Virus record (IMG/VR): IMGVR_UViG_3300012665_000884
Reading direction: 5' to 3' (one strand)
From: an uncultured virus (IMG/VR IMGVR_UViG_3300012665_000884)
Lineage: Duplodnaviria; Heunggongvirae; Uroviricota; Caudoviricetes
DNA length: 38,890 nt
Notes under the pieces: generated by a model
Database searches by the model: none
What the model was told of the DNA's origin: nothing
What the model saw: the letters and a program-made list of their open reading frames with translations, nothing else
Translations under genes and position numbers: made by a program
Part shown: in pieces, positions 1 through 38,890 of the stretch
Position numbering within the stretch: the first letter of the stretch is position 1
How the letters are laid out: every line of letters begins with the position of its first letter

Positions 1-2
1 AC

Positions 3-224
3 TACACTAAACTAAACGAAAAAACAAAATCATTGACCATTTCAATGATTGATGCCCAAGAGAAGGCATTCAAAACAACTATCTCCGCCTTCGAGAAATT
101 CTTGGGTGCCGAATCTGCTACATATATGTATGGTATAATCAAAGTAGCGGAAGAAGTATCGAATAATGCAAGAAAAATCGTTGAAGAAAGCCAGGGCTTT
201 ACTTATGCAGGAAATACAAAATAA
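3..224 (+). CDS. Hypothetical helical protein, 5'-truncated
   Basis: Frame is open from the window start (YTKLNEKTKSLTISMIDAQEK...) to TAA at 222-224. Confidence 0.55.
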   Translation, partial: YTKLNEKTKSLTISMIDAQEKAFKTTISAFEKFLGAESATYMYGIIKVAEEVSNNARKIVEESQGFTYAGNTK

Positions 225-432
225 TACCAGTTATTTTAGTCCTGTTGTACGTAACGGTTGGATAATAAAATTCTCTGTATATAAGAACTCAGATATATTA
301 TTGTTATTCACATCAAAGTATACCGGACAAACGATAGTCCGATACTTCACCGAAGAAGATGATGCGGTAGATTTTATTAACATGATAACTGTTAAAGATT
401 CTACAATCTTCCAAGACCACGCAGACTTCTAA
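166..432 (+). CDS. Hypothetical protein (alternative start 205)
   Basis: ORF track; followed by a terminator. Confidence 0.65.
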   Translation: MQEKSLKKARALLMQEIQNNTSYFSPVVRNGWIIKFSVYKNSDILLLFTSKYTGQTIVRYFTEEDDAVDFINMITVKDSTIFQDHADF

Positions 433-445
433 CTGGTAAACATTC

Positions 446-474
446 AACCCACCCATTGCGGTGGGTTTCTTTTT
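446..474 (+). terminator. Rho-independent terminator
   Basis: AACCCACC-cattgc-GGTGGGTT followed by TCTTTTT. Confidence 0.8.
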
Positions 475-490
475 GTGCTATAATAAGCAC

Positions 491-835
491 ATGAACAAGC
501 CAATCAAATACATTGTCGCTGGTAATTATACTGAGTACCAAGCATATGTGCGCAGTAAGCCAAGAGAAAAATACTATTACAAGTATGTCTCGGAACCAGA
601 GAAACTATGTGGACTATCCAGTGTCGAAGGATATTATATAGGCACATATATGGACCGACCTGATATTGATGAAATAAAGGTTCGTATTGCCATTATCAAA
701 TCAAGACAAAGTAAAAAAACTGGATATAGGGCATTAAAAGATCCGGCTAATATTGAGATGCTCCGTAAAGAATTGTATGCCGAGATTGATAAGTTTAATT
801 CTGGATTGATGAGTGGAGTGAATAATGAAGTTTAA
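491..835 (+). CDS. Hypothetical protein, probably leaderless
   Basis: ATG 491 lies 6 nt after extended -10 TGcTATAAT (476-484); no SD. Confidence 0.7.
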   Translation: MNKPIKYIVAGNYTEYQAYVRSKPREKYYYKYVSEPEKLCGLSSVEGYYIGTYMDRPDIDEIKVRIAIIKSRQSKKTGYRALKDPANIEMLRKELYAEIDKFNSGLMSGVNNEV

Positions 836-1457
836 AAAGTATGAAGGTCAAACTCTGACCAATGCCACGGTGTCATATAAAATTGATGGTGTTCGTGCCC
901 ACAATACACCCGATGGTCCTGTATCCCGTGCAGGTAAGCCATTATATAATCTAACACTACCTGATGATATTGAAGTCGCTGAGATATATGGTGGTACCTG
1001 GGAACAAACTATTAGTATGGTTCGGACACAGGTAGGCGCACCAGTGCCGGAATCAGCCATATATTCATTACGCCCTAACATCGACAAGAGATTGGTTATT
1101 GGTGTATATGACACAATTACACCAATGGAAGTGGCTCACCTATTTGATGTAGCCAAATTACAAAAACTTGAGGGACTGATTATCGAATCGGAAGGACTAT
1201 TATATAAAGTAAAAGGCACCGAAACGTTTGATGTACCAGTTATTGGTGTACAGGAAGGCACTGGTCGTAACCTTGGACGCATGGGTGCATTACTAACACC
1301 GATGGGCAAAGTTGGTGGTGGTTTTACTGATGCACACCGCGAGTTATATTACAAAGATATTATCGGTAAGATTATCGAGGTTGAATGTATGGAACTAACA
1401 CCCGATGGTAAGTTTAGACACCCAAGATTTGTACGCCTACGTGAGGACAAAGCATAA
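825..1457 (+). CDS. Minimal ATP-dependent DNA ligase
   Basis: Motif I YKIDGVR, EGLII, LYKVK, and a C-terminal OB fold (GKVGGGFTD...IEVECMELTPDGKFRHPRF). Confidence 0.85.
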   Translation: MKFKKYEGQTLTNATVSYKIDGVRAHNTPDGPVSRAGKPLYNLTLPDDIEVAEIYGGTWEQTISMVRTQVGAPVPESAIYSLRPNIDKRLVIGVYDTITPMEVAHLFDVAKLQKLEGLIIESEGLLYKVKGTETFDVPVIGVQEGTGRNLGRMGALLTPMGKVGGGFTDAHRELYYKDIIGKIIEVECMELTPDGKFRHPRFVRLREDKA

Positions 1458-2053
1458 TGTTTGTATTTGATGTTGAAACACTAGGTGTAGAATCCAATTC
1501 TGTTGTCCTATCCATGGCGTGTGTATATTTCAATCCGAAAGATACACCAAGTCACCAAGAATTAAAAGACACCTCATTCTTCTGTAAGTTTGATGTAAGT
1601 GACCAAGTTAAACGATTCGACAGGAAGATTGACCGAGATACTATTGCATGGTGGAAGAAACAATGCAAGAATGCACAGATTAAGTCCTTCATTCCAAATA
1701 AGGAGTGGGATATACCATTTGAAGCCGGACACAGTGCCATGAAAGAATGGGTAAAATCAAAGAACGATCCTGATTGTTATGTCTGGGCACGTGGTGGACT
1801 GGATGATGTTGTACTATCAAGTATGGAACGAGCCACTGGTTGTGAGAATATCTTTTCATATAATAGGTGGAGGGATGTGCGTACCGCTGTTGATTACATG
1901 TACAATAGGACCAATGGATATACCGATACGGAAGTACCAGCCTGGGTGGATGATTTTAATAGTCAACTACATATCACGAAACATAATCCAGTTGATGATT
2001 GTGTATTTGATGCGATGCAATTATTATACGGAGTGAAGAATGATTCTGAGTAA
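1457..2053 (+). CDS. dexA: DEDDh 3'-5' exonuclease, T4 DexA-like
   Basis: FDVETLG, TIAWWKKQ, WARG, RWRDVRT and HNPVDDCVFD motifs. Confidence 0.8.
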   Translation: MFVFDVETLGVESNSVVLSMACVYFNPKDTPSHQELKDTSFFCKFDVSDQVKRFDRKIDRDTIAWWKKQCKNAQIKSFIPNKEWDIPFEAGHSAMKEWVKSKNDPDCYVWARGGLDDVVLSSMERATGCENIFSYNRWRDVRTAVDYMYNRTNGYTDTEVPAWVDDFNSQLHITKHNPVDDCVFDAMQLLYGVKNDSE

Positions 2054-2228
2054 GACTGACCTAGAGGTTATTAATAAAATAGTGGAAGAGAATAATATAT
2101 CCTTTTTCAAATTATACCAGAAATCTGGATCAGGCATTGGATATACTACTGACCTAGAATATGAGACTGAAATTAATGGTAGATTTGCCACCATTAAAAT
2201 GCCAGTTGCAACCGAGGACAATTGGTGA
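2040..2228 (+). CDS. Hypothetical protein
   Basis: GGAG SD, coupled to neighbours; SGSGIGYTT motif. Confidence 0.7.
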   Translation: MILSKTDLEVINKIVEENNISFFKLYQKSGSGIGYTTDLEYETEINGRFATIKMPVATEDNW

Positions 2229-2503
2229 TGAAACAATATGAATGCTGGTGCTATGAATGTCTAAAGGATACGAAAGAGGATGGATGGCCTATCACCCTAT
2301 CACAAATGATATTATGTCCGGACTGTGGTAATAAACGCTGCCCCAAAGCTACGGACCATAATAATGCATGTACCAATTCAAATGAATCAGGACAGCCAGG
2401 TAGTAGATATTCTATTGAATTTAACCCAAAGATAACACACCACGCAACCGCAACCCAAGAAACCATAAAAGGATATTCCAATGAAAACAAAAAAACTAAT
2501 TAA
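2228..2503 (+). CDS. Cys-rich zinc-binding hypothetical protein
   Basis: CWCYEC and CPDCGNKRCPKA-x-H-x3-C; TGATG coupling. Confidence 0.7.
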   Translation: MKQYECWCYECLKDTKEDGWPITLSQMILCPDCGNKRCPKATDHNNACTNSNESGQPGSRYSIEFNPKITHHATATQETIKGYSNENKKTN

Positions 2504-2612
2504 ACGCATGTATAAAGCCATTTTCAATCATAATCTAAAGAAAGAAGCCAAATTGTATAAGAGATTATTAAAGAAATCATTTAAGCATAAGAATACGAGT
2601 GTAGTACAATAA
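2481..2612 (+). CDS. Small basic protein (43 aa)
   Basis: Manual translation MKTKKLIKRMYKAIFNHNLKKEAKLYKRLLKKSFKHKNTSVVQ; AAGGA SD; fills the gap between neighbours. Confidence 0.6.
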   Translation: MKTKKLIKRMYKAIFNHNLKKEAKLYKRLLKKSFKHKNTSVVQ

Positions 2613-2615
2613 ACC

Positions 2616-2813
2616 ATGAAACTCACCGATGCTCCTATATTAGGATATGATGGAGATAATAAAGAGATAAGACAACCAAAGGGATGGGTATATACTCAAG
2701 CATTCATTATGTGTAGAGAATGTAATCAACCAATATCCAGTCATGGTGGTCCAAGATATAACTCCATATGCATGTCCTGTTATATGGAAGAACATAGTAA
2801 ATATCCAAAATAG
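2616..2813 (+). CDS. Small zinc-finger protein
   Basis: CREC...CMSC. Confidence 0.6.
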   Translation: MKLTDAPILGYDGDNKEIRQPKGWVYTQAFIMCRECNQPISSHGGPRYNSICMSCYMEEHSKYPK

Positions 2814-2849
2814 TACTGTATATTTGTACAGTGCTGTATAAAAACACAT
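2814..2849. promoter_or_regulatory. Putative LexA (SOS) box plus an adjacent imperfect second box
   Basis: taCTGTatatttgtACAGt at 2814-2832 (CTGT-N8-ACAG), and CTGTataaaaacACAt at 2834-2849. Confidence 0.5.
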
Positions 2850-2890
2850 GTGGCAACTCCACTACTGACAATAATACTAAATATCGCACT

Positions 2891-3208
2891 ATGAAAATAT
2901 GTCCGAATTGTGACAAAGAACATAATAAAAGAGGTGCCTACTGTTGTCAATCGTGCGGTAATAGCCGTCCGCAATCTGATGAACTGAAGGCGCAGAAAGC
3001 GGAGAAGCTGAGAGCCTATCATGCAACACCAGAGGGAGCAGCCACCCGATCCATAGCGTCCGACTTTGCGTCACGCCTTAATAAGAATAGGGCACTAGAG
3101 AGAAGTGGTGAGTATGTGCTGAGTGATCCTGATTGGATGTTGGATATACCATTGACTACTGATAACATGCATACATACCACGATGAGGATGATACCTCGT
3201 GGCTATAA
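2891..3208 (+). CDS. Zinc-ribbon hypothetical protein
   Basis: MKICPNC...YCCQSC; ATG at 2891. Confidence 0.7.
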   Translation: MKICPNCDKEHNKRGAYCCQSCGNSRPQSDELKAQKAEKLRAYHATPEGAATRSIASDFASRLNKNRALERSGEYVLSDPDWMLDIPLTTDNMHTYHDEDDTSWL

Positions 3209-3217
3209 AGGATATGC

Positions 3218-3370
3218 ATGACTACATTAAAACACACCTGCGATAATTGCGATACGGCATTCAGAATCGCCTATGATGATGAAGAAGCCGCAGATTCACC
3301 GAAATTTTGTCCGTTCTGTTCAGAATACATAACTGACAAGAATGAGGATGAAGATGAGCTGGACTTATAA
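3218..3370 (+). CDS. Small zinc-ribbon protein (50 aa)
   Basis: Manual translation: HTCDNC...FCPFC with an acidic tail; AAGGA SD. Confidence 0.7.
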   Translation: MTTLKHTCDNCDTAFRIAYDDEEAADSPKFCPFCSEYITDKNEDEDELDL

Positions 3371-3758
3371 TGATAATGAGGTAACTCCTGAAGTTATCGG
3401 TGATGCATACGGATTTGTTTATGTAATCACTAATGAGAAGACCGGTCGAAGATACGTTGGGCGCAAGTACTTCACCAAAGCAGGATACAAGACCGTTAAG
3501 GGTAAGCGCAAGAAGATTAGATTATCAAGTGGATGGGAAGACTACTACGGCTCTAATAAAGCATTGATAGAGGATGTTGCCACACTTGGAGAAGAGAATT
3601 TTACTCGGCGCATTATAAAGCTGTGCCGTAATCGTTCCGAATGCTCCTACTGGGAAACACACTTCATTTTTCAGTTTGAGGCACTACTATCCGACAGATG
3701 GTATAACGAGTGGGTTACTTGCAAAATCTCCGCAAGGCATTTAGCCAGCCTTAAGTAA
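3354..3758 (+). CDS. GIY-YIG-family endonuclease
   Basis: YGFVYVITNEKTGRRYVGRK, WEDYYGS, F-x-R-x-I, conserved E and YN motifs. Confidence 0.8.
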   Translation: MSWTYNDNEVTPEVIGDAYGFVYVITNEKTGRRYVGRKYFTKAGYKTVKGKRKKIRLSSGWEDYYGSNKALIEDVATLGEENFTRRIIKLCRNRSECSYWETHFIFQFEALLSDRWYNEWVTCKISARHLASLK

Positions 3759-4016
3759 TACTTCCGTTTTCTAAAAACGACACTTCCAAGTGCTTGATTT
3801 TAAACGATAATCCAGACAAGAAAAACACAAAAGTGATGGAAATGCAGTTTCCGCACGTGGACGTAGGGTAGCACGTATTGGAAACAAAAGTACTCAAAAT
3901 CCTATTATCCTACTCCCAACGTCCACCCCAACCAGTTTCGAATAGGTTTATTATACATGGAACTGGAATTCCGTCAAGACAGTAAAAAGTATTACTTTGT
4001 TTTGGTAGGGTATTGG

Positions 4017-4045
4017 TTGACAAGTGGTAATATTCCTGGTATAAT
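4017..4045 (+). promoter_or_regulatory. Sigma70-type early promoter
   Basis: TTGACA-17-TATAAT with TG extension. Confidence 0.85.
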
Positions 4046-4069
4046 AGTATGGAAGAAAGAGAGATAAAG

Positions 4070-4288
4070 ATGGATAATTTAAATTCAATTTCAGTGGCAG
4101 ATATGATCGCGGCATTGTCTCGCCTACCTGCTGACGCACGTTTGGTGGTTACTCATTCCGGTTACTACTGCTATGATTCCTTCGCTGATATCTACGTACC
4201 TACTCCAGTCGATGCTGTGGGTGATCGTGTGTCTGATCCTGCGGATGCTGTTGCTTACTCTATCGGTCATTCTCATCAGTCCTATTAA
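4070..4288 (+). CDS. Hypothetical early protein
   Basis: ORF downstream of the promoter with a purine-rich leader. Confidence 0.7.
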   Translation: MDNLNSISVADMIAALSRLPADARLVVTHSGYYCYDSFADIYVPTPVDAVGDRVSDPADAVAYSIGHSHQSY

Positions 4289-4376
4289 TACCTGAGCAAA
4301 ATAGTCAGGTATTGGTTGACAGGATGGTAAAAGTGTGGTATAATTACCTCAAGAAATCAGAAAAGAGAGTTAAAAA
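4287..4376 (+). promoter_or_regulatory. Early promoter module: palindrome, promoter and conserved leader
   Basis: AATACCTGA-N9-TCAGGTATT, TTGACA 4316, TATAAT 4339, leader CAAGAAATCAGAAAAGAGAG. Confidence 0.85.
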
Positions 4377-4580
4377 ATGTCATTCGAAAAGCGTGTTTTG
4401 TCTGTAGTGTCTAAGGTGTTGAAACAGGATGATACTGCATCCTTCGCCTACGGTACTCTGTTTGTACCTGAGATTACTGCTAAAGAAGCGGCTAAAATCG
4501 AGACTGCATTGATTGAAGAATTTCGTTGTGGTGTGATTGTCTCTCCAGTCGCCAACGAATTTGCGTTTGATTTTGTTTAA
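4377..4580 (+). CDS. Hypothetical early protein
   Basis: ORF track, directly after the promoter leader. Confidence 0.75.
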   Translation: MSFEKRVLSVVSKVLKQDDTASFAYGTLFVPEITAKEAAKIETALIEEFRCGVIVSPVANEFAFDFV

Positions 4581-4589
4581 GGAATTGTT

Positions 4590-4781
4590 ATGAAAACCTA
4601 CGGAATGTTCACCGAGACCGGTAATTCTGCTGTGGCTAAAATCGTTGAGTGTGCCGAGACTGCTGGCTTGCCATGGTTCATTGTTGAAAAAATGTTGTAT
4701 GCGCTGGCTGAGACACCGCCATACTCTGAGGCTACCGATACTGCTGTCCGTGAAGCCGTTTGGTGCGAATTGTTTCCCTAA
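4590..4781 (+). CDS. Hypothetical early protein
   Basis: AAGGA SD; EATDTAVREAV. Confidence 0.75.
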   Translation: MKTYGMFTETGNSAVAKIVECAETAGLPWFIVEKMLYALAETPPYSEATDTAVREAVWCELFP

Positions 4782-4790
4782 GGAGTTGTT

Positions 4791-5066
4791 ATGTCTGTAG
4801 AAGGTTTGATGCTTGATGCTGGTCTAGATGTGGGTATGACTGTTTTTGAAGCCAAGTGCTACGGTATGTCCGAGAATGATATCCGTAAACAATACATGGA
4901 TTCTATGACTGCAAAAACTTGTGGTCAAGAGATGGTCGTTATGGGTATATTGAGTGACTGCCAAGAGATGTTAGCCATGGGTGCTGGCGCTGGTGCTGTT
5001 GAATATGCCCGTAAAAAAATGAATGTCGCTAAATTTATTTTGTGTGAAATGAAGGATTCGAAATGA
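4791..5066 (+). CDS. Hypothetical early protein
   Basis: AAGGAG SD. Confidence 0.75.
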   Translation: MSVEGLMLDAGLDVGMTVFEAKCYGMSENDIRKQYMDSMTAKTCGQEMVVMGILSDCQEMLAMGAGAGAVEYARKKMNVAKFILCEMKDSK

Positions 5067-5311
5067 GAGTTGCATCCGTTATCAAAGGTTTGAAGAATAG
5101 CCAGAAAATCTTCTTGGCTATCAACGGCGTTGCCATGTACACTACTGTTGGTGCTACTGATAAACTGGCATATGCCACCCAGCGGTCTGCTGTTTACGTG
5201 TTGTTGTCGGAAATGGCTCTAGAAAAAGCTACTGGCATGTCCCGTACCGTTCGTGTCTACGATCACAAAATGGAACAAGTTGCGGTAGAAGTAAGCATTT
5301 CCAAGTGCTGA
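5063..5311 (+). CDS. Hypothetical early protein
   Basis: ATGA overlap with the upstream gene. Confidence 0.7.
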   Translation: MRVASVIKGLKNSQKIFLAINGVAMYTTVGATDKLAYATQRSAVYVLLSEMALEKATGMSRTVRVYDHKMEQVAVEVSISKC

Positions 5312-5315
5312 CCTA

Positions 5316-5344
5316 TTGACAAGAATTGGCTGGCGCTGTATACT
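5316..5344 (+). promoter_or_regulatory. Sigma70-type promoter
   Basis: TTGACA-17-TATACT. Confidence 0.7.
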
Positions 5345-5372
5345 GTGGCTGTTAGGCTATTCAGAATGAATT

Positions 5373-5789
5373 ATGGCAAATGAACTAATTAATACTCTTT
5401 GGGGTTTAGAAGTGCTGAACCCTGCTCCTATGTGTAAGCACGAAGGATGTGACAATCATGCCGATAATGCTGGCAATGGTAAGTACCATAGGCTATGCTC
5501 TCATCACCATAAAGCGAGGTATCAAAAGAAACGTGGTGGACAGAAGCACCTGTATCACAGGAAGGAATACTGTGAGAATGTGGATGGTCGTCTTGGCTAT
5601 AAGTGTACCTCCACCATCGTGAACTGGAAATGGCAACTAGAGGTGGACCATATTGACGGAGATACCAATAACGATAGTCCTCTGAACTACCAGACTTTGT
5701 GCTCCTGTTGCCATAGGTATAAAACTTACATTAATGAAGAGAATCTTCCAATGGCGAAACGAAGGTCTTACTTATCCAAGTTTCTATAA
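5373..5789 (+). CDS. HNH endonuclease with N-terminal zinc finger
   Basis: LEVDHIDGDTNNDSPLNYQTLCSCCHRYKT; N-terminal CKHEGC...LCSHH. Confidence 0.85.
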   Translation: MANELINTLWGLEVLNPAPMCKHEGCDNHADNAGNGKYHRLCSHHHKARYQKKRGGQKHLYHRKEYCENVDGRLGYKCTSTIVNWKWQLEVDHIDGDTNNDSPLNYQTLCSCCHRYKTYINEENLPMAKRRSYLSKFL

Positions 5790-5803
5790 TAACACTACAT
5801 TTC

Positions 5804-5845
5804 AGTCAGGTATTGCTTGACAAGATGGTAATTGTGTGGTATAAT
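5804..5845 (+). promoter_or_regulatory. Early promoter module
   Basis: AGTCAGGTATT half-site, TTGACA 5817, TATAAT 5840. Confidence 0.8.
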
Positions 5846-6054
5846 TGATGCAAGAAAAGAGAAAAGATACCATGACACTAATCACAGACTTCATCAAATC
5901 CGCTGTAATTGCCACCTTGTTTTTCTGGCCATTGTTCTACTACTACTTGGCCTAAGGAGCTACCATGATCTCTATGCGTAAACGTAAAAAAAAGTTGTAC
6001 TCTGGTCGTAATGCGCCATTGATGTTCGCCTTGTTGGATTCTATGATCCGTAAG

Positions 6055-6179
6055 NNNNNNNNNNNNNNNNNNNNNNNNNNNNNNNNNNNNNNNNNNNNNN
6101 NNNNNNNNNNNNNNNNNNNNNNNNNNNNNNNNNNNNNNNNNNNNNNNNNNNNNNNNNNNNNNNNNNNNNNNNNNNNNNN
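6055..6179. other. Assembly gap (125 N)
   Basis: Run of N. Confidence 1.
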
Positions 6180-6202
6180 AAGGCAATGGGCATTCTCCCA
6201 AG

Positions 6203-6297
6203 AATACCTGACTAAAATTTGTGAGTACTTTTGCTATACTTGACATTTGGTAAATATCTGTTATACTAGAGTTAAGAAATCAGAAAGAGAGCCAAAA
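6203..6297 (+). promoter_or_regulatory. Early promoter module
   Basis: AATACCTGACTAAAATTTGTGAGTACTTTT, TTGACA 6240, TATACT 6262, leader AAGAAATCAGAAAGAGAG. Confidence 0.8.
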
Positions 6298-6462
6298 ATG
6301 TTCGTAGTTTACAACTTTTCCTATCCTAACTATCATCCTCGTTTCTACGCTACTAAGCGTGGTGCATTGATTGCCCGTGGACGTAATAACGCTAATCCTA
6401 AGAACTTTCAATGCGGTGTGTTGAGTGTTGAGGATTTTAATAAAGTGTTTGGAGTAAAATAA
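6298..6462 (+). CDS. Hypothetical early protein
   Basis: ATG 6298 after the conserved leader. Confidence 0.7.
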   Translation: MFVVYNFSYPNYHPRFYATKRGALIARGRNNANPKNFQCGVLSVEDFNKVFGVK

Positions 6463-6635
6463 TGAACCCAATTCCTCGTTCTAGTCTGTTCGCTACTCCA
6501 GAAGACCTTACTGCTTTAGACTTACAAATCCGCAGTCTGAATACTGACGCTGAGAGAGCCATCGCCTACCATTACACTATGTTGGCATTCAATCTAGCGT
6601 ACAAGCTGGTGGAAGAAGAAAAGGAAACTGCGTAA
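6462..6635 (+). CDS. Hypothetical early protein (57 aa)
   Basis: Manual translation MNPIPRSSLFATPEDL...EEEKETA; GGAG SD; TAATG coupling at both ends. Confidence 0.65.
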   Translation: MNPIPRSSLFATPEDLTALDLQIRSLNTDAERAIAYHYTMLAFNLAYKLVEEEKETA

Positions 6636-6874
6636 TGGAATACACTACTATCTGGTCTGGCTCTGCTGTACGTGCGGCCCTTACTGTTAAAATGCGTGGC
6701 CAGACTGCTGGCGCTGTCCAATTTGTCGTTGCTGATAATGACAAGTGCACCTTCTGGTTACCGAAGTCTGCTCTGAAATGGAAAGATAGCCAATACCAGT
6801 TAGCGTTCTGGTTCACCAAGACACCTTACTTAAAGGGTCTGTTTGACCGCTATGCTACTCACTACAAAGCATAA
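6635..6874 (+). CDS. Hypothetical early protein
   Basis: ORF track; FWLPKS motif. Confidence 0.7.
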   Translation: MEYTTIWSGSAVRAALTVKMRGQTAGAVQFVVADNDKCTFWLPKSALKWKDSQYQLAFWFTKTPYLKGLFDRYATHYKA

Positions 6875-6968
6875 TACCTGACTAAAATTTGTGAGTACTT
6901 TTTACTGACTTGACAATGGTACACTTTTGTGGTATAATTAACTCAAGAAATCAGAAAGAGAGTTAAAA
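6873..6968 (+). promoter_or_regulatory. Early promoter module
   Basis: Same upstream block as at 6203, TTGACA 6910, TATAAT 6933, conserved leader. Confidence 0.85.
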
Positions 6969-7044
6969 ATGTTGTTATTTGTTGTTGCTGTGTTTACGTT
7001 CTTGGTTGTGTTGTCTGCTATCTCTACCGCTCTGGAGAAATAAA

Positions 7045-7206
7045 ATGCGTACTTATAAAGCCTTCTACAAAAATCAAGTTATTACAGTTATGGCCGCTAC
7101 TTCCTGGGCTGCACAATTAGCGGCTGCGAAAGTGTTCAAAGCTAAAAAATCATATGACGTTGCCATCGTCTTGGCCGACGTTGAAGTTAGTCCCTGTAGT
7201 CTGTAA
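7045..7206 (+). CDS. Hypothetical early protein
   Basis: GGAG SD before MRTYKAFYKNQ. Confidence 0.7.
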   Translation: MRTYKAFYKNQVITVMAATSWAAQLAAAKVFKAKKSYDVAIVLADVEVSPCSL

Positions 7207-7379
7207 GGAGTTACCATGAAAAAAGTTGCTCTGGCTTACCGATACATGAGCCTTGTGGAAGAATATGAACTGGATGTGGAGGATGCTCTGTGTGATGTTC
7301 TGGCTATATTGGAGAAAGTTGCTCCAGATGCTCTCCAGAAAGAAATTGATAATCTTGAAGAATACGTGGAGAGTTTTCT

Positions 7380-7583
7380 ATGAACTTAAAATTAAAAGCG
7401 GCTTTGTTGACAGTCGCTACTATGGTTAGTGTTTTTTTAATGTCTGCTCTAATCTCATGGATTGGTGATACCTTCGATACGGATCAAATCGTGTTTGGTA
7501 TGCAATGCTTAGGCTTGATTCTACTGACCTATGCGCTGTACGGACTCTTTTTGTTGCGCTTAGAATCTGAGGATATTGAATGA
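7380..7583 (+). CDS. Small membrane protein with two TM segments
   Basis: Two hydrophobic stretches; GGAG SD. Confidence 0.7.
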   Translation: MNLKLKAALLTVATMVSVFLMSALISWIGDTFDTDQIVFGMQCLGLILLTYALYGLFLLRLESEDIE

Positions 7584-7795
7584 TTAGAGAGAAACGAAAT
7601 ACTGGTTCAATCGTCATTGACTTGACTGGTCCAAACGGAAATGCATATGCTCTGTTGGCCTATGCATCCAAGTTTTGTCGTGCATGTGAACTTGATGAAA
7701 AAGTGGTCCTTGATGAAATGATGGCTGGAGACTATGAAAATCTGCTGAAGGTTTTCGATGGCTACTTTGGTGACTTTGTTATTTTGGAGCGTTAA
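7580..7795 (+). CDS. Conserved phage hypothetical protein
   Basis: IDLTGPNGNAYALL...MMAGDYENLL. Confidence 0.75.
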   Translation: MIREKRNTGSIVIDLTGPNGNAYALLAYASKFCRACELDEKVVLDEMMAGDYENLLKVFDGYFGDFVILER

Positions 7796-7922
7796 TGGAT
7801 GACTTAGAGTTTTTTCGGCTTCTTGGACATTGGGTAATTCGCCGAGTGCCTAATACCAAAGACCAGTTCTATGTGGCGTGTGGATATCCGCCTGATAATG
7901 TAAAACGAATTTATGGAATTCT

Positions 7923-8168
7923 ATGAACGAACAATTTAGAAAACTATTATCTCGGGCTACTGAGTTAGCGGATGAAGAATATGGTTATGACGGATCAGAT
8001 TACGCCGAGATTGTTCAGGAAAAGTTCGCCGAGTTGATTGTTAGGGAATGTATCGATATTGCTAAAAATTGGGAAGACGAACTAGAAAATGCCAACATGC
8101 TCAGCGAATCAAATGCAGCTGGCATCGTGGCATATCGAATTGCACGACAATTTGGAGTTAAAGAATGA
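7923..8168 (+). CDS. MNER/EKFAELIVxEC paralog 1
   Basis: Shares MNE.., EKFAELIVREC and FGVKE with three neighbours. Confidence 0.8.
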   Translation: MNEQFRKLLSRATELADEEYGYDGSDYAEIVQEKFAELIVRECIDIAKNWEDELENANMLSESNAAGIVAYRIARQFGVKE

Positions 8169-8389
8169 ACGAACGAATTTGGGAACTTGCTGAACAGGCT
8201 ATTACAGATGATTTGCCCGAGCCAATCGCAATACCTGCTGAATTTGTTGTAAGGCTCGCCGAGTTGATTGTGAAAGAATGTGCCCAACTTGCACGTGACA
8301 CTGATTTAGAAGATGTTGAAGGCGGTGATAGTGATGTATTACGAGCAGCAAAACGTCAGATTCTAGAACATTTCGGAGTTGAAGAATGA
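8165..8389 (+). CDS. MNER/EKFAELIVxEC paralog 2
   Basis: MNERIWELAEQA...LAELIVKEC...HFGVEE. Confidence 0.8.
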   Translation: MNERIWELAEQAITDDLPEPIAIPAEFVVRLAELIVKECAQLARDTDLEDVEGGDSDVLRAAKRQILEHFGVEE

Positions 8390-8461
8390 CAGAGATACAG
8401 GGATGGATCATTGTAGTCTGTGCAATACTGATTACTATACGAATGTTGTTGGAGCCTTGAT

Positions 8462-8704
8462 ATGAACGAACGAATTGAAAAACTTGCTGAACAGGCTGTA
8501 CTACAAGCCAACGAAGTGTTTGACCAAAAAGGTAAAGACTATATGGGAATTGTCATGGAAAAGTTCGCTGAGTTGATTGCCAAGGAATGTATGGATGCAG
8601 TAGGCGATGGTCCATTAGAGCGTCCAGCAATCCAACGTATCAAAGCCAAGTTTGGTGTTGAATATTATGAGCCAATTGAAAAAGCATTCGGAGTTGAAGA
8701 ATGA
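8462..8704 (+). CDS. MNER/EKFAELIVxEC paralog 3
   Basis: MNERIEKLAEQA...EKFAELIAKEC...FGVEE. Confidence 0.8.
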   Translation: MNERIEKLAEQAVLQANEVFDQKGKDYMGIVMEKFAELIAKECMDAVGDGPLERPAIQRIKAKFGVEYYEPIEKAFGVEE

Positions 8705-8928
8705 ACGAACGAATTGAAAAACTTATCTCTGAGTCTATTAAGGCGATTCCCGACCATGTAGACTTTGATTTGCCTAAAGAGTTTACTGAAAAGTTCGCCG
8801 AGTTGATTGTGCTAGAATGTGCTAGTCAAGTTAGGTTTACTGATTTACTATTATGTAATGATGACAGTGACGGTGAAATATTGTTGCAGGCATCTGTACA
8901 GTTGAAACAACATTTCGGAGTTGAATAA
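8701..8928 (+). CDS. MNER/EKFAELIVxEC paralog 4
   Basis: MNERIEKL...EKFAELIVLEC...HFGVE. Confidence 0.8.
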   Translation: MNERIEKLISESIKAIPDHVDFDLPKEFTEKFAELIVLECASQVRFTDLLLCNDDSDGEILLQASVQLKQHFGVE

Positions 8929-8991
8929 TACTTGACTAAACTTTGTGAGTACTTTTTACTGACTTGACATTTTCTCCATTCCTGGTATAAT
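8927..8991 (+). promoter_or_regulatory. Early promoter module
   Basis: AATACTTGACTAAACTTTGTGAGTACTTTTTACTGAC, TTGACA 8964, TATAAT 8986. Confidence 0.8.
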
Positions 8992-9130
8992 AGAGACTGA
9001 TTTAGAGAAAAGGAAGAAAATGCGATTCACCGTGATTACAAAGAATGGTAAAACCTTAGTATTCAATATCAAGGCTTGTGCTGAAATCTTCCTGCAGGCT
9101 TATGGTGGTGTTTTGTTTAGTAATGAAATC

Positions 9131-9182
9131 TTGACTGAAACAGTCGGGTATGACTTGACAAATACCGTGGAAACTGTATAAT
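9131..9182 (+). promoter_or_regulatory. Early promoter module
   Basis: GACTG-aaa-CAGTC palindrome, TTGACA 9155, TATAAT 9177. Confidence 0.75.
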
Positions 9183-9212
9183 AGACCCATGAAGACAGAA
9201 AAAGGAACTGAA

Positions 9213-9515
9213 ATGAATGATGTATTAGCCCTCACCCAAGAACTCTGTGGTGCTTTGGAAGCGAACTATGCCAAGACTGGTGCTTGTGCTTCCTGGAACT
9301 CCAGAACATATGTTATTGAAACTGGTCGCACGTACTACAAGGTTGTTATGGTAGAGACTTCTACCGGTAATCGTTCGGTCCATGCCTTCGTTGAGAAAAC
9401 AACTGGTTTGTTGTACAAGGCGGCTTCTTGGCGCTCTCCAGCAAAAGGTGCTCGGTATGACTTGAACAATGGTGTACCTGCTGTTGACTGGTCTGGTGGT
9501 TACTTGTATCGTTAA
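9213..9515 (+). CDS. Conserved phage hypothetical protein
   Basis: SVHAFVEK.TG.LYKAASW..PAKGARY and DWSGGYLY; AAGGA SD. Confidence 0.8.
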   Translation: MNDVLALTQELCGALEANYAKTGACASWNSRTYVIETGRTYYKVVMVETSTGNRSVHAFVEKTTGLLYKAASWRSPAKGARYDLNNGVPAVDWSGGYLYR

Positions 9516-9623
9516 GGAGAAAAGTTTTGTTTTATCGTTATGAATTGCCTATTTTGTTGTCATTGCTAGTGGTATCACTGGTACTGGTGTTTGTTGATGT
9601 TGCTGTTCTTTTTGGAGCCTAAT

Positions 9624-9788
9624 ATGAAAGTCTTGAAAACTTACGTGAATGCTGAAGGTATTTCTGTAACCGTCTATGCTACTGCCAAGGCTCGTCCTAC
9701 TGAGCGAACATGGCGCGGTAATGCGAAGTATTCGGTTGCTAACTTGGGTCGTAAACAATTAACTACTGGAAGCCGAGGTGTTGCGTAA
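9624..9788 (+). CDS. Small basic hypothetical protein
   Basis: GGAG SD before MKVLK. Confidence 0.65.
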   Translation: MKVLKTYVNAEGISVTVYATAKARPTERTWRGNAKYSVANLGRKQLTTGSRGVA

Positions 9789-9942
9789 TGGGTGCTTTTG
9801 AACAAATGGTGGCGTTTTTGGTTAAACGTGGTGAAAATAATGGATAATATCGGACTCATGATTATCGTAGCGTGTTTTGCGCTTGGGATTATGAATCTCG
9901 CTGTTGCTGTTAAATATTTGTTGTCGAAATAAGGAGTTTGTT

Positions 9943-10395
9943 ATGGGTTTAGATATGTACTTGTATGCCAAGCGTTATGTGTCAGAATATAGTCCTGGCG
10001 ATAAGGCTCTCCGCTCTGAGTTGGATAAACTGACAGAGTTGACTGGCGGCTTTCCTATCCAGGAAGTAAGTTGTGAAGTTGTGTACTGGCGCAAGGCTAA
10101 TGCTATCCACAAGTGGTTCGTTAAGAATGTCCAAGATGGTGTTGATAATTGTGCATCACACTATGTTTCCAGGGATAAACTGGAAAAACTTATGGAGTTG
10201 TGTAAAGAAGTCTTGGACAATCACAAAAAGGCTGATGAGTTACTACCTACTGGTAGCGGTTTCTTTTTCGGTGCTATTGACTATGATGAATACTACTTTG
10301 AAGAATTGCAAAGTACGGTAACCCGTCTGGAAAGACTTTTCTCTAATCCTGAAATCATGGATAACTTCCAGTTTGAATATCAATCGTCATGGTAA
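9943..10395 (+). CDS. Conserved phage hypothetical protein (MGLDMYL family)
   Basis: AAGGAG SD; YWRKANAIHKWF, LPTGSGFFFG, YQSSW. Confidence 0.8.
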   Translation: MGLDMYLYAKRYVSEYSPGDKALRSELDKLTELTGGFPIQEVSCEVVYWRKANAIHKWFVKNVQDGVDNCASHYVSRDKLEKLMELCKEVLDNHKKADELLPTGSGFFFGAIDYDEYYFEELQSTVTRLERLFSNPEIMDNFQFEYQSSW

Positions 10396-10586
10396 TCGTT
10401 AAGGCTGATATCAATAGAATGCTCTTGTCCCTAGTGGGTCGTGAGGAGCTAATTCCTGAATGGTGGAATTCCATGAACATCGGACTGTATGGTAAAACTC
10501 CTAATGAGTTGTATCAAAGTGGTGACGAAGGGCGGCAATTGGTGTATAATTACGTTCTTACATTCTACGAAGGAGGTTCAATGTGA
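10389..10586 (+). CDS. Hypothetical protein
   Basis: ORF track; WW...GKTP motif loosely reminiscent of Xre/MbcA C-terminal domains. Confidence 0.6.
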   Translation: MVIVKADINRMLLSLVGREELIPEWWNSMNIGLYGKTPNELYQSGDEGRQLVYNYVLTFYEGGSM

Positions 10587-10924
10587 GTTTAGATGTTGAC
10601 TTGATGGTGACTAAGCCTGTGTCTGTTTACAGTAATAACATTACCCATAACTTGGGTACGATGGCATCACATGTAAAATTGGGCGATGATCTGACATTGT
10701 ATGGAGTGCTGTGGAGACCTGAAGAAAAAGGTCTTTACTTTGCACGTGAAATTTCAGACTACTTGGACATTGCTTGGAATATTCTACTCAGTGAACCAAA
10801 TTTTTACAAGAACTTCAATCCAGAAAATGGTTGGGGTTCTTATGAAGGTTTATGTGATTTTGTTTATAAGTACAGGAATGCATGTTGGGATAATCCTGAC
10901 GCTGAATTGAGTGTGTGTCGATGA
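10583..10924 (+). CDS. Conserved phage hypothetical protein
   Basis: MSLDVDL, NITHNLG.MA, NPENGWGSYEG; GGAGG SD with GTG start. Confidence 0.75.
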   Translation: MSLDVDLMVTKPVSVYSNNITHNLGTMASHVKLGDDLTLYGVLWRPEEKGLYFAREISDYLDIAWNILLSEPNFYKNFNPENGWGSYEGLCDFVYKYRNACWDNPDAELSVCR

Positions 10925-11181
10925 TTAAATTACCTAAACAATGGAAACACTGGTGTAAACTGATGAAGTTGAAGCCAGAAAGTCGTGGCTATCGTTACCG
11001 TCACCAATATTTTGCTCTGATTGGTCGCGGTCGTCACTGGCGTGTTAACATGTATGGTGAATTTCAAATGAGTGAAAAGCACGAAACTTTTGACCGTTGG
11101 GCTAACTCAGTAGAAAAATCTGTACCAATGCCTCTGAATGAAAAACATTTTAAGAATGCTGTAAAGGCAATGTTGTCATGA
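10921..11181 (+). CDS. Hypothetical basic protein
   Basis: ATGA overlaps at both ends. Confidence 0.7.
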   Translation: MIKLPKQWKHWCKLMKLKPESRGYRYRHQYFALIGRGRHWRVNMYGEFQMSEKHETFDRWANSVEKSVPMPLNEKHFKNAVKAMLS

Positions 11182-12263
11182 AAGTGTTGATGCCGTTTAA
11201 GATTCATGATGGTAAAAGCATATACGACACCAAAGTTATGGGTGGCTTGGAGCGGTTTGCACAATTGCTCCTTAAAAATTCTATGCATGAGATTATTCCA
11301 TTTGAAATTACGGAGAAGATTCGTAAAGATGGTAATGCGGCAAAGTTAATCATTCAAGCGGCAAAGTTGAATTATGCTGATGTTATTTTGACGAACTATG
11401 ACACACCAACATATTCCACAAATTTGGTAACTGGTGAATTTCCTGTTGTTTGGATTTGGCACACAGCCGCAGATGGTAGCATTGGTAGGATCAAAGTTGT
11501 AAAAGATATGAAAGACTTTGTTGATGCTGGCGGTCACTTGTATTTTGTGAGTAAACACCAACATGATAAGTTTAATGCTATCAGTATGCGTATTCTCGGT
11601 CATCCTGTAAACGGTGTTCGTGGTTATGTGAATCCAGCATTCTGTGAAGGCTTTGAACAATACAATCCAAATGAACCTGTGTATGATGCTATCACAATCG
11701 GTAGAACGTCTTACATGAAGGATCCTTTCTGGGTTCACAATAAGTTAAAAAATTCTTCTCTTACGAGTGCTGTTATCACAACTGGTGGTCATCACTTGGA
11801 ATCGCCAAATGAGAAAAAATATTACGAAGACAATTTAAACTGGACTGAACCAAGGACTGTGTTCCGCGATTTGAATCACCGTGAAGTGCTTGATGTGATG
11901 AGCCGAGGAAGTGTGTTCATCTCCACTTGGCCTCTTGAGACTTGGGGTATCACAACGTTGGAATCTTTAAGCTATGGTCTACCAACAATTTTGTTGACCG
12001 ATAACACTTTGCATCATGCCAGTGAAATGATTGCCGCTGATCCTAGTCACATTAGATGTATACCAAAATCCACTAAACCTGAAGAGTTAGAAAAAGTAAT
12101 TTTGGAATTAAAGAATTATTCTGTTGACAAACGGAAACAAATTGCTATAATGACACATGAGAAACACAGCCGCGATGCATTCATGAAAATGTACGATACT
12201 GTGTTTACTGATGCTTTGAATTCTGGTGTAAGAAAAACAATCTTTGATGATTTATGGAATTAA
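11178..12263 (+). CDS. Glycosyltransferase, GT-B fold (GT4-like)
   Basis: N-terminal GGLERF, FVSKH, IGR, and STWPLETWGITTLESLSYGLPTI (E-x7-E motif). Confidence 0.8.
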   Translation: MKVLMPFKIHDGKSIYDTKVMGGLERFAQLLLKNSMHEIIPFEITEKIRKDGNAAKLIIQAAKLNYADVILTNYDTPTYSTNLVTGEFPVVWIWHTAADGSIGRIKVVKDMKDFVDAGGHLYFVSKHQHDKFNAISMRILGHPVNGVRGYVNPAFCEGFEQYNPNEPVYDAITIGRTSYMKDPFWVHNKLKNSSLTSAVITTGGHHLESPNEKKYYEDNLNWTEPRTVFRDLNHREVLDVMSRGSVFISTWPLETWGITTLESLSYGLPTILLTDNTLHHASEMIAADPSHIRCIPKSTKPEELEKVILELKNYSVDKRKQIAIMTHEKHSRDAFMKMYDTVFTDALNSGVRKTIFDDLWN

Positions 12264-12264
12264 C

Positions 12265-12588
12265 ATGAAAAATATTGAGAACAAACTTTATAAAGATGGT
12301 ATGACTGCTATTCTGGTATCTTCTGGGTACGGTGCAGGATGGTCTACTTGGATGCCTAGTTATCCGGAATGTGTGTTCGATCCCGTATTGGCTCAGATGG
12401 TAATTGATGACGTGGATTATCAACAAATGCTGGAATATTGTGAAATGAGATATCCTGATGCATATTATGGTGGTCTTGAAGATATTGAAATCCAATGGCT
12501 AAAACCAGGAACTCTATTCCGAATAAACGAATATGACGGTAGTGAGAGTGTTGAAGTTTTGGATGAAGTGAACTGGATGATGGCATGA
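12265..12588 (+). CDS. Conserved phage hypothetical protein
   Basis: SSGYGAGWSTW...FRINEYDGSESV. Confidence 0.75.
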   Translation: MKNIENKLYKDGMTAILVSSGYGAGWSTWMPSYPECVFDPVLAQMVIDDVDYQQMLEYCEMRYPDAYYGGLEDIEIQWLKPGTLFRINEYDGSESVEVLDEVNWMMA

Positions 12589-12815
12589 AAACTATTGAAA
12601 AATTTATTGATTTGATGGACAGTGAGTTGAGTGTCATTGAACGATTGTGGATGACGTATGATGGATACATCCGTGAAGAATATGAATCTGCCATGAGTGA
12701 CCAATTCTATTACTTGTTTTTTGTAGACCAGTATGAAGAAGCGATTAAAGAATTAACGAGTGAGGAATTGAATTGTTATTCGAATCTGCGCCAATTTAAG
12801 ATGGAGTTAGTATGA
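12585..12815 (+). CDS. Hypothetical acidic protein
   Basis: ATGA overlaps. Confidence 0.65.
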   Translation: MKTIEKFIDLMDSELSVIERLWMTYDGYIREEYESAMSDQFYYLFFVDQYEEAIKELTSEELNCYSNLRQFKMELV

Positions 12816-13021
12816 GTAAAGTGCAAGAGTTGGGTGAGTTGTTTGCGTTGCGTATGGCTATGCGCTTTGCGACACCTGGAATGACATGGAGTTTTAGTCG
12901 GTTACTACAGACTACAAAAGAGTCCGAGTTGAAAGGTGTTGACTTGGATTTGTTAGAGTTGTACACTTTGGTGCTGATGCCAGTTGCTTTGGTCAAACTC
13001 ACAAGCGGAAAGACAATCTGA
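12812..13021 (+). CDS. Hypothetical protein
   Basis: GGAG SD; coupled to neighbours. Confidence 0.55.
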   Translation: MSKVQELGELFALRMAMRFATPGMTWSFSRLLQTTKESELKGVDLDLLELYTLVLMPVALVKLTSGKTI

Positions 13022-13290
13022 TGCGTAAACGACAAATTGAAGAAATGGTCGACAAAGATATTGATGATGCTGAAATGGAAAATGAAATGACACGTGGACT
13101 AGAAATTGATTTTGAAACTGCTGACCGTATTGTTGTATTGTCATTACGAGAGCATTTAGAATATTTGCGTACCGAACAACTAGAGATTGAATCAATGGAT
13201 AGTGTGCCTGGTCATAAACAGGCAGATTATTTTGATAATCGTGAAATTACTACTGCGATAGAAAAAGTTTTAGCGTACTACGGAGATTAA
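13021..13290 (+). CDS. Hypothetical protein
   Basis: LEIDFETADRIVVLSL...LAYYG. Confidence 0.7.
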   Translation: MRKRQIEEMVDKDIDDAEMENEMTRGLEIDFETADRIVVLSLREHLEYLRTEQLEIESMDSVPGHKQADYFDNREITTAIEKVLAYYGD

Positions 13291-13579
13291 TTATGGACTT
13301 AGTTTGGCTTGTATACGGCATTAGTTTGCTGAGTGGTTTTAGTGGAATGTTAACTGCTGCCGCTGAGAAGGCCGCGAAAGGTAAAAAGTAATGAGAGAAT
13401 TCTTAGATGAAATTCATAGTATGGTTTTTACACATTCTCTGAATATTTTTGACCTTTGGGCTCTTGTTACGATTAGTACACTTGCCGCAGAATATTCTGC
13501 TTGGTTCTGGTTGATGTTGATTCCGTGTGTGGTTGTCTCAATTAAAGAAAACAATAAATTGTAAACCAAAGTATACACT

Positions 13580-13649
13580 GTTGTATTTTTGCAACTTATA
13601 CGAAACACTTTTAAAAAGTGCTTGACAAATTGTTCCAACCTGCTATACT
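13580..13649 (+). promoter_or_regulatory. Promoter with upstream GTTG-N8-CAAC site
   Basis: GTTGtatttttgCAAC 13580-13595, TTGACA 13622, TGcTATACT ending 13649. Confidence 0.75.
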
Positions 13650-13655
13650 AATAAC

Positions 13656-13877
13656 ATGTTAAAAGTTATTGAGTTTGTTGGTGTTTTTTGTGGTATCGTA
13701 GGTTCATTCCTTGTTGCCAGAGGTTTTCTCGAAATTGGTTTCTGTCTGTTCTTAGTGTCGTCAATTGCACTATGTTACTCCGCAGTAAAACAAAAGAATT
13801 GGAACTTAACTTTGTTGCAAAGTGCTTTCCTATTCTCAAATATTTTGGGTGTGTCTAACTATGTTTTTGGAGTTTAA
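13656..13877 (+). CDS. Small membrane protein with three TM segments, probably leaderless
   Basis: Three hydrophobic segments; ATG 6 nt after the -10. Confidence 0.75.
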   Translation: MLKVIEFVGVFCGIVGSFLVARGFLEIGFCLFLVSSIALCYSAVKQKNWNLTLLQSAFLFSNILGVSNYVFGV

Positions 13878-13878
13878 T

Positions 13879-14025
13879 ATGAGTAAAATGTCTGACCTTG
13901 ATTTGCAAATTCGTGACTTGATTGAAAACGGCTATGATGCCGAGGCAATTTCCTTAATTTTGGATGTGCCACAATCTTGGGTGTATGAAATTTCTGGAGA
14001 AATTAATGATGAATGTTTTGAGTAA
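13879..14025 (+). CDS. Small HTH-like protein
   Basis: GGAG SD; GYDAEAISLILDVPQSWVYE. Confidence 0.65.
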   Translation: MSKMSDLDLQIRDLIENGYDAEAISLILDVPQSWVYEISGEINDECFE

Positions 14026-14200
14026 TATCGGTGCATGGTTCAAAGAGTATGATGATGAAATCACATGGTTTCTAATTGGCTCGTTGTTTGCGGATGGTGT
14101 CAATGAAATTAACAAAAGTGTTCCTTTTGGATTATTTTTACTGTTTATTTCTGCCGTCCTCTGGGTTATCTACATGAGAGAATTGAAAGGTCGTAAATGA
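14006..14200 (+). CDS. Small membrane protein
   Basis: GGAG SD; hydrophobic segments. Confidence 0.65.
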   Translation: MMNVLSNIGAWFKEYDDEITWFLIGSLFADGVNEINKSVPFGLFLLFISAVLWVIYMRELKGRK

Positions 14201-14433
14201 GCCGCTATATTTCCGTGAACGTTGATGTTGATTTGTCTGATTTTGATACCGAAGATTTGGTTGAAGAATTGGATGCCCGCGGCCGCCACCCGAGCGGCCA
14301 TTTTAAAGAAGCGGATCCATATACAATACAAAGAAGTTTGCTTGATAAAATCTTTCACAAGCGCCGTGAAGGTAAAGATTACGAAAAAGAATTGGACGAA
14401 TACCTATACATCGTGACGGGTCGTGCTATATAA
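14197..14433 (+). CDS. Hypothetical protein
   Basis: VDVDLSDFDTEDLVEELDARG. Confidence 0.75.
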   Translation: MSRYISVNVDVDLSDFDTEDLVEELDARGRHPSGHFKEADPYTIQRSLLDKIFHKRREGKDYEKELDEYLYIVTGRAI

Positions 14434-14562
14434 AGATTATGATGAAGCCAAGAAATTTAGTTGCTAAAGACTTACGCACACCGAAGTATCGGATGCGTGT
14501 TGTCGCCTTGGCTATAGCATACAATCGTAAAAAAGAAGAAGCCAAGTTAAAAAAGGAATTGC

Positions 14563-14934
14563 ATGAGAAAACATACTGAAATGCAGGAGTACGATGGTTT
14601 TCTTTTCTTGCCGTCCGATGAAGAGGAAGATGATGAAGATACGTTGGAGTTTCGATTCATTAAGTATAAACAAGATTTTGGTCCTGCTGTAGAAGGCAAT
14701 GACATTGGTGAAAAATATCACGTGGCATTTTTTAAGCGTGATGAAGAAGGTAAGTTCCACTTTGATGAAGAGTTTGAGGCAATTTTCTCAGACCCAATGA
14801 CTTATGCAAAAGGACTTATCGGATACAATCTGTTTGGTACGATTGTGAAAAAGAAAGAAAATACCAGGCCATGGTTCGATGAATACTTGACAGATATCAA
14901 GGCAAGTGTTACAATGAGTGATGTAAAAAGTTAA
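14563..14934 (+). CDS. Hypothetical acidic protein
   Basis: AAGGA SD; ORF track. Confidence 0.75.
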   Translation: MRKHTEMQEYDGFLFLPSDEEEDDEDTLEFRFIKYKQDFGPAVEGNDIGEKYHVAFFKRDEEGKFHFDEEFEAIFSDPMTYAKGLIGYNLFGTIVKKKENTRPWFDEYLTDIKASVTMSDVKS

Positions 14935-14943
14935 GGAGTTGTT

Positions 14944-15246
14944 ATGATTAAGAGTGAGTTCAAAAGTATGTTTCTGAATGACGCCGAACACCAAGAGTGG
15001 TTGTTAGGTGTTTTGCGTTCTGGTCCTGTTACTGTTAACTTCATGAAAGTTGATGGTACCGAACGTGCTATGTCATGTACACTTGACGAATCAATTATCC
15101 CGGATGAATTTGCTCCAAAAGCAAAAGAAGAAGGTGCAGTTGAACGTAAGAAGTCTACGGAATCAGTTGCTGTGTTTGACCTTGAGAAAGAGGGTTGGCG
15201 TTCGTTCCGTTGGGATTCAATTAAATCTATCACACTAGAGGCATAA
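14944..15246 (+). CDS. WYL_2 / Sm-like SH3 beta-barrel protein
   Basis: VTVNFMKVDGTERAMSCTL...VAVFDLEKEGWRSFRWDSI. Confidence 0.8.
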   Translation: MIKSEFKSMFLNDAEHQEWLLGVLRSGPVTVNFMKVDGTERAMSCTLDESIIPDEFAPKAKEEGAVERKKSTESVAVFDLEKEGWRSFRWDSIKSITLEA

Positions 15247-15248
15247 TC

Positions 15249-15527
15249 ATGGTATCAATCGTAAAATCGGAGTGGCACCAAGTTGAGAAACGTTATGAGG
15301 TTGAAATTGACCGCGAACTATTTGGTGAAATTTATTGTGAAATTCAAGATCAAGCTGAACTTGATTTGATGTATCTCCAGTTTGAGGCTGGTGAAATTTC
15401 CGCCGATGAAGTGATGGAAAAAGCATACAATGAAGGACCAGACCTCGACTGGGACTGGCTTGATGAAGATGACTGGTGGACAGACCGCAAAGGTGGTTAC
15501 GAAGTAACTTATGAGGTGCAAGTATGA
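15249..15527 (+). CDS. Hypothetical acidic protein
   Basis: GAGG SD; DWWTDRKGGYEVTY. Confidence 0.75.
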   Translation: MVSIVKSEWHQVEKRYEVEIDRELFGEIYCEIQDQAELDLMYLQFEAGEISADEVMEKAYNEGPDLDWDWLDEDDWWTDRKGGYEVTYEVQV

Positions 15528-15919
15528 GTGTATCATGGACAGTAAGCCCAACTTGGAAAAAATCTCTCATTGAACGTCAACACTGGATTAACGGTGAAGA
15601 ACCTGATAAACGTTTCTATATTGATACATGCTGGCGCGGTGGTTCATTCACGGTTTATACCGATGATGATAATCCTCCAAAAATTGAAGCTGGTGTAGAT
15701 ATTTACGATTGTGGATATGATACGGAGTTGATTGAGTGTTTCGATGGATGTTCCGAAGAATATAATTTTGATGACCTTGATTCATTTGAGATTGTACAAT
15801 GGTTAAAAGAATTCTTGGAAGAAAATTCCATGTATGATTTGGAAGAACATGGTTGGTATTTAAGTGATACCGAAATGTTCATCGAATGTGATTTGGAGAT
15901 TACAAAGGACGAACAATGA
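15524..15919 (+). CDS. Hypothetical acidic protein
   Basis: GAGG SD; ATGA overlaps. Confidence 0.75.
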   Translation: MSVSWTVSPTWKKSLIERQHWINGEEPDKRFYIDTCWRGGSFTVYTDDDNPPKIEAGVDIYDCGYDTELIECFDGCSEEYNFDDLDSFEIVQWLKEFLEENSMYDLEEHGWYLSDTEMFIECDLEITKDEQ

Positions 15920-16206
15920 AAAAGTATATTGTAGAAACTGTTTCCTCATACAGAATGGTTCATGTGGTTGAAGTTGAGGACGAAAGTGATATTCCTTTAC
16001 TGACGAAAAACGCTGACGATAACTGGCAACAACACCTTGGTGAATTGCAGTTTGACATTACGGAATATTCGGAAGAAAAGATTGCACGATTCCGTGAGAA
16101 GGATTATTTCTGGGATGGTGTTTCATTTATTAGTGAAGATGGCTTTATCAAGTACAAGTACCCGAATGGTGAAATTCGTGATGCACATGCGATAAAAGTA
16201 AAATAA
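15916..16206 (+). CDS. Hypothetical protein
   Basis: MKKYIVETVSSYRMVHVVE...QHLGE. Confidence 0.75.
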   Translation: MKKYIVETVSSYRMVHVVEVEDESDIPLLTKNADDNWQQHLGELQFDITEYSEEKIARFREKDYFWDGVSFISEDGFIKYKYPNGEIRDAHAIKVK

Positions 16207-16230
16207 TTTAAAAATATTTGAAAAAACCTA

Positions 16231-16259
16231 TTGACAAAAGAAAAAAAAGCATATATAAT
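16231..16259 (+). promoter_or_regulatory. Consensus sigma70 promoter for the leader ORF
   Basis: TTGACA-17-TATAAT; predicted +1 near 16266, the A of the ATG. Confidence 0.85.
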
Positions 16260-16265
16260 AACACT

Positions 16266-16382
16266 ATGATGAAATTATCACATTCCCCTAAACAGCCGTC
16301 ACGATTGAATTCGTGGACGCTCGGCTATTGCTTTGATACGGCGATTGAGGGAAGTGGGTATTGTGAAGGTAGGGATGGCTAA
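16266..16382 (+). CDS. Putative leaderless leader peptide (38 aa) of the tRNA array
   Basis: MMKLSHSPKQPSRLNSWTLGYCFDTAIEGSGYCEGRDG; lies between a promoter and a terminator. Confidence 0.6.
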   Translation: MMKLSHSPKQPSRLNSWTLGYCFDTAIEGSGYCEGRDG

Positions 16383-16404
16383 ATAAAAGTCTCCTCAAGT
16401 TCAC

Positions 16405-16435
16405 AAGCCCTAGTCCAAAAAACTAGGGCTTTTTT
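16405..16435 (+). terminator. Rho-independent terminator, candidate attenuator
   Basis: AAGCCCTAGT-ccaaaaa-ACTAGGGCTT plus T-tract; its 5' arm can alternatively pair with 16356-16367. Confidence 0.85.
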
Positions 16436-16442
16436 CTTATGC

Positions 16443-16503
16443 GTTGTTTGTTTACAACATATACGAAAAAAAGATTGACATTAGCATCGTTCTATTGTAA
16501 AAT
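16443..16503 (+). promoter_or_regulatory. Promoter with upstream GTTG-N8-CAAC site
   Basis: GTTGtttgtttaCAAC 16443-16458, TTGACA 16475, TAAAAT 16498. Confidence 0.75.
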
Positions 16504-16509
16504 ACAATC

Positions 16510-16536
16510 TGTTCTTTAAAAAGTTGTAGAGTAAAT
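16510..16536 (+). promoter_or_regulatory. boxA-like leader, copy 1
   Basis: TGTTCTTTAAAAAGTTGTAGAGTAAAT resembles rrn boxA TGCTCTTTAACA; repeated at 17301. Confidence 0.65.
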
Positions 16537-16539
16537 TGT

Positions 16540-16613
16540 TGGGGCATTGTGTAGTGGTAGCACAACGGTCTTTGAAGCCGTTAGTACTGGTTCGATTCCA
16601 GTTGCCCCTGCCA
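16540..16613 (+). tRNA. tRNA-Gln(TTG)
   Basis: Cloverleaf; ACGGT-ctTTGaa-GCCGT; encoded CCA. Confidence 0.92.
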
Positions 16614-16689
16614 TATGAAAACACATTAGTCGGTCATGCCTTGGCTGGGTAAAGATTGGCAAACCAATCGCTAGTGTGTTTCCATATGG
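16611..16689 (+). ncRNA. Inter-tRNA stem cassette A (putative three-way-junction RNA)
   Basis: CCATATGAAAACACATTAG pairs with CTAGTGTGTTTCCATATGG; internal hairpins CGGTCA/TGGCTG and GATTGG/CCAATC. Confidence 0.6.
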
Positions 16690-16782
16690 AGAGTAATGCA
16701 GGTGGGATGGTCCGCCGACGTGCCTTGAAAACACGGTTCTGCTGAATAAGTGGATGGGGTTCGACTCCTCTGCTCTCCGCCA
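16688..16782 (+). tRNA. tRNA-Ser(TGA), 8/4-type
   Basis: 8-bp acceptor GGAGAGTA/TGCTCTCC, 4-bp T stem, long variable arm, G73, CCA. Confidence 0.85.
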
Positions 16783-16788
16783 AATAAT

Positions 16789-16878
16789 GGTGAGGTCCTA
16801 TAATGGTATTAGAGCGGATTGCTAATCCGTCGGTCGGCGAAAGTTGGCTTCTGGGTTCGAGTCCCAGTCTCACCGCCA
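16789..16878 (+). tRNA. tRNA-Ser(GCT)
   Basis: GCGGA-ttGCTaa-TCCGT; long variable arm; GCCA end. Confidence 0.92.
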
Positions 16879-16891
16879 AAGAAAGATAATT

Positions 16892-17131
16892 ATGTGGAAT
16901 ATTAAAATTGAAAATGGAATGATATTGAATGCAAGTCCAACTTTGGATGATGCAATGAAGTTCGCAAAAAGTTATAACAAGTTTGTAATCATCACCGATG
17001 GTACTACCGAGATTGTAGGCAAGTTCGGTGTTGATGCAGTTGAAGACAAGATTCTACCTGATGGTGAATCATACACTTGGACAATGCGTAGGGATGAAAC
17101 TCACCGCAGTTCAAGAAAAAAGTTAGTGTAG
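16892..17131 (+). CDS. Conserved phage hypothetical protein within the tRNA array
   Basis: MWNIKIENG...EIVGKFGVDAVEDKILPDGESYTW; stop overlaps the tRNA-Cys 5' end. Confidence 0.75.
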   Translation: MWNIKIENGMILNASPTLDDAMKFAKSYNKFVIITDGTTEIVGKFGVDAVEDKILPDGESYTWTMRRDETHRSSRKKLV

Positions 17132-17205
17132 CGGTGGCAGAGTGGTCAATTGCAACGGATTGCAAATCCGTAAAGTCGTGAGTTCAAATCTCACCCGCTA
17201 CTCCA
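17128..17205 (+). tRNA. tRNA-Cys(GCA)
   Basis: ACGGA-ttGCAaa-TCCGT; U73; CCA. Confidence 0.92.
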
Positions 17206-17275
17206 GTTGTTAAAAAACAACAAATCAAAAATATTTTGAAAAAGTTGTTGACAAAGTTTGTGGATGTGTTATACT
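17206..17275 (+). promoter_or_regulatory. Promoter with upstream GTTG-N8-CAAC site
   Basis: GTTGttaaaaaaCAAC 17206-17221, TTGACA 17248, TGtTATACT ending 17275. Confidence 0.75.
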
Positions 17276-17300
17276 TCATCCATGAGTTGAGAAATCAACA

Positions 17301-17327
17301 TGTTCTTTAAAAATTTGTAGAGTAAAT
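17301..17327 (+). promoter_or_regulatory. boxA-like leader, copy 2
   Basis: TGTTCTTTAAAAATTTGTAGAGTAAAT, 26/27 identical to 16510-16536. Confidence 0.65.
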
Positions 17328-17402
17328 GCACGATTCGTCTATCGGTTAGGACGCTGCCCTTTCAAGGCGGAAAGACGAGTTCGATTCTCGTATCGTGTAC
17401 CA
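17328..17402 (+). tRNA. tRNA-Glu(TTC)
   Basis: CTGCC-ctTTCaa-GGCGG; CCA. Confidence 0.92.
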
Positions 17403-17641
17403 TATTAAATTATATTAGGTTATCAATGCCAGTAGGTAACATAGCATCGTGATGTACACTGCCGAGTGTGCCGTGTCTATGTTACATGAAAGATGGAAAC
17501 GAAGTCTAAGGACGGATACTGTAAATCACGCTGGGTAAGTTGATGCGTAATGTGGTTGACAAACAAATCCATGGACGGCATGGTAGGGCAGTTTCAAAGC
17601 TGTTATTTTTGTCAAACATCCTAGTGTAATTTAATATGGTA
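17398..17641 (+). ncRNA. Inter-tRNA stem cassette B (about 240-nt structured RNA)
   Basis: 22-bp closing stem TACCATATTAAATTATATTAGG/CCTAGTGTAATTTAATATGGTA with multiple internal helices. Confidence 0.7.
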
Positions 17642-17645
17642 GAAT

Positions 17646-17720
17646 GCCTTGATAGCATAAAGGTAGTGCCGTCAACTCATAATTGATATGGTACTGGTTC
17701 GAATCCAGTTCAAGGCACCA
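17646..17720 (+). tRNA. tRNA-Met/Ile2(CAT)
   Basis: GTCAA-ctCATaa-TTGAT; ACCA end. Confidence 0.88.
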
Positions 17721-17724
17721 ACAT

Positions 17725-17798
17725 GGGGGTATAACTTAGTGGTAAAGTGTCTGGCTTTTAACCAGAGAACCAGAGTTCAATTCTCTGTGCCCCTACCA
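17725..17798 (+). tRNA. tRNA-Lys(TTT)
   Basis: TCTGG-ctTTTaa-CCAGA. Confidence 0.92.
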
Positions 17799-17810
17799 TA
17801 TAATAGTTTT

Positions 17811-17896
17811 GGAGAACGAGAAGCATTGGCGACTTCAGGTGACTGTAAATCATCCACCTTCGGGTATACGGGGTTCGATTCCCTGGTTCTCCACCA
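17811..17896 (+). tRNA. tRNA-Tyr(GTA)
   Basis: GGTGA-ctGTAaa-TCATC; variable arm; ACCA end. Confidence 0.9.
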
Positions 17897-17901
17897 AATT
17901 T

Positions 17902-17976
17902 AGTCTCAAAGTGTTCATGGACGCACATCAGCCTGTCACGCTGAAAGAAGGGGATCGTTACCCCTTGGGACTGCCA
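17902..17976 (+). tRNA. tRNA-Asp(GTC)
   Basis: TCAGC-ctGTCac-GCTGA; atypical T-loop ATCGTTA; GCCA end. Confidence 0.88.
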
Positions 17977-17983
17977 AGTTTAT

Positions 17984-18062
17984 TCCGGAAAATCCAAGCA
18001 TGGTGCAAGGACTTGACTGTTAATCAATGATTAGGTGGGTTCGATCCCCACATCCGGAGCCA
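17984..18062 (+). tRNA. tRNA-Asn(GTT)
   Basis: TTGA-ctGTTaa-TCAA; GCCA end. Confidence 0.9.
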
Positions 18063-18066
18063 ACAT

Positions 18067-18143
18067 GCCCTCTTACTCCAATTGGTAGAGAGGACGGCCT
18101 TAGAAGCCGTAAAGTCTGAGTTCGAATCTCAGAGAGGGCACCA
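18067..18143 (+). tRNA. tRNA-Leu(TAG), short variable loop
   Basis: ACGGC-ctTAGaa-GCCGT; 5-nt variable region. Confidence 0.88.
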
Positions 18144-18149
18144 GAGCCT

Positions 18150-18190
18150 CGCCTTGACTGATGGCGTATAAAAGGATAAGTAATCAGTTA
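18150..18190 (+). ncRNA. Putative H-type pseudoknot in a tRNA spacer
   Basis: CGCC/GGCG stem; loop TGACTGAT pairs with ATCAGTTA (18183-18190). Confidence 0.4.
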
Positions 18191-18193
18191 TTT

Positions 18194-18268
18194 GGGCTGT
18201 TAGTGATAATGGTAGCACATGTGCTTTGCAAGCATGAAGCAGGAGTTCGATTCTCCTACGGTCCACCA
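18194..18268 (+). tRNA. tRNA-Ala(TGC)
   Basis: TGTGC-ttTGCaa-GCATG; G3.U70. Confidence 0.92.
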
Positions 18269-18274
18269 AATTCT

Positions 18275-18323
18275 GTAATGATGCGATCCACTCAGTTCAT
18301 TCTGTTTGCAGTAACATCATTAC
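18275..18323 (+). ncRNA. Small stem-closed element in a tRNA spacer
   Basis: Perfect 9-bp GTAATGATG/CATCATTAC enclosing 31 nt. Confidence 0.35.
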
Positions 18324-18327
18324 TTTT

Positions 18328-18401
18328 GCCCTGTTAGTTTAGTGGTAGAGCACCGGTTTTGTAATCCGGGAACGGCAGTTCGATTCTGTCACGGGGCACC
18401 A
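18328..18401 (+). tRNA. tRNA-Thr(TGT)
   Basis: CCGGt-ttTGTaa-tCCGG; ACCA end. Confidence 0.9.
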
Positions 18402-18407
18402 AGTTTT

Positions 18408-18483
18408 CTCTCTAAAGTGTTATCTGGTTGCATCCGCGGTTTGGGGCCGTGTGGTCTAGGTTCAAATCCTAGTAGGGAGACCA
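18408..18483 (+). tRNA. tRNA-Pro(TGG)
   Basis: CGCGG-ttTGGgg-CCGTG; C1-G72; A73. Confidence 0.9.
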
Positions 18484-18510
18484 ATTATAGTAGATTATAG
18501 TAGATTATAG
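18484..18510. repeat. 10-bp tandem repeat, 2.7 copies
   Basis: ATTATAGTAG ATTATAGTAG ATTATAG. Confidence 0.85.
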
Positions 18511-18582
18511 CGGGTAGGGCGGTCACCACACCGGTCTCATAAGCCAGGTGCATCGGCAGTTCGAATCTGTCACCCGCTTCCA
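18509..18582 (+). tRNA. Atypical tRNA-Met(CAT)
   Basis: AGCGGGT/ACCCGCT acceptor, loop ctCATaa, normal T arm; short D arm, bulged anticodon stem, U73. Confidence 0.7.
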
Positions 18583-18587
18583 ATTTT

Positions 18588-18663
18588 GGTGATATAGTTC
18601 AATTGGTAGAACACCACCTTCATACGGTGACTGTTGGGAGTTCAAGTCTCTCTATCACCACCA
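18588..18663 (+). tRNA. tRNA-Met/Ile2(CAT)
   Basis: CACC-ttCATac-GGTG; ACCA end. Confidence 0.85.
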
Positions 18664-18668
18664 ATTAT

Positions 18669-18743
18669 GCAGTAATGGTTGGGTAGGGGCGTAGGCTCCG
18701 CATTCTAGATTCCCGCAAAGGTTCGAGTCCTTTGGCTGCACCA
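18669..18743 (+). ncRNA. tRNA-like RNA lacking canonical D and anticodon arms
   Basis: Acceptor GCAGTaA/TgGCTGC, perfect T arm AAAGG-TTCGAGT-CCTTT, ACCA end; middle does not form a cloverleaf. Confidence 0.65.
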
Positions 18744-18749
18744 AATAAT

Positions 18750-18824
18750 GGGCGATTCGTATAGTGAATAATACACGAGGCTACGAACCTTGAAACAGGA
18801 GTTTGATTCTCTTATTGCCCTCCA
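18750..18824 (+). tRNA. tRNA-Arg(ACG)
   Basis: CGAGG-ctACGaa-CCTTG. Confidence 0.88.
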
Positions 18825-18829
18825 AATTT

Positions 18830-18903
18830 ACCTGGTTAGTTAAATGGTATAACGGAGGCTTGATAAGCCTTTATTACAAGTTCAATTCTTGTACCAGGTA
18901 CCA
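18830..18903 (+). tRNA. tRNA-Ile(GAT)
   Basis: GAGGC-ttGATaa-GCCTT. Confidence 0.9.
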
Positions 18904-18908
18904 AATAT

Positions 18909-18982
18909 ATCTCGTTGGTGTAATGGTAGCACAAGAAACTCCAAATCTCTTGGCGGGAGTTCGATTCTCTCACGGGATACCA
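18909..18982 (+). tRNA. tRNA-Trp(CCA)
   Basis: AGAaA-ctCCAaa-TcTCT; CCA end. Confidence 0.88.
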
Positions 18983-19004
18983 GTTCGTTAGAAAAAGGAA
19001 TAAT

Positions 19005-19475
19005 ATGTACAACGAAAAAATTGACTTGGAAGAAGTGAAAGCATACGTAGAAAATTGTGGTCCAGATACCAAAATTTATCTGGGTTGCGATTCTGAGAAA
19101 GTTAAGGTAAGAGGTGATTGGTATGCTGATTACATTATCGCCATCGTTGTGCATATTGACGGTAAACATGGTTGCAAAATCTTTGGTCAAATTACCAGAG
19201 AACGAGACTATGAAAAACAACGCAACAAGCCTAGAATGCGATTGATGAATGAAGTGTATAAAGTGGCTGATATGTACCTGCAATTATCGGAAATGATTGC
19301 GAATGATATTGAAGTTCATCTTGACATTAACCCTAACCAAATGTATAATTCTAGTATTGTTGTTAACGAAGCGGTAGGATATATAAAGGGTATGTGTAAC
19401 GTAGTGCCTTTGGTTAAGCCAAATGCATTCGCCGCTTCTTACGCCGCAGATAGATTGAAAAGTTTAGCGGCTTAG
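19005..19475 (+). CDS. RNase H-like YkuK (DUF458) family protein
   Basis: KIYLGCDS, IAIVVH...GCKIF, RLMNEV, EVHLDIN, VKPNAFAASYAADR. Confidence 0.85.
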   Translation: MYNEKIDLEEVKAYVENCGPDTKIYLGCDSEKVKVRGDWYADYIIAIVVHIDGKHGCKIFGQITRERDYEKQRNKPRMRLMNEVYKVADMYLQLSEMIANDIEVHLDINPNQMYNSSIVVNEAVGYIKGMCNVVPLVKPNAFAASYAADRLKSLAA

Positions 19476-19515
19476 ACGCCGCACCCCGATGCCCATATCG
19501 TTAAATGGGCAAGTT

Positions 19516-19589
19516 GCGGGATTAGTTTAGTGGTAAAACGTCATCCTTCCAAGTTGAAGTTGCGAGTTCGATTCTCGCATCCCGCTCCA
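19516..19589 (+). tRNA. tRNA-Gly(TCC)
   Basis: GCGGGAT/ATCCCGC; loop ctTCCaa; U73. Confidence 0.92.
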
Positions 19590-19665
19590 TATAAAAACAC
19601 ACTTGACTAAATTCGGGTTCATCCGTGTGACTTAGTTGTTCCTATATTGAGTGTGTTTTTATATG
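19588..19665 (+). ncRNA. Inter-tRNA stem cassette C
   Basis: CATATAAAAACACACTT/GAGTGTGTTTTTATATG (17 bp); internal GACTAA/TTAGTT and CGGG-ttca-TCCG. Confidence 0.6.
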
Positions 19666-19738
19666 CGGGATTGATGTAATGGTTGCCTGTGACCTTGCCA
19701 AGGTTATCGTAGGAGTTCGATTCTCCTATCCCGCTCCA
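19665..19738 (+). tRNA. tRNA-Gly(GCC)
   Basis: TGACC-ttGCCaa-GGTTA; U73. Confidence 0.92.
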
Positions 19739-19744
19739 GTTTAT

Positions 19745-19819
19745 GGTGTCTATAGTTTAGTGGTAAAACCACGGGTTGTGATTCCGTTATCACGGGTTCA
19801 ATTCCCGTTAGACACCCCA
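19745..19819 (+). tRNA. tRNA-His(GTG)
   Basis: ACGGG-ttGTGat-TCCGT; G-1:C73. Confidence 0.92.
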
Positions 19820-19824
19820 ATTAT

Positions 19825-19899
19825 GCCTTGTTAACTCAGCGGTAGAGTGTCTCCCTTACAAGGAGAAGGTCGGCGGTTCGATCCCGTCACAAGGTACCA
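19825..19899 (+). tRNA. tRNA-Val(TAC)
   Basis: TCTCC-ctTACaa-GGAGA. Confidence 0.93.
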
Positions 19900-19904
19900 A
19901 TTAT

Positions 19905-19980
19905 GCAACTTTAGCTGATGTGGTCATAGCGGTGGTTTGAAGAACCATTGAAAGAGGTTCGATTCCTCTAGGTTGCACCA
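19905..19980 (+). tRNA. tRNA-Phe(GAA)
   Basis: GTGGT-ttGAAga-ACCAT. Confidence 0.9.
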
Positions 19981-20107
19981 TATAAAAACATTCTGAGTAA
20001 CTACGGTGGATAAACAGTAAACTTACAAACGCCGGCCAATGTAAGAACCTGCCATGAAGTAGGGTTACCAAGAGATTCAAGGACTCGGCAGAATGTTTCT
20101 ATATGGT
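19977..20107 (+). ncRNA. Inter-tRNA stem cassette D (multi-junction RNA)
   Basis: ACCATATAAAAACATTCTG/CAGAATGTTTCTATATGGT; internal GTAAC/GTTAC, CTTACA/TGTAAG, CCTGC/GTAGG. Confidence 0.65.
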
Positions 20108-20179
20108 TTGTAAACTTTGATGGCGAAGTACCCGGCTCTTACCCGGACTAACAGAGTTCGATTCTCTGACAAACCACCA
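20105..20179 (+). tRNA. tRNA-Lys(CTT)
   Basis: CCGG-ctCTTac-CCGG; ACCA end. Confidence 0.88.
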
Positions 20180-20181
20180 GA

Positions 20182-20327
20182 TTTTGAGATAGACGTTGAG
20201 GTTGAGTCCCTTGTTCGCTAGTGCCCTATTCTTGAGCATGACACACCAGTAGCAGTTCAAGGTTGTTAAACTCCCTCAAACGAGACAAGCCAATGAGTCC
20301 TTAAGAAAGATAGTTGGTCTCTCAAAA
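20182..20327 (+). ncRNA. Putative structured ncRNA (about 145 nt)
   Basis: TTTTGAGA/TCTCAAAA closing stem; TTGAGG/CCTCAA, GAGT/ACTC and CTTGAGC/GTTCAAG nested helices; no ORF. Confidence 0.5.
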
Positions 20328-20352
20328 ACCTATTAGTACTTTTATCTTATAT

Positions 20353-20379
20353 TGACAAATCTTCGGATTATGATATAAT
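20353..20379 (+). promoter_or_regulatory. Sigma70-type promoter
   Basis: TTGACA...TGaTATAAT upstream of the phosphoesterase. Confidence 0.75.
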
Positions 20380-20399
20380 TTAATTTTAGGAGATAACAC

Positions 20400-20927
20400 A
20401 TGTCTAACATTTTTCTTGTAAGTGACACACATTTTGGTCACCTTGGTGTGTGTAAATTTCTCCGCAATGACGGAACAAAACTTCGACCTTGGGATAGTCC
20501 TGAGGAAATGGATGAAGCAATGGTGAAAGCATGGAACGAAACTGTGCGACCAAACGATAAAGTATATCATCTCGGTGATGTTGTTATCAACCGAAAAGCA
20601 CTTGCTACACTTAGCAGACTTAACGGTGATAAAGTCCTTATCAAAGGCAACCATGATATTTTCAGACTTGAAGAATACACCGCACATTTTAGGGACATTC
20701 GTGCTTATCATGTGATGGACAATATCATCATGTCACACATTCCCATACACATGAGTTCAAAAGGCAGATTCAAAGGAAACATTCATGGTCATACACATTC
20801 CAACAATGTAATGATTATGCATGGCGAAAAAGAAACCAATAACATTGATCCTTGGTATCAATGTGTATGTGTTGAACAAACAGATTTCAAACCAATTCCA
20901 TTTGAAGAGGTAAGAAAACGATTTTAA
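20400..20927 (+). CDS. Calcineurin-like metallophosphoesterase
   Basis: SDTHFGH, HLGDV, KGNHD, SHIP and HGHTH motifs. Confidence 0.9.
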   Translation: MSNIFLVSDTHFGHLGVCKFLRNDGTKLRPWDSPEEMDEAMVKAWNETVRPNDKVYHLGDVVINRKALATLSRLNGDKVLIKGNHDIFRLEEYTAHFRDIRAYHVMDNIIMSHIPIHMSSKGRFKGNIHGHTHSNNVMIMHGEKETNNIDPWYQCVCVEQTDFKPIPFEEVRKRF

Positions 20928-20928
20928 T

Positions 20929-21011
20929 GCGGGCATGGTGGAATGGTAGACACAAGAGACTTAAAATCTCTCGCCCTGTGCGTCCCGGTTCGAGTCCGGG
21001 TGCCCGTACCA
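20929..21011 (+). tRNA. tRNA-Leu(TAA)
   Basis: AGAGA-ctTAAaa-TCTCT; variable arm present. Confidence 0.92.
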
Positions 21012-21014
21012 AAT

Positions 21015-21091
21015 GCGCTTATATCCCAATTGGTAGAGGAATCAGTTTCAAACACTGACCAGTGTGAGTTCGAATCTCACTAAGCGTACCA
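21015..21091 (+). tRNA. tRNA-Leu(CAA), short variable loop
   Basis: TCAGT-ttCAAac-ACTGA; 5-nt variable region. Confidence 0.88.
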
Positions 21092-21096
21092 CATAA

Positions 21097-21117
21097 TTAC
21101 TCTACAATTTTTTAAAG
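21097..21117 (+). repeat. Reverse complement of the boxA leaders
   Basis: TTACTCTACAATTTTTTAAAG is complementary to 16514-16534 and 17305-17325. Confidence 0.8.
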
Positions 21118-21122
21118 TATAT

Positions 21123-21197
21123 CCGGCGTTAGTATAATGGATAATACAGCGGTCTTCTACACCGTGAATATGGGTTCGATTCCTGTACGCCGGACCA
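21123..21197 (+). tRNA. tRNA-Arg(TCT)
   Basis: GCGGT-ctTCTac-ACCGT. Confidence 0.92.
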
Positions 21198-21221
21198 TCA
21201 AGTTTCCTAAACATCTGACGA

Positions 21222-21229
21222 TATAAATA
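21222..21229 (+). promoter_or_regulatory. T4-type late promoter
   Basis: Intergenic TATAAATA. Confidence 0.65.
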
Positions 21230-21259
21230 TCAGTGTTGACCTAGGTCAGAAGGAACACA

Positions 21260-21355
21260 ATGCTCAAAAAGTCACCAGTGGCGGTACTTTTTGTTATGGC
21301 TATATTATCAGTCACTGAATCGACTACACCACACCAAACAATTAGGTGGTTCTAA
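21260..21355 (+). CDS. Small hydrophobic protein (31 aa)
   Basis: AAGGA SD; MLKKSPVAVLFVMAILSVTESTTPHQTIRWF; abuts the next ATG. Confidence 0.5.
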   Translation: MLKKSPVAVLFVMAILSVTESTTPHQTIRWF

Positions 21356-22138
21356 ATGGACCCGATTACGCTATTTGCTATGGCGAATGCGGCCGTGTCT
21401 GCCGTCAAAGCTGGTTGTAAACTCTATAAAGATATTAAGGGTGCCGCAGGCGATGTTAAGGACGTCATCAAAGACCTCGATGACCAGTTTAAGCATCAAC
21501 ATCCTCCAGAAAAACCAGCAACAATCGAACAACGTAACCAATTCGTTCAAGAGAAGAATCGTGTTATAGAGTTAAACAAGAAAGGTAACGCCGGTGAAGA
21601 AACTGGAATATACACTGAGATTGGTGAACATCTTGGTGCATATTATGATAACTTCTACAAATGCATGGCAATATTTGATGAAGAGGAGAAACGAGCAGAG
21701 AATGAAGTTTACACCGGTGAAGCATCATTAGGTAAACGTGCGCTCCAGCGTGTTCTAATGAAAAAACAATTAGAACAAATGTCCGTTGAACTGCGTGAGT
21801 TAATGATTTATCAATCTCCTCCTGAACTTGGTGCATTGTATACTGAGGTTGAAGAGATGATGAAACATATGGGTGCTACTCAACGTGTTTTAATTGCAAA
21901 ACAAATGCGTAATAATGAAGCAGATAAAATAAGAAAAAAAAGACGAGGCGAAAGATTGCGTGTTGAAATAGCGATTGGTCTTGCAGGATTGGCACTTGCC
22001 GCATTCATAGGTTCAATGATGGTATATGTTGTGTATGATAGAATCCAAAAATATCCTGCCCTAGGTGATGGAATGATTCCTAAGACAGCGGAACAAAGAC
22101 GAATTGATTCCGCACCAAAAGTATGGAGTGGAAGATAA
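21356..22138 (+). CDS. Helical/coiled-coil membrane protein
   Basis: 260 aa; amphipathic N-terminus MDPITLFAMANAAVSAVKAG; C-terminal TM segment. Confidence 0.8.
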   Translation: MDPITLFAMANAAVSAVKAGCKLYKDIKGAAGDVKDVIKDLDDQFKHQHPPEKPATIEQRNQFVQEKNRVIELNKKGNAGEETGIYTEIGEHLGAYYDNFYKCMAIFDEEEKRAENEVYTGEASLGKRALQRVLMKKQLEQMSVELRELMIYQSPPELGALYTEVEEMMKHMGATQRVLIAKQMRNNEADKIRKKRRGERLRVEIAIGLAGLALAAFIGSMMVYVVYDRIQKYPALGDGMIPKTAEQRRIDSAPKVWSGR

Positions 22139-22278
22139 TGAAGATGCCTTGGAGTAATCTATTGCAATATGGCGAAGCATTCGCAACAATAATTGTATTG
22201 TGTTGTGCAGGCATAATTTTAATGTCTGCTGTGGGTATCGCCGTTCTGATAACAAAATTTTCAGCATTCATTAGGTAA
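22138..22278 (+). CDS. Small membrane protein (46 aa)
   Basis: Manual translation MKMPWSNLLQYGEAFATIIVLCCAGIILMSAVGIAVLITKFSAFIR; TAATG coupling. Confidence 0.6.
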   Translation: MKMPWSNLLQYGEAFATIIVLCCAGIILMSAVGIAVLITKFSAFIR

Positions 22279-22379
22279 TACACTTTAGATACGGATATCG
22301 GCCACCGTATCAGAATCGTTTGGTAAACAAAAGTACTAAAACGAGAATTTCAGAGGCCGAATTTCTTGATAAAAAACAC

Positions 22380-22408
22380 TTGACAAATTTTCCATTCCTG
22401 CTATACTG
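22380..22408 (+). promoter_or_regulatory. Sigma70-type promoter
   Basis: TTGACA-17-TATACT with TG extension. Confidence 0.8.
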
Positions 22409-22434
22409 ATTCCATAGATTGATAAGGAGTTCGT

Positions 22435-22638
22435 ATGACTTGGAATTTAGAAGGCAAAAAAGTTGCTGGTAAGTACTTGGAAGAGTATCCTTTCATTGGT
22501 GTGGTTGTTGAAAGCCGTGTTAAGTACGGCGGTAAGGTTTGTAATACTATCTTACTAGATGCACCAATCGTGGTGTTCGGTGAGTTTCGTACCCGTGTGC
22601 TGGTAGAGACTGACCAAATTAGTCAAGTATTCGCTTGA
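22435..22638 (+). CDS. Hypothetical protein
   Basis: AAGGAG SD; GVVVESRVKYGG. Confidence 0.75.
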   Translation: MTWNLEGKKVAGKYLEEYPFIGVVVESRVKYGGKVCNTILLDAPIVVFGEFRTRVLVETDQISQVFA

Positions 22639-22642
22639 CCGC

Positions 22643-22701
22643 TTGACAAAGTTCCCAAACTGTGGTATAATTAACTCAAGAAATCAGAAAGAGAGAACAA
22701 A
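22643..22701 (+). promoter_or_regulatory. Early promoter module with conserved leader
   Basis: TTGACA-17-TATAAT then TAACTCAAGAAATCAGAAAGAGAG, as at 6933-6962. Confidence 0.85.
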
Positions 22702-23115
22702 ATGGCTTATATGAATCAAGAGAAAAAAGCAGTTATCAAAGCGGCTTTAGATAAGGCTCTAAAAGGTACCGGCGTTAAATTTTCGTTGTCAGTCTCAAAT
22801 CATACCTCAATTAGTTGCAACATCAAATCTGCTCCTATCGACTTGATTGCAAATATGAATGACGTTTGCCGATGTGCGCCTGGTGCGGATCGTTACGGTA
22901 AGTACCAAGATTCTGTCGGTAATGCCCAAGTTAATCCTTACTGGTACAAGGATCATTTTTCAGGTAAGGCTTTACAAATCATTGACAAAGTTGTGAAAGC
23001 CATGTATAGTGCAAACTACTACAATAATTCTGATGCGATGATAGACTACTTCGATTGTGCTTACTACATACATGTAAATATCGGTAAGTGGGATAAACCT
23101 TTCCAAGTTAAATGA
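22702..23115 (+). CDS. Conserved phage early protein
   Basis: MAYMNQEKK, VKFSLS, NNSDAMIDYFD.AYYIH.NIGKWDKPF. Confidence 0.8.
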   Translation: MAYMNQEKKAVIKAALDKALKGTGVKFSLSVSNHTSISCNIKSAPIDLIANMNDVCRCAPGADRYGKYQDSVGNAQVNPYWYKDHFSGKALQIIDKVVKAMYSANYYNNSDAMIDYFDCAYYIHVNIGKWDKPFQVK

Positions 23116-23220
23116 TAAAATACGCATTAATGAAAAACGGCAAGACTGTGGCTACATTCTACGTTCTTGCCTGCGCCGAAATTTTTCGGCGAGTTACGCG
23201 GAATAGTTATATAGAAGAAT

Positions 23221-23517
23221 ATGAGACCGACAGGAATATACGTATTACAAACGAGTGATGGATTTAGAGTTGCACCCTTAGATTATTATGAAGATTTATT
23301 TGATGGCTACTCTTCTGATATCATCCGTTATGTAAACAGAAAAAAAATAAAAGAAGCATTTGGTGATTGTATTGTTATGGACTACGCAGGTGCGATGGTC
23401 GCAGCCCAAACGATTGCTAAAATGTACCGAGAATGTGACGATGGTATTTTCGTAATGAAAGACTATCAATTTTACAGTTATGAGGAATTAGAAAATGGCA
23501 AGGCTTCCAAGAATTGA
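23221..23517 (+). CDS. Hypothetical protein
   Basis: GIYVLQTSDGFRVA. Confidence 0.7.
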   Translation: MRPTGIYVLQTSDGFRVAPLDYYEDLFDGYSSDIIRYVNRKKIKEAFGDCIVMDYAGAMVAAQTIAKMYRECDDGIFVMKDYQFYSYEELENGKASKN

Positions 23518-24544
23518 AGAACCAAAGTTTGACGGTACAATGTCAAACATACAATTGATGAATTCGTTGAACTGGTATCACCAGACAATGGAGAACAAGG
23601 ATGCAGTAAAATTCATCCAAGAATATGCAAAGAAAAATAAGATTCCTGGTCGAGTTGACACAGGCAAAAGTTATCTAACACTTGGTTGGACGTGCCGCTT
23701 AGTTGCTAATGGTAATGACATTGGTAAGAGTGGAATGGACTTTATTAAGACAAATATGAAAAGTGTTTTGACCGTTGTGGAAGATACACCCATTGCCGTT
23801 GTTGATGCTACACCAACTGTTTCCATCCAAGAAAGATTGAAAGAGAAAGTTGGTGAAATTGCTGGCGACTTGGAAGGTGCGATTGACGAATATATCCTAA
23901 GTGATTATAAGAATGCGCCATCACCACTTGCAATTATGAAAGACCGTGCCAAAGGTCTCCATGCATCACGATTGATTGAACAATTTAAAAAACGCCGTAT
24001 TGAATTTGATGATGTTTTGCACACCGAAGACAAACAGGTTCGTGAAGGCTATTCCAATTTCACTAAACCACAATTGAAAAAGTTGATTGCATATTGCGAT
24101 ACTATCATCACAGATGCCATGAAGATTGCTGGTGAAGCCAAAGTCAATCGTAAGAAACCCAAACGTAAGCAAAAGACTGCCGATCAATTGGTCGCTAATG
24201 TCAAAATCGGTGTTGAGGATACCACTTACAAAATTAAATCTGTGCCTACAAAAGAAATTATTGGTGCAACCCAAATGTGGGTGTTCAATACAAAGTATCG
24301 TAAACTCGGTGTGTATCATGCCGAAGATGCCGGTGGCTTTACCATCAAAGGTACAACAGTACAGAATTTTAGTGAATCAAAATCTATTCAAAAGATTTTA
24401 CGTAAACCTGAAACTGTTTTACCTGATGTACTGAAGGCTGGTAAAATTGCATTGAAAAATATCATGGGTAATATTAGTTCGAATGAATCTACCTTGAATG
24501 GTCGATTGAATGAAGATATTATTCTCCTGCGAGTTATTAAGTAG
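23495..24544 (+). CDS. Conserved T4-like phage protein of unknown function
   Basis: 349 aa; IIGATQMWVFNTKYRKL, KGTT...S.QK.LRKP, NGRLNEDIILLR; upstream of rnh. Confidence 0.85.
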   Translation: MARLPRIEEPKFDGTMSNIQLMNSLNWYHQTMENKDAVKFIQEYAKKNKIPGRVDTGKSYLTLGWTCRLVANGNDIGKSGMDFIKTNMKSVLTVVEDTPIAVVDATPTVSIQERLKEKVGEIAGDLEGAIDEYILSDYKNAPSPLAIMKDRAKGLHASRLIEQFKKRRIEFDDVLHTEDKQVREGYSNFTKPQLKKLIAYCDTIITDAMKIAGEAKVNRKKPKRKQKTADQLVANVKIGVEDTTYKIKSVPTKEIIGATQMWVFNTKYRKLGVYHAEDAGGFTIKGTTVQNFSESKSIQKILRKPETVLPDVLKAGKIALKNIMGNISSNESTLNGRLNEDIILLRVIK

Positions 24545-24593
24545 TGGTATAATTACCTTTACTTTTCCTGAAACCTAATGTATAATGTGAACT

Positions 24594-25418
24594 ATGCTAA
24601 TATTTGACTTTAATCAGATTGTTATCGCCAATCTAATGGAACAAATTGGTTCCACCAAAACTGCGGTTGATGAATCTTTGGTACGACACATGGTCCTAAA
24701 TACCATCCGTGCCAACGTTCGGAAGTATCGGGAATACGGAGAAGTTATCATTGCTTGTGACAGTAAACATTACTGGCGCCGTGATATCTTTCCACACTAT
24801 AAAGCAGGACGTAAGAAGGGCCGTGAAGCATCTGGACACGACTGGACATCCATCTTTGAATGTATGTCTAAGGTGCGTGAAGAACTAAAACAACATTCAC
24901 CATATAAAGTGATTGATGTTTATGGCGCAGAAGCCGATGATGTGATTGGTGTATTGACACAGGCATATGGACTACGTGAGAAGATTATGATTCTCTCAAG
25001 TGATAAAGACTTTGTTCAATTACAAGTTAATCCTAACGTGAAACAGTACTCACCTAGCATGAAGAAAACAATTACCTCAGACGATCCAATTGTTCAATTA
25101 AAAGAACTAATTATTCGCGGTGATACTGGTGATGGTATTCCAAACATCCTGTCTCCGGACAATTCGTTTGTTGATAGTATTCGCCAAAAGCCTGTCACCG
25201 CAAAATTTCTTGCTGAGTTCGAAGCGAATAAAGAGAAGCACCAACGCAACTTTGATCGCAACAAACAATTGATTGATTTGTCATGTATTCCTGATTCAGT
25301 GTCTAAAAATATTATAGATACGTATGAAGAACTAAAACCTGCGAACAAGCAAAAGTTTATGAACTATATGATTGCTAATCGCCTCAAGAATTTACTTGAA
25401 GTAATTGACGAATTTTAA
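24594..25418 (+). CDS. rnh: T4-like RNase H (5'-3' exonuclease)
   Basis: RHMVLNTI, YWRRDIFPHYKAGRKK, EADDVIG, SSDKDFVQL, GDTGDGIPNILS. Confidence 0.92.
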   Translation: MLIFDFNQIVIANLMEQIGSTKTAVDESLVRHMVLNTIRANVRKYREYGEVIIACDSKHYWRRDIFPHYKAGRKKGREASGHDWTSIFECMSKVREELKQHSPYKVIDVYGAEADDVIGVLTQAYGLREKIMILSSDKDFVQLQVNPNVKQYSPSMKKTITSDDPIVQLKELIIRGDTGDGIPNILSPDNSFVDSIRQKPVTAKFLAEFEANKEKHQRNFDRNKQLIDLSCIPDSVSKNIIDTYEELKPANKQKFMNYMIANRLKNLLEVIDEF

Positions 25419-25425
25419 GGATAAA

Positions 25426-25860
25426 ATGAAATCTAATCTAATGTACCACGAAGTATTTGCCCTTTTTGAAAAGGCAGAGAAACGTACGGATAAAGTTAAC
25501 GTGCTACGCACACATGCAGACCAAAACTTTTTACAGTTTTTGATTGCGGCATTCGACAAAAATATTGTGTTTGATGTTGAAATTCCACAATACAAACCAT
25601 CTATAGACCCTGCTGGACTGAATATGCTATACTTGCATAATGAGGTACCAAAGATGTATTTGTATATTGTTGGACATCCTCGTAGACCAGAAGGTTATGG
25701 TGGAGAAAAACAGAGTAATAAACTAGCGAGTATTCTTGAAGGACTACATGCTGATGAAGCGGACCTGATGGTACGTTGTATCAAAAAGGACTTGAAGATT
25801 CCGTTTTTGACACCAAATTTAATTAAACAAACATTTACAGGTATTGATTTGGAGACTTAA
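25426..25860 (+). CDS. Conserved T4-like hypothetical protein
   Basis: AAGGA SD; LEGLHADEADLM; follows rnh. Confidence 0.75.
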   Translation: MKSNLMYHEVFALFEKAEKRTDKVNVLRTHADQNFLQFLIAAFDKNIVFDVEIPQYKPSIDPAGLNMLYLHNEVPKMYLYIVGHPRRPEGYGGEKQSNKLASILEGLHADEADLMVRCIKKDLKIPFLTPNLIKQTFTGIDLET

Positions 25861-26058
25861 ATGAGTGACGGTGGCAAAGGCAGTAAGCCAAGACCTATTA
25901 GTGTTTCGCAACAAGAATATGACAATCGTTGGGATAATATTTTTTGTCGTGATTTAAAAGAAGATGTTATTGAAATGCCTGGCACTATCGGTAGTGCTAA
26001 GGTAACTTTTGGAAATGAAAATGAAAGTAGCGATAGTAACTCCAACAATCGGAAGTGA
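25861..26058 (+). CDS. Conserved small hypothetical protein
   Basis: MSDGGKGSKPRP...YDNRWDNIF. Confidence 0.7.
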   Translation: MSDGGKGSKPRPISVSQQEYDNRWDNIFCRDLKEDVIEMPGTIGSAKVTFGNENESSDSNSNNRK

Positions 26059-26785
26059 ACACCTATCTAAATGTCTTGAATCTGTAGATGAACAAACATA
26101 CACAGATTTAAAGCATTATGTTTTCTCGGATGGTGTAGAACACTTTGAATGCATTCAGGAACAACTTGAAGGTGCATCCAAAGTTTTGAATGTCTCTTTA
26201 GAAGATAATGTCGGTAAGGGCTGGTATGGACACCGTGTATATGCGGCATGTTCATTCTTGGTCAATGCTGACGTTATCATTTATTTGGATGAAGATAATT
26301 GGCTAGAGCCAGATCATGTTGAAAAAATGGTCATGAAATTGAATGAGGGTTATGACTGGGTTTATTCACTACGAAAAATTTATGACAAGGAAGGTAACTT
26401 CATTTGTGAAGACAATTGCGAAAGTCTCGGTAAGTGGCCAACATTCTTTGACGAGAATGTCCACCATATTGACACCTCCTGTTTTGCTGTTCGCCGTGAT
26501 ATTGCTGTTCGTATTGGCCACGCATGGTATGGACAGTGGGGTGCTGATAGACAGTTTTATAAAGCACTATCAACCCATTTTTCCAATTACTCATGCACTA
26601 ATGAACACACAGTTAACTATCGCTTAGATGGTAATGAAAATTCTGTGAAGCCAGAATTTTTCGAATTAGGCAATGCTCGTAATGCACAAAATTATAATGG
26701 AAAATTCCCATGGAAAATGAACAGCGTATCGCACTGGTCACAGGTGCCGCAGGCTATCTCGGTTCTCACCTCTGCAAACGACTAA
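26021..26785 (+). CDS. Glycosyltransferase family 2
   Basis: KVAIVTPT, LESVDEQTY, YLDEDNW (DxD motif), GADRQF. Confidence 0.85.
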   Translation: MKVAIVTPTIGSEHLSKCLESVDEQTYTDLKHYVFSDGVEHFECIQEQLEGASKVLNVSLEDNVGKGWYGHRVYAACSFLVNADVIIYLDEDNWLEPDHVEKMVMKLNEGYDWVYSLRKIYDKEGNFICEDNCESLGKWPTFFDENVHHIDTSCFAVRRDIAVRIGHAWYGQWGADRQFYKALSTHFSNYSCTNEHTVNYRLDGNENSVKPEFFELGNARNAQNYNGKFPWKMNSVSHWSQVPQAISVLTSAND

Positions 26786-27666
26786 AGAAAGAAGGTTGGT
26801 TTGTAATTGGATTAGACCTTTTACATTCCCAACATTCTTATTGGGACAGATGGAATCAATCCAGCGTACTGGATTCTAAAGCATTGGAATCTATATTCGC
26901 TAATTACAAAGTGAATACAGTATTTCATTTTGCTGGACGAATTGAAGTTGGTGAATCGGTGGAAAATCCAACCGAGTTTTGGTTGAACAACACCGCAGGC
27001 ACAATTCACGTTCTGGATGTAATGAAAAGATTTGATTGTAAAAAAATTATATTTTCTTCCACCGCTGGTGTGTATTGGTCTGGCAGTATACCAATAGAAG
27101 AATGTGAAGCCACGATAAACTATAATCCATATGCCGGCAGTAAGATTGCAGCCGAGAATGCTATTAAAGAGTCTGGTATTAATTATGTTATTTTTCGTTT
27201 CTTCAATCTAGCTGGCGCTGATTCGGATGGAGAACTTGGTGAAGATCACTATCCAGAGACACATCTTATTCCCAGAATCTTGCAAAATCTAAATACTTTT
27301 GAGGTATACGGTGATAACTATCGCACAGTAGATGGCACAGCCGAACGTGATTATGTTCACGTTGAGGATGTTGTTGATGCGAATATTCAGGCCATCAAAT
27401 ACCTTGATGATGGCAATTCATCAGAAATTATCAATTTAGGTTGTGGCGTAGGATACACCGTATTAGAAATTATTCAAACAGTTAAGCTAGTTACAGGACA
27501 CCGTGTTCAATATGTGTTGAAGCCACCGCGTGAAGGTGATCCGGATATATTGGTAGCGAATATTTCAAAAGCAAAAAAATTATTAAATTATGAACCTAAA
27601 CATGAAATCACATCAATCATCAAAAGTGCCTACAGGTGGGAGAAAAAAAGAAAACGATATAATTGA
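26710..27666 (+). CDS. galE: UDP-glucose 4-epimerase
   Basis: TGAAGYLGSH, HFAGRIEVGES, FSSTA, YAGSK, FRFFNLAGA, ETHLIP, DGTAERDYVHV. Confidence 0.9.
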   Translation: MENEQRIALVTGAAGYLGSHLCKRLKKEGWFVIGLDLLHSQHSYWDRWNQSSVLDSKALESIFANYKVNTVFHFAGRIEVGESVENPTEFWLNNTAGTIHVLDVMKRFDCKKIIFSSTAGVYWSGSIPIEECEATINYNPYAGSKIAAENAIKESGINYVIFRFFNLAGADSDGELGEDHYPETHLIPRILQNLNTFEVYGDNYRTVDGTAERDYVHVEDVVDANIQAIKYLDDGNSSEIINLGCGVGYTVLEIIQTVKLVTGHRVQYVLKPPREGDPDILVANISKAKKLLNYEPKHEITSIIKSAYRWEKKRKRYN

Positions 27667-28213
27667 AATTCCTGTACCTGTACGGGACCTATTCGATAAT
27701 ACTCTTCTTAAAAATCATGCGTTCTATCTCTTTGGCGATATTGAAGGAGAAAATATTGCTGATGCAATAAAATGGATTGTTTATGAAAATTCAATCAAAG
27801 AAGGATCAGAACTCACATTGTATATTAATTCACAGGGCGGCGATTTGTATCAGGCACTTGGATTGATTGATATGATGCGCCTCAGTGGAAAGCCTATACA
27901 TACGATAGGACTCGGTGCAGTAATGTCTGCCGCATTCTTGATTTTTGCTGCCGGCACTAAAGAATTTAGATTCATCACCAAAAACTGTGGTATAATGTGT
28001 CACCAGTATTCGGACACTTATGAAGGTAAGCATCACGACTTGAAGTCCTTCACAAAAGAAGCCGAACTAACAAATATGCGAATGTTAAATATTCTCCAAG
28101 AAGCCACGGGCATGACCGCACGTGAAGTAAAATCTAAACTTCTATCACCTAGCGATGTTTGGATGTCGGCAGAAGAACTTGTAAAGTTGGGTGTAGCAGA
28201 TTTTATTCTATAA
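27590..28213 (+). CDS. clpP: ClpP-like protease
   Basis: LYINSQGG, GAVMSAA (Ser), IMCHQ (His), DVWMSAEE (Asp), LGVADFI. Confidence 0.88.
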   Translation: MNLNMKSHQSSKVPTGGRKKENDIIEIPVPVRDLFDNTLLKNHAFYLFGDIEGENIADAIKWIVYENSIKEGSELTLYINSQGGDLYQALGLIDMMRLSGKPIHTIGLGAVMSAAFLIFAAGTKEFRFITKNCGIMCHQYSDTYEGKHHDLKSFTKEAELTNMRMLNILQEATGMTAREVKSKLLSPSDVWMSAEELVKLGVADFIL

Positions 28214-28231
28214 GGATTTATGAGAGTAGGT

Positions 28232-28411
28232 ATGATTGGCGCAACGAAAATCGAGAGGGTCAACAAGACCAAATTTCGGAAGAATGAAGACAACACTGAC
28301 ACAAGAGGTCAGAAGAAAAAACACCACGACAAATCGTTTTATCGGTTAATGAAAGAGGATGAAGATTATGACTATACTAGAAACATTACAAAAGCAAATA
28401 AAAGAGGTTGA
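28232..28411 (+). CDS. Small charged hypothetical protein
   Basis: ORF track; start uncertain. Confidence 0.55.
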   Translation: MIGATKIERVNKTKFRKNEDNTDTRGQKKKHHDKSFYRLMKEDEDYDYTRNITKANKRG

Positions 28412-28535
28412 GGCACGTATTGCCAAAGACCAAGGCGAGGCACGTGACTTGAAGGAGTTGCTGGCACGTTTACGTATGCAAGAATTTGAGGAAGATATCA
28501 AGGAATCCCAGGGTAGACAATTACTCCAAGGATAG
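28368..28535 (+). CDS. Small coiled-coil protein (55 aa)
   Basis: Manual translation MTILETLQKQIKEVEARIAK...QEFEEDIKESQGRQLLQG. Confidence 0.6.
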   Translation: MTILETLQKQIKEVEARIAKDQGEARDLKELLARLRMQEFEEDIKESQGRQLLQG

Positions 28536-28586
28536 TTGTTTTTCTGCAACAGTCTGGTTGCATTCTCACCGGACCTGTGCTATAAT
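28535..28586 (+). promoter_or_regulatory. Promoter with upstream GTTG-N8-CAAC site
   Basis: GTTGtttttctgCAAC 28535-28550, TTGCAT 28558, TGcTATAAT ending 28586. Confidence 0.7.
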
Positions 28587-28614
28587 GTTTATTATGTTAA
28601 CGAAAGGGCGTCAC

Positions 28615-28860
28615 ATGAATGACTTTGACCGAGAGAATATTGAACACTTATTGACATGTTCAAACAATGAATTTAATGAGTGGGCGAATGCGATGGACAC
28701 GGATACATTGCTTTACACTATTAAACTTATCCAACAAGCCAAGATTGAATTGGCACTAGAAGAACTTAAACTGATTGATTCTTTAGAATCTGAATCGGTT
28801 TCACAGGAAGCCCTCATCGAGGCAAATGCGGTACTAAGCCGTTTCACATTGAAAGGCTAA
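28615..28860 (+). CDS. Hypothetical protein
   Basis: MNDFDRENIEHLL...EANAVLSRFTL. Confidence 0.7.
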   Translation: MNDFDRENIEHLLTCSNNEFNEWANAMDTDTLLYTIKLIQQAKIELALEELKLIDSLESESVSQEALIEANAVLSRFTLKG

Positions 28861-28862
28861 TC

Positions 28863-29057
28863 ATGGACCAGTTCGCATTTATGGTAGACACACTTACCGA
28901 TTACAACACCAAATACATTAATAAGTATATCCAAGAAGATGAAATCAGCACAAACGAATCGTTGGCACTGGTAGAATCTACTCTACTACACGGGTACACA
29001 ATTCGAGAAGTGGCCGAATACAAAACAACAACCAAACGTATTACCGAAAAGGTGTAA
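28863..29057 (+). CDS. Hypothetical protein
   Basis: ORF track. Confidence 0.6.
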   Translation: MDQFAFMVDTLTDYNTKYINKYIQEDEISTNESLALVESTLLHGYTIREVAEYKTTTKRITEKV

Positions 29058-29184
29058 GTATGATAAAAGAATTTCCTTTTTACTTGGAAGCGTGGAATTG
29101 GTGCCGTCAAAATTCGGTTGACATTACGAAAATTACCCGTTATAATTGGAAGACTTGGACAGTTAAAGTTAACAGAGTGAAATA

Positions 29185-29529
29185 ATGATTTACACATCAA
29201 CCCGTTCGAAAAAACGTAACCCAACGAAAAAGCAACTGGCAGAATACCAGAATTGGCTTGATGAAATTAGTTCTATGAAAACTAATTTCGGTAGAGGCAA
29301 ATCGAATGTGGTTGTTGTAAATTCCATTCCTAAGTTGACAACACCTGTGGGTCGTGTAACAACAAAGTATTCATCATTAGTAACTCCTGGTGGCTCATGC
29401 ACAAAACCAGTCCACGGAAAAGTCTACACTGGCACCGCCATGAAGGGAATCGGAACGTTGCATAAAAGCAACGGTATTCCCATTTTCTCTGACGAGGAAG
29501 CCAGAGACTTGGCCACGATGCGGAGATAA
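29185..29529 (+). CDS. Conserved T4-like hypothetical protein
   Basis: YTGTAMKGIGTLHKSNGIPIFS...A.DLATMRR. Confidence 0.8.
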   Translation: MIYTSTRSKKRNPTKKQLAEYQNWLDEISSMKTNFGRGKSNVVVVNSIPKLTTPVGRVTTKYSSLVTPGGSCTKPVHGKVYTGTAMKGIGTLHKSNGIPIFSDEEARDLATMRR

Positions 29530-29656
29530 AATGCTAGTCAGCCTATCAACCGCCGATCTATTCGTCCTAGGCCTCTTCCTAGGAGGGTTATTCGGTAGAT
29601 TGGTTACTTTTGGAATCATGGCCTGCTGGCTTGTTGTTTCAATGCTATTAAAGTAG

Positions 29657-29716
29657 TTGACTATTTTAGTCAGGTATTAAAATAGTGCTTGACAATTATT
29701 ACCAGCCTGTTATACT
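29657..29716 (+). promoter_or_regulatory. Early promoter module
   Basis: TGACTA-ttt-TAGTCA-GGTATT, TTGACA 29689, TATACT 29711. Confidence 0.8.
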
Positions 29717-29747
29717 ATATTCATAGATTGATAGAAAGAGGTCGAAA

Positions 29748-30497
29748 ATGAAATTGCTTTCCACTGGTAATCCCAAAGTTCTCAAAGGTATAAAACAAGG
29801 TTTTAATACTTACATCTTACACTTGGCACCTGCTGATGTGTCTGGTTATGAAACTTGTCCTAAGCGTACCAACGGCTGTACTGCCGCCTGTTTGAATCTT
29901 GCTGGACGAGGTGGTATGTTTAAGCGTGGCGAGACAACTAACGTTATCCAAGAAGCCCGTAAGCGTAAGACAAAAATGTTTTTCGAAAATCGTACCGAGT
30001 TTATGGCTCAATTGGTAAAAGATATTGAATTGGGTATTAAACAATCCGCACGTATGGATTTGGTACCTGTGTTCCGATTGAACGGCACATCCGATTTGTC
30101 GTTCGAAAAATATGAAGTGGTTCGCAACGGTATCACTTACCGCAATATTTTTGCCGCTTTTCCTGAGACACAATTTTACGACTACACTAAAATTCTCGGT
30201 CGTAAGGTGAAAGATATTCCTAACTATCAGTTGACATTTTCTGCCGCTGATGGTAATGATGCCGATGTTTATCGTGCTATTGCAGAAGGCTTAAATGTTG
30301 CTACTGTGTTCGGTCTTAAAAAGACTGAGCCAATGCCAGAATTTTATAACGGTCTTCCTGTGTTCAACGGTGATGAATCGGACTTGCGATTCTTGGATCC
30401 AAAAGGCGTTGTTGTTGGTTTGTATGCTAAAGGCAAAGCCAAAAAAGATACCAGCGGTTTCGTTAAGTATCCATCTATTATGTTGAAAGCCGCATGA
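29748..30497 (+). CDS. Gp88-like protein with a radical-SAM-like Cys motif
   Basis: TCPKRTNGCTAACL, RLNGTSD, QFYDYTK, NYQLTFS, GDESDLRFLD. Confidence 0.75.
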   Translation: MKLLSTGNPKVLKGIKQGFNTYILHLAPADVSGYETCPKRTNGCTAACLNLAGRGGMFKRGETTNVIQEARKRKTKMFFENRTEFMAQLVKDIELGIKQSARMDLVPVFRLNGTSDLSFEKYEVVRNGITYRNIFAAFPETQFYDYTKILGRKVKDIPNYQLTFSAADGNDADVYRAIAEGLNVATVFGLKKTEPMPEFYNGLPVFNGDESDLRFLDPKGVVVGLYAKGKAKKDTSGFVKYPSIMLKAA

Positions 30498-30569
30498 TTA
30501 CCATGAAACTGGTTGACATGTATTCCAATTCCTGTTACACTAACTTATCTGAATTTAATGGAGTTTATT

Positions 30570-30932
30570 ATGACTAAAGCCAAAATCGTGAAGCCTGAAA
30601 AAACTGTTCGTATGACAGCTTGGGAAAAAGTATTAGAAGTTTTGATGACAGGAAAACCTGTCGATAAAAAAGTGTTTGATGACATGTTGGGTGCGACAAG
30701 TTACAAAATTTCCGCATACATCCTTTACTGTAAGAATGAACGAACTAAGGCTGTCATTCGTGCAAACAAAGATGGTCGCAAAGTTGTATCATATCAACTT
30801 ATGAATCCCAAAGAAGTTGAACAGTATTGGGCGAATCGTGGTATCACGCTAGGTAGTGTGAAATCATTGGTAGACTTGAATGCTGAACCTACCGTAGTGG
30901 AAGATTACTCGGTAGAATCTGAAACTGTTTAA
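30570..30932 (+). CDS. Hypothetical protein, possibly winged-helix
   Basis: GGAG SD; YKISAYI...IRANKDGRKVVSYQL. Confidence 0.7.
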   Translation: MTKAKIVKPEKTVRMTAWEKVLEVLMTGKPVDKKVFDDMLGATSYKISAYILYCKNERTKAVIRANKDGRKVVSYQLMNPKEVEQYWANRGITLGSVKSLVDLNAEPTVVEDYSVESETV

Positions 30933-30989
30933 GTGTTATTACTCACTAGTGGTCCGAGATTCGTCTCGGACATTTTTAATGGAGAAAAT

Positions 30990-31145
30990 ATGTGGAGACT
31001 TTGGTCTAAAGCACTAGGAGAAAAAGTCGGTAAAGATGATGCTGAGGCAGATAAAATTGCTTGTATTCGTACCGCTATTGTGTTATGCTACGTTATCACA
31101 AACTTTTTTATCGTTGCTGGCGTGATTCGCCACTGGAATGACTAA
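30990..31145 (+). CDS. Conserved small membrane protein
   Basis: MWRLWSKALGEK...ADKIACIRT...IVAGVIRHW. Confidence 0.75.
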   Translation: MWRLWSKALGEKVGKDDAEADKIACIRTAIVLCYVITNFFIVAGVIRHWND

Positions 31146-31675
31146 TGAATATCTTTTACCTCGACCACGATGTTGCCGCATGTGCTAAGATGCATAATAA
31201 CAAGCACGTGGTAAAAATGATTCTCGAATATGCACAATTACTCTCTACTGCTCACAGGTTTCTTGATGGGTCTGAGTCCGTTGGTCTTTCTAGTTCTGGT
31301 CGGAAAAAGAAAGTATGGACGTTGCCTGACAGCCGCGATAGTATTCTCTATTCTGCTACTCATATCAATCACCCCTCTGCCGTTTGGGTAAGACAGTCTG
31401 ATGCCAACTATGCTTGGTTGTACAGAATGTTTGGCGCACTGATGGACGAATATACATATCGTTATGGTAAAATCCATTCGTGTGAAAGACTTGCACAAAC
31501 ACTGAGTTACAGACCCAAAAATATTCCTACTGGTCCATTCACCGAACCAACACCCGCTATGCCAGATGAATTGAAAATTCCTGGCGATGCTATTAATTCG
31601 TATCGTAACTATTACCGTACAAGCAAAACACATTTGGCCAACTGGAAAAATCGTCCAGTCCCAAATTGGTTTTAA
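31145..31675 (+). CDS. Pyrimidine-dimer DNA glycosylase (DenV-like family)
   Basis: MNIFYLD, KHVVKMILEYAQLLSTAH, THINHPSAVW, EYTYRYGKIH, AMPDE..SYRNYY. Confidence 0.75.
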   Translation: MNIFYLDHDVAACAKMHNNKHVVKMILEYAQLLSTAHRFLDGSESVGLSSSGRKKKVWTLPDSRDSILYSATHINHPSAVWVRQSDANYAWLYRMFGALMDEYTYRYGKIHSCERLAQTLSYRPKNIPTGPFTEPTPAMPDELKIPGDAINSYRNYYRTSKTHLANWKNRPVPNWF

Positions 31676-31693
31676 CATATATACTCCTATAAC

Positions 31694-32011
31694 ATGCCAA
31701 CGTATAATTTTATTGACACAGAAACTGGTGAAGTGTTCGAATCGTTTATGAAAATTTCTGAACGTGAAGAATATCTAAAAACCAATCCCCATATTCAGAC
31801 TGTGATGACTGCACCAGCGATTGTGTCCGGTGTCTCAACGTCTACCCAATACCGTGTGCCAGACGGTTTCAAAGAAGTCCTCTCTAAAGTTGCAGAGAAC
31901 CACCGCGGAAGTGATTTCGCAAACAAACACATCCGTAAATCAATCAAAGAAGTTAAGACTGAGCAGGTTGTTAAGAAGCACGTAGAGAGGATCACTGGCG
32001 TAAAAACTTAA
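31694..32011 (+). CDS. FmdB-like regulatory protein
   Basis: MPTYNF...GEVFE...YLKTNPHI...DGFKEVLSKV; upstream of phoH. Confidence 0.7.
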   Translation: MPTYNFIDTETGEVFESFMKISEREEYLKTNPHIQTVMTAPAIVSGVSTSTQYRVPDGFKEVLSKVAENHRGSDFANKHIRKSIKEVKTEQVVKKHVERITGVKT

Positions 32012-32023
32012 CAAAGGGAACTC

Positions 32024-32776
32024 ATGGCTAGAAAAGCAAATACAAAAATTAGACTTGTTGATGACGATACTATTCAACAAAGAACGTCTAATGCACTAAA
32101 AATAAGAATTGATAACCTAAAAACTTTTGAGCCACTAACAGCAAATCAGAAATTATTTTTTGATGCATATAAGCAAGGTGATTACTTTGTTGCGCTACAT
32201 GGAGTAGCTGGCACAGGGAAAACATTCTGTGCATTGTATAAAGCAATTGAAGAAGTTCTAGATAAGAATAACCCATTTAAGAGAATTATTATTGTACGTT
32301 CGGCTGTTCAAGGTCGTGAAATGGGTCACTTACCAGGTGACGTTGACGAGAAGATGGAAATCTATCAACAACCATACGTACAAATTTGCGACACATTGTT
32401 TGATAGAAAAGATGCATATCAGAGACTATGCGAACAGGGATATATTGAATTTATCTCCACATCATTCATTCGCGGCATGTCATTTGATGACGCTATCATT
32501 ATCGTGGATGAAATGCAAAACTTAACGTTTGAAGAAATTGATACCGTTATGACCCGAGTTGGTTACCGTTCTAAGATTATTTGGTGCGGTGACTACAGAC
32601 AGACAGACTTGAACAAACGAAAGAATGACATGTCTGGTATTTTGAAGTTTTTCGATATCGCTTGGCACATGGGTGCGTTCACTAAGATTGAATTCACCGC
32701 TGACGATATTGTTCGTTCATCATTAGTGAAGGATTATATCCTTGCTAAGATGCGTTATGAAGATTCCACACCTTAA
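32024..32776 (+). CDS. phoH: PhoH-family ATPase
   Basis: GVAGTGKT, GHLPGD..EK, FIRGMSF, IVDEMQN, TRVG..SK...GD..Q.DL. Confidence 0.93.
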   Translation: MARKANTKIRLVDDDTIQQRTSNALKIRIDNLKTFEPLTANQKLFFDAYKQGDYFVALHGVAGTGKTFCALYKAIEEVLDKNNPFKRIIIVRSAVQGREMGHLPGDVDEKMEIYQQPYVQICDTLFDRKDAYQRLCEQGYIEFISTSFIRGMSFDDAIIIVDEMQNLTFEEIDTVMTRVGYRSKIIWCGDYRQTDLNKRKNDMSGILKFFDIAWHMGAFTKIEFTADDIVRSSLVKDYILAKMRYEDSTP

Positions 32777-32778
32777 TC

Positions 32779-33432
32779 ATGTTTAATTATTGCCCACCGA
32801 AAAAATTAGAAGATTTAAAATCTGAGACACTAGCAAACGGAAGATTCTATACCACACCAACCGGTGAGAAATTACCTTCGGTAACTACGGTCTTAGGGGC
32901 GATGGGCAAGAAAGCCATATATGAATGGCGTCAACGTGTGGGTGCAGAGGAAGCAAATCGTGTATCACGTATCGCATCTGGTCGTGGTACACGTATGCAC
33001 ACCCTATGTGAAAAATATCTGAACAATGAAGAGTTGGGCAAACCCATGCCAGATTCTTTAGCGTTGTTCAACACAATCAAGCCTATTCTAAATCGTATTA
33101 ACAACATTCACTATCAAGAATGTGCATTGTGGTCAATGAGACTAAAGATGGCAGGACGGGTAGATTGTATTGGTGAGTTTGATGGTAAGTTGTCTGTTAT
33201 TGACTTTAAGACTTCCAGCAGAGCGAAAACGAGAGAAGATATTCCTGGTTACTTTGCTCAGTGTGTTGCATATGCATTGATGTATGAGGAGTTGATCGGT
33301 GTAAAGATTCACCAGATCGTGATTATCATGGCAGTTAATGGAGAAGATCCAATTCTATTTGTTGAGAAGACAGGCGACCATGTTAAGACTTTGAAAGAAT
33401 ATATAGACTACTATAATAGAAAGAATTCGTAA
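32779..33432 (+). CDS. PD-(D/E)XK exonuclease
   Basis: PSVTTVL, RGTRMH, AGRVDCI, VIDFKTS, Q...YA. Confidence 0.85.
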   Translation: MFNYCPPKKLEDLKSETLANGRFYTTPTGEKLPSVTTVLGAMGKKAIYEWRQRVGAEEANRVSRIASGRGTRMHTLCEKYLNNEELGKPMPDSLALFNTIKPILNRINNIHYQECALWSMRLKMAGRVDCIGEFDGKLSVIDFKTSSRAKTREDIPGYFAQCVAYALMYEELIGVKIHQIVIIMAVNGEDPILFVEKTGDHVKTLKEYIDYYNRKNS

Positions 33433-34064
33433 TGAAAAATTTTGAAGTACACCCTCTTTTTCCTATTCCACTTTACACTTCGGAAGTTGAACTTGATCTG
33501 GAAGATATTCGCCAGAAGATTGATAAGTTAGCAAAATATCAAGAAGGACTAAATCATTCGGACGGATATATCTATCCTAAGAATGAACAACTATTCAATC
33601 GTAAAGAATTTGTTGATTTGAAGACCGAAGCAAAAAAGCACGTTGATAGATTTATGCGTGAAGTTTTGCATTATCAATATGATGATAGTTTCTTTGCGTG
33701 TTCATGGTTTAACATTAATGAACCAGGGTCAAATCATCACAGACACTATCATCCTAACAGTATCATGTCTGGTGTCATTATTATCACTAATCCTGAAAAC
33801 AGTGGATTATTAGTATTCAGTAGTCCACACCAGAGAGACTTGGTGATGGAAACAAATAAAAAATCTGTGGGAACACCATTCAATGATGGCATTTTTTCGC
33901 CGAAGCAGGATGTTTCATCTATTGTAATATTTCCTTCGTGGTTGGAACATGCAGTCTCAAAAAATATGAGCAATGAAAATAGATTGACTATTGCATTTAA
34001 TGTATTCGTTAAAGGTCACATTGGCTCTTCACACACATTAACATATTGTGATTTCGGAGGTTGA
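33432..34064 (+). CDS. 2OG-Fe(II) oxygenase
   Basis: LFPIP, SWFN, HYHPNS..SGV, IFPSWLEHAV, RLTIAFN. Confidence 0.85.
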   Translation: MKNFEVHPLFPIPLYTSEVELDLEDIRQKIDKLAKYQEGLNHSDGYIYPKNEQLFNRKEFVDLKTEAKKHVDRFMREVLHYQYDDSFFACSWFNINEPGSNHHRHYHPNSIMSGVIIITNPENSGLLVFSSPHQRDLVMETNKKSVGTPFNDGIFSPKQDVSSIVIFPSWLEHAVSKNMSNENRLTIAFNVFVKGHIGSSHTLTYCDFGG

Positions 34065-34065
34065 T

Positions 34066-34635
34066 ATGGATAAACTAATTGACTATGTAAAAATATATAA
34101 TATTGGCGATCCCGAATTTAATCAATTTGTGACGGAGAATGTTGCTTCAATTAAAGATGAAGATTGGACTGAACATCAATGGTTCTCATATAATGGACCA
34201 GTTGCTAGAAGCAATAAAAAAGAATTGTCAACTTACTATCCCAAATCTGCATTCGCCAAACGAAAGTGGAGGGAGTATAATAGCGCCGCAATAGATAGAT
34301 ATCTGAAAGATATGCCCTATGATACCACAATATATGGAATCAGTGACGTTCGATATAATAAGTATCAAATCAACACACAAATGCTAAGACACCATGACCA
34401 TATCCGTTCATTGTTTGATGGTATGAGGAAAGGGATTCCTGTGTTGACCGTTATCGCCGCAATGAATCCACAAAGTGAATATACTGGCGGTGAATTTGTA
34501 TTTGATAATTTTGATACTGAGGTCAGATTGGATATGGGTCAAATTATGGTTTTTCCATCGGTCTTCCTCTATGAACATCACGTAAAGGAAGTCACTTCTG
34601 GCGAAAGATTTGCCGCGGTGACGTGGGCATTCTGA
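34066..34635 (+). CDS. 2OG-Fe(II) oxygenase, prolyl-hydroxylase-like
   Basis: H-x-D (HHD), YTGGEF, FPSVFLYEHHVKEVTSGERF. Confidence 0.85.
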   Translation: MDKLIDYVKIYNIGDPEFNQFVTENVASIKDEDWTEHQWFSYNGPVARSNKKELSTYYPKSAFAKRKWREYNSAAIDRYLKDMPYDTTIYGISDVRYNKYQINTQMLRHHDHIRSLFDGMRKGIPVLTVIAAMNPQSEYTGGEFVFDNFDTEVRLDMGQIMVFPSVFLYEHHVKEVTSGERFAAVTWAF

Positions 34636-34636
34636 T

Positions 34637-34644
34637 TATAAATA
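34637..34644 (+). promoter_or_regulatory. T4-type late promoter
   Basis: TATAAATA ending 19 nt before a structural-type gene. Confidence 0.75.
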
Positions 34645-34663
34645 GCCAACAAAAGGATTTAAA

Positions 34664-35587
34664 ATGGGAAGAATAGCGGCGTCAGGCACTTTAAACATGT
34701 ATGATGTTAAGAACACATTGAATATAGGACCAACTTCGTATGACCTGAACAGTCATCGTAGGGGAAACGGTGCGGGTTCAACACCACCAAGCGGCACAAT
34801 TAGTCTGGGTCATATGTATGGTGCATTCACATTAGGTCCTGCGACAATTGGTGCAGTTCCAACAGGCACTTATACTGGCGACTATTTGGCATCCACTTCT
34901 CCTGTTCCAGGAGGATTATCTGGTAGTGTGACTAATCCTGGTCAAGGATATTATACCTCGTGGACCAATTTGATCGGTGGTGCTGGACAAACAATTTACT
35001 GTCCATATGGCGAAAATTTGAGAACATATTGTCGTATTATGAACTGGCAAGTGCCATGGGCCTCATTTTTCGATGCCGCATCATCATCTGGATTGGGTAT
35101 AGGTCATGGTTCATCGGAGTGGGACGGATCCATTTCATATACTAATGGTATTTGGTTTTCATGGATCGGCACTGGTGGTGGAGGCTCTTATTTCAATAAT
35201 ATTGATATTGGGACAATTAAGAGTACTTCGGATTATGCCGGTGCTATTTGGTCGGACGGCGGAACAGTATATTTTGGACAATTAAATGTGGCACAGTTTG
35301 CATCAGGAACTTTCAGTGCAACTTGGTCTGCAGGAATGTATAGTCTTGGAAGTTTTGCTAGAAATAGTCAAACTAATATGTACTATCGTTGGGGCGGAAC
35401 AGGAATCACATATCTGACATATAAGTATAATCAAATCGGATATAGAGGATTTGGATACAATCATGACACATCTTATGTAGGAACTGGTTCACAATCTTCT
35501 CCAAATAATTATGGATTTTTAAAAACTGGTGGTGTGACTGCGCCAGGTTCATTCAATGGTCCTGGTGGCGGCACGGTTGTAGGTTAA
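34664..35587 (+). CDS. Gly-rich virion protein, putative tail-fibre adhesin
   Basis: N-terminus ASGTLNMYDV...PSGTISLGHMYG; rich in Gly/Ser/Thr/Tyr/Trp; late promoter. Confidence 0.6.
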   Translation: MGRIAASGTLNMYDVKNTLNIGPTSYDLNSHRRGNGAGSTPPSGTISLGHMYGAFTLGPATIGAVPTGTYTGDYLASTSPVPGGLSGSVTNPGQGYYTSWTNLIGGAGQTIYCPYGENLRTYCRIMNWQVPWASFFDAASSSGLGIGHGSSEWDGSISYTNGIWFSWIGTGGGGSYFNNIDIGTIKSTSDYAGAIWSDGGTVYFGQLNVAQFASGTFSATWSAGMYSLGSFARNSQTNMYYRWGGTGITYLTYKYNQIGYRGFGYNHDTSYVGTGSQSSPNNYGFLKTGGVTAPGSFNGPGGGTVVG

Positions 35588-35597
35588 AGGAAATATT

Positions 35598-35936
35598 ATG
35601 GCATTAAAATGCACGGGAACTTTTAAAGGTGGCATCTACCTAGAAGATGTTTATGTTAAAATTTTAATCGTTGCTATGAATAGGGAAGATTTCTGGCACG
35701 TAGTTTTTAGAGCATATCACGATAAGAGTGACGCAACGAATAATCCGGACACAAGTTTTTTTGATAGTTTTGTATTTGAAATTCCTGCAAATAGGAATAG
35801 TCCGGACATATACACAGAATGTTACGAGAGACTTAAATCTGGAGACTATATATTGGATAGATTGAAATATACTGAAGGAACAATGTATGAAAATACACAA
35901 TACTTTCCGCAGTTAACCTCGATGGAGGATGTATAA
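35598..35936 (+). CDS. Small tail-associated paralog 1
   Basis: MALK...KGGIYLEDVYVKI...YERLK...EDV. Confidence 0.75.
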   Translation: MALKCTGTFKGGIYLEDVYVKILIVAMNREDFWHVVFRAYHDKSDATNNPDTSFFDSFVFEIPANRNSPDIYTECYERLKSGDYILDRLKYTEGTMYENTQYFPQLTSMEDV

Positions 35937-36259
35937 TGGCTATCATAGCAAATATTAATATCCATGGTATTCAATTGACCAATGCATATATCAGGGTTGA
36001 ACAGATTGGTGGTTCAAAAGAATATGATTGGGCAGTAATATATGGAATTTATCAGAATAAAGAACAAGCAGATTTAAAAAATTGTCTTGAAGAAATTGTA
36101 TTGAAGTACAGTTTTAAGAATGGCACACACTTATATGAACAAGCATATGAAATTTTGAAGCGACCAGATATGTTGAATCATGTCCGTTCGGTGTGCAACA
36201 CAAGTTTAGTTAAAAATTTTTATATACTTGAAACATTAGAATATGTAGGAGAAGCGTAA
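35936..36259 (+). CDS. Small tail-associated paralog 2
   Basis: MAI...HGIQLTNAYIRV...QAYEILK. Confidence 0.75.
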   Translation: MAIIANINIHGIQLTNAYIRVEQIGGSKEYDWAVIYGIYQNKEQADLKNCLEEIVLKYSFKNGTHLYEQAYEILKRPDMLNHVRSVCNTSLVKNFYILETLEYVGEA

Positions 36260-36537
36260 TGGCTCTAAAAGGAAGTTACAATTATAAAGGCATTGAGTTG
36301 CCTGAAGCGTATGCAAGAATTATAAACATTGGAACCGTACATAAACAATCCGTACAGTTTCAGGTTATGTTCTATGTGAATAATGATTTGGCAAACGTTG
36401 GTATCGACAATTCACACTATATCTTAGATACACGGTTCTTCACAGGAACTGTTTATGATTACTCGAAACCTTTGCCCGAAGCAATGTATGATTATTTGAA
36501 AACACAAGAACCTTGCGTGGGTTGGGAGAACTGCTAA
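36259..36537 (+). CDS. Small tail-associated paralog 3
   Basis: MALKG...KGIELPEAYARI...MYDYLK...ENC. Confidence 0.75.
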   Translation: MALKGSYNYKGIELPEAYARIINIGTVHKQSVQFQVMFYVNNDLANVGIDNSHYILDTRFFTGTVYDYSKPLPEAMYDYLKTQEPCVGWENC

Positions 36538-36830
36538 TGGCTTTAATCGGATCAACACAAATCAAAGGCTTTGATGCTCCAGAAGCATATGTTTGTATTT
36601 CGAATGTTAGTTCAATAAGAGTTCCTTTTGCGGAATGGGACATTCAAATTACATTTAGACTTTTTAAAGATAAGGCAACATATGATGCCGCACCAAACAA
36701 AGATGATTATTTCATAGAACAATTTACATTGTATTTGAATGGGCATGAAGTTGCACCTGAAAATTATTTCACTGCGGCATACGGAATATTAAAACAATCA
36801 GAGCGATTCGCAAATTTTGTGGACGCATAA
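36537..36830 (+). CDS. Small tail-associated paralog 4
   Basis: ATG 36537: MALIG...KGFDAPEAYVCI...AYGILK...VDA. Confidence 0.75.
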   Translation: MALIGSTQIKGFDAPEAYVCISNVSSIRVPFAEWDIQITFRLFKDKATYDAAPNKDDYFIEQFTLYLNGHEVAPENYFTAAYGILKQSERFANFVDA

Positions 36831-36842
36831 AGAGAAAAATAA

Positions 36843-37886
36843 ATGACTTCAACAGCATCAGGTAGATACAACAACGAGGCAAACACCGATATTAGTTTGG
36901 GTGCGGTCGGCGATGCAACTGGTCTTGCAAAAAATGTTGGTGCTTATAGAAATAGAGTTGGCATCCAAAATAACGATGTTATGTTTTCTGACCTAAAAGG
37001 TGTTTATGCTGGTGGCACTGGTGATAGTACCGGTTATATAACTTTGGATGGCACGAATTATTCGTCATACCTGTCACACTTCAGGGGACAGAGTACTAAA
37101 GCCAACTTGAATCAATATGAGGGTAGTTGGTATCTAATACAAAATAACGCTTTTCCCGAGGATGATGCTTTACCTGTAATATATCAAAAGAATGTGACTA
37201 CTGGAGGTTTTAACTACGGAGTTAGATATAGACTCAACGGTAATGACATGGTTCTTCCAGGCAACAATATATTACTCAAAACAATTATGTGGAAAAATTA
37301 CACATTGGTGTTTGGTAAGTTTGATGGAACAGAACGTGCAATATGTTGTGGTCCAATTGAAGTAAAATCTGTGGATGGTGATTATACAACAGGATACGCA
37401 GATATTGGTAACGTTTTCACATTGAACGCCACGATAGGACAAAACTATTTCTATAATTATAGTGTCTACGGAAATGATGTGCTTGCAACTTTTAGAACTA
37501 CAACTAGAACTAAAATGATTGGTTTATGGAAGAAAACTGATGGATTATTGTATCATGCACACCTAGATACTGCTCCATTTATATCGGGGGCAGCATTATC
37601 CGGAACATGGGTGGGAAGCCTTGAACAAGGATTAATTGACCAACTTTGGAGATCGTACGGTCACAAAAACAATCAGATAACTTTCGGTGTAGCAAATCAA
37701 TATGCTAGTTACAGCCAAGCTGTAAATCCCGGTAAAAATTATCCAACGACTGAAGATGTAGGATATTATGTTTTATTGATGTACGATATCGGTTTAAGAA
37801 ATGCAACATCAGGTAGTGTGTTGAATAACACTAAAGCTAGAGAAGGCCACACATCAACAAACGATGTTCCTGGCTTCTCACAATAA
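36843..37886 (+). CDS. Putative virion protein, second adhesin-like gene
   Basis: 347 aa; N-terminus ASG...DISLGAV...FSDLKG loosely like the 34664 product; beta-rich. Confidence 0.55.
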   Translation: MTSTASGRYNNEANTDISLGAVGDATGLAKNVGAYRNRVGIQNNDVMFSDLKGVYAGGTGDSTGYITLDGTNYSSYLSHFRGQSTKANLNQYEGSWYLIQNNAFPEDDALPVIYQKNVTTGGFNYGVRYRLNGNDMVLPGNNILLKTIMWKNYTLVFGKFDGTERAICCGPIEVKSVDGDYTTGYADIGNVFTLNATIGQNYFYNYSVYGNDVLATFRTTTRTKMIGLWKKTDGLLYHAHLDTAPFISGAALSGTWVGSLEQGLIDQLWRSYGHKNNQITFGVANQYASYSQAVNPGKNYPTTEDVGYYVLLMYDIGLRNATSGSVLNNTKAREGHTSTNDVPGFSQ

Positions 37887-37899
37887 TATAAGGTAAAAA

Positions 37900-38313
37900 A
37901 TGTTTATAAAATACTTAGAGGGTGACATTACTGTTAAGGGTGTTCATCTACCAAATTCAGCCGTTCGTTGTATTGATGTTGTTGGTGATGAAACCAATCA
38001 TGCATGGATGTACACATTTGGAATATATGGTGATATAGAAACATCACTTGACGGAAAACATGAATTTTTTGATACTGTAAGAGTGATGTGTATGATGGAT
38101 GGTTATCAACCAAATAATGTTGAGACAAAAATAAACGTATTTGAATATGGATTAAATGTCCTGAAAACCAATGATGAGAGATTTGTAAATTTCACATTGA
38201 AGGAAGTAGAACATAATCTAACATTTACTAATCCTCCAGCATCAGGAGAATCGTCTGGATATGTAATTGATCCAGTGTTATATGAATTAAACGCAATAGG
38301 AGCATCGGAATAA
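37900..38313 (+). CDS. Small tail-associated paralog 5 (divergent)
   Basis: VKGVHLPNSAVR...FGIY...YGLNVLK. Confidence 0.7.
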   Translation: MFIKYLEGDITVKGVHLPNSAVRCIDVVGDETNHAWMYTFGIYGDIETSLDGKHEFFDTVRVMCMMDGYQPNNVETKINVFEYGLNVLKTNDERFVNFTLKEVEHNLTFTNPPASGESSGYVIDPVLYELNAIGASE

Positions 38314-38588
38314 TGGCATTTACAATTAAAGATTATAAAATAAAAGGCATCACTTTACCAGAAGCATATGTAAAGTTAATGGATGTAACCGCAACAAAAT
38401 ACAGCGGCTTTCATGGCACATTTGGAATTTATGCAAGTAAAGAAGTTGCAGATGAAAACATTGGCAACATCCTAACTCATATTTCGGCTAATTGTCCATA
38501 TCAGGCAGATTCTAATGTGTGGAATGTAATGTATGACTACATGAAGGCATCTCCTTTATTAAAAGATTATGTCCTCACTGACGCATAA
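38313..38588 (+). CDS. Small tail-associated paralog 6
   Basis: MAF...KGITLPEAYVKL...FGIYASKE.AD...MYDYMK...TDA. Confidence 0.75.
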   Translation: MAFTIKDYKIKGITLPEAYVKLMDVTATKYSGFHGTFGIYASKEVADENIGNILTHISANCPYQADSNVWNVMYDYMKASPLLKDYVLTDA

Positions 38589-38602
38589 TTACCAAAATAT
38601 TA

Positions 38603-38631
38603 TTGACAATAAATAAAAATGAGAGTATAAT
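38603..38631 (+). promoter_or_regulatory. Sigma70 promoter of the tmRNA gene
   Basis: TTGACA-17-TATAAT. Confidence 0.85.
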
Positions 38632-38637
38632 AACTCT

Positions 38638-38890
38638 CAATGATAGTAAACTTGGTATAAGAAAAGTATTCTGGACGGGGGTGCGAATCCCCCCAGGTCC
38701 ACCATAAACATATTGGAGATATTATGACAACAGAAGAATATTGGAAATGGATGCGTGAAAACTTCCAGTAATGTGTTTATGATGGGCCTGCATAGTTTCG
38801 ACAGAGTAACAAGTACGATATTCGGCTATCCGTCAGAGTTGACGTAAACACTAAATCAAAATAAATGCAAATGACGAAAGTTACGCATTG
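38638..38890 (+). ncRNA. ssrA: Circularly permuted (two-piece) tmRNA, 3'-truncated by the window
   Basis: Acceptor piece (GGGGG-TGCGAAT-CCCCC-CAGGTCC-ACCA, ends 38704) precedes the coding piece starting GGGCCTG...TTCGAC at 38784; G3.U70; tag ANDESYAL from 38867. Confidence 0.92.
38724..38771 (+). CDS. Putative 15-aa mini-ORF inside the tmRNA intervening segment
   Basis: GGAG SD at 38715-38718; MTTEEYWKWMRENFQ-stop. Confidence 0.4.
   Translation: MTTEEYWKWMRENFQ

Follow-up and report, generated by a model that had tools for sequence, protein, structure and literature searches.

A short reading frame and a terminator ahead of a tRNA array

We analysed a 38,890-nt stretch of DNA from an uncultured Caudoviricetes virus (IMG/VR record IMGVR_UViG_3300012665_000884; hereafter the window), in which a promoter, a short open reading frame (ORF) and a terminator lie ahead of a large tRNA array (Table 1). 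A preliminary description, made from the letters of this DNA, had reported a perfect sigma-70 promoter, a leaderless 38-codon ORF and a strong terminator at this locus, and all three were recovered at the positions listed, with every promoter consensus position matched and with the base pairs, loop and T run expected of the terminator. The expected +1 of the promoter is the A of the ORF's ATG at 16266, 7 nt past the -10 hexamer, and P1, its spacer and the surroundings of the ATG recur almost unchanged in two distant relatives (L001 and L002). The ORF uses 31 distinct codons for its 19 amino acids, with Gly written in all four of its codons and Ser in four; Val is the one that is missing.

Table 1. 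Positions of the leader features and the tRNA array in the window
Feature	Position	Strand	Description
P1, consensus sigma-70 promoter	16231-16259	+	TTGACA (16231-16236), 17-nt spacer, TATAAT (16254-16259); 12/12 matches
Leaderless leader ORF	16266-16382	+	38 codons and TAA; MMKLSHSPKQPSRLNSWTLGYCFDTAIEGSGYCEGRDG; 19 of 20 amino acids, without Val
Small hairpin within the ORF	16300-16315	+	CACGA, loop, TCGTG; ends at a conserved Trp codon
Arm A, 5' arm of the antiterminator-like helix	16356-16367	+	GGGTATTGTGAA; codons 31-34, within the ORF
Arm B, 3' arm of helix A:B	16400-16410	+	TTCACAAGCCC; last 6 nt (16405-16410) are the base of the terminator 5' arm
Intrinsic terminator	16405-16435	+	10-bp stem (hairpin 16405-16431), 7-nt loop, T run to 16435
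P2, sigma-70-like promoter	16475-16503	+	TTGACA, 17 nt, TAAAAT; 11/12 matches; past the terminator; missing from about half the relatives
boxA-like motif	16510-16522	+	TGTTCTTTAAAAA; 5' end of the P2 transcript, downstream of the putative attenuator
tRNA array	16540-21197	+	28 tRNAs, all 20 amino acids; tRNA-Gln(UUG) first; few ORFs and further promoters between

Against 5609 windows from the phage's own genes, the ORF ranked in the top 0.94% for distinct codons and in the top 4.2% for amino-acid kinds. The codon diversity noted earlier was thus unusual for this genome, but less so beside stop-free shuffles made from the ORF (P = 0.11 for 31 codons; P = 0.06 for 19 amino acids); the window alone is therefore suggestive, and significance comes from the comparison with its family. 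Codon usage in the ORF was unadapted (CAI-like score of 0.55, versus 0.72 +/- 0.06; lowest 0.2% of gene windows). The leader transcript folded better than 200 of 200 shuffles (z = -3.56). Its small CACGA/TCGTG hairpin recurred with altered loop letters in L125, L011, L119, L092, L001 and L022, and L067 and L071-type members carried a longer GCCATGC...GCATGGC hairpin at the same position. For the competing helix that had been suggested between TTGAGGG and TCCTCAA, the complementary letters exist, but the MFE fold pairs them elsewhere. Of four runs compared with the window, all of them assembled contigs, the sole RNA run covers 15900-16030 only, which is the upstream gene and not the leader.

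The array had been called complete, and it does cover every amino acid: ARAGORN listed 26 tRNAs by default, and a relaxed run added Ser(UGA) and Asn(GUU). It had also been argued that the array holds no exactly cognate anticodon for ten of the ORF's codons. This is literally true by Watson-Crick matching to the ARAGORN list, but it is uninformative, because by standard wobble all ten fall within the reach of array tRNAs with U34 or I34. The caveat that promoters lie downstream of the terminator was well founded, with 11 of 12 consensus matches both for P2 at 16475 and for a further promoter at 17248. Bypass of the terminator is accordingly a concern in the window, but about half of the relatives have a P1-type promoter alone ahead of their first tRNAs: no TTGAC-type promoter was found between terminator and first tRNA in 15 of 31 core members, and in L001 the next promoter comes only past five tRNAs (L132 is similar). 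The motif TGTTCTTTAAAAA, or a close variant, occurred between terminator and first tRNA in 23 of the 31 core members and is a candidate boxA by its apparent likeness to that of rrn operons and lambda. Since it lies downstream of the terminator, it cannot explain read-through of that terminator.

The leader family and the composition of its peptides

A search for the promoter/ATG pattern in viral and metagenome contigs yielded 36 distinct members, and 12 more were found independently through the A:B helix pattern; as these patterns derive from the family itself, variants unlike it are under-sampled in both sets. The module runs, in order, through a strong sigma-70 promoter, a short ORF at or near +1, helix A:B, the terminator, the boxA-like motif and the tRNA array, with 150-210 nt from promoter to terminator. 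tRNAs lay downstream in 36 of 37 entries checked, the remaining entry being cut off, and tRNA-Gln came first in 26. Left out of the counts were L081 and L112 (peptides identical to those of L020 and L008), L123 (its promoter runs into unrelated DNA rich in GC, and the contig is probably a chimera), some 70 pattern matches without the family ORF, seven helix-pattern matches in other contexts (L134, L145, L149, L152, L154, L157 and L168), and P0002 and P0020, long repetitive proteins among 26 profile matches. Promoter/ATG-pattern matches at 37 bacterial and archaeal loci were attributed to chance, none having the family promoter, ORF and terminator together.

The module is known from uncultured phage contigs only, and from very divergent ones. 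A blastn search (distant mode) of 50,697 phage records with the window element and three relatives returned tRNA matches and no leader match; there was no cultured relative among these records, and we found no evidence for the label 'T4-like' that had been given to the group. An Rfam cmscan of positions 14000-24000 at E up to 1 gave tRNAs and weak chance matches, with no T-box, and the single match at the element fell on the terminator hairpin (23.8 bits versus a gathering score of 50). None of five peptides matched Pfam or NCBIfam, leader peptides included, at E up to 1, and the window peptide had no match in PHROGs. Among the titles and abstracts returned by a full-text literature search, there was no leader peptide or attenuator before phage tRNA genes and no leader containing all amino acids.

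Consistent with the conserved short ORF that had been predicted, a frame of 31-50 codons from an ATG was open in all 36 members of the promoter/ATG-pattern set, versus 108 and 149 stops in frames 2 and 3 over the same spans (about 0.09 stops per codon). The frame survived length changes among relatives (37, 38, 41 and 43 codons). In L135, L147, L163, L164 and L165 the ORF is not leaderless and follows a 5' UTR that carries a purine-rich ribosome site; these 31-34-aa peptides contain 19-20 amino acids.

All 20 amino acids were present in 26 of the 36 peptides, and the helix-pattern members comprised nine peptides with 20 and three with 19. Among the core peptides (43 distinct; 31-50 aa), 35 contained 20 amino acids and seven contained 19, and 30 of the 43 held all 20 even when the start Met was not counted. 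When peptides were grouped into lineages (below 70% identity; median 24%), 17 of 23 had 20 amino acids; a column shuffle that kept per-column conservation gave a mean of 1.22 such lineages and a maximum of 7 in 20000. Of 38-50-aa windows in the window phage's own proteins, 0.5-2.8% hold 20 amino acids, and the completeness of the family far exceeds that of stop-free shuffles. A profile search of 1.84 billion proteins recovered 24 short peptides, 17 with 20 amino acids and seven with 19. Trp, His and Cys shift position between lineages, with the residue retained. Taken as sequence statistics, these comparisons support the conclusion that selection keeps every amino acid represented in the leader ORF, making its peptide a 'pangram', and this composition is what a general sensor of amino-acid or tRNA supply predicts. 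L015-type and L008-type groups share the promoter and layout, yet merely 13-18 amino-acid kinds were found in their peptides. Partial tRNA sets were ruled out as the reason, as the contigs hold 32-40 tRNAs; a fourth contig among these relatives has 8 tRNAs up to its end.

The ORF had been proposed to sample codons as such. We instead found the signal at the amino-acid level: given the peptide, synonymous diversity equalled that of uniform choice (mean z 0.03) and exceeded the phage's own usage only slightly (z 0.84). The accompanying expectation of poor amino-acid conservation was borne out only in part, as pN/pS was mostly below 1 (median about 0.45). Conserved positions comprised a His near residue 6, W-Q-(A/P)-(E/D)-Y-R, W..Y, GFIG and G-x-C, and entropy at the three codon positions was 1.16, 1.20 and 1.30, just slightly higher at position 3. 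A pN/pS of about 0.45 together with the conserved W..Y and G-x-C would fit a functional peptide too.

Helix A:B and its overlap with the terminator

Arm A (GGGTATTGTGAA) can pair with arm B (TTCACAAGCCC) in the manner earlier claimed for an antiterminator, overlapping the terminator 5' arm. In the window the extended duplex has an energy of -19.0 kcal/mol (RNAduplex), and AAGCCC is common to arm B and the terminator 5' arm; duplex energies in the core members ranged from -12.5 to -21.2 kcal/mol. Across members, each with a strong terminator, the overlap is 3-7 nt, a short common stretch of 3-4 G-C pairs and flanking A's, and in most lineages the GGG of arm A contends with the terminator for the identical CCC. 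The stop codon lies 9-28 nt past the start of arm A in 20 core members (10-17 nt in the 12 helix-pattern members) and 22-32 nt upstream of the terminator 5' arm.

We counted pairs explicitly on an alignment of the 3' domain, which replaced a whole-transcript MAFFT alignment. Over 12 pairs and 20 sequences, 81.9% of positions were paired and seven pairs had changed on both sides. Covariation was 0.218. Shuffles gave 0.117, with none of 500 reaching the observed values, and slid controls gave 0.015-0.098; the covariation that had been anticipated among relatives is thus present in helix A:B. RNAalifold on the plain MAFFT alignment gave three pairs only, those of the arm A GGG with CCC, a result that is uninformative because this alignment is not structure-aware. 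Across 20 members, the RNA upstream of arm A, where a trp-like region 1 would lie, paired with arm A no more strongly than its shuffled versions did (mean z +0.56). With this 1:2 pairing unsupported, untranslated RNA would be expected to read through in many members, unlike in trp.

The MFE fold of every family member contained the full terminator hairpin and T run, with A:B shortened. Switching was modelled by equilibrium folding with a ribosome mask over the ORF's last codons in 20 core members. The mask lifted the predicted terminator probability to 0.86-0.97, and the probability of the basal terminator pairs rose by at least 0.3 in 11 of the 20. For nine of the 20, the window included, this equilibrium model predicted little or no switching; the window's terminator base went from 0.67 to 0.87, a weak predicted switch. 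The predicted amplitude was larger in members without a second promoter (median 0.53 versus 0.10; MWU p = 0.049, uncorrected for relatedness). For certain amino acids (frequently Val, but also Phe, Asp, Gly and Cys), the only codons lie within or close to arm A, and these would escape sensing because a stall there would favour termination.

Proposed attenuation of the tRNA array and alternative explanations

From the observed anatomy of the element and its conservation, the ORF kept open, the peptides with all 20 amino acids, the covariation of A:B and the link to tRNA arrays, we consider it reasonably probable that the region is a ribosome-mediated attenuator that heads the array and senses the supply of all amino acids or tRNAs. 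We infer translation of the ORF, an effect of ribosome position on termination, and the direction in which regulation runs. P1 would fire strongly, and a 70S ribosome would start on the 5'-terminal AUG and trail RNA polymerase. With all aminoacyl-tRNAs available, the ribosome at the last codons or the stop would keep arm A single-stranded, leaving arm B free, so that the full terminator could form and the transcript end at 16431-16435. A ribosome slowed at any upstream codon, whether by shortage of an amino acid, by tRNA depletion or by cleavage of a tRNA by a host nuclease, or a message not loaded at all, would instead let arm A pair with arm B. A:B would then tie up the C-rich foot of the terminator stem and let polymerase continue, after which the boxA-like site may give processivity through the untranslated tRNA array. 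The short ORF near +1, the terminator before the tRNAs and the predicted cover of arm A by a ribosome at the ORF's end are as in an attenuator; a regulatory codon run and an anti-antiterminator were not found. The earlier reading of the locus as a tRNA-supply attenuator therefore keeps its conserved module, open ORF and selection for all 20 amino acids, but loses the codon sampling and the argument from missing cognates, and the predicted switch in the window is weak. In the window itself, the device would be partly bypassed by P2, its predicted amplitude is small and its peptide is without Val.

Other explanations must be weighed against this one. The ORF could be a small early phage gene (31-50 aa) with its own promoter and terminator, syntenic with the array by chance, whose peptide acts in trans, possibly on the host translation or tRNA machinery; A:B would merely stabilise the mRNA 3' end, and the tRNAs would come from ordinary leaky read-through and other promoters. 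The ORF maintained in all members would be expected of such a gene, as would a pN/pS mostly below 1 (median about 0.45), the conserved peptide positions (His near residue 6, W-Q-(A/P)-(E/D)-Y-R, GFIG, G-x-C), a full terminator in every MFE fold and the presence of P2 in the window and about half of the members. We nevertheless think it unlikely: a trans-acting peptide does not predict 20 amino acids in 35 of 43 peptides that can be as little as 31 aa long, or rare residues that are mobile yet kept, and this reading fits poorly with lineages merely 24% identical (median), with unadapted codon usage (CAI-like 0.55), with a stop that is always just past arm A, with an arm A GGG that contends for the terminator CCC in most lineages, and with peptides that match nothing in Pfam, NCBIfam or PHROGs.

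It is a good deal less likely than not, and in our judgement improbable, that the ORF is translated and its completeness matters but that the output is something other than termination before the array, for example if the terminated leader RNA, or its translation status, timed other phage functions or served them as a check on host translation, or if there were a coupling to RNA decay or Rho. The pangram statistics call for translation but not, on their own, for a terminator switch, almost no switching was predicted in nine of the 20 core members, and an attenuator would leave the arm-A-only amino acids unsensed. Set against this are the position of the element directly before tRNA genes only (36 of 37 entries, the other cut off), the first tRNAs of fifteen core members with no other promoter, and an A:B helix that covaries and overlaps the terminator. 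Very improbable, finally, is a non-coding structured RNA, either an sRNA or the processed 5' leader of a tRNA precursor, whose open frame is a by-product. Counting against it are frames of 31-50 open codons in 36 of 36 members, where the alternative frames have about 0.09 stops per codon, a frame kept at 37, 38, 41 and 43 codons, the same peptide family behind three different start contexts, completeness far past stop-free shuffles, and the lack of any Rfam family at E up to 1 save the weak terminator match. The strong fold (z = -3.56), the conserved hairpins, the unit of 150-210 nt from promoter to terminator and the little-raised entropy at codon position 3 (1.16, 1.20, 1.30) are what such an RNA would have in its favour.

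Within the attenuator reading, a stronger version is that the pangram leader is a universal aminoacyl-tRNA sensor, in which a stall at any codon gives read-through into a complete phage tRNA set. We regard this as possible and put it forward tentatively. Phage tRNA arrays are common, and their role against tRNA-targeting host defences is actively debated; little has been reported, to our knowledge, on how their expression is controlled. Stalls could arise from starvation, host anticodon nucleases or other tRNA-depleting defences, and the phage would replace what the host withholds and shut the array off once translation flows. If true, it would have no known precedent as an attenuator that monitors all amino acids together, nor as one that regulates tRNA genes; attenuation, familiar for a single amino acid and for enzyme genes, would be extended to all twenty and to tRNAs. 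An all-amino-acid leader would be a simple and general solution to detecting translation that fails for any reason. A testable consequence is that removing the leader codons of one amino acid should lose that starvation signal alone. In synthetic biology, the device would provide a compact gauge of translational capacity, and its composition rule (20 amino acids in about 40 codons beside a terminator) offers a new way to search for small ORFs with regulatory roles.

The nearest known systems are the attenuators of amino-acid operons (trpL, hisL, leuL, thrL, ilvL/ivbL and pheL; also pheST), which likewise place a short promoter-proximal ORF and a terminator before the regulated genes. As in our proposal, the alternative helix uses the terminator 5' arm, ribosome position decides, and reaching the stop leads to termination. 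Unlike trpL-type leaders, the phage leader carries no stretch of codons devoted to one (or two or three) amino acids, nearly each of the 20 appearing once or a few times, and it precedes tRNAs rather than biosynthetic enzymes or synthetases. It is also phage-borne, mostly leaderless and short in its terminator overlap, with no supported 1:2 anti-antiterminator and no NCBIfam leader-peptide match.

Leader peptides that sense general translation stress include the ermC/cat leaders and toiL, and we know of no report of a translation-stress leader that needs the full amino-acid set or controls tRNA genes. In such leaders, slowing anywhere or at many places in the upstream ORF turns on the downstream genes, as we propose here, and the signal is how well translation proceeds, not a single metabolite. 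Another of this kind is bmrB-bmrCD, described as an antibiotic-responsive leader-peptide attenuator (PMC4191407). All of these respond to ribosome-bound drugs and regulate resistance genes, whereas the phage leader precedes tRNAs. T-box riboswitches also couple charged-tRNA supply to terminator read-through, but each senses one uncharged tRNA by RNA-RNA pairing without translation, whereas the phage element is a conserved open frame. In the pyrBI and pyrE attenuators the leader ORF extends across the terminator, so that the translating ribosome itself prevents the hairpin. The spacing of ribosome and polymerase controls an intrinsic terminator there, as in our proposal, but the phage ORF stops 22-32 nt before the terminator 5' arm and an intermediate helix would relay the signal. 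In rRNA operon leaders, boxA (NusB-NusE) precedes an untranslated RNA-gene array. The candidate TGTTCTTTAAAAA is placed like the rrn and lambda boxA in this respect, but it sits past the attenuator terminator as a separate, additional feature.

Architecture and distribution of the leader

The promoter, leaderless ORF, terminator, arm complementarity and downstream promoters of the preliminary description were all found where it had placed them, while nothing was found in favour of its T4-like label for the phage. The A of the ORF's ATG (16266) sits 7 nt past the -10 hexamer of P1, the promoter before the ORF, a spacing that predicts a leaderless mRNA. Two segments, arm A and arm B, can form an antiterminator-like helix (A:B) that engages the terminator's 5' arm, and further promoters lie 3' of the terminator at 16475 (P2) and 17248.

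Features of the leader region and tRNA array in the window
Feature	Position	Remarks
P1, sigma-70 promoter	16231-16259	12/12 consensus matches
Leader ORF	16266-16382	38 codons + TAA; 31 distinct codons, 19 amino acids, without Val
Arm A, GGGTATTGTGAA	16356-16367	complementary to arm B
Arm B, TTCACAAGCCC	16400-16410	final six bases form the base of the terminator 5' arm
Intrinsic terminator	16405-16435	10-bp stem + T run
boxA-like motif, TGTTCTTTAAAAA	16510-16522	5' end of P2 transcript, just before first tRNA
tRNA-Ser(UGA)	~16693-16782	relaxed ARAGORN; Rfam 30.4 bits (as Sec-like)
tRNA-Asn(GUU)	~17984-18062	relaxed ARAGORN; Rfam 26 bits

The 177-nt leader transcript was predicted to fold more stably than 200/200 shuffles (z = -3.56). 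Within it, a small hairpin (16300-16315) stops exactly at a conserved Trp codon and is replaced in other subfamilies by a longer hairpin of different sequence; it could be a pause hairpin synchronising ribosome and polymerase. In a freshwater DNA run, one depth-2 contig fused 16260 to 16387 and thus lacked the leader ORF, although it may stem from another organism, since the shorter side of the junction is only 26 letters.

The 96-aa protein encoded directly upstream of the leader has three relatives on viral contigs (~42% identity), where a nearly base-for-base identical promoter lies behind its gene and the layout is shared: TTGACA, spacer, TATAGT, ATG at +1, a 37-38-codon ORF, helix, terminator and tRNA-Gln. 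A 20-letter pattern covering the -10 region and ATG matched 23 loci in viral contigs, 70 in metagenome contigs, and 37 in one genome per species for 185,579 prokaryote species, none of these 37 being a member. Removal of duplicates left 36 distinct members, the window included; these counts leave out L081 and L112 (peptides identical to those of L020 and L008), the chimeric-looking L123 and ~70 chance matches. The element was not found by blastn in cultured phages (INPHARED copy), and Rfam, Pfam, NCBIfam and PHROG models gave no match to the element or its peptide.

The short ORF expected ahead of tRNA arrays in relatives was open in every member (31-50 codons; 36/36), and across those stretches the two alternative frames held 108 and 149 stops. 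At the ~0.09 stops per codon of those frames, 31 open codons would arise by chance in ~6% of cases each. The pN/pS ratios (0.18-1.46, median ~0.45; 22 informative of 25 pairs) and codon-position entropies (1.16, 1.20, 1.30) point to weak purifying selection, with RNA structure as a confounder.

Amino-acid completeness of the leader peptide

The unexpected result of our analysis is that the leader peptide is typically a pangram, holding all 20 amino acids (26/36 peptides, with 19 kinds in another 4). Among core lineages below 70% identity, 11/14 held all 20, compared with a mean of 1.44 (maximum 6 in 20000) when residues were permuted within alignment columns, a shuffle that keeps per-column conservation and breaks the within-sequence combination. 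To avoid promoter-based ascertainment, viral contigs were scanned again by the two helix arms alone. This added 12 members, of which 9 have 20 kinds and 3 have 19; two of their peptides, of only 31 (L163) and 32 (L147) residues, hold all 20. In the combined core set, 35/43 peptides had 20 kinds and 7/43 had 19; 30/43 still held all 20 when the start Met was excluded. By lineage (median pairwise identity 24%), 17/23 were complete, against a column-shuffle mean of 1.22 (sd 1.05, maximum 7; 20000 shuffles). In the window phage's own proteins, 20 kinds occur in only 0.5% of 38-aa stretches and 2.8% of 50-aa stretches. When 1.84 billion representative proteins were searched with a profile, 26 matched; once two long repetitive proteins were removed, 17 of the 24 short peptides had 20 kinds and 7 had 19, a set only partly independent because several lie near ones already collected.

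Rare residues shift between lineages: Trp belongs to S-W-Q/L in some and lies close to the C-terminus in others, and His occupies residue 6, 9, 12 or 14, a pattern that fits selection for presence rather than position. The portion upstream of arm A was exceptionally diverse in 15/15 lineages (mean z +2.3 to +2.5), with as many as 20 kinds in 30 residues. Five of the 12 members found by helix arms (L135, L147, L163, L164, L165) are not leaderless: a 5' UTR of 25-35 nt, bearing a ribosome site rich in purines, precedes their ORF. The +1 ATG of L135 meets a stop after two codons and the ORF begins at a GTG further on. In these relatives the start context has turned over around a preserved pangram ORF. 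The promoter, layout, ATGATG start, helix and terminator recur in two related groups (L015/L097/L021 and L008/L112/L023), but their 31-35-aa peptides comprise no more than 13-18 kinds of amino acid, although the contigs carry 32-40 tRNAs. One or two extra promoters always lie downstream, and these leaders could be degenerate copies or ones put to a different use. We consider it very probable that the leader ORF is translated, conserved and selected for amino-acid completeness.

The sampling concerns amino acids, not codons: the codon-level sampling proposed previously was not supported, as synonymous codon diversity per peptide equals uniform choice (mean z 0.03). The window ORF ranks high among 5609 gene windows for codon (top 0.94%) and amino-acid (top 4.2%) diversity, but is ordinary relative to random open frames matched in composition (P = 0.11 and P = 0.06, respectively). 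Its CAI-like index is 0.55 versus 0.72 ± 0.06 in the phage's gene windows, and the abundant rare codons reflect missing codon adaptation, RNA-structure constraints, or both. That the array lacks cognate anticodons for ten of them holds under a strict Watson-Crick reading and not otherwise. Overall, the comparative evidence strongly backs the core idea of a sampling leader and attenuator ahead of a tRNA array, and the codon-level arguments drop out.

Helix A:B and proposed control of the terminator

Covariation of the antiterminator pairs, predicted in the preliminary description, was recovered in 20 aligned 3' domains: the 12 A:B pairs were 81.9% paired (75.7 ± 1.3 in shuffles), seven changed on both sides, and the covariation score was 0.218 versus 0.117 shuffled and 0.015-0.098 in slid registers. 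None of 500 shuffles attained any of these values, which we regard as support rather than proof because related sequences can inflate the counts. Duplex energies in core members ranged from -12.5 to -21.2 kcal/mol. Arm A lies within the ORF in all members, with the stop codon 9-28 nt past its start (10-17 nt in members found by helix arms). The C-run of arm B doubles as the base of the terminator stem, therefore the G-run of arm A and the last G-run of the terminator compete for it. A trp-like region 1 pairing with arm A was unsupported (mean z +0.56 versus shuffles).

We modelled the ribosome at equilibrium, without kinetics, pausing or real footprints, as an unpaired mask that spans -15 to +12 relative to each A-site codon, and recorded the probability that the terminator's three basal pairs form. 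In 11/20 core members this was 0.10-0.54 until the ribosome had passed two-thirds of the ORF and 0.86-0.97 once it covered the last codons; in 9/20 it was high throughout, and in the window it shifted only from 0.67 to 0.87. Median switch amplitude was 0.53 without a second promoter (n = 12) versus 0.10 with one (n = 8) (MWU p = 0.049, not corrected for relatedness). Completed translation would thus give termination, as in classical attenuation, and a slowed ribosome would give read-through into the tRNA array; unlike the classical logic, untranslated RNA is also predicted to read through in many members. Several amino acids, often Val, are confined to arm A or beside it, and in the model a stall at these would not yield read-through. 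Within the window, the absence of Val and the presence of P2 count against an attenuator, as do, among relatives, the two groups with 13-18 amino-acid kinds. On balance we lean, with modest confidence, towards the leader acting as an attenuator that controls the tRNA array through its terminator.

The working logic resembles that of leader-peptide attenuators of amino-acid operons; their defining feature is a run of codons specifying the cognate amino acid, whereas the phage leader lacks such a run and precedes tRNA genes, its proposed targets, so we assign it to no described attenuator family. It also resembles antibiotic-responsive leader peptides, which respond to general translation stress. 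T-box identity was ruled out by an Rfam covariance scan. Literature searches at the level of titles and abstracts, outside subscription journals and supplements, turned up no paper on phage tRNA genes preceded by a leader peptide or on a leader holding all amino acids.

The tRNA array and its transcription

tRNAs follow the leader in 36/37 entries (the remaining one is cut off), beginning with tRNA-Gln(UUG) in 26. The proposed 28-tRNA set was confirmed in the window, with 26 from default ARAGORN and two, tRNA-Ser(UGA) and tRNA-Asn(GUU), from a relaxed run; with these added, the array spans all 20 amino acids. A second promoter 3' of the terminator is present in the window and about half of members. 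None lies between terminator and first tRNA in 15/31 core members, and the next sigma-70-like promoter of L001 comes only past five tRNAs (L132 is similar). In such members the first tRNAs are transcribable only through the terminator. Between terminator and first tRNA, 23/31 core members carry TGTTCTTTAAAAA, which we take to resemble an rrn/lambda-type boxA; by analogy, this suggests that phage tRNA arrays may borrow host NusB-NusE antitermination to traverse long untranslated RNA.

The array also contains a 156-aa ORF (19005-19475; phrog_11311). Its homologues in 77 phage records, large Vibrio phages among them, bear the label DUF458 or 'ribonuclease', and the ORF may have a tRNA-processing or tRNA-linked function. 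Within 7 kb there are three more 12/12 matches to the sigma-70 promoter consensus (19321-19349, 20352-20379 and 22643-22671), and the 12/12 and 11/12 promoters together divide the region into many short early-type transcription units.

Follow-up and report, generated by a model that had tools for sequence, protein, structure and literature searches.

The window analysed here is the whole 38,890-nucleotide stretch of IMG/VR record IMGVR_UViG_3300012665_000884, which comes from an uncultured, T4-like freshwater phage. It carries an array of tRNA genes in which some of the spacers are closed by a long stem, and these cassettes are listed with their neighbours in Table 1. An earlier note on this DNA had described four such inter-tRNA stems, here called cassettes A, B, C and D. 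All four are borne out when complementarity is recomputed, and in each of them the 5' arm starts, as had been claimed, on the CCA of an upstream tRNA called by ARAGORN (Gln, Glu, Gly(tcc) and Phe).

Table 1. Cassettes of the window and the features that surround them
Feature	Position	Strand	Remarks
Sigma-70-like promoter, 11/12	16475..16503	+	5' of tRNA-Gln, the first tRNA of the array
tRNA-Gln(ttg)	16540..16613	+	ARAGORN; CCA 16611-16613 is stem positions 1-3 of cassette A
Cassette A, canonical handle	16611..16689	+	Covariance model 57.6 bits on +, 37.6 on -
tRNA-like RNA, long-variable-arm type	16688..16785	+	Rfam tRNA-Sec 30.4 bits, below threshold
Sigma-70-like promoter, 11/12	17248..17275	+	5' of tRNA-Glu
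tRNA-Glu(ttc)	17328..17402	+	ARAGORN; upstream partner of cassette B
Cassette B	17398..17641	+	20-22 bp closing stem flush with CCA; interior about 200 nt
DUF458/YkuK-like RNase H-fold protein, embedded in array	19005..19475	+	
Sigma-70-like promoter, 12/12	19321..19349	+	5' of tRNA-Gly(tcc)
tRNA-Gly(tcc)	19516..19589	+	ARAGORN; upstream partner of cassette C
Cassette C, canonical handle	19587..19666	+	Covariance model 57.8 bits on +, 40.8 on -
tRNA-Gly(gcc)	19665..19738	+	ARAGORN; G1 closes cassette C stem
tRNA-Phe(gaa)	19905..19980	+	ARAGORN; upstream partner of cassette D
Cassette D, canonical handle	19978..20106	+	Covariance model 43.7 bits on +, 38.9 on -
tRNA-Lys(ctt)	20105..20179	+	ARAGORN; G1 and G2 close cassette D stem
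Intervening segment of permuted tmRNA	38702..38785	+	Hairpin directly 3' of acceptor-piece CCA

The closing helix is common to cassettes A, C and D. The stem of A has 19 positions, with G-C at position 7 and its single A.C and single U.G at positions 8 and 16, respectively. That of C is 16 nt and 100% complementary, with position 8 paired (A-U). That of D is 19 nt and 95% complementary, with A.C at position 8, confirming the mismatch said to be shared by A and D. Cassette B had been counted with the others. It does have a closing stem, with 22-nt arms (17398-17419 and 17620-17641) that are 91% complementary, and the same architecture as A, C and D. Its arm sequence is its own, however, it is not matched by the cassette covariance model, and it forms a separate subfamily; tRNA-Met begins 4-6 nt after the end of its stem. 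The terminal G or GG of the stem had been read as the first base or bases of the next RNA. This is so for C (19665), for D (20105) and for A, in which the GG is the start of the tRNA-like RNA, but it is not a rule; in several relatives the ...ATATGG is followed by their own spacer of 4-7 nt before the next RNA. The tRNA-like RNA was missed by ARAGORN, its loop resembles a UGA anticodon, and its place holds tRNA-Ser(tga) in relatives.

The intervening segment of the permuted tmRNA had been placed in the same family. Its geometry is indeed the same: the stem comprises roughly 10-12 bp plus CCAU/AUGG and carries a bulge, and G+1 of the coding piece comes after UGAU. The sequence is only loosely like the handle, however, and the cassette covariance model gave no match on this segment. 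Permuted tmRNA is present in four of five relatives' records, each time with a hairpin right after the CCA, and the intervening stems of these four are unrelated in sequence. The 15-codon ORF in this segment is not kept in the four relatives.

The handle is a 17-18 bp AU-rich helix beginning on the CCA of the upstream tRNA. Conservation and covariation of the stem in relatives had been set as the test of the family, and they are present. Among 57 cassettes, 93.1% of cells are paired and double-sided changes are found at 9 of 18 pairs; none of 500 shuffles reaches any of the measures, and slid registers pair at 29-63%. In 101 distinct cassettes pairing is kept through position 18 and is at background level from position 19-20. 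Positions 4-18, position 8 aside, contain 105 G.U or U.G against 12 A.C or C.A, and at each of the three places in the window the covariance model gives a better score on the tRNA-sense strand. The excess of G.U on the transcribed strand and the 18-bp length held by compensatory change indicate that selection acts on the RNA. One pair type accounts for 86-100% of the 101 cassettes at positions 3-6, 9, 10, 13 and 17, the U.G at position 16 is near-fixed, and the A.C mismatch at position 8 is kept in 54. In diverged stems this mismatch recurs as U.U (2 of 101) or C.C (1 of 101). A unit need not contain more than the stem: one cassette (L010) is a simple hairpin of 43 nt.

In 68 of 94 strand-instances the CCA of the motif coincides exactly (offset 0) with the 3' CCA of a called tRNA, and about 19 of the 26 misses are opposite-strand readings of the same palindromic places. 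In a motif-unbiased set, defined by at least 15 of 19 paired positions, a requirement that biases its pairing fraction upward, almost all strong stems have a 5' offset of 0, and the 3' offset ranges from 0 to 12. Closing stems of at least 12 bp flush with the CCA occur in 49 of 286 distinct long spacers of related arrays, as against 3 of 286 shuffled ones. Cassettes of the motif-unbiased set follow tRNA-Glu(UUC) in 21 of 37 contexts, tRNA-Lys(UUU) in 15 of 27 and tRNA-Gln(UUG) in 9 of 26, compared with 79 of 1064 overall, and 45 of the 159 tRNAs that precede a cassette have a strong promoter upstream, compared with 90 of 1705 other tRNAs; both preferences are inflated by shared descent, because orthologous places in related phages are included.

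What the helix encloses is highly variable. Clustering by interior divides the 96 distinct cassettes that have identical 14-nt arms into 69 unrelated clusters, and the enclosed part can be as small as a loop of 5 nt or as large as a structured RNA of 200 nt. Interior GC is 0.495, compared with 0.391 for the window, and the mean fold z is -0.43. At least two interiors are conserved. That of cassette D is a conserved multi-stem RNA, also present in L008, L095, L041 and L135/136, with compensatory change in 13 of 36 pairs among just five sequences, and cassette B belongs to another conserved family, whose members always lie 3' of tRNA-Glu. The interior of cassette C recurs in relative L130 at the Lys-to-Tyr junction, and the 44-nt interior of cassette A has no relative among the loci fetched. 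The shared RNA-level handle around diverse cargo that had been proposed fits the covariation, the strand-specific wobbles and the 69 unrelated clusters.

A wider search of phage sequences, suggested in the earlier note, places the handle far beyond the window: a pattern of both arms (28 fixed bases) matched at least 122 viral contigs. Bacterial genomes totalling 596 Gb contained the same pattern in only one short contig, and the handle is phage-specific. The cassettes had no match in Rfam, no published description of them was found, and CCA-anchored cassettes appear to be undescribed so far. Neither promoter nor terminator was found within the element. Terminator identity was also considered for the cassettes and rejected, as none is terminator-like.

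Are the cassettes mobile? Close relatives differ in whether a given junction is empty or filled; the Gly(tcc)-to-Gly(gcc) junction, for example, is 5-7 nt in five relatives and 75-155 nt in four. Flanking tRNAs differ among the members of 12 of 19 interior families, and in L124 and L128 the insertion lies precisely between the CCA and a pre-existing spacer. The Lys-to-Tyr spacer of the window resembles a remnant of the L130 cassette. No target-site duplication was seen between filled and empty junctions, copies number 0-3 per record, all within tRNA arrays, and a tyrosine recombinase is present in none of five records, four of them rated complete. The earlier idea of a mobile cassette at tRNA 3' ends fits the change of place, and mobility is most likely recombinational shuffling rather than transposition.

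We propose that the RNA-level closing helix makes each insert an excisable module, likely through a host double-strand RNase and RNase P, and that these modules are shuffled by recombination. We would give this explanation about an even chance. The data show the helix, selection on it in the sense strand, its CCA anchoring, its distribution and its shuffling, whereas cutting, the enzymes involved and a role for the freed RNAs are inferred; the RNA data were contigs of relatives, which say nothing about ends. Each cassette would be a module in a polycistronic tRNA precursor, with a helix that closes off whatever lies within and whose 3' end coincides with +1 of the next RNA or lies a few bases short of it. 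The helix would draw the two tRNA ends together and would then be cut by a double-strand-specific endonuclease, most obviously the RNase III of the host, since the complete relatives checked encode no RNase III. RNase P would cleave at the downstream tRNA, the usual short AU-rich trailer and leader would remain on the tRNAs, and the insert would be freed as a small RNA closed by its stem, its ends protected. The permuted tmRNA of the phage may follow the same logic for its intervening segment. At the DNA level, recombination would gain, lose and exchange modules between tRNA junctions, which would explain the identical arms around unrelated interiors. RNase III substrates usually span about two full turns, and the shorter length of the conserved 17-18 bp helix counts against this enzyme. 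In addition, a structure-only nuclease leaves the strong conservation of arm sequence unexplained, and a processing role alone leaves the preferred tRNAs and the promoter-proximal placement unexplained. Two reports describe RNase III preferences that include U-G wobbles in the distal box and reading of the duplex over some 12 positions to either side of the cleavage site (PMC11780869, PMC6212723). In favour of this enzyme, the handle carries its near-fixed U.G at position 16.

The arm sequence that is kept, beyond pairing, around 69 unrelated interiors might instead reflect binding of a dedicated phage or host protein to the helix, including the mismatch at position 8 and the wobble at position 16. 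Such a protein could stabilise, load or deliver the interior, by analogy with the Y RNA stem and Ro60 or with a guide scaffold, processing being secondary. The persistence of the position-8 mismatch, or its recurrence with other identities, and an orientation fixed relative to transcription would be expected of such a binding site, and the arrays often carry uncharacterised nucleic-acid proteins. A DUF458 protein is a frequent neighbour, lying within 4 kb in 13 motif-selected loci, and some relatives have a DUF2828+DUF7788 protein that corresponds to the PHROGs 'RNA-binding protein' (phrog_850, E 5.7e-140). We nonetheless consider a protein-binding handle of this kind unlikely. Most positions covary freely in the motif-unbiased set, where 30 of 40 show a pair at position 8. 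The DUF458/YkuK-like protein is not obligatory: a 364-kb record with a cassette, rated complete, lacks it, and a complete 165-kb record without a flush canonical cassette has it. DUF2828 was found in three of five and in one of five records searched and not in the window, TROVE (Ro60) was found in none of five records, and interior complementarity to the rest of the window was not above chance.

The filled and empty junctions, the recurrence of an interior after different tRNAs, the insertions in L124 and L128 and the remnant-like spacer could also be those of a selfish or neutral DNA hairpin, MITE-like or attC-like. Its inverted repeats, imperfect with a consistent left/right difference at position 8, would be insertion ends beside tRNA genes, and the RNA pairing would be a by-product tolerated since tRNA maturation is undisturbed. 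The low copy number, the restriction to tRNA arrays and the lack of target-site duplication and tyrosine recombinase noted above make this improbable, as do the wobble excess and compensated length, which argue for selection on RNA, and the interiors that are conserved structured RNAs. A nascent hairpin that acts as an antitermination or pausing signal, for read-through of long untranslated tRNA arrays, would account for the enrichment after promoter-proximal tRNAs and for a conserved, orientation-specific sequence; in the window A, B and C each lie behind the first tRNA after a promoter-like site. We regard it as very improbable. Cassette D is the fifth element of its unit, most Lys(ttt) cassettes are deep in arrays, 3-6 nt behind another tRNA and without a promoter, and the promoter counts are inflated as stated. 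Nor would such a signal give any role to the free variation of the loop or to the flush pairing with the CCA.

RNase III processing stems are known from the stalks around 16S and 23S rRNA, the intervening sequences of 23S rRNA and the early sites of phage T7. Like the cassettes, they are long helices formed by the two flanks of a segment in a polycistronic stable-RNA transcript, they are kept by compensatory change while the enclosed RNA or loop is free to vary, and they have a U.G wobble about one turn from the base. The cassettes differ in being anchored on a tRNA CCA, in a helix of only 17-18 bp, in a near-fixed sequence across many phages with a recurrent position-8 mismatch, and in holding swappable small inserts rather than one fixed RNA; their cleavage is presumed. 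Small RNAs punctuated by tRNAs include the tRNA-linked pre-miRNA hairpins of murine gammaherpesvirus 68, plant tRNA-snoRNA transcripts and engineered tRNA-guide RNA arrays. As in the cassettes, a non-tRNA hairpin or RNA lies directly beside a tRNA in one transcript, so that its ends are defined by tRNA-processing enzymes. These systems are eukaryotic or synthetic, and to our knowledge none has a shared closing helix that pairs with the CCA. Bacterial MITEs, such as the Correia elements, whose transcripts fold into hairpins cut by RNase III, and integron attC sites share with the cassettes inverted repeats around a variable centre, polymorphic presence or absence and one consistently imperfect position. 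The cassettes differ from them in copy number, in their confinement to tRNA arrays, in having neither target duplication nor recombinase, and in the evidence of selection on the RNA strand.

The PeSL (promoter-early stem-loop) of T4-type phages is a sigma-70 promoter with a terminator hairpin, flanking protein genes in hyperplastic regions (PMC2839356). These too are small, repeated, sequence-conserved stem-loop modules, and inter-module recombination shuffles the intervening content. Compared with the PeSLs, the cassettes have no promoter or terminator in the element, their arms enclose the cargo and their context is tRNA genes. The intervening sequence of permuted tmRNA is removed by tRNA-processing enzymes (PMC11915505); like a cassette, it is bounded by a CCA end on one side and by +1 of a mature piece on the other. 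Unlike in the cassettes, both pieces belong to one tRNA-like domain and the stem sequences vary between phages.

The window belongs to an uncultured T4-like phage and encodes Pfam domains of T4 RNase H, PhoH, a SegE-type GIY-YIG nuclease, a Clp protease, 2OG-Fe(II) oxygenases and a DNA ligase. No close cultured phage was found, a megablast search with the tRNA array returning two tRNA-sized matches only. Complete relatives measure 165-171 kb and have terminal repeats. The array is divided into units by promoter-like sites, and the four stems between its tRNAs reported in the earlier note, here cassettes A to D, are all present (see table).

Cassettes A, C and D are closed by a helix of about 18 bp, the handle, with the 5' arm CCATAT(A/G)AAAACA(C/T)... 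and the 3' arm ...(G/A)TGTTT(C/T)(T/C)ATATG(G/C). The CCA of the upstream tRNA supplies its first three positions and, as had been claimed, its terminal G or GG is the start of the next RNA in all three, this RNA being tRNA-like for A. Cassette B had been placed in the same family. Its stem of 20-22 bp does start on CCA, but the arms differ and R1, our covariance model of the handle, gives no match. Over the cassettes, Rfam 15 has nothing but tRNA and tmRNA families, both at the gathering score and when E values up to 1 are allowed. A blastn search with cassette C (E up to 10) found six records, none with both arms covered, and the handle is absent from the RNAs rnaC and rnaD of T4's own array.

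Positions of the features discussed, in window coordinates
Feature	Position	Upstream RNA	Downstream RNA	Remarks
Promoter-like sites	16475, 17248, 19321, 20352
tRNA array	16540-21197			26 tRNAs, + strand (ARAGORN)
Cassette A	16611-16689	tRNA-Gln	tRNA-like RNA	Terminal G/GG begins downstream RNA
tRNA-like RNA	16688-16785	Cassette A		Missed by ARAGORN
Cassette B	17398-17641	tRNA-Glu	tRNA-Met	Gap of 4-6 nt from stem end to tRNA-Met
Sub-threshold tRNA	17984-18059	tRNA-Asp	tRNA-Leu	26 bits
Conserved spacer	18144-18193	tRNA-Leu(tag)		50 nt
Short direct repeat	18484-18508	tRNA-Pro	tRNA-Met	ATTATAGTAG twice, then ATTAT
tRNA-like sequence	18664-18749	tRNA-Met	tRNA-Arg(acg)	T arm and CCA end; ARAGORN call absent
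DUF458 (YkuK-like) gene	19005-19475
Cassette C	19587-19666	tRNA-Gly(tcc)	tRNA-Gly(gcc)	Terminal G/GG begins downstream RNA
Cassette D	19978-20106	tRNA-Phe	tRNA-Lys(ctt)	Terminal G/GG begins downstream RNA
Conserved non-coding stretch	20180-20330	tRNA-Lys(ctt)		150 nt
Permuted tmRNA	38642-38890			Truncated by window end; Rfam
tmRNA intervening segment	38702-38785	Acceptor piece (CCA)	Coding piece (+1)	Within one tmRNA
15-codon ORF in that segment	38725-38772			GGAG upstream

Several further features of the array were seen. In the tRNA-like RNA behind cassette A the variable arm is long and one loop resembles a UGA anticodon; Rfam scores it as tRNA-Sec at 30.4 bits, below threshold, and relatives have a tRNA-Ser(tga) at the matching site. 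Where the window has its sub-threshold tRNA, relatives carry tRNA-Asn(gtt) after Asp. The arrays of several relatives include a CTA-anticodon tRNA, labelled 'Pyl cta' by ARAGORN, and because of these calls an amber-suppressor-type tRNA may exist in the phage group. The spacer behind tRNA-Leu(tag) holds a small hairpin and is 81-90% identical in 33 other loci, a level well above that to be expected of a spacer. The stretch behind tRNA-Lys(ctt) is conserved in other tRNA-array loci of related phages (hereafter L-numbers: L015 at 87.5%, L156 at 85%, L077, L003 and L058) and is probably another array-borne small RNA.

The handle behaves as a paired RNA structure. We compared 101 distinct cassettes, 61 selected by motif and 40 from arrays found independently of the motif through the DUF458 protein, the pairing fraction of the latter being biased upward because that set was defined by at least 15 of 19 positions paired. 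Positions 1 to 18 are paired, with background level from position 19-20, and partner shuffles reached the observed pairing in 0 of 2000 trials at each of positions 5-18. In the motif-unbiased set the pair types are free to change, as at position 7 (U-A 19, A-U 12, G-C 7), position 8 (G-C 12, U-A 11, A.C 6, A-U 6) and position 14 (C-G 17, U.G 8, U-A 8, G-C 4). A lack of covariation or conservation in relatives had been named as part of a possible refutation of the family; covariation and conservation were both found. In a 57-cassette alignment, of which one poorly aligned row (L169) is a different hairpin class, 93.1% of cells are paired, both sides change in 9 of 18 pairs, and the covariation score is 0.170 against 0.071 when shuffled. 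No shuffle out of 500 matched any of these measures, and slid registers pair at 29-63%.

The sense strand can also be told from the sequences. With position 8 excluded, the tRNA-sense strand has 105 G.U/U.G against 12 A.C/C.A, and R1, built from the 57-cassette alignment, scores all three window sites higher in sense, at 57.8, 57.6 and 43.7 bits, compared with 40.8, 37.6 and 38.9 in antisense. R1 has at least one match at E up to 0.01 in 50 of 80 loci selected by DUF458, loci from which 12 of the model's own rows stem. The constant features are the CCA start, the length of about 18 bp and AU richness, and the pairs at positions 3-6, 9, 10, 13 and 17 are near-invariant, with one type in 86-100%. 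A U.G wobble is present at position 16 in 58/101, and the dominant subfamily has an A.C mismatch at position 8 (54/101); in diverged stems position 8 is once more the exception, with C.C (L126) or U.U (L128/L129 and L164). The gap to the next tRNA, 0-12 nt, and all sequence inside the helix are variable.

Outside the window, the 14-base 5' arm was found at no fewer than 121 loci in a scan of IMG/VR. In most of the loci listed the complementary arm follows at a distance of 40-150 nt, position 8 again being A.C and position 16 U.G, and all seven with both arms exact, among the matches listed, are in tRNA arrays. Of 94 strand-instances, 68 have the arm flush (offset 0) with the CCA of a called tRNA, and 29 of these also have a tRNA beginning on the terminal GG; of the 26 misses, about 19 come from reading these near-palindromic sites on the opposite strand. 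A both-arm pattern of 28 fixed bases with a gap of 35-65 gave at least 122 stretches in IMG/VR and, in 596 Gb of bacterial and archaeal genomes, one MAG contig of 1.5 kb; this marks the element as common and specific to phages. Copy number is low: five large records, including four rated complete, contain 0-3 matches each to a degenerate arm pattern, all inside arrays. One DNA run and three runs of metatranscriptomes provided contigs only, whose joints are those of other gene orders; being mostly 90-95% alike, these contigs come from relatives.

Within the handle there is no common content. Among 96 distinct cassettes whose 14-nt arms are identical, the interiors, or enclosed sequences, fall into 69 unrelated clusters, in agreement with the earlier description of them as unrelated. 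They are non-coding, with tRNA genes as neighbours. The smallest cassette is a 43-nt plain hairpin (L010), and the largest interiors measure about 200 nt. The GC content of the interiors is 0.495 compared with 0.391 for the genome, and their folding is slightly better than that of shuffled sequences (mean z -0.43; 24 of 96 below -1). The interior of D is also found in L008, L095, L041 and L135/136, and its multi-stem fold has compensatory change in 13 of 36 pairs over five sequences. That of C recurs in L130, and no relative of the A interior is present among the fetched loci. The B interior (also in L152/154, L185, L071, L030, L194 and L168) is always behind tRNA-Glu and has an arm consensus of its own.

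Comparison of the same junctions among relatives indicates how cassettes come and go. The relatives compared have syntenic arrays and DUF458 proteins 74-97% identical. As the earlier note had proposed, occupancy was compared, and the Gly(tcc)-Gly(gcc) junction is empty, with 5-7 nt of AT-rich spacer, in five distinct relatives and filled in the window (75 nt), L126 (80 nt), L124 (132 nt) and L128 (155 nt). The L124 and L128 cassettes end in ...ATATGG and are followed by the normal 5-nt spacer, and thus lie precisely at the boundary of the CCA and the former spacer. No target-site duplication was seen between filled and empty junctions. The 12-nt Lys-Tyr spacer of the window resembles both ends of the L130 cassette at the same junction, with the middle missing. 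Among the 19 interior families with at least two members, 12 have differing flanking tRNAs, the upstream one in nine and the downstream one alone in three. Compensatory arm differences occur within such differently flanked families (L128 and L170; L016 and L119). We conclude that the data establish a selected, sense-strand RNA helix, anchored on the CCA, which encloses inserts whatever their content, and a unit that is shuffled between junctions.

Other arrangements occur in these arrays. The 295-nt Glu-Met junction of L134 holds two tandem cassettes, separated by an unusual RNA-like piece that ends in CCA. Closing stems of at least two other families recur between tRNAs, one with the arms GTTTTAGGATNC ... 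GNATCCTGTTG and one with AGTTTTGTAAGTGT ... ACTTACAAATT, which begin 1-4 nt past the CCA and not on it (for example L128/L129 Ile-Trp, L147 Asn-Thr and Ala-Leu, L124 Thr-Pro and L173 His-Phe).

The cassettes are not evenly placed. Flush cassettes of the motif-unbiased set stand behind Glu(ttc) in 21 of 37 contexts, Lys(ttt) in 15 of 27, Gln(ttg) in 9 of 26 and Leu(tag) in 11 of 45, with 79 of 1064 for any tRNA, and a strong promoter-like site lies within 100 nt upstream of 45 of 159 cassette-preceding tRNAs compared with 90 of 1705 others; these tRNA and promoter figures overstate independence, because the distinct sequences include orthologous places in related phages. Met(cat) is the most frequent called downstream tRNA (19 cases). 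Cassettes A, B and C of the window each follow the first tRNA after a promoter-like site. tRNA-Glu(UUC), tRNA-Lys(UUU) and tRNA-Gln(UUG) have a 2-thio wobble modification in common, and anticodon nucleases preferentially attack them.

The intervening segment of the tmRNA had been counted as a fifth cassette. It has a hairpin directly after the CCA, but its stem is only some 10-12 bp, UGAU separates the hairpin from G+1, and R1 matches none of the five tmRNA intervening segments tested. The four inter-tRNA cassettes, in contrast to this segment, separate two distinct RNAs. A coding reading of the segment was rejected, its short ORF not being conserved in the tmRNA genes of four relatives.

Which proteins might read the handle? 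DUF458 is present in many arrays and absent from a 364-kb cassette-bearing record rated complete. It belongs to an uncharacterised RNase H1-like clade according to PMC3985635, and that classification is all that open-access papers and bioRxiv returned for DUF458/YkuK. Other frequent array genes encode a metallophosphoesterase, HNH and GIY-YIG nucleases, a deaminase and a DUF2828+DUF7788 protein of 470-480 aa (L128:9745-11181; homologues in L029, L129, L131, L169, L198 and L199), whose gene in places adjoins that for DUF458. This last protein is phrog_850, annotated 'RNA-binding protein' in PHROGs; DUF2828 occurs in 3/5 and 1/5 of the records searched and is absent from the window. Its AlphaFold model from seven sequences has low confidence (pLDDT 50), with a helical N-terminal and an alpha/beta C-terminal part. 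No sequence relative was found in the PDB with a single sequence or a profile, and the protein atlas gave its own family only. RNase III (PF14622) was found in none of three records of phage relatives, two of them complete.

The simplest explanation is that the cassette is a processing and insulation module of the tRNA precursor. The helix would draw the two tRNA ends together and be cleaved by a nuclease specific for double strands, for which host RNase III is the most plausible candidate, and RNase P would cleave at the downstream tRNA. The tRNAs would keep a short AU-rich trailer and leader, like those from ordinary 5-7 nt spacers, and a stem-closed small RNA would be set free. RNase III substrates usually have an intramolecular duplex of about two helical turns, or about 20-22 bp, made by the flanks of the segment to be excised, and are cut in pairs with a 2-nt 3' overhang. 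The conserved handle duplex has 17-18 bp (up to 22 in B), with background pairing from position 19-20. In PMC6212723 and PMC11780869, a 12-position motif is described (the former), with about 12 positions read either side of the cut and U-G more frequent in the distal box; these preferences fit the handle in the sense of compatibility, not of proof. The processing module is supported by the layout of permuted tmRNAs in these phages, which is the same for a segment that tRNA-processing enzymes are known to remove (PMC11915505). The near-fixed arms, the position-8 mismatch, the preference for Glu, Lys and Gln and the promoter-proximal bias are left unexplained by this model, and on their account a factor that recognises the sequence, or some additional function, stays under consideration. 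At its fullest, the handle would be the scaffold of a phage-specific small-RNA system, in which a dedicated factor reads the CCA-anchored, near-invariant 18-bp helix with its mismatch, and an open-ended set of exchangeable small RNAs, with 69 or more unrelated interiors, is expressed, released and stabilised from tRNA arrays, the link with Glu(UUC), Lys(UUU) and Gln(UUG) serving host takeover or countering tRNA-directed defences. We regard this larger proposal as rather unlikely.

Two readings of the interiors were tried and rejected. As antisense or guide RNAs, the interiors of A to D gave nothing above chance against the rest of the window (best E 0.16). As anticodon-loop decoys they would carry the U33-anticodon-A37 words of Lys, Glu or Gln, and these are not enriched (for example 2/41 after Lys and 3/35 after others).

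Phage tRNA arrays are usually viewed as codon-supply or anti-defence devices made of tRNAs only. Those of a large group of freshwater T4-like and jumbo phages appear also to hold modular, shuffled and presumably expressed non-tRNA RNAs that share one structural device. With the sequence rule, the covariance model and the 28-base pattern, hundreds of unannotated phage small RNAs could be retrieved from metagenomes.

Is the element a known one? No description of it was found in Rfam 15 or in searches of open-access papers and bioRxiv. PeSL cassettes (PMC2839356) require a strong sigma-70 promoter and a terminator stem-loop; here the element contains neither, the promoter-like sites lying upstream of the preceding tRNA, and terminator-like sites include no cassette. 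A MITE would be dispersed in many copies and would have made a target-site duplication; here each record has 0-3 matches, confined to arrays, and no duplication is seen on comparing filled with empty junctions. Integron attC sites need a cognate tyrosine recombinase and ORF cassettes, whereas PF00589 was found in 0/5 records and the interiors do not code. Y RNA and YrlA have their 5' and 3' ends in a conserved stem and carry a tRNA-like module; the cassettes have the conserved stem, with a T-loop-like motif in only 5 of 96 interiors, and a Ro60 encoded alongside was rejected, TROVE (PF05731) being found in 0/5 records. In their arrangement the cassettes are a natural parallel to engineered tRNA-spaced RNA arrays.

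Follow-up and report, generated by a model that had tools for sequence, protein, structure and literature searches.

The question raised by this locus is what fills the space between two neighbouring tRNA genes in the tRNA array of an uncultured virus. A preliminary description had placed there an unrecognised, highly structured RNA of about 240 nt, lying between tRNA-Glu and a tRNA with a CAT anticodon. Both neighbours were confirmed, as tRNA-Glu(UUC) and tRNA-Met(CAT), and are separated by 243 nt. Between them there was no ORF of more than 50 aa on either strand, in keeping with the earlier view that the region holds no credible ORF.

The tRNA array and its surroundings

The window, which is the whole stretch of 38,890 nt that was analysed, is a same-strand block of small genes with strong TTGACA-N17-TATAAT promoters, and carries 26 tRNA genes at 16540-21197. 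It was assigned to a T4-like phage on the basis of its Pfam domains (T4 RNase H, SegE GIY-YIG, DNA ligase, denV-like glycosylase, PhoH and ClpP). The cultured relatives were distant only, with protein identities of 26-30% (Cr30, DLP6, phiM12, ACP17 and PA5oct). The transcript that carries the RNA likely starts at a promoter-like site at 17248-17275. The features of the locus are as follows.

17248..17275, + strand: sigma-70-type promoter-like site upstream of tRNA-Glu (TTGACA-16-TATACT, 11/12, with a TG extension)
17328..17402, + strand: tRNA-Glu(UUC), the last 5 nt of which (UACCA) form the outermost pairs of P1
17398..17419, + strand: 5' arm of P1 (22 nt), the first five bases being the UACCA end of tRNA-Glu
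17420..17546, + strand: domain I, comprising P2-P5, with the conserved junction bases GGUUAYC, CCRNUAGG and NGAAR
17422-17427/17539-17544, + strand: P2 (domain I)
17429-17433/17530-17534, + strand: P3 (domain I)
17436-17485, + strand: P4 hairpin (domain I)
17486-17492, + strand: junction AUGAAAG (domain I)
17492-17527, + strand: variable P5 region (domain I)
17547..17552, + strand: conserved junction GUAAUG, between P2 and P6
17552..17619, + strand: domain II, in which P6 encloses the hairpins P7 and P8
17552-17563/17608-17619, + strand: P6 (domain II)
17569-17583, + strand: P7 hairpin, CCAUG-GACGG-CAUGG (domain II)
17587-17604, + strand: P8 hairpin (domain II), with the helix GGCAG/CTGTT at 17587-17591/17600-17604
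17620..17641, + strand: 3' arm of P1, ending 4 nt ahead of tRNA-Met
17646..17720, + strand: tRNA-Met(CAT), directly downstream of the RNA

The promoter-like site is one of a family of repeated promoter cassettes. Cassettes with shared flanks, some of them inverted, are present at 4009-4366, 5804-5867, 6200-6309, 6870-6980, 8924-8995, 13612-13657, 22370-22415, 22630-22713 and 29650-29724. We take them to resemble the promoter-early stem-loop (PeSL) modules of T4-type phages, in which such modules shuffle small early genes. A 26-nt leader motif, CTTTAAAAATTTGTAGAGTAA, precedes both tRNA-Glu and tRNA-Gln (17300-17325, and also 16514-16534), and its reverse complement follows tRNA-Leu(CAA) at 21097-21122. 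Judged from their sequences, the two could pair across the whole 3.8-kb tRNA block in the transcript.

The array encloses two ORFs, one encoding a PF04308 RNase H-like (YkuK-type) protein (19005-19475, with 320 relatives in IMG/VR) and the other a calcineurin-like phosphoesterase (20400-20927). Three further sequences resemble tRNAs, each with a T arm of the GGTTCGA type and a CCA end (16690-16786, ~17982-18063 and ~18668-18745); they were called neither by ARAGORN nor by the Rfam tRNA model, and may be odd or degenerate tRNAs. Elsewhere in the window, a permuted (two-piece) tmRNA gene at 38589-38890 is cut by the right end; it scored 109 bits with RF04321 and 90 bits with the betaproteobacterial tmRNA model, and the latter match may hint at the host group. 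At 7923-8928, four small ORFs of 74-81 aa lie in tandem; they are paralogous, with repeated starts and ends, and none of the four had a Pfam match.

Fold, covariation and distribution of the RNA

The + strand of 17398-17641 folds to -80 kcal/mol, compared with -57.6 +/- 4.5 kcal/mol in 200 shuffles (z -5.0), and none of the 200 shuffles equalled it, which bears out the proposal of a highly structured RNA. The fold of the - strand is weaker (z -3.45). The 22-bp closing stem that had been reported is a real inverted repeat (17398-17419/17620-17641), 91% complementary and with G-U for the remainder. This stem, P1, leads into a three-way junction (P1/P2/P6) from which the two domains branch. Domain I continues through P2 and P3 into a second three-way junction (P3/P4/P5), formed with the P4 hairpin and the variable P5. 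The conserved unpaired bases are GGUUAYC, (CCRN)UAGG, NGAAR after P4, GUAAUG before P6 and a GACGN loop on P7.

Homologs were collected in two sets. The first comprised 80 loci from IMG/VR that surround relatives of the array ORF 19005-19475; among them, L062 and L031/L029 carried the element by blastn. A covariance model, R1, was built from these three sequences, and added L071, L045, L063, L061/L065 and L067, the last of which is cut at a contig end. In total, 9 of these 80 loci carry the RNA, in seven distinct sequences. A scan of IMG/VR with a three-motif pattern returned at least 120 matches, from which a second set of 80 loci was fetched. R1 matched 70 of them at E<5e-6 and six more at E<1e-3 with filters off (76/80); L118 was borderline, and L115, L139 and L141 were unconvincing. 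Carrier contigs reach 367 kb among the IMG/VR matches listed. As GGUUAYC, CCRNUAGG and GUAAUG were fixed by the search pattern, their invariance in the large set is partly imposed; GGUUAYC, (CCRN)UAGG and GUAAUG were also present in all members found without the pattern.

The members range from 194 to 250 nt. Little of domain II is left in L129, L112, L082 and L085, and L086, L097 and L119 lack the tip of P4, so that the minimal core consists of P1-P5 and the junctions.

Covariation among homologs, which the preliminary description had put forward as a check, was analysed in 64 distinct sequences aligned to R1, with 76 model pairs in 11 helices. Pairing was observed in 92.2% of the cells, compared with 64.2% in shuffles, and dropped to 34-44% when the partners were slid by 1-3 columns. 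Changes on both sides were found in 68 of the 76 pairs, and none of 500 shuffles attained any of the five covariation measures. In P1 (helix 1), both sides change in 21 of 22 pairs, and 95.7% of the cells are paired. Because the R1 alignment is fitted to the model, a MAFFT-only alignment of domain I was also made (51 sequences, with transferred structure). In this alignment 66.5% of cells were paired, compared with 56.6% when shuffled and 27-46% when slid; P3 was 90% paired and the base of P4 75%.

The constraint acts on the RNA of the + strand, because G-U pairs fill 438 of the 4356 cells and R1 scores 239.7 bits on the + strand vs 21.9 bits antisense.

Five of the inner stems that had been drawn within the closing stem are kept and covary in the homologs, namely GTAACATAG/CTATGTTAC, GTACACT/AGTGTGC, TTGACAAA/TTTGTCAA, CCATG/CATGG and TATCAAT/GTTGATG, the last in the form ATCAAT/GTTGAT. 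Two of the proposed pairings did not hold. The stem CAGTTT/AAGCTG was mis-registered and would leave a 1-nt loop, the conserved helix at this place being GGCAG/CTGTT in P8. The pseudoknot CGTGAT/ATCACG is kept in neither L062 nor L031 and gave no covariation signal; a mutual-information scan of the unpaired columns returned only clade-correlated column pairs, with no support for a pseudoknot. A kissing interaction between the P4 loop (GCCG) and the P7 loop (GACGG) was rejected by eye, as the two are not complementary in members where both read GACG.

The catalogue searches were negative. The whole window, searched against Rfam 15 (4227 models) at gathering score, contained tRNAs and a tmRNA only, and the element itself had no match at E<=10. 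The absence of an Rfam match thus agrees with the earlier reading of the RNA as unrecognised and as lacking RNase P, SRP and group I hallmarks, and 6S and tmRNA identities were rejected on the same grounds. Twenty diverse homolog loci (E<=10) gave matches of the flanking tRNA type only and none inside the element. Of the two outcomes that the preliminary description had set as refutations, an Rfam hit and a lack of covariation, neither was thus observed. In the literature searched, no description of the RNA was found. A 2023 catalogue holds, in its accessible part, 8495 candidate RNAs from IMG/VR of 29-151 nt (PMC10690425), and the full RNA is absent from that catalogue, going by this size range; none of five contig ids searched occurs in its supplement file 4, and sub-parts of the RNA may be listed in the catalogue.

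The same motif pattern was applied to prokaryotes, with one genome for each of 185,579 species. Of the 61 motif matches, none matched R1 at E<=0.01; they represent the chance background of the pattern, and the family is thus phage-only at this sensitivity. A blastn search ('distant') with three members found no match among 50,697 GenBank phages. RsoM2USA, Cr30, DLP6, BUCT-ZZ01 and ACP17 were searched with R1 and with a domain-I model, R2, without a match (0/5), in a search whose prefilter missed two of five known copies. R2 was made from a MAFFT alignment with an automatic structure of only 9 pairs, and is mostly a sequence profile. One copy per record was present, in the three of five records where the search found the element. 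We file the RNA as a new family, an uncatalogued and phage-only one, within the known kind of orphan structured RNAs of phage tRNA clusters.

Genomic contexts and long-stem cassettes

Among the 64 members, 25 have the terminal NACCA of an upstream tRNA as their first five bases (Glu in 19, Ile in three, Leu in two and Ser in one), and a downstream tRNA starts within 20 nt in 31. A tRNA lies within 400 nt in 52 members and in none of the other 12. Three tRNA-free members, in jumbo-phage records, were checked over +/-6 kb and had no tRNA in that range. These free-standing copies sit among early genes, in a setting of small same-strand ORFs whose products had no informative Pfam match, and their P1 arms differ in sequence and keep the same length. 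In L137, the RNA (313-546) lies behind a promoter on the - strand (TTGACA-17-TACAAT, 11/12, with a TG extension, 555-583), which ends 9 nt before the 5' end of the RNA; the long P1 is missing, and from its sequence the RNA looks like a primary transcript. The tRNA-free members, the L137 promoter and the single copy per record argue that the RNA is an independent gene. At least 19 of the 22 P1 pairs are formed in 56 of the 64 members. The long P1 is absent in L090, L136 and L137, so the core does not require it.

Stems of the P1 type are used generally by these phages to enclose cassettes; neither this nor the occurrence of the RNA away from tRNAs had been recognised in the preliminary description. 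Four long-stem cassettes are present in the window, namely the RNA itself (17398-17641) and the three below, which have stems of 16-19 bp.

16611-16689: begins on the CCA of tRNA-Gln; cargo of 41 nt
19588-19665: begins on the CCA of tRNA-Gly-UCC; cargo of 46 nt
19977-20107: begins on the CCA of tRNA-Phe; cargo of 93 nt

All four start on a tRNA CCA, extend to the next tRNA or tRNA-like gene or close to it, and have the arm motif CCAUAU-N-AAAAC in common. The cassette at 19977-20107 was considered as a member of the RNA family and rejected, as it carries AUGAA, UAGG and GGUUACC in a different order and had no R2 match at E<=1; the resemblance is treated as coincidence.

When cassettes with stems of at least 19 bp were counted in the tRNA region of the window and in 80 related loci (81 sources), 166 were found, with 125 distinct cargos. 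By blast, the cargos form 85 clusters, 18 of them multi-member (the RNA family is one of these) and 67 singletons. The closest relatives, L003 and L005, have the same leader, the same two P1 arms and the flanking tRNA-Glu and tRNA-Met, but enclose an unrelated cargo of ~75 nt. The RNA is thus dispensable, as the closest relatives hold other cargo in the same slot. A further related locus, L002 (marker ORF of 87% identity), has a tRNA with the anticodon UUA at 125-201, which would read the stop codon UAA and is a possible suppressor tRNA.

Proposed mechanism, alternatives and known systems

With slightly better than even confidence, we lean towards reading 17398-17641 as the gene of a stable, trans-acting structured ncRNA that is transcribed together with the tRNAs and set free through processing of the RNase III/RNase P type. 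Transcription of the RNA and the tRNAs would start at the early sigma-70-type promoter (17248-17275) and run rightward. P1 (~22 bp) would join the 3' ACCA of tRNA-Glu to the bases directly ahead of tRNA-Met and thereby set the ~200-nt core apart as a separate folding unit. For RNase III substrates a stem of about two helical turns is expected, and going by its length P1 may be the substrate of such a double-strand RNase. A cut by RNase P at the 5' end of tRNA-Met would set the 3' boundary of the precursor, and together with cleavage of P1 would free the core as a stable RNA. In trans, the freed RNA would work by way of its conserved junctions, P1/P2/P6 and P3/P4/P5, with GGUUAYC, UAGG, NGAAR and GUAAUG as the core bases, and its partner would most likely be a protein or RNA of the translation or RNA-processing machinery of host or phage.

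Across clades, P1 is kept in length rather than in sequence and is dispensable where the RNA has its own promoter, and is therefore as expected of a processing stem. RNase III processing stems flank rRNAs and phage early RNAs in polycistronic transcripts, and the duplex of about two turns around the present RNA, in its polycistronic setting, may be analogous to them. Unlike in those stems, the arm sequence is unusually conserved among the cassettes of this phage group, a constancy that cleavage by host RNase III should not call for. The RNase III gene (PF14622) was found in none of five RNA-bearing phage records, so that the host enzyme would be needed. A weak hint of an RNA end comes from RNA-library contigs (which can include DNA), one each from two studies, that lie over the 3' domain in relatives. 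In X3 the match breaks off at 17614 and adapter letters follow, X22 ends at 17618, and both ends lie just before the 3' arm of P1.

No partner gene was found among TROVE, RNase III, PF04308 and the neighbours of the free-standing copies. The TROVE/Ro60 domain was found in none of the five RNA-bearing phage records, although a host-encoded Ro60 could still exist, and PF04308 occurs in only one of five other RNA-bearing records. An uL11/GTPase-centre mimic appeared unlikely on comparison by eye: the rRNA site has the same three-way topology as P3/P4/P5, but the hairpin loops differ.

Three other explanations were weighed. The RNA may be a cis-acting spacer or insulator of the tRNA polycistron that holds the flanking tRNAs in register, the excised piece being waste, or, in a variant, its structure may guide or slow the 5' and 3' maturation of the flanking tRNAs. 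The placement of the members speaks for such a role (25/64 start on an upstream NACCA, and 31/64 have a tRNA within 20 nt downstream), as do the three further cassettes of the same type with short cargo in the window, the 125 distinct long-stem cassettes in 81 sources with their 67 singletons, and the close relatives that retain the stem and exchange the cargo. A simple hairpin would suffice for it, however, whereas the RNA has a ~200-nt core with ten further helices and junction bases kept across deep divergence, and some members have no tRNA within 6 kb or lie behind their own promoter; we therefore regard the spacer as unlikely. The 22-nt arms could also be the terminal inverted repeats of a DNA-level, MITE-like mobile cassette, in which the inner conservation would reflect recent spread. 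The arm sequence is common to the four window cassettes and to many in relatives, and cargo has been swapped between close relatives while arms and flanks are homologous. Against this stand the compensatory changes and G-U pairs through all 11 helices, which denote strand-specific selection at the RNA level, and the antisense score of 22 bits vs 240 bits in sense. The members are also deeply diverged rather than recent copies, with one copy per record, no direct target duplication at the ends and no transposase nearby, and a mobile element of this kind appears highly improbable.

The RNA could also be a new ribozyme that cleaves itself or the adjacent tRNA precursor, in a role like that of the HDV-like theta ribozymes, a reading that we consider quite unlikely. 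Its conservation is centred on the junctions, with peripheral helices that vary or are lost, as is typical of catalytic or ligand-binding cores, and its size exceeds 190 nt. On the other hand, no Rfam ribozyme family matched at E<=10, the pseudoknot has no covariation support, neither boundary has a conserved unpaired site (P1 is a plain duplex), and the free-standing copies have no obvious cleavage target. Theta ribozymes are small HDV-like folds. Their position next to phage tRNA genes, as described in the accessible part of PMC10879173, is paralleled by the 25 of 64 members directly 3' of tRNAs, and the present RNA is likewise placed directly beside phage tRNA genes. It differs from the HDV-like and theta ribozymes in having no HDV-family match at E<=10 and no extra covarying pairs among the unpaired columns that would indicate their nested double-pseudoknot fold.

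For the trans-acting ncRNA favoured here, the closest analogues are T4 rnaC (species 1, 139 nt) and rnaD (species 2, 119 nt), at 70908-71171 of NC_000866. Like the present RNA, they belong to the tRNA cluster of a T4-type phage, are encoded on the same strand as its tRNAs and contain no ORF. Host RNases excise them from the tRNA precursor, and we know of no function assigned to them. In NC_000866 68000-76000, R1 with filters off found nothing on rnaC/rnaD, the best score being 9.8 bits elsewhere. The present RNA has about twice their length and a closing helix of 22 bp, and it lacks the tRNA-like T arm in which rnaC ends. From the sequence comparison, it would be analogous and not homologous to rnaC/rnaD.

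YrlA, the Y RNA-like partner of Ro60/Rsr, occurs in phages, and its structured module is closed by a long helix between the 5' and 3' ends, as is that of the present RNA. The present RNA differs from YrlA in having no RF02553 match, no tRNA-like module and no TROVE gene in five records. The comparison with GOLLD and ROOL made in the preliminary description, as RNAs that stand beside phage tRNAs and are much longer, was fair. In the accessible part of PMC12286853, GOLLD and ROOL are described as large and ornate RNAs with covariation support, encoded by phages and prophages and in many cases close to tRNA islands; GOLLD is often longer than 800 nt, and both form multimeric cages. The present RNA shares with them its place near phage tRNA genes (a tRNA within 400 nt in 52/64 members), and differs in its length of 194-250 nt, in having no Rfam match to either and in its absence from the prokaryote genomes scanned.

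Complex-fold RNAs of more than 200 nt with such covariation are few, and most of those characterised are ribozymes, riboswitches or RNP scaffolds. A more far-reaching proposal, which we hold only tentatively and think doubtful, is that the two-junction core represents a new functional RNA class acting on tRNA or the translation apparatus in infection. If so, the core could act as a large ribozyme of a new kind or as an RNA that binds tRNA or the ribosome, expressed by freshwater T4-like and jumbo phages from their tRNA operons, and the long-stem cassettes would be a general phage platform to express and exchange small RNAs.

The RNA is abundant in uncultured T4-like and jumbo phages of freshwater type and absent from the 185,579 prokaryote genomes scanned. 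It shares the tRNA-operon niche with T4 rnaC/rnaD and with GOLLD/ROOL, and structural studies can draw on the family for a well-defined alignment. The RNA and the exchangeable long-stem cassettes together suggest that phages also use their tRNA arrays as platforms for the expression of small RNAs.
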